DNA of 19,488 nt from Candidatus Eiseniibacteriota bacterium (GTDB taxonomy: Bacteria; Eisenbacteria; RBG-16-71-46), in NCBI GenBank assembly GCA_031370785.1, contig JANMQY010000072.1:1-19488 (forward strand). Direction: 5' to 3'. Within the stretch, counting starts at the first letter, position 1, and each line of letters starts with the position of its first letter. Positions 1 to 19,488 of the stretch are shown here, piece by piece. The position numbers were made by a program, and so were the translations under genes. The notes under the pieces are model-generated. The model had not been told where the DNA came from. It made no database searches and was given only the letters and a program-made list of their open reading frames with translations.

Positions 1-366
1 GATCGGATGCGGCTGCGGTGCCGGGCGCACAACCAGTACACGGCCGACTGCACGTTCGGCGCCGGGTTCATGCATGAAAAGCGGCAGGAGGCTCGGCGCG
101 TGGCGGCGGCTCGGAAGGAGGCGCTGGCTCAGAAGGAGCAGGCGCAGTCTGAAGCTGCGGCGAAGGCGCGAGCGCAGGCCGCTGCGATAGCAGCGAGCGA
201 TCTCATTCCCTGGCTTCGCGGGCTCCGGTTCAGCGCCGAGGAAGCCCGCCAAGGGGCGGCGCTCTGCGCGCACATCCCGGACGCTCCGCTCGAGGAGCGC
301 GTGCGTGTCGCGCTGCGAGGCCTCGCTCCGAACTGCGTGCGACGACCCGCGCCCGTGACTTCATGA
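1..366 (+). CDS. C-terminal part of an HNH endonuclease-domain protein (5'-truncated by the window edge), ending in a short helical RuvA-C-like domain
   Basis: The frame is open from base 1 (DRMRLRCRAHNQY...) to TGA at 364-366. RLRCRAHNQY..FGAGFM matches the distal C-x-x-H-N half of HNH motifs, followed by a charged Ala-rich helix and DLIPWLRGLRFSAEEARQGA. The ORF-track ATG at 7 is probably internal. Confidence 0.6.
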   Translation, partial: DRMRLRCRAHNQYTADCTFGAGFMHEKRQEARRVAAARKEALAQKEQAQSEAAAKARAQAAAIAASDLIPWLRGLRFSAEEARQGAALCAHIPDAPLEERVRVALRGLAPNCVRRPAPVTS

Positions 367-396
367 CGGCGCGGGCACATCAGTGGGCCCGCCGTC
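365..396. terminator. Imperfect GC-rich hairpin between convergent genes (possible terminator)
   Basis: GACGGC (365-370) pairs with GCCGTC (391-396), and GGGC (373-376) with GCCC (387-390). It lies between the stops at 366 (+) and 400 (-). No U-tract. Confidence 0.3.
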
Positions 397-399
397 GCC

Positions 400-942
400 T
401 CATTGCGGCGGCGGCCTGCGGTAGATCGTGCGCCACCCGTGGCCCGAGAAGATCGCCGCGCCAACGAACGGCGCCGCGACTGCTACACCGATCCCGGTCG
501 CGATAGCCTGGAGGGCGGTCTTCCCGTCATCGGTTCCGAAGCTGTCGAGCACCACGCTGCTGCCGATCAGAAGGCCGGCCGCCAATCCAATCAGCGCGCC
601 CCGCGTGACTCTCGACCGTCCGGATTGGATCTCCGAGATCTCGCTCCATGGAATCGGAGGCCGGACGTTCGCGGGCGGCGTGCCTGCGGCAAGGATGAGC
701 GCGGGACGGCCCTCTGGCCTGGCCCAGTCTGCTGAGCTCACGCCGGTCGAATCGACCAGAGGGTGTTTGATCTCGAGCGTTCCAAACGCGCCGATCAGCT
801 TCGCCATCCGCGGCGGCGAGAGCTGCGTGCGCAGCTCCGCGAGCTGCGCGGCGTCCGGAACCGAGTCCGGCGCGGCATCAGCGGCAGTTGCGAGTGCCGC
901 GGCCGCCAGGCCGGCGATCACCGCGAGTACGCTGCACAGCAT
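400..942 (-). CDS. Hypothetical exported/membrane protein, 180 aa
   Basis: GAGAGG lies just upstream of the ATG. Hydrophobic Ala-rich N-terminus resembling a signal peptide. Two C-terminal Gly-rich hydrophobic segments (GALIGLAAGLLIG; IATGIGVAVAAPFVGAAIF) followed by W-x-x-I-Y. Confidence 0.7.
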   Translation of the reverse strand: MLCSVLAVIAGLAAAALATAADAAPDSVPDAAQLAELRTQLSPPRMAKLIGAFGTLEIKHPLVDSTGVSSADWARPEGRPALILAAGTPPANVRPPIPWSEISEIQSGRSRVTRGALIGLAAGLLIGSSVVLDSFGTDDGKTALQAIATGIGVAVAAPFVGAAIFSGHGWRTIYRRPPPQ

Positions 943-1185
943 GCGGCCTCTCTGGGATTCGTCGACGCCCGGGCGCGCCTACCACGATCGAGTGGAATCC
1001 GCGCGCTCGGAGTCCGTGGTCAGCGCATGAGAAGGAGTCCCGCTCACGTAGCACGGCTCCCAGGTCAGGGCCGTCCCGCCGAACAGGCTGCCGAGCGTGC
1101 TGCCGGCGACCGTGAACGGTGCTGGGACGACGAGGGCGACTCAGCGCGGCCAGCGCTCCGCGGCTCACGCCGCCCGGCTGTCCGC

Positions 1186-2688
1186 TCAGAGCCACCGGGA
1201 GATGACGACCTTCTTGTCGGTGTAGAACTCGATCGCATCGCGTCCGTGGGCCTTGAGATCGCCGAAGAACGAGTTCTTCGCGCCTCCGAACGGGAAGAAC
1301 GCCATCGGCGCCGCGACCCCAATGTTGACGCCGAGCATGCTCGGCTCGACGCGATAGCGGTACTCGCGCGCCCACTTGCCGCTCGAGGTGAAGATGCTGG
1401 TCGCGTTGCCCAGCTCGTGCTTGCGCACGATCTCGACCGCTTCGTCGAAGTCCCTGGCCTTCATCAGGCACAGCACCGGGCCGAAGATTTCCTCGTGGCC
1501 GACGATCATCTCGGGCTTCACGTTGTCGAAGATGCTGGGCCCCAGGAAGTAGCCTTCCGGGTGCTTCGGGTCGGCGAAGCCGCGTCCGTCGAGCAGCAGC
1601 GTCGCGCCTTCGGCGAGGCCCTTTTCGATATAACCCAGCACCTTCTCGCGGTGCTGCTTCGTGATCACGGGGCCCATGGTGACGCCGGGCTCCATGCCGT
1701 CGCCGACTTTCAGCTTCTTCGCCTCGGCGACCAGCTTGTCGCGGATCTTGTCGTAGGCGTCGCCCACCGCCAGCACCACGCTGTTCGCGAGGCAGCGCTC
1801 GCCGGCGCAGCCGAAGCACGATTCGGTCGAGATCGCGGCCGCGCGCTGCATGTCGGCATCCGGCATCACGACCACGAAGTTCTTGGCGCCGCCCAGCGCC
1901 TGCACGCGCTTGCCCTTCTCCGCGCCGCGCTTGTAGACGTAGTGCGCGACCGGGGTCGAGCCCACGAACGAGACTCCGCTGATGCCGGGGTGGTCGAGAA
2001 TGGCGTCGACCGCATCCTTCGCGCCGTGCACCAGGTTCACCACGCCTTCGGGGAAGCCGGCGTCGTGCATCAGCTCGAACATGCGCACCTGCGACATCGG
2101 CACGCGCTCGCTGGGCTTGACGATGAATGTGTTGCCGCACGCGACCGCATGCGGCAGGAACCAGAACGGCACCATCGCCGGAAAGTTGAACGGCGTGATC
2201 GCCGCGAAGACTCCGAGCGGCTGGCGTACGGTGTGACAGTCGATGCCGGCCGCGATGTCCTCGAGCGAGGTGCCCATCATGCGGTCGGGAGTGCCAACCG
2301 CGAGATCGACGTTGTCGATCGCGCGGCGCACGCTGCTGCGCGACTCATCCAGCGTCTTGCCGTGCTCGCGCGTGACCACGCGCGCGATGTCTTCGGCATG
2401 TTCTTCGAGGAGATTTTTGAGCTTGAACAGCGGCTTGACCCGGTTCACCACCGGAGTCTGGCGCCATGCCGGATAGGCGCTGGCCGCGGCCTGCACCGCC
2501 TGAGCCACGTCGGCCGCGCCACCGAGCGGCACGCGCGCCAGCAGCTCGTCGTTCACGGGATTGCGCACCTCGCCGAAGCGGGTGGCGGCGGAGGCGACCC
2601 AGCGGCCCCCGATGTAGTTCTGAAGAGTCCTGGCCGTCGTCTCGGTCTTCTGACCGTTGACGACCGCCTGTTCACGGGGCACCGACAT
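1186..2688 (-). CDS. mmsA: CoA-acylating (methyl)malonate-semialdehyde dehydrogenase
   Basis: ALDH motifs of the MMSDH subtype: ITPFNFPAMVP, KPSERVP, SFVGSTPVA, RVQALGGAKN, FGCAGERCLA (catalytic Cys), EEIFGPV, GVNIGVAAPMAFFPFGG, FFGDL. Strong SD AAGGAGG at 2697-2703. Confidence 0.93.
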   Translation of the reverse strand: MSVPREQAVVNGQKTETTARTLQNYIGGRWVASAATRFGEVRNPVNDELLARVPLGGAADVAQAVQAAASAYPAWRQTPVVNRVKPLFKLKNLLEEHAEDIARVVTREHGKTLDESRSSVRRAIDNVDLAVGTPDRMMGTSLEDIAAGIDCHTVRQPLGVFAAITPFNFPAMVPFWFLPHAVACGNTFIVKPSERVPMSQVRMFELMHDAGFPEGVVNLVHGAKDAVDAILDHPGISGVSFVGSTPVAHYVYKRGAEKGKRVQALGGAKNFVVVMPDADMQRAAAISTESCFGCAGERCLANSVVLAVGDAYDKIRDKLVAEAKKLKVGDGMEPGVTMGPVITKQHREKVLGYIEKGLAEGATLLLDGRGFADPKHPEGYFLGPSIFDNVKPEMIVGHEEIFGPVLCLMKARDFDEAVEIVRKHELGNATSIFTSSGKWAREYRYRVEPSMLGVNIGVAAPMAFFPFGGAKNSFFGDLKAHGRDAIEFYTDKKVVISRWL

Positions 2689-2968
2689 GGAAACTGCCTC
2701 CTTCGCATAGCGTCAGCCGGCAAAGTCGGGGCTCACGGGCACCGTGTCTTCCGGCAGTTCAGGGCAACTGCCGAGCGTGGCGGGCGGGCAGCGCGCGCGC
2801 TGCTTTCGGGCGCCGAATGGGTGGCGATGAAGGGCCCGCGACGAGCGGGACCAGCATACAACGGTGGGAAGGCGACCGGGCGGGGAAAGTTGACATCCCA
2901 AGGGCCGGGAGAGGGTCCCGGCCGGCGCCGAGAAATTCTGTGACGCCGGCGGAATCATTTCGTTTGCT

Positions 2969-3031
2969 CGGCGCGTGGCGCCGGGGCTCTACTTCGCGGC
3001 GCTCGAGTGGAACGGAAGCCTGCTGATACGC
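2969..3031 (+). pseudogene. Orphan remnant encoding the end of a FlgD-Ig/T9SS-like C-terminal domain (RRVAPGLYFAALEWNGSLLIR)
   Basis: The peptide aligns with the tails of the two neighbouring minus-strand proteins (APVAVGIYFARLEWAGSRLER; GRRVAPGLYLIRAE). 2975-3016 matches the reverse complement of 3195-3236 at 31/42 nt. No upstream domain body. Confidence 0.55.
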
Positions 3032-3048
3032 GGCAGGCGCCCGACCTG

Positions 3049-3137
3049 CGACTGTCCCCGGGGACAGTTGAGGCGGCGGGCGTACAACTCGCTCCAGAGC
3101 GAGTTGAGCGACAACTGGGTCTGGACCCAGTTGTCGC
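3049..3137. repeat. Cluster of three related 22-bp palindromes (REP-like), consensus CRACT-NNN-YC-NN-GR-NNN-AGTTG
   Basis: 3049-3070 CGACTGTCCC-CG-GGGACAGTTG; 3085-3106 CAACTCGCTC-CA-GAGCGAGTTG; 3112-3133 CAACTGGGTC-TG-GACCCAGTTG, whose arms extend to 14 bp (3108-3137). Confidence 0.85.
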
Positions 3138-3158
3138 ATCCGCCCCGCAGCTGCTGGA

Positions 3159-5228
3159 CTAGCGGACCACCGCGACCTTGCGCTCGAGTCTCGATCCCGC
3201 CCACTCCAGCCGCGCGAAGTAGATCCCGACGGCCACCGGAGCGCCGTCTTCCCCGCGCGTGTCCCACGTCACCTGGTGCTGGCCCGCTCCGAGTGGACCA
3301 TCGATGAGCGTTCGCACCCGTCGCCCATCCGTCCCGAACACCGTGAGGCGCACGTTCGAGCCGCCCTGCCCTGCGGCGGGCAGAGTGAACGCGAAGCGTG
3401 CGTTTGTCATCGCCGGGTTGGGAAGCGGAGGAGCGAAGGCAAAGCTCGCGCCCTCTCCGGCCTCGACGCCCGCCGTGTTGCGCACGCGCAGCAGGCCACC
3501 GGCGAGCAATGGAATCGGAAGGCCTTCGTTGAACAGCACTCCGGTGAGCGACAGCGGAATGTCGGTGCCGCTCGGTGTCGAGGGATCGGTCGTCACGTCC
3601 ACGTACCCGAGCACGCCGCCACCGCCGGTGAGTGATGCGCCGTTGGCGGCGGCCACGAACACGCTGCTCGCGCCCTGATTGAAGGTCGGGGTGGCCCAGG
3701 CGGACAGCAGGCCACTGCGAACCGGAATCGCCGACGATACGTACGAGTACGACCAGTTGAAGCGATATTCCATAGCCCGGATGTTGAGCGGAGTGAGACT
3801 GCGATCCACGTTGAGCGGAATGTGCGCGGTGCTGCCCGAGTTGGCGGTCACGGTGCCGATCGAGAGCGCGAAGTCGTAGACCGTGATGTCGCCGCTGAGC
3901 GCCACGCCGCCCACGTTGTCCACCGCCTTCACCTTGGTCACGCCACCCCCCATCGCGGTCAGTAAACCCGACGACGGGTTGATCGTCGCGACCGCCGTAT
4001 TGAGCGTGCTCCAGGTCAGCGGCAGCACCGGGCTGCCGGATGTGGTGAATGCCTGTGTCTGCCCCGCGAGCAGCGTGACGCTGTTGGGACTCACGCTGAA
4101 CGCATTCGGCGAGGTCACGTTCACGCTGCCGTTCGTGCGCAGCGCAGGCATCGTCTCGTTGAAGAGCGCGGTGCCGAGCGAGAGCCCGATGAAGGCGGCA
4201 TTGACGGGACTGGCGGTGAAGTTCAGGTAGAACAGCGTTCCCGCTCCGGACAGATCGGTCGTGCCCGCGAAGTCCACGGTCACGGTCGTATAGGGCCCGG
4301 AGTCGAGCGTGCCGTAGGCCATCGATCCGTAACCGTTGAGCAGCGTCCCCGCCTGGCGCGTGACCGAGGTGAGCGTGAGGTAGTCGTGGTTCCAGGTGAC
4401 CTGCATCTCGCCCGATCGAACGCCACCACCGGTCAGGCTCGTCGTCGTGACCGGAATGCTGACGGCCTGTCCGAGAAAGGCGCTGCCGGTGCCGACCGTC
4501 ACCGCGGCGACACGAATCAGGATGTCGCCGTCAGACTGGTCGGTGTGCCCCCCGTTGTCGGCCGCATTCACCCGCACCGCGCCGGGCGCCGCCCCGGTCA
4601 GTAGTCCCGTGGAGCTGATCGTGGCGATCGCATTGTCGGTCGTGCTCCACGCCACCGGATTCACCACGCTGCCGGACGCCGTGAACTGAAGCGTCTGCCC
4701 GCGCGCGATCTCCGCCGTGTTGGGAGAGACGAAGATCTGCGGCGTCTGATTGACCGTGATCGAGCCGCTCACCAGCGATGCGGTGGGCGTGCCTTCGTTG
4801 AACATGAAGTTCGCGAGGGTCAGTCCCGTGTAGTTGCCATTCAACCACGCGGGATCGATCAGAAACGTGACGTTGAGCAGAGTGCCGGCGCCGGTGAGCG
4901 CGTTCGCGCCCCCACCTGCAATCCGGATCCTGCCGCTGGTCACTGAAATGGTCGGAGTGCCCCAGCCGGCCGAGCCGGTGAGCGTCGCGGCGGTCGTGAC
5001 ACCCGTCGCAGTGACCACGCTGGCGTTGTAGAAGAGATCGAACTCGTACGAACGGACGTTGAGACCTGTGAGATCGGATGCAGTGAGCGCTACGGTCACG
5101 GACTGCCCTGCGAGACCGCTGGCGGTCCCGCAGGTGACGGTCGCCGCGGCGAGAGGCCCGGCGGCAGCCAACCCGCCGAGCATCAGCGCCAGCGCAACCA
5201 GCCGGCCGGCCCATCGATGAGGACGCAT
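3159..5228 (-). CDS. Secreted scaffoldin-like protein: signal peptide - cohesin - Big_2 - cohesin - Big_2 - cohesin - FlgD-Ig/T9SS-like C-terminal domain (~689 aa)
   Basis: ATG at 5228 with AAGGA SD is preferred over TTG at 5258. Signal peptide MRPHRWAGRLVALALMLGGLAAAGPLAAA. Three cohesin-pattern domains (G-Q/S-x-V/A-x-V/I...S-x-E-x-x-x-x-Y/W-N...L-x-G-x-G-x-L-x-x-x-x-F...FNE) at ~4750-5141, ~4116-4509 and ~3483-3873. Two Big_2 repeats (VSPN...GQT-x-x-FT-x-SGS...WST...ATI...GLLT). C-terminal PNP...GRRVRTL...GQHQVTWD...GIYFARLE...KVAVVR. Confidence 0.85.
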   Translation of the reverse strand: MRPHRWAGRLVALALMLGGLAAAGPLAAATVTCGTASGLAGQSVTVALTASDLTGLNVRSYEFDLFYNASVVTATGVTTAATLTGSAGWGTPTISVTSGRIRIAGGGANALTGAGTLLNVTFLIDPAWLNGNYTGLTLANFMFNEGTPTASLVSGSITVNQTPQIFVSPNTAEIARGQTLQFTASGSVVNPVAWSTTDNAIATISSTGLLTGAAPGAVRVNAADNGGHTDQSDGDILIRVAAVTVGTGSAFLGQAVSIPVTTTSLTGGGVRSGEMQVTWNHDYLTLTSVTRQAGTLLNGYGSMAYGTLDSGPYTTVTVDFAGTTDLSGAGTLFYLNFTASPVNAAFIGLSLGTALFNETMPALRTNGSVNVTSPNAFSVSPNSVTLLAGQTQAFTTSGSPVLPLTWSTLNTAVATINPSSGLLTAMGGGVTKVKAVDNVGGVALSGDITVYDFALSIGTVTANSGSTAHIPLNVDRSLTPLNIRAMEYRFNWSYSYVSSAIPVRSGLLSAWATPTFNQGASSVFVAAANGASLTGGGGVLGYVDVTTDPSTPSGTDIPLSLTGVLFNEGLPIPLLAGGLLRVRNTAGVEAGEGASFAFAPPLPNPAMTNARFAFTLPAAGQGGSNVRLTVFGTDGRRVRTLIDGPLGAGQHQVTWDTRGEDGAPVAVGIYFARLEWAGSRLERKVAVVR

Positions 5229-5254
5229 GGTGCGTTCCTTTCTGGCCGGCGCCG

Positions 5255-8200
5255 TCAACGAATCACGATGATGCGATGGACAATGCGGAATCTGCTGGTC
5301 TCGGCTCGAATCAGGTAGAGGCCGGGCGCCACTCGGCGTCCGCTCTCATCGCTCAGGTCCCAGGTCATGGCATGCACGCCGGCGTCGAGCGAGCCGTCAT
5401 GCACGATGCGAACGAGGCGGCCCGCCAGGTCGTGCACCCGGATGCTCGCGCGCGCGCCGGCTTCGGTCGAGCTGATGCCGAAGCGCAGGTTGACCGATGC
5501 GCCGGCCGGGTTCGGCCACGGGGCGGCGAAGAACGCGACGCCCGGAATCGTCGGGGTCGGGGTCGGGACCGGCGCGGTGACCGGGATGATCTCGCGATTC
5601 ACGCGCGCCCACGAAACCGTCGGCGCCTCCCATGCGCCCTCATCGGTCGCGGGGAACGAGAACGACGCGATCTCGCCTTCGGCAATCGGCGTCGCCGACG
5701 CCAGCGCCAGCTTCGCGGTGCTGGAAGGCGTGCCGTGTGCTTCCATCGCGTCTAGCGGCACGGTCACGCCCGAGAGCGCCTGCGCGTTCGGGCCGCTCAG
5801 CTCGATCTCGGCGCCAAAGATGGGCGCGGATCCGCTGGCGATGATCGGCAGCTCCCAGTGATCGCCCACGCGGCGCGGCTCACTGGCGCGAAGCTGGAAC
5901 GTTCCATCCATGCGACGCGACGCCGCCTGAGCGATTGCGAAGTCGCCCGGCGACACCGGATGCGCTCCGGTCTGGTTGGCCGGCAACGCCGGGATCAGGC
6001 CGGCGACGAACTGAAGGATGAGCGAGGCGTCGGCGTTGTCGATCGCCCCGCTGTTGTCGACGTTGGCGACCAGCTTCTGCATGGCGGTCAGCGCGATGCT
6101 CGGCACCAGGTACTGCAGGACGAGCGAGGCGTCGTACGCGTGGACCGAACCATTCAGGCTGACATCGCCGAGCAGCGGATTCAGCAGGCCCGAGGTCGCG
6201 AAGCTCGCGTAGTTCACGTTCTGAGTGACCCCATCCCCGGTTCCGGCGTTGCTGGCAGAGCCGCACAGATCCGCCGCGGCGTTCGCGTCATTGGGACCGC
6301 TCGCCGCGCCCCACCAATTCCCGGTGGCGTCGACACAGAACGAGCCACCCGTGTTGGCGACCGCATTGAGGTAGTTGCCATAGAGACTGTTGCCGTGGAT
6401 GGTCGGGTTGCTCGCGCCCTCGACCGAAACGCCCTGGTAGTTGTAGGCGATGAGCGACGAGTCGATGCTTGGCGCCGAGTTGACGCAGCGCAGCGCGTTC
6501 GAGCCGTAGCGGATCACGCAGTTGCGGAACCGAACCTGCGGATCGATCGCGGTCCCTTCGATGATGATCGACTGCCAGTCGCTCTGATTGGGCGCCTGAT
6601 TGGAAGGATTGGCCCACGTTCTCCCGCCGTAGAAGTCGTCGCGGTACGACGTGAACACGATCAGGCTGTCGGGATGCGTGCGCCCCTCGGCGACGAACGC
6701 CCGGTTCACGTCGATATAGCCGCCCTGCAGCTTCACGATGAGCCCGGGTTGCAGGGTCATGGTGCTGCCCAGCCCGACGCCGATGGTGCCGTCGACGAAG
6801 TACGGCATGTTCAGCCGACCCGAGACGCTGCGAATCTTCCACAGAAGGTCCTGGGCGATGGTCTCGCTGATGATACCGAGCGCCTTGTAGGTGCAGTTGA
6901 CGAAGTTGACGTTCGTGAACGTCGGGTTGCTCACCAGCGACATCCGGACCGGCACCGTGCAGGTGTCGATGTTCACGTTGGTGAAGGTGGGGGCGGCATT
7001 GCCCTCGGCCGAAACGCCGACCGAGCACAGGTAGAAGGTGCTGTTGGTCACGTTGGTATTGCTGCTCATGCACCTCAATGCGGCCCAACCGGAAAAGCCG
7101 CCGAAGCGGAACCGACAGTTATTGACCACCGTGGCCGCCGAATTGCTCACACCGCTGAAGATGATCGCCGACCAGTTGTCCATGGCGGGCACCGAGGCAG
7201 CACCGTCGCCGCGCGAATCGCCGGCGAACGCGTCATCGGCGGAGGATGTGAAGACGATCAGGCTGTCGGTTTTCCCATTGGCGACCAGGGCACCATCGAT
7301 GGTGATGGCGTTTCCGAAGTTCTCGTAATAGACCCGCCCCATCTTGATCACCGTGCCTGGCGCGATGGTCCACGTGGCGCCGAACGCGATCGAGATATTG
7401 CCGGTCGGGATGTAGGCCATCCCGTTCAGGATGCCGGAGCCGAGCACGCGCGGATACGTGCGCACGTCCTGCCCGATCGTCTCGCCGAGCAGTCCCAGCG
7501 CGGTCCAGGTGTTGTTCGCGAACGTCATGTGCGCAAACGTGGGGTCGCTGATGAGCGACATGATGATCGGCAGGTAGGTGCAGTTGAGGATGGTCAGCGA
7601 GTCGCAGTTCGGCTTCGAGTTGCCGTTGCAGGTGAGCGCGGTTCCGTTCTGGAAGAATTCCAGCGCCGCGAGCTTGGGGCTGGAGCTCACGGTGGTGATG
7701 ACACCATTCACCGCGTTCGAGCCGAACTGGAACAGCAGGTTCCTCAGCAGGCACTGGGCGTCGACGGATGTGTCTTCGAAAATGATGCTGCCCCAGTTGC
7801 CGACGCCCGGGGTGCTGGCCGAGCCGTTCGCGTTGGTGTCCCCGTCCCACGCATCATCGGATATCGACGTGACCACGATCCGGTTCGTGCCGGTGCCCCC
7901 GACTACGTTTACCGCACCGTACACGTCGAACAGCGTGAAGCTGCTGGCGGGCTTGATCACCACCTGCGGCTGGATCGACAGCGTCACTCCGCTCGGAACC
8001 GTGATCTGGCCGGTCGGCACGTAAGCGAAGACCGTGGTCTGGTTGGGCGCCGGGAAGGTGACGGTCGGACGGTATTTGAGCACGGCGTTCTGTGACAGCG
8101 TCTCGGTCACCAGCGCGATCCCATTCGTGCCGTTGGTCAGGAAGATATTGCCGGTCATGGTCGGATCGGCCTGTACCGACATGAGGATGGGCGCCGACTG

Positions 8201-10030
8201 GCAGTTCTGGATGGTGTTGTTGGTAATGATCGGCGCCGAGTTGCCATTGCAACGCACGCCGTACCCCACCTTGGAGATGATATTGCCGGTGATCGTGGGT
8301 GAAGAGTTGGTACACCAGATCGCTGCGTTGTAGTCGTAGCCCTGGTAGGAACCATAGAGGAGCTTGTCGTTGGTGATCTTGCACTGGGAGTCGTTCGAGG
8401 TGTCGTTGAAGGAGATGTAGCCCCAGTCGTAGGTGTTCGGAGTGGTGATCGAGCCGTCGCCGTTGGTGTCGGGCGGGTTGCCGTAGAGGTCATCACGATA
8501 CGACGTGAACACGATCGGGCTCGGCACGGTGCCCTGTGCATCGAGCGCACCATTGATCACGAGTCCGCAGCCGCCACCCAGGAACTTGAGCACGACCCCC
8601 GGGTCGATCGTCAGCTTGGCCGGGCTGTTCATGGTGATGTAGCCGTTCATCAGCAGATAGGTGATGTTCGTGAAGCCCGCGATCGTCTTCTGCGTCAGGT
8701 GGGAATCCACGCCGATGACCTCGCCGATCAGACCGAGCGCGGTCAGTGAGTTGGCGAGGAACGTGACGTTCGTGAACGTCGGGGTGGCAGAGACCGACTG
8801 AAGGATGGGCGTCGAGGAGCAGTTGTTGATCTGCACGGTGTTGAGCACCGGGGCAGCGATGTTGTGAATGGTGATGCCGTGTCCCGCATCGCTGAGGAGG
8901 GTGTTCGACATCGGAAGATTGACGTCGGTGATTTCCACCATCCCGCTCGACCCGCTGTTGCTCCCGAACTTGAGACGGCAGTAGTTCATCGAGCCGGTCG
9001 AGCCCGCATAGTACGTGATGCTGCCCCAGTCGCCGCGGTTGGGCGCCGTGATGGAGCCGTTGTTGTTCGAATCGCGCGGCTGCCCGAAATTGTCGTCACT
9101 GATCGACGTGACGGTGATGGTGTCGGTCACCGTGCCGTTCATGGTCAGATTGCCGTACACGCCGAATCCGACACCGCCCAGCTGCTTGACCACCACTCCG
9201 GGATTGATCGTGAGGCTGGCGCTGACATTGATCGTGAGGTAGCTGAGCATGATGTAGGTGACGTTCGTGATCGGATTGACGCCCACCGTCGCGCCGCGCT
9301 TGGGCAGCGTGACGGTGCTGCTCAGCCCGCCCCCACGCAGGCCGAACGCGTCGTAGCCGTTGTTGGTGCTCGAGAACACCAGGTTCGAGAACACCGGCGC
9401 CGCAGTGAAATCGAGCACGATCGGCGTGTAGGTCGAGGCCTGAATGTCGGTATCGATGAGCAGTGGCGCGGCAGTGCCCGCGCAATCCACGCCGTAGTAC
9501 GAGCGCTGGATCGTGCAGTTCGTCAGCCGGCCCGAACAGTTGGTGAACGTCACCGCGCCTCGGTTGGAGTAACCCGCAAAGCGCACCTGCGTGAACGCCA
9601 GCCTGGTGGAATCCGGAGAGGTGTGAGTGGTGACGTAGATACTCTGCCAGTCCGACGGGTTCGGCAGCGTCGCTCCACCGTCTCCGTTGGTATCGCCGCC
9701 CGCATTGTCGTCGCGGATGGTCGTGAAGATCACGTTGCTCGCGCCGGTGCCGAGCGTCTGAAGTGATCCGGCGACGTTGAGATATGTGCCCGGATCGAAT
9801 TTCACGACCACGCCCTGACGCACCGTCAGCGTGACGGCGCCGTTGACGTTGATCGCGTTCCGCACCCAGAACACGTCCGCTTCGACGGTCGAACCGGACC
9901 CGGGCAGGCCCCACGACGTGTTGGCGGCGATGCTGGTGGTGATCTGTACCGTGACCGCGCTGGCGACAGCGGCCGTGAGCAGAGAGAACAGACAGACGAG
10001 AGCGGCGAGGATGCAGGGGGTCCGTCGCAT
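5255..10030 (-). CDS. Large secreted parallel beta-helix repeat protein with a type I-like dockerin, a degenerate cohesin-like domain and a FlgD-Ig/T9SS-like C-terminal domain (1591 aa)
   Basis: Signal peptide (MRRTPCILAALVCLFSLLTAAVASA). Six ~200-aa modules, then a DATGNWWGAASGP cap. Duplicated dockerin loops GDVSLNGSVHAYDASLVLQY / ANVDNSGAIDNADASLILQF at ~5981-6172. Pro-Thr linker (TAPVPTPTPTIP). C-terminal PNP...DLAGRLVR...WDLSDESGRRVAPGLYLIR. Confidence 0.88.
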   Translation of the reverse strand: MRRTPCILAALVCLFSLLTAAVASAVTVQITTSIAANTSWGLPGSGSTVEADVFWVRNAINVNGAVTLTVRQGVVVKFDPGTYLNVAGSLQTLGTGASNVIFTTIRDDNAGGDTNGDGGATLPNPSDWQSIYVTTHTSPDSTRLAFTQVRFAGYSNRGAVTFTNCSGRLTNCTIQRSYYGVDCAGTAAPLLIDTDIQASTYTPIVLDFTAAPVFSNLVFSSTNNGYDAFGLRGGGLSSTVTLPKRGATVGVNPITNVTYIMLSYLTINVSASLTINPGVVVKQLGGVGFGVYGNLTMNGTVTDTITVTSISDDNFGQPRDSNNNGSITAPNRGDWGSITYYAGSTGSMNYCRLKFGSNSGSSGMVEITDVNLPMSNTLLSDAGHGITIHNIAAPVLNTVQINNCSSTPILQSVSATPTFTNVTFLANSLTALGLIGEVIGVDSHLTQKTIAGFTNITYLLMNGYITMNSPAKLTIDPGVVLKFLGGGCGLVINGALDAQGTVPSPIVFTSYRDDLYGNPPDTNGDGSITTPNTYDWGYISFNDTSNDSQCKITNDKLLYGSYQGYDYNAAIWCTNSSPTITGNIISKVGYGVRCNGNSAPIITNNTIQNCQSAPILMSVQADPTMTGNIFLTNGTNGIALVTETLSQNAVLKYRPTVTFPAPNQTTVFAYVPTGQITVPSGVTLSIQPQVVIKPASSFTLFDVYGAVNVVGGTGTNRIVVTSISDDAWDGDTNANGSASTPGVGNWGSIIFEDTSVDAQCLLRNLLFQFGSNAVNGVITTVSSSPKLAALEFFQNGTALTCNGNSKPNCDSLTILNCTYLPIIMSLISDPTFAHMTFANNTWTALGLLGETIGQDVRTYPRVLGSGILNGMAYIPTGNISIAFGATWTIAPGTVIKMGRVYYENFGNAITIDGALVANGKTDSLIVFTSSADDAFAGDSRGDGAASVPAMDNWSAIIFSGVSNSAATVVNNCRFRFGGFSGWAALRCMSSNTNVTNSTFYLCSVGVSAEGNAAPTFTNVNIDTCTVPVRMSLVSNPTFTNVNFVNCTYKALGIISETIAQDLLWKIRSVSGRLNMPYFVDGTIGVGLGSTMTLQPGLIVKLQGGYIDVNRAFVAEGRTHPDSLIVFTSYRDDFYGGRTWANPSNQAPNQSDWQSIIIEGTAIDPQVRFRNCVIRYGSNALRCVNSAPSIDSSLIAYNYQGVSVEGASNPTIHGNSLYGNYLNAVANTGGSFCVDATGNWWGAASGPNDANAAADLCGSASNAGTGDGVTQNVNYASFATSGLLNPLLGDVSLNGSVHAYDASLVLQYLVPSIALTAMQKLVANVDNSGAIDNADASLILQFVAGLIPALPANQTGAHPVSPGDFAIAQAASRRMDGTFQLRASEPRRVGDHWELPIIASGSAPIFGAEIELSGPNAQALSGVTVPLDAMEAHGTPSSTAKLALASATPIAEGEIASFSFPATDEGAWEAPTVSWARVNREIIPVTAPVPTPTPTIPGVAFFAAPWPNPAGASVNLRFGISSTEAGARASIRVHDLAGRLVRIVHDGSLDAGVHAMTWDLSDESGRRVAPGLYLIRAETSRFRIVHRIIVIR
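6300..9900 (-). repeat. Six intragenic tandem modules of ~199-212 aa
   Basis: The conserved T-S/T-x-x-DD...P...D/N-W-x-x-I motif has its DD codons at 9707, 9092, 8489, 7853, 7232 and 6635 (spacings 615, 603, 636, 621, 597 nt). Exact DNA matches persist: 6907-6926 = 8764-8783 and 6645-6662 = 8499-8516. Outer boundaries are approximate. Confidence 0.85.
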
Positions 10031-10127
10031 TGGGGAGACTCCGAGGTTCGGACGTCCACCACGCGAGGGTGGCCGTCGTGCGTTACGTGCGATGTGCCGG
10101 ACAAGGGCTGAGGACGCACCGCGACAC

Positions 10128-10195
10128 TTGGCATTAATCAGACGCTACATTCCCGGAACAATCACGGGAATTATTTTGGGACTGGCATTTTTGTC
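10128..10195. promoter_or_regulatory. AT-rich putative promoter/operator region upstream of the dockerin-cohesin operon
   Basis: Conspicuously AT-rich patch with the inverted repeat ATTCCCG-N9-CGGGAAT (10149-10171), flanked by TGGCATT direct repeats (10129-10135, 10183-10189). No clean -35/-10 identified. Confidence 0.4.
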
Positions 10196-10402
10196 GTGTG
10201 CCACGGCACAGGGCGGTCGAGTTCGAGCCCCAGGATCGGCGATCTGCGTCCTCGACCCGAGGTCGGGGCTCTTCGAACCCGACTCCCTGATCAATGGTCA
10301 GGTCGCTCGAAGGCAACGGGCGTTTAGGTTCTGGAGCGAGGAATCCTGACGCTGGCGCGTAGCCTTCGGCGAGCTACCCTGCCGAAGGGGCGCGGCGAGG
10401 CC

Positions 10403-10957
10403 TCAGCGCCTGCCCGCCACCCGGCGCCGCACGTCCCGGAACAGCGCGCGCATGTGCTTCCACGCCAGCCGCTGCCCCGGCCGGCCGAGCCCGGCGAGCG
10501 GCACCCACTCCGCGCTGGCCGCGTCGTCCGAGGCATGCGGGACACCGGCACGCCAGCGCGCGAGGAAGTAGAAGTTCATGGTCGGAAGGTAGCCAAAACC
10601 GCGCAGGAAGTAGCGGTCCCAGTAGAGGCCGAGCGGCTCGGCGCGGCCCACGCTCAGGCCGGTCTCCTCGCGCAGCTCGCGCCGCGCGGCGCCCTCGATG
10701 GTCTCCCCCGCCTCGAGAAATCCCCCCGGCACGTCGAGCCAGCCGATGCGAGGCGGATGCGCGCGACGCAGAACGAGCGCGGCGTCGCCCCTGAGCACGA
10801 TGAACCCCGCGCACGGGCGCGGGTAGTCGTAGATCAGGAACCTGCAGCGCGGGCAGGCGATCTCGCGGCGTGGCCCGTTCGCGGTGCGCCGCAGCGGCCG
10901 CCCGCAGCGGGCGCACGGAAACGTGGCCACAGTGCTCCGGGCGGCCGGGCGGCTCAC
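10403..10957 (-). CDS. NUDIX hydrolase with N-terminal zinc ribbon (ADP-ribose/NADH pyrophosphatase-like)
   Basis: CARCG...CPRC zinc ribbon and Nudix box GGFLEAGETIEGAARRELREETGL. The GTG start at 10957 overlaps the upstream TGA (GTGA); an alternative GTG lies at 10930. Confidence 0.88.
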   Translation of the reverse strand: MSRPAARSTVATFPCARCGRPLRRTANGPRREIACPRCRFLIYDYPRPCAGFIVLRGDAALVLRRAHPPRIGWLDVPGGFLEAGETIEGAARRELREETGLSVGRAEPLGLYWDRYFLRGFGYLPTMNFYFLARWRAGVPHASDDAASAEWVPLAGLGRPGQRLAWKHMRALFRDVRRRVAGRR

Positions 10958-11814
10958 TCCGACTCCACCGTCACCACGGCGGGCAGCGGCGTCTTCGCCC
11001 CGGCAGCGTCGCTCTTCTTCCCCTCGTCCCACTTCCCGAAGCTGGCATAGCGGAAGCGGTCGGTGCGTACGCACAGCTCGGCCTCGTAGCCGCCGTCCAT
11101 GGCCATCGCGTGCGAGATTCCCAGCGGCGCCGCGCGCAGCAGGTGCGCAAAGTCCCAGAGCGTGTAGCCGCCCTCGCTGGTGATGACCAGCATCCGGCCC
11201 TGGGCGTCCTCAGCGACCACGGTGCGGTTCGCGACCTTGTCCGACTTGCGCACGCGGTACTGGCCCGACTCGTCGAGCAGCATGAAGGACTGGGCGATCT
11301 CGTCCCAGCCGGGCCTCGCCGGATCGATCGGTTTGACTGCCAGATCGAGCACGTGGGCGGCGCGGGCGCCGTTGCGCTTGCCCGCGACCAGCGCGGCCTT
11401 GAAGCCAGTGTGCACCTCGTCCGAAACCACCTTCCCCGAGCACACCAGCAGGCCCATGTAGGAGTAATCGGGGTAGAACTGCCCGGCGTTGAACACCGCC
11501 AGCGCCCCGGTCGCGCGCTGCCATTCGACGATGTTGAGCGGCGTCTGGCGCGGGATCAGGGAGTAGTGGTGAACGCGAAGGCGCAGCCGCGAGGGGTCGA
11601 TCCGCAGCACGGCGATCTCGGAGGAGCCATGCCGGCACCACGGATCACCGCGCACGGTGGTGAATTCGAGACCGGGGCGGAGCGTCCGCCAGCGCGGCAG
11701 TCCCGGACCGTGGGTCACCAGGTAGGCGCCCACCGCGACCGCGAGCAGGGCAGAGATCCGCGCGACGGGAACGTGGCGTGGCGGCATGAGGTGCGATTGT
11801 GCGGGTCGCCTCAC
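10954..11814 (-). CDS. Phosphodiester glycosidase family (NAGPA/DUF2233-like) exported protein
   Basis: N-terminal hydrophobic anchor; family motifs AVFNAGQF, GLLVCSGK, ANRTVVAED, AMAMDGG. The start could alternatively be ATG at 11787. Confidence 0.8.
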   Translation of the reverse strand: MRRPAQSHLMPPRHVPVARISALLAVAVGAYLVTHGPGLPRWRTLRPGLEFTTVRGDPWCRHGSSEIAVLRIDPSRLRLRVHHYSLIPRQTPLNIVEWQRATGALAVFNAGQFYPDYSYMGLLVCSGKVVSDEVHTGFKAALVAGKRNGARAAHVLDLAVKPIDPARPGWDEIAQSFMLLDESGQYRVRKSDKVANRTVVAEDAQGRMLVITSEGGYTLWDFAHLLRAAPLGISHAMAMDGGYEAELCVRTDRFRYASFGKWDEGKKSDAAGAKTPLPAVVTVESE

Positions 11815-11829
11815 GGCGAAGTCAAAAGG

Positions 11830-13047
11830 TCAGGCCACCTGGCGCCGGCGTGGGGTCTCTCGCAGCCGGTGGAACAGCTCTTCGAGCTTGGACACGGTGC
11901 GCTCGAAGTCGTGCTCCTCGACCGCGCGCAGTCGCCCGCTCTCGCCGAAGGAGATGCGCGCCATGGGGTCGATCAGCAGGGTTGCGAGCGCGTTGGTGAA
12001 GGATCCCAGGTCTTTCGGCTGGACCAGCATGCCTTCCGCGCCCTGTGTGATCAGATCCTGGATCACGCCCATCGGGCTCCCCACCACCGGAAGCCCCGAA
12101 GCCATCGCCTGCAGGACGAACAGCCCGCCGGCCTCGTGGCCCACCACCGGGGCCATCGCCACCTGACACGAGCCGTAGAGCGCCGGCAGGTCCGCGCGCG
12201 GAACGCTCGGCACCGCGAACGCGCGCTGGGCCAGGCCCATCTCGCGGGCCTCCGAGAGGAACACCTGGTGCCAGTCGGGATTGGAAGGATCGCGCCCGGC
12301 CACCACGAACTCGACGTCAGGAACGCGCGCGCGCACCGCGACCAGCAGGTCGAGCACCCTGGCGGCGCCGCGCGCGTGGGTCGGGGGCCCGAGGAACAGA
12401 ACGCGCGGCCGGTCGCGCGTCTCCCACAGCTCGGCGACGGCGGCCGACCTCGGGGGTTCGGGCTGGGGGCGGTAGCGGTTCGCATCGACGCCGTAGTGCA
12501 GCAGCTCGATCGGGCGTCCGAGTCCTGCGTTCAGGCGCACGCGGGTGAAGGCGGAGTGCGAGAGCACGAGGCGGGCGGTCGCGGCGAGCGCGACCTTCTC
12601 TTCCATTGCGCGCATGCGCGAGAGGCCGGCGCACGCGCCGCAGCCGGGGTAAGGAAAGTGCTCGCCGCAGGCTTCCATCCGCGGGCGGCGCAGCAGGTCG
12701 GTGTTCGGGCAGATCGGCCAGAAGTCGTGGACGTCGAGAAGGACCGGCAGCTCGCGGAGGATCTCCACCACGCGCGGGCCGAGCGGCCCACCGGTCGCGA
12801 CGTGCACCACATCCGGCTCGTCGGCGAGCGCTTCGCCGAGCACTGCCTCGAACCCTTCCTGTCCGGGACGCAACACCGAGTACCCCGGCGGGTCCTCGGC
12901 TTCCTGCCACGGCTCGAGCGGATTGACTGCGATCACCTGCACACGGTGTCCGCGAATCACCCATTGGTCGCACAGGTCCGACAACCACAGCGCCGGCTCG
13001 CTCAGGCTCGCGGCTTCGAGCCCATCGGCGAGCAGCAGAATCTTCAA
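11830..13047 (-). CDS. Glycosyltransferase family 4 (GT-B fold), 405 aa
   Basis: TTG start at 13047 (MKILLLAD) overlaps the upstream TGA, with GGGGAG SD. Motifs GHRVQVI, PDVVHV, HDFWPICP, YGVDANRY, VLFLG, EAGGLFVLQAMASGLPVVGS, GMLVQPKD. Confidence 0.9.
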   Translation of the reverse strand: MKILLLADGLEAASLSEPALWLSDLCDQWVIRGHRVQVIAVNPLEPWQEAEDPPGYSVLRPGQEGFEAVLGEALADEPDVVHVATGGPLGPRVVEILRELPVLLDVHDFWPICPNTDLLRRPRMEACGEHFPYPGCGACAGLSRMRAMEEKVALAATARLVLSHSAFTRVRLNAGLGRPIELLHYGVDANRYRPQPEPPRSAAVAELWETRDRPRVLFLGPPTHARGAARVLDLLVAVRARVPDVEFVVAGRDPSNPDWHQVFLSEAREMGLAQRAFAVPSVPRADLPALYGSCQVAMAPVVGHEAGGLFVLQAMASGLPVVGSPMGVIQDLITQGAEGMLVQPKDLGSFTNALATLLIDPMARISFGESGRLRAVEEHDFERTVSKLEELFHRLRETPRRRQVA

Positions 13048-13505
13048 GCGGCTTGCTCCCCTTCCTCCGGCCCTTCGAGGAACGCCGTCAGCGCCTCGAG
13101 GTCGGTGCGAGCGAGACGGTGTCCTGGCTGGATCCAGAGCGTGTGGTAGAGCAGGCGAAGCGCATCTTCGACCGCGCCCATCTCGAAGCATGCCGCCGAG
13201 GCGATATAGAAGAGCTGGGGATCGTGCGGCGAGCACGCGAGCCCGCGCAGGGCGCGGCTCAGGCCCTCGCGGTCGTCGGCGTTGGCGAGCGCCTTCTCGG
13301 CGGCGCGCATGAACATCTCGGCGGCGTCGGCATCGGGCGGCGGGTCGAGGCCCGGGATGTGAAGCTCGAGCTCGGCGAGCGCGCGCCTCAGGGTGAACGA
13401 AACGTACGGCTCGAGTCCGGGAACGTCGGTGTCCGAGACCCGGTCCGCAAGGCGCGACAGCGCGAGCGTGATGTCGAGAATTGTCGGATGCGATGATTCC
13501 GGCAC
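13044..13505 (-). CDS. Small tetratricopeptide-repeat protein (~153 aa)
   Basis: GGAGG SD precedes GTG at 13505 (the ORF track starts at 13520). TPR-like helices: GLSRALRGLACSPHDPQLFYIASAACFEMGAVEDALRLLYHTLWIQPGHRLARTDL. Confidence 0.75.
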   Translation of the reverse strand: MPESSHPTILDITLALSRLADRVSDTDVPGLEPYVSFTLRRALAELELHIPGLDPPPDADAAEMFMRAAEKALANADDREGLSRALRGLACSPHDPQLFYIASAACFEMGAVEDALRLLYHTLWIQPGHRLARTDLEALTAFLEGPEEGEQAA

Positions 13506-13611
13506 GGCTGGTTCCTCCACCGGCGCTGACGCAAGAAAGCGCCCCCGGCAGAACGAGACGGGAGTTCCCGGCCGGCGTGGTCGAACCCCGGACGAGGTTG
13601 TCGTGCGACGG

Positions 13612-13639
13612 GTATCGGCAGAATGCCCGATCCCCTTGA
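13612..13639 (-). promoter_or_regulatory. Candidate sigma28 (FliA/SigD/WhiG)-type promoter
   Basis: The minus strand reads TCAAG-N15-GCCGATAC, close to the T(A/C)AAG...GCCGATA consensus, ~110 nt upstream of the TPR gene and in the correct orientation. Confidence 0.5.
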
Positions 13640-13712
13640 CGGCTACTCCGAGCCGGGAGGTGGGGTTAAGCCGTTCGTGCGAAGGGGATTCGGGGTATGG
13701 ACCGGATCGTGG

Positions 13713-14600
13713 TCAGTCGCGAGCGAAGCGCGGGTCGGCGGCGCGCAGGAATTGCTCCAACACGTTCCCGGCCACGCTGCTGCGGTATTCGCGCTCGGAG
13801 CGCACGTCGTCGATCGGGGCGATGTCTTCCAGCAGAGCTGCTCGCGCCCTTGCCGCCAGTGCCGCCGAGGGCTTCTCGCCGAGCAGCAGCGACTCGGCGC
13901 GCTGGGAGCGCACCGTCACCGGCGCGACGCTTCCCCACGCCAGGCGCGCGCCAGAAACCACGCGCCTGCGATCCCGCGCCAACACTCCGCTGAACACCAC
14001 CTTGGAGATGCTCTGCGCGCGCCGCGTGCCGACCTTGCGGAAGAAGGAGAACGATTCGCTCGGCGGGAAGGGGATCTCGACCGCCGTGATCAGCTCGTCC
14101 GGATCGAGGATCATCTCGCGGTAGCCGCGATACAGGTTCTCGAACGCGACCGCACGCCGCCCCCGCACCGAGCGCGCGTGCACGATCGCCTCGTGCGCGA
14201 GCAGCACCGGCAGGGAGTCGCCGGCGGGCGAAGCGTTCGCAATATTGCCCGCGAGCGTGGCGCGGCTCTGGATCTGCCACGCTCCAACCACCGCCGCCGC
14301 CGCGGTCAGCGATGGCAGCCGGCGCCTGAGCACGGCGTGCTCGCCGATCTCGCGGAACGTCACCGCCGCGCCGATCGTCACCCGGTCGCGCGCCACGCGG
14401 ATGCCGCGCAACTCCCGCACCGCGGAGAGATCGAGGAAGCGCGTGCCGCGATGCGAGCCAGCGTTCAGGTAGACGAAGAGATCGGTGCCGCCCGCGAGCG
14501 GCGTCATGCGCTCGGAGGAAAGCGAGTTGTGGAGCGCCTCCAGCGCGCGATCGAGCACGCGCGGCCGCGTGACTTCGAGCGTGGAGAGGGCAGATCTCAC
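13713..14600 (-). CDS. Xanthine dehydrogenase family FAD-binding subunit (295 aa)
   Basis: GTG at 14600 overlaps the upstream TGA. Motifs PLAGGTDL, IGAAVT, QIQSRATLAGNIANASPAGD, FRKVGTRRA, APIDDVRS..EYR. Confidence 0.92.
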   Translation of the reverse strand: MRSALSTLEVTRPRVLDRALEALHNSLSSERMTPLAGGTDLFVYLNAGSHRGTRFLDLSAVRELRGIRVARDRVTIGAAVTFREIGEHAVLRRRLPSLTAAAAVVGAWQIQSRATLAGNIANASPAGDSLPVLLAHEAIVHARSVRGRRAVAFENLYRGYREMILDPDELITAVEIPFPPSESFSFFRKVGTRRAQSISKVVFSGVLARDRRRVVSGARLAWGSVAPVTVRSQRAESLLLGEKPSAALAARARAALLEDIAPIDDVRSEREYRSSVAGNVLEQFLRAADPRFARD

Positions 14601-15214
14601 TTGCGCTTCTTCTGCTTCGGCGCGGCACGCCGGCTCTTCGGGGCGGCGCGGCGGGGCTTGCTTGTGGTGCGCGATCTCTTGGACGCCGCGCGCCGGGGCT
14701 TCGTCGCCGTCTTCCTTCGTGCGCTCGCGCGCTTCGGTTGCGCGCTGCGCGCCGCGGCACGGACGGCGTCGATGATCTTCTGGTAGCCGGTGCAGCGGCA
14801 CAGGTTGCCGGCCAGCGCGTCGCGCACTTCGCTGTCGCTCGGGACGCGGCCGCGGGCGCGCGCCAGCAGCTCGGTGGCGGTGACCAGCATTCCCGGGGTG
14901 CAGATGCCGCACTGCGCGCCGCCCAGATCGACGAACGCCTGCTGCAGCGCGTTCAAACGCGTGCCCTTCGCCAGCCCTTCGACCGTCACGATGCGCGTGC
15001 CTTCCGCCTGAACCGCAGGCACCAGGCACGAGTTCACGCTGCGGCCGTCGAGCAGCACGCTGCACGCGCCGCACTCGCCCTCGCCGCAGCCCTCCTTGGA
15101 GCCCGGCAGCGCGCAGTCCTCGCGCAGCACATCGAGCAGGCGTTTCATCGGCGGCACCTTCACGCGCCGCGCGCGGCCATTGACGTTGAACGAGACCGAG
15201 ATCTTCCCGCTCAC
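14597..15214 (-). CDS. Xanthine dehydrogenase family (2Fe-2S)-binding subunit with a basic low-complexity C-terminal tail (205 aa)
   Basis: GTG at 15214 overlaps the upstream TGA. Motifs RLLDVLRE, KEGCGEGECGAC, NSCL, QCGICTPG, GNLCRCTGY. Confidence 0.93.
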   Translation of the reverse strand: MSGKISVSFNVNGRARRVKVPPMKRLLDVLREDCALPGSKEGCGEGECGACSVLLDGRSVNSCLVPAVQAEGTRIVTVEGLAKGTRLNALQQAFVDLGGAQCGICTPGMLVTATELLARARGRVPSDSEVRDALAGNLCRCTGYQKIIDAVRAAARSAQPKRASARRKTATKPRRAASKRSRTTSKPRRAAPKSRRAAPKQKKRK

Positions 15215-15785
15215 GCTTCGTCCTCTTCCCGGTTCTTGTCGCGAGCTTCTTCCGCGCGATCTTCCGTAAGATTCGCGAACGGGTGCCGACCGTGGTGTTC
15301 GAGAAATTCGCGCAGCAGTTCCGCTTCGAGCGGAGCGGGGTCCTGGTCGGGCGTTGGCAGCCACGCGATGAGCAGCGCTTCGTGATCCTCGAGTTGCCAC
15401 ACCAGCCGCCCTCCCCAGTGCGCGAGGCGCTTGCCCTGACCGAAGCGCAGGTAGCGCTTCACCCGCTGCTGGAGCAGCGAGCGGACGCCGGGACCGGACG
15501 CGAGGCCGTAGTAGAGAACCTGCGCGCCGGCGACCCACTCCGCTTCCAGTCGCGCGCGATCCACGCTCGGATCCTGCCCGCGATACCAGCCGCCGACGCT
15601 CGTCGCGAGGAACTCGGGCTCCACGAGCGATTCGCGCACCGTCGCATAGACGCCGCGCACCACCGGCACTTCGAGACAGCGGCCGTCGTGGAGCGCGCCC
15701 ACCGCTCGAAAGCCCTCGAAGCCGCGCGCCTTGAGCGCCGCGATCGAGCCGGGCAACGCGTGCGCGCCGCTCTCGGTCGCCACGC

Positions 15786-15789
<4 letters not shown>
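15211..15789 (-). CDS. GIY-YIG nuclease superfamily-like hypothetical protein (192 aa)
   Basis: The real gene is the last 192 codons of ORF 15211..17574, with GTGA overlaps at both ends. Motifs RGVYA ... VLYYGLA ... LQQRV ... HWGGRLVWQL ... LEAELL ... PFAN correspond to the GIY / YIG / Arg / Glu / Asn elements. Confidence 0.7.
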
Positions 15790-18134
<2,345 letters not shown>

Positions 18135-18136
18135 CT

Positions 18137-18880
18137 CTACAGCTCCACGTCCCGGTGAACGTCCTTGTAGTAGATGTAGCGCGCCGGGCTCGAGCTGGTG
18201 GCGTAGAACGACTGCGGGCAGAACGGCCCCATCCAGATGAAGTCGCCGGCCCGCACCTCGCGCCAGCGATCGCCGAGGTAGTAGACGCCCTGACCTTCGA
18301 GCATGTAGAGCCCGTGCTCCATCACGTGAGTCTCGGTCACCGGAAGCGAGAAGCCCGGCGGGAAGGTGAAGATGTTCATCGCCATGTCGAACCTGGGTTC
18401 GATCGGCAGCAGGGTCTTGAGCAGCAGCTCGTTCACGCCCATGAACGGCTCGCCCTTGACCGCGCTCTCGTTGCCGGCCACATCGTCGGGCCGCGCCTCG
18501 CCGAAAGGCTGGTAGCGCTTCTTGAGCCACAGCAGCTTCGCGCCTTTGGAGGTGAGCGCGAACTTCGAGCCCGGCTTGAGGAACGCGAAGCCGCCGGCCT
18601 TGAGCGCGTGCGTCATGCCGTTGGCCTTGATGTCCGCCGCGCCTTCGATCACGTAGAAGAACGCCTCGATGCCCTGGGCGAGCGTCTGCTCGCTGCCGCC
18701 GCCGGCCTCGACGTCGATCAGATACTGTGCGAAGCGCGCTCCCATCGCGGGCGAGGCCAGGATACGCACTTCGCTCGTGCTCCACTCCGGCAGCGCGAAC
18801 GCCGGGATCCCTTCGGGCGGCAGGATCGCGTAGTTGCGCTCGACCACCACCCGGCTCGTGACCAGCCCCTTTTGCGGCAT
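18137..18880 (-). CDS. allE: (S)-ureidoglycine aminohydrolase (bicupin)
   Basis: SPAMGARFAQY; Mn-binding segment ETHVMEHGLYMLEGQG; GDFIWMGPFCPQ; YIYYKDVHR. GAGG SD, purine-catabolic context. Confidence 0.9.
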   Translation of the reverse strand: MPQKGLVTSRVVVERNYAILPPEGIPAFALPEWSTSEVRILASPAMGARFAQYLIDVEAGGGSEQTLAQGIEAFFYVIEGAADIKANGMTHALKAGGFAFLKPGSKFALTSKGAKLLWLKKRYQPFGEARPDDVAGNESAVKGEPFMGVNELLLKTLLPIEPRFDMAMNIFTFPPGFSLPVTETHVMEHGLYMLEGQGVYYLGDRWREVRAGDFIWMGPFCPQSFYATSSSPARYIYYKDVHRDVEL

Positions 18881-18961
18881 CCTCTGATCGACTCCCTTCG
18901 GGCTTCCGCCGCAAGCGCGTAGCGCCTACAGTCGTGCGCTCCACTCCACGAGGAGACCGCC

Positions 18962-19488
18962 ATGCCCAATGTTCTGAACGCCGAACTTCTGCGAGATTCA
19001 CTGACCCGGTTGAGCAAGGCCAACCGTGAGATCGCGGAAGCCTACCCCGGCGAGAGCGCCGACCGCCAGCCCGTTCACACGGTTTATGGCGGCGCGCACC
19101 TGTTTTCCGCCGACGTCGCACAGCAGCTCGGCCGGAGCGCGCAGGACGCGCTCGAGCGCTACGCGCCCGACGCGAACGCGTTCGCGAGCGCGATCGGGCT
19201 GCCTGATCGCGACGGCCTGCCTGCGCTGGTGTACGCGCGCGTTCTGGAGAAGCTGCGCGAGGAGCCAGTCGAGGACTATCGCATCGACTTCGAGGACGGC
19301 TACGGCAATCGCCCCGAGGCTGAAGAGGACGGTCACGCGCTCGCGGCCGGCAAGGAAGTCGCGAAGGGCCTCGCCGAGAAAACGCTGCCGCCCTTCGTCG
19401 GCATCCGCATCAAGCCACTGACCGAAGAGCTGTGCGGGCGCAGCCTGCGAACACTCGCGCTCTTCCTCTCGGGATTGATCGACGGCGC
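18962..19488 (+). CDS. DUF6986 / HpcH-HpaI aldolase-citrate lyase-like protein (3'-truncated; absent from the ORF track)
   Basis: GAGGAG SD, ATG at 18962, frame open to the window end: MPNVLNAELL...YPGESADRQPVHTVYGGAHLF...EPVEDYRIDFEDGYGNRP...LPPFVGIRIK. Confidence 0.8.
   Translation, partial: MPNVLNAELLRDSLTRLSKANREIAEAYPGESADRQPVHTVYGGAHLFSADVAQQLGRSAQDALERYAPDANAFASAIGLPDRDGLPALVYARVLEKLREEPVEDYRIDFEDGYGNRPEAEEDGHALAAGKEVAKGLAEKTLPPFVGIRIKPLTEELCGRSLRTLALFLSGLIDG

Follow-up and report, generated by a model that had tools for sequence, protein, structure and literature searches.

Organization of the locus

The window analysed here is a stretch of 19,488 nucleotides from the genome of a Candidatus Eiseniibacteriota bacterium (host genome, G000). 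Two genes, A and B, lie in it in the same direction on the minus strand; the stop codon of B ends at 5255 and the ATG of A is at 5228, which leaves the gap of 26 nt noted in the original prediction. The features of the pair are as follows.

10170..10197, minus: sigma-70-like consensus match upstream of B, 9 of 12 (pattern match only; shuffles expect 0.1)
5255..10030, minus: gene B, 1591 aa, with signal peptide, six beta-helix repeats, cap, dockerin, own cohesin and T9SS-type tail (ORF, Pfam, TIGR04183)
9956..10030, minus: predicted Sec signal peptide of B, residues 1-25 (by eye from sequence)
6389..9955, minus: six tandem right-handed beta-helix repeats of ~205 aa in B, the sixth shorter (Pfam, profile)
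5975..6184, minus: type I-like dockerin of B, residues 1283-1352, two Ca-loop-helix segments (Pfam; 4uyq_B, E 6e-9; 5m2o_B, Z 10.9; 2ccl_B, rmsd 0.9)
5573..5899, minus: fourth (cis) cohesin, in B, residues 1378-1486, predicted ninth strand shortened (2xdh, E 1e-5; 2vo8_A, Z 11.8, rmsd 2.9, 110 residues)
5258..5533, minus: C-terminal T9SS type A-like sorting domain of B, FlgD_ig-like (Pfam; TIGR04183, 26.6 bits, over cut-off)
5229..5254, minus: spacer of 26 nt between B and A, in which a purine-rich run resembling a ribosome-binding site precedes A (read from sequence)
3159..5228, minus: gene A, 689 aa, with signal peptide, Coh1-Big2-Coh2-Big2-Coh3 and T9SS-type tail (ORF, Pfam, model)
4749..5144, minus: cohesin 1 of A, residues 29-160 (Pfam; 2vn5_A, Z 17.9, rmsd 2.0, 131 residues)
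4512..4748, minus: Big_2 Ig-like spacer 1 of A (Pfam)
4113..4511, minus: cohesin 2 of A, residues 240-372 (2vo8_A, Z 16.0; 1ohz_A, Z 15.8)
3876..4112, minus: Big_2 Ig-like spacer 2 of A (Pfam; 7quz, Z 12.3)
3477..3875, minus: cohesin 3 of A, residues 452-584 (5nrk_A, E 5e-5; 5aoz_A, Z 13.3)
3162..3449, minus: C-terminal T9SS type A-like sorting domain of A (Pfam; TIGR04183; PorU CTD 6za2, Z 12.1; PorZ 5m11, Z 9.9; mirolase CTD 8qb1, Z 9.6)

Pfam recognizes in A two passing Cohesin stretches (65.5 bits), two Big_2 stretches and FlgD_ig. The third cohesin falls below the Pfam cut-off, scores 55.7 bits with a profile built from cohesin 1 and is modelled as the same nine-strand sandwich as the other two, so that the predicted content of three cohesins and two Big_2 domains is borne out. 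The period of this head is fixed (203-211 aa across 47 orthologues), while complete copies have anywhere from 75 to 1058 aa between the head and the C-terminus, taken up by fn3, PKD or Ig domains; a protein that presents its head from an anchor would be laid out in this way. For the A domain chain, the AF2 model reaches a pTM of 0.59. A Foldseek search with the whole A model returned generic Ig chains. No terminator-like site was seen 3' of A.

The original prediction of B as a beta-helix protein with a dockerin stood, on the basis of Pfam Beta_helix (four stretches), Dockerin_1 (22.5 bits for a cut-off of 22.9, and 29.7 bits in a six-frame search) and the modelled fold, along with FlgD_ig, but it had missed the fourth cohesin, and the repeats prove to be six units of ~205 aa. 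Each of them bears an aspartate-rich T-S-x-x-D-D...D-T-N loop (residues 103, 308, 509, 721, 928 and 1127), and conserved polar residues occupy an equivalent position in all six, with no single-site cluster. The signal peptides proposed for both proteins were also recognized, by eye, from a basic start, a hydrophobic stretch and an A-x-A motif; in A, residues A26 and A28 are conserved.

Two further observations concern the locus as a whole. The similar periods of the A head (~207) and of the B repeats (~205) were set aside as a coincidence. The lower GC content of B hinted at a recent transfer, which was rejected since third-position GC (0.87 and 0.84) lies within the range of the flanking genes (0.82-0.90). 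Separately, two RNA runs from one study (share 0.08) contain a relative that is ~91% alike, with contigs that span both genes and diverge at ~3085 and ~10068; these contigs are long and flat, and cannot indicate expression.

Conservation of the gene pair

B is located immediately upstream of A in 11 of the 13 relatives that have A, and the two remaining contigs stop at the start of A. Among genome loci chosen solely by the repeat motifs of B, A follows B in 50/50 informative cases, which span Eisenbacteria, Bacteroidota, Ignavibacteria, Balneola, Krumholzibacteriota, Latescibacteria, Cloacimonadota, Gemmatimonadota, Zixibacteria and SM23_31. Similarly, A follows B in 61 of the 64 informative metagenome loci chosen by the dockerin. 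Both sets come from a ranking by similarity to B, of which the top 80 were used, out of 408 stretches in one case and 320 in the other; they overlap, and their members are related by descent. Judging from these sequences, the B-then-A order is conserved across the FCB superphylum, and the two genes do co-occur in relatives.

Several loci depart from this arrangement. In L158 the passenger is replaced by a Big_1 protein, and the dockerin-cohesin-tail ending is kept, next to a gene for two cohesins in which the same motifs recur; in L145, two dockerin genes precede one A. These two cases indicate that the dockerin cassette is what travels with the cohesin gene. One fused protein, P0223, runs directly from the dockerin into an A-type Coh-Big2-Coh-Big2-Coh array, although this is a single record that may be misassembled. 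It represents the sole loss of the cis cohesin, the first A cohesin standing in its position. Conversely, a divergent B in L187 has no A within 5.5 kb downstream, the dockerin protein of L180 lacks A, and matches to B in G010, G019 and G058 are limited to the repeat region, with no A. The dockerin-cohesin-tail ending also occurs on unrelated cargo with no adjoining A (the C97 protein of G000, L092 and again L180), and L037 has a cohesin-tail protein with no dockerin gene beside it.

Within the host genome, family profiles detect one dockerin of the B type and cohesins in A and B only, and B is the only protein over the Pfam Dockerin_1 cut-off; the weaker dockerin of C97 is on a protein with no Pfam catalytic domain. 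The B dockerin is thus the sole candidate ligand of its type, which agrees with the dedicated system originally proposed and argues for a one-to-one module, not a cellulosome.

Cohesin and dockerin domains

In the structural models, all three A domains adopt a genuine cohesin fold (Z 17.9, 16.0 and 13.3), rather than a generic Ig or CBM fold, and the cis cohesin of B also matches the cohesin fold (Z 11.8), with strand 9 shortened. The dockerin-binding sheet of cohesins is described as strands 8-3-6-5 (PMC8063739, in the part of the text consulted). All four cohesins share conserved small and polar, surface-type residues on strands 3, 6 and 8, namely S60, Q/E62, A106 and N144 (96-100% of 45 loci) and E145 (89-100%), and these common motifs could have a structural role. 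Front-sheet conservation slightly exceeds back-sheet conservation in each (0.54 vs 0.48, 0.53 vs 0.49, 0.49 vs 0.41 and 0.43 vs 0.37), the in/out assignment being rough.

Calcium ligands of type I dockerins are placed at n, n+2, n+4 and n+11 in the consulted part of PMC7608827. The B dockerin has two Ca-loop-helix segments with this ligand scheme, and its modelled fold lies at an rmsd of 0.9 from 2ccl_B. In loop 1, D1289, S1291, N1293 and D1300 are each present in 96-100% of 45 loci; in loop 2, n and n+11 reach the same level and n+4 is variable. Mean identity across phyla is 59% for the dockerin, compared with 36, 36 and 28% for the A cohesins and 24% for the cis cohesin. Conservation of the dockerin above all cohesins fits a hub gripped by several partners. 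Erosion is greatest in the cis cohesin (lowest identity, short ninth strand, and N-R replacing N-E in this B), which nonetheless retains the putative plateau residues (A in 96% and N in 100% of 45 loci).

The dockerin is followed by a cohesin in the same chain in 53/53 and 79/79 ORFs. The AF2 model of dockerin, linker and cis cohesin (pTM 0.90, pLDDT 94.8), taken without coordinate-level inspection or a control construct and possibly echoing solved cohesin-dockerin complexes, predicts that the two domains pack as one rigid unit. In some Bacteroidota the linker has only 12-13 residues, a length that may not permit the two domains to bind in cis. No single solved chain spanning both domains was returned by Foldseek with this model. 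Two analyses of dockerin-cohesin pairing were uninformative: a complex prediction with the three-cohesin region of A, the isolated dockerin and two Ca gave 0.05 and 0.02 for a mark of 0.32 and counts neither way, and the dockerin-cohesin covariation signal (MI-APC, 91 paired loci) does not rise above that of dockerin versus Big_2 control domains.

Export machinery

Both A and B carry a signal peptide and a C-terminal sorting domain, the combination that defines T9SS type A cargo. The shared tails described in the original prediction were recovered as FlgD_ig in both proteins; with TIGR04183 (cut-off 23), B is over at 26.6 bits and A under at 14.3 bits, and 94 residues of the A tail can be overlaid on the PorU C-terminal domain (6za2) at an rmsd of 3.1 (Z 12.1). 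The machinery suggested for a genome check is also present: G000 encodes SprA (E 3e-116), a PorU over the cut-off whose gene adjoins that of a PorV, and nine PorV copies, together with 67 FlgD_ig matches. SprA was found in 57 of the 61 genomes searched. A T9SS-like pathway is the likely means of export for A and B. A search that was positive for 2/3 Bacteroidota-group control genomes, and that divergent forms could escape, detected neither GldM nor GldN in G000 or G014; the export route would thus not be a complete canonical T9SS.

Comparison with known systems

Clostridial type I pairs (C. cellulolyticum CipC 2vn5, A. cellulolyticus ScaC-ScaB 4uyp/4uyq and C. acetobutylicum 6kgc) resemble A/B in cohesin fold (Z 17.4-17.9) and dockerin fold (rmsd 0.9-1.7), and clostridial cellulosomes share with them the duplicated Ca-loop-helix (n, n+2, n+4, n+11) and a non-catalytic multi-cohesin protein. 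In contrast, the A/B host is a diderm, T9SS-type tails are found on both proteins, there is one dockerin gene instead of dozens, rigid Big_2 domains separate the cohesins, and the B dockerin precedes a cohesin of its own and is conserved across phyla instead of being species-specific. As originally noted, Pfam gives no GH or CBM (CBM3 included) in A or B, and Pfam and NCBIfam give no SLH or sortase anchoring. A provides the multi-cohesin scaffoldin of a cellulosome, with three cohesins; the definition also calls for at least one dockerin-bearing glycoside hydrolase (PMC11557425, as partly consulted), and none was detected in G000, B having no GH or PL and C97 no catalytic domain by Pfam.

The non-cellulosomal cohesin of Archaeoglobus fulgidus (2xdh) is matched by both sequence and fold. 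In this organism, two adjacent genes are reportedly involved, one of which carries both a cohesin and a dockerin. Unlike A/B, the A. fulgidus pair is archaeal and made of small proteins, with no beta-helix rod, three-cohesin head or T9SS tail.

Closer relatives provide two other examples. Ca. Stygibacter (Cloacimonadota), an FCB-related diderm like the A/B host, has predicted scaffoldin-like tandem cohesins with a C-terminal sorting domain, but, according to the consulted part of PMC8542988, its scaffold has 3,755 aa, with CBM2/CBM3, and is accompanied by several dockerin-bearing hydrolases and peptidases, whereas A has 689 aa and no CBM and is paired with one dockerin protein, predicted to be non-catalytic. 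Chlorobium chlorochromatii, also in the FCB group, has adjacent, co-expressed cohesin and dockerin genes, Cag_2037/Cag_2038, for which surface bridging with predicted binding is proposed; as far as the consulted text goes (bioRxiv 10.64898/2026.03.19.712371), they differ from A/B in having one type II cohesin, T1SS/RTX export, Ig stalks and an alginate lyase. Bacteroidota T9SS type A cargo (PorU, PorZ and mirolase CTDs) has in common with A/B the tail fold, TIGR04183 (for B) and SprA/PorV/PorU, but the A/B host lies outside Bacteroidota, the tails score better as FlgD_ig, and GldM/GldN were not found. The claim of an undescribed system must accordingly be narrowed: no description of the A/B pair was found in the literature searched, but non-cellulosomal cohesin-dockerin pairs of diderm bacteria are already in print.

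Proposed mechanism and alternatives

We infer that A and B bind each other; the connection is probably made at the cell surface, through a swap of cohesins instead of simple docking. The reading we prefer, which we hold about as likely to be right as wrong, is that the T9SS exports B as a surface rod and that the dockerin of B, self-capped at first, passes to the three A cohesins by exchange. Sec would carry both proteins across the inner membrane, and their tails would lead them through SprA/PorV at the outer membrane, where PorU would trim the tails and may fix them to the surface; Porphyromonas serves as the model here. With Ca2+, B would form a rod of some 20 nm without catalytic function, for adhesion or a surface coat. 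The cis cohesin would be a placeholder occupying the dockerin, and A and B would thereby travel separately, each as a single chain. Outside, the better-conserved A cohesins would compete for the same dockerin face, up to three rods being held per A, and each freed cis cohesin could accept the dockerin of a further B, lengthening the assembly. The clustering of three rods by A in the original prediction thus keeps the support of the modelled folds and of pair conservation, but the dockerin is probably not free and an exchange step is required. Exchange faces difficulties of its own: a tethered cis cohesin is at very high local concentration and could always outcompete A; type I dockerins take one cohesin at a time, at competing sites and in a 1:1 ratio (PMC7608827, in the part consulted); and A and B each own a tail, so that B needs no A for anchoring.

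In the main rival reading, the dockerin stays on its own cohesin as a permanent, Ca2+-dependent mechanical or stabilizing joint between rod and anchor. A would then be a co-exported rigid Ig/cohesin-fold protein beside B, or would grip the B rod or another ligand, with the dockerin unused. Such a joint is consistent with the invariable tandem, with its high pTM, with the recurrence of the ending on unrelated cargo away from A and with the cohesin-tail protein of L037. We nevertheless think it unlikely, as it leaves unexplained why three A cohesins with the putative plateau residues of the cis cohesin lie beside the dockerin gene in 50/50 loci, why the pairing is kept despite the passenger change in L158, and why the dockerin is conserved more than twice as well as its cis partner. 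The plain mini-scaffoldin of the original prediction, in which the dockerin is free, A takes up to three rods directly and the fourth cohesin acts as an inert spacer or receives a further B, is less probable still. It conflicts with the AF2 prediction of one rigid unit and with the retention of the putative plateau residues by the cis cohesin, lost only in the fusion, even if all the pair-conservation and fold evidence, the erosion of the cis cohesin and the short linkers of some Bacteroidota would suit it. Finally, B could belong to the pectate-lyase beta-helix clan and act on polysaccharides as a lyase or hydrolase with multiple sites, concentrated on the surface by A in a minimal cellulosome-like degradative complex. 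The Beta_helix matches, automatic "pectate-lyase like" cluster names and the degradative complexes of this kind proposed for Cloacimonadota (in the consulted part of PMC8542988) point that way. However, Pfam gives no GH, PL or CBM family in B, no solved enzyme resembles its repeats by profile search (only NosD, E 0.055), its conserved polar residues are spread over six repeats, and a single dockerin gene per genome offers no enzyme mixture for assembly; we regard this reading as very improbable.

Extended to the whole FCB group, exchange of the dockerin would amount to a T9SS-coupled assembly in which a dockerin auto-inhibited in cis is released onto a rigid three-cohesin partner, giving threefold rod bundles chained via freed cis cohesins, with an Eisenbacteria T9SS that lacks the GldM/GldN motor. 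We put this broader picture forward tentatively, as rather less probable than exchange at the pair itself.

Biological significance

For an uncultured phylum, the host genome points to a T9SS outer-membrane module (SprA, PorV, PorU and about 100 cargo proteins) operating with no GldM/GldN motor that could be detected. If the cis cohesin does cap the dockerin and A displaces it, this would be a regulation that we did not find described for cohesin/dockerin modules, and it would offer a switchable plug-and-socket pair for protein engineering. To our knowledge, nearly all known cohesin-dockerin pairs come from cellulosomes, and their role elsewhere is an old question; the A/B module provides a small case of it, with a gene order kept over about ten phylum- or class-level FCB lineages and dockerin recognition residues that barely change.

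The gene pair and its products

The window comprises the entire contig C78, part of a 3.44-Mb genome, G000, with a marker completeness of 100%. Its two genes of interest form a block, listed here with the genes around it:

10030-5255, minus strand: gene B, 1591 aa
5228-3159, minus strand: gene A, 689 aa, starting 26 nt after B
1186-2688 and 10403-13236, minus strand: ordinary flanking genes, by Pfam for aldehyde dehydrogenase, NUDIX hydrolase, NAGPA-type phosphodiester glycosidase and GT4 glycosyltransferase
13713-18880, minus strand: molybdopterin dehydrogenase cluster, presumably for purine catabolism; Pfam identifies FAD_binding_5 and CO_deh_flav_C, and the large and 2Fe-2S subunits as well as a cupin were read by eye

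On either side of the B-A block, the contigs of a relative cease to match the window. Downstream of A, five other contigs share short intergenic pieces of 2971-3100 (80-92% over 35-55 nt), as do several contigs in a relative, and an inverted repeat is visible near 3110-3135; these are possibly REP-like elements.

Pfam finds Cohesin (two stretches passing), two Big_2 domains and FlgD_ig in A. AF2 modelled A from an alignment of 112 rows (pLDDT 92, pTM 0.59); in the model, all three cohesin domains superpose on type I cohesins (Z 17.9, 16.0 and 13.3) and the tail superposes on the PorU C-terminal domain (Z 12.1). Together with the Pfam matches, these superpositions show that the domain anatomy given for A and B in the original prediction was right. 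The same C-terminal tail type had been assigned to both proteins: FlgD_ig is present in both, and TIGR04183 is passed by the tail of B and not by that of A.

In B, Pfam recognizes Beta_helix, FlgD_ig and, slightly under threshold, Dockerin_1 (22.5 bits vs a cut-off of 22.9). Two features had been missed. The beta-helix consists of six tandem repeats of ~205 residues each, each bearing the loop T-S-x-x-D-D...D-T-N, which resembles a Ca2+ site. Conserved polar residues occupy the same position in each repeat, so that a structural rod fits better than an enzyme. The repeat is of a beta-helix type that is widespread and has no name (ESM Atlas 0.97; Beta_helix and Beta_helix_4); profile search returned no solved relative of it. 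The other feature is a fourth cohesin directly behind the dockerin (residues 1378-1486; hereafter the cis cohesin), which profile-matches the Archaeoglobus fulgidus cohesin 2xdh (E 1e-5), has a fold match of Z 11.8 and coincides with Pfam Cohesin in distant homologues. AF2 modelling of dockerin, linker and cis cohesin (45 rows) gave a pLDDT of 94.8 and a pTM of 0.90, thus placing both domains as one rigid body. The dockerin is predicted to be bound in cis at the canonical face of its own cohesin, in a model that may lean on solved cohesin-dockerin complexes.

Conservation and natural variants

A search for relatives of A (7,988 candidates scored) yielded 148 at E <= 0.001, nearly all of ~690 aa and with the same domains; named homologues of both proteins are mostly from Ca. 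Eisenbacteria, which makes this the likely host. A is present in 13 of 60 related genomes, with B directly upstream in 11 of them, while the other two contigs end at the start of A. Three further genomes (G010, G019 and G058) have matches to the B repeat region only, with neither A nor the dockerin; assembly gaps are possible there.

Two motifs from the B repeats, used to scan species genomes, retrieved 408 related stretches; the best-ranked 80 correspond to 66 loci. Seven of these stop inside the repeats and nine within 24 nt of the end of the dockerin ORF. A follows B in all of the 50 remaining loci, directly in 48 and behind a small cohesin gene in two from Cloacimonadota; one copy (L082) is frameshifted. 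Record titles of pair-bearing loci comprise Eisenbacteria, Bacteroidota (Bacteroidales, Bacteroidia, Balneola), Ignavibacteria, Krumholzibacteriota, Latescibacteria, Cloacimonadota, Gemmatimonadota, Zixibacteria and SM23_31. When metagenomes were scanned with a dockerin motif, 320 related stretches emerged; among the best 80, 64 loci have at least 900 nt downstream, and A is present in 61 (exceptions: L158, L180 and L187). A cohesin lies within 45 residues behind the dockerin in every sufficiently long ORF (53/53 in genomes, 79/79 in metagenomes). The loci of both sets share ancestry, belong in part to both, and were chosen by their similarity to B, so that these counts measure conservation and are not independent trials; in that sense, the expected co-occurrence of the two genes is borne out.

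The period of the three-cohesin head of A is constant (203-211 aa in 47 orthologues). Between head and C-terminus, complete copies have 75 to 1058 aa, with fn3, PKD or Ig domains. Two orthologues (L099:8158-11010 and L107:15330-18167) have a dockerin-like segment at the C-terminus in place of the sorting tail, a putative adaptor-scaffoldin layout. The record P0223 (2714 aa) fuses B up to the dockerin to the Coh-Big2-Coh-Big2-Coh array of A and a Bacteroidota-type tail; this single case may reflect either a natural deletion or an assembly error. In locus L145, two dockerin genes precede one A, and in L158 the passenger is a Big_1 protein that keeps the dockerin-cohesin-tail ending and is encoded beside a two-cohesin gene with the motifs of A. 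Passengers with this ending in L145, L158, L180 and L092 include cadherin/Ig, Big_1, LVIVD and HYDIN-like Ig proteins.

A third gene encodes ~270 aa (signal peptide, a single cohesin and a tail). It lies downstream of A in 8 of the 13 relatives (broken in one), is the gene that separates B from A in Cloacimonadota, and does not occur in G000. Examples, among others, are:

L034:11576-12379: third small cohesin gene, with strand-8 motif N-G, not N-E
L084:15852-16694: third small cohesin gene

Putative export components and partners in the source genome

The PorV, PorU and SprA homologues sought on the strength of the original prediction were all found in G000: SprA on contig C113 (E 3e-116), PorU over cut-off on C142 adjoining a PorV gene, and nine PorV-family genes over cut-off. 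The genome has 67 FlgD_ig matches, and 101 ORFs end in a tail like that of A. Of 61 genomes searched, 57 have SprA. Searches for GldM and GldN came back empty in G000, G014 and a Balneola genome, and detected them in two of three control genomes reached via Bacteroidota-group loci; a motor-less or divergent T9SS in G000 is possible. In Porphyromonas gingivalis, PorV receives the type A tails, and PorU cleaves them and A-LPS is attached (PMC11205867).

Across G000, family profiles detect this dockerin type in B alone and these cohesins in no proteins other than A and B, a weak match on C97 aside; the system is one-to-one. The C97 protein (C97:4166-6517, L004; 784 aa, cysteine-rich, secreted) ends in a dockerin-like segment of another kind, followed by its own cohesin-like domain and a tail, and so provides a second dockerin-cohesin-tail ending in the genome.

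Proposed mechanism and alternatives

We give roughly an even chance to a surface module in which a capped dockerin is exchanged from the cis cohesin onto the cohesins of A. Both proteins would be exported separately, B as a rod stabilised by Ca2+ and very roughly 20 nm long (estimated from the typical beta-helix rise) with its dockerin capped by the cis cohesin. On the surface, the cohesins of A would take over the dockerin; one A could hold as many as three rods, and additional B may be recruited by the cis cohesins set free.

The main rival is a permanent clasp, in which the dockerin stays on its own cohesin; we consider it unlikely. The scaffold originally predicted, with A binding rods directly through free dockerins, took no account of the cis cohesin; we judge it improbable. 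A degradative complex appears more doubtful still.

Mean identity over 45 paired loci is 59% for the dockerin, 36, 36 and 28% for the cohesins of A and 24% for the cis cohesin. By the position scheme of PMC7608827, the loop 1 ligands of the dockerin (D1289, S1291, N1293, D1300) are 96-100% conserved, with A and Y/F at specificity positions n+9/n+10; loop 2 keeps n and n+11 and is looser at n+4 and n+9/n+10 (N-A in this copy). In all four cohesins, strand 3 carries S and Q/E, strand 6 has small residues and strand 8 ends in N-E; the dockerin plateau is formed by strands 8-3-6-5 (PMC8063739). By a rough residue assignment, conservation is slightly in excess on the front sheet.

The putative joint works like that of a cellulosome, but the system is not a cellulosome: as originally noted, it differs from the classic type. 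It has neither a hydrolase with a dockerin nor any CBM, SLH or sortase signal. The dockerin-bearing hydrolase is the criterion in a RefSeq survey (PMC11557425), the available portion of which lists no FCB organism. Non-cellulosomal or diderm cohesin-dockerin cases are already in print, namely the A. fulgidus cohesin 2xdh (mentioned in PMC12484212), Ca. Stygibacter (PMC8542988), Chlorobium Cag_2037/2038 (bioRxiv 10.64898/2026.03.19.712371) and Omnitrophota giant proteins (bioRxiv 10.1101/2023.11.21.568195). In the full-text literature covered, which leaves out most subscription journals, neither the A-B pair nor a dockerin capped by its own cohesin is described. The pair is real and conserved, and its lack of catalytic signatures and rod-and-stalk layout suggest a role in adhesion or as a surface coat.
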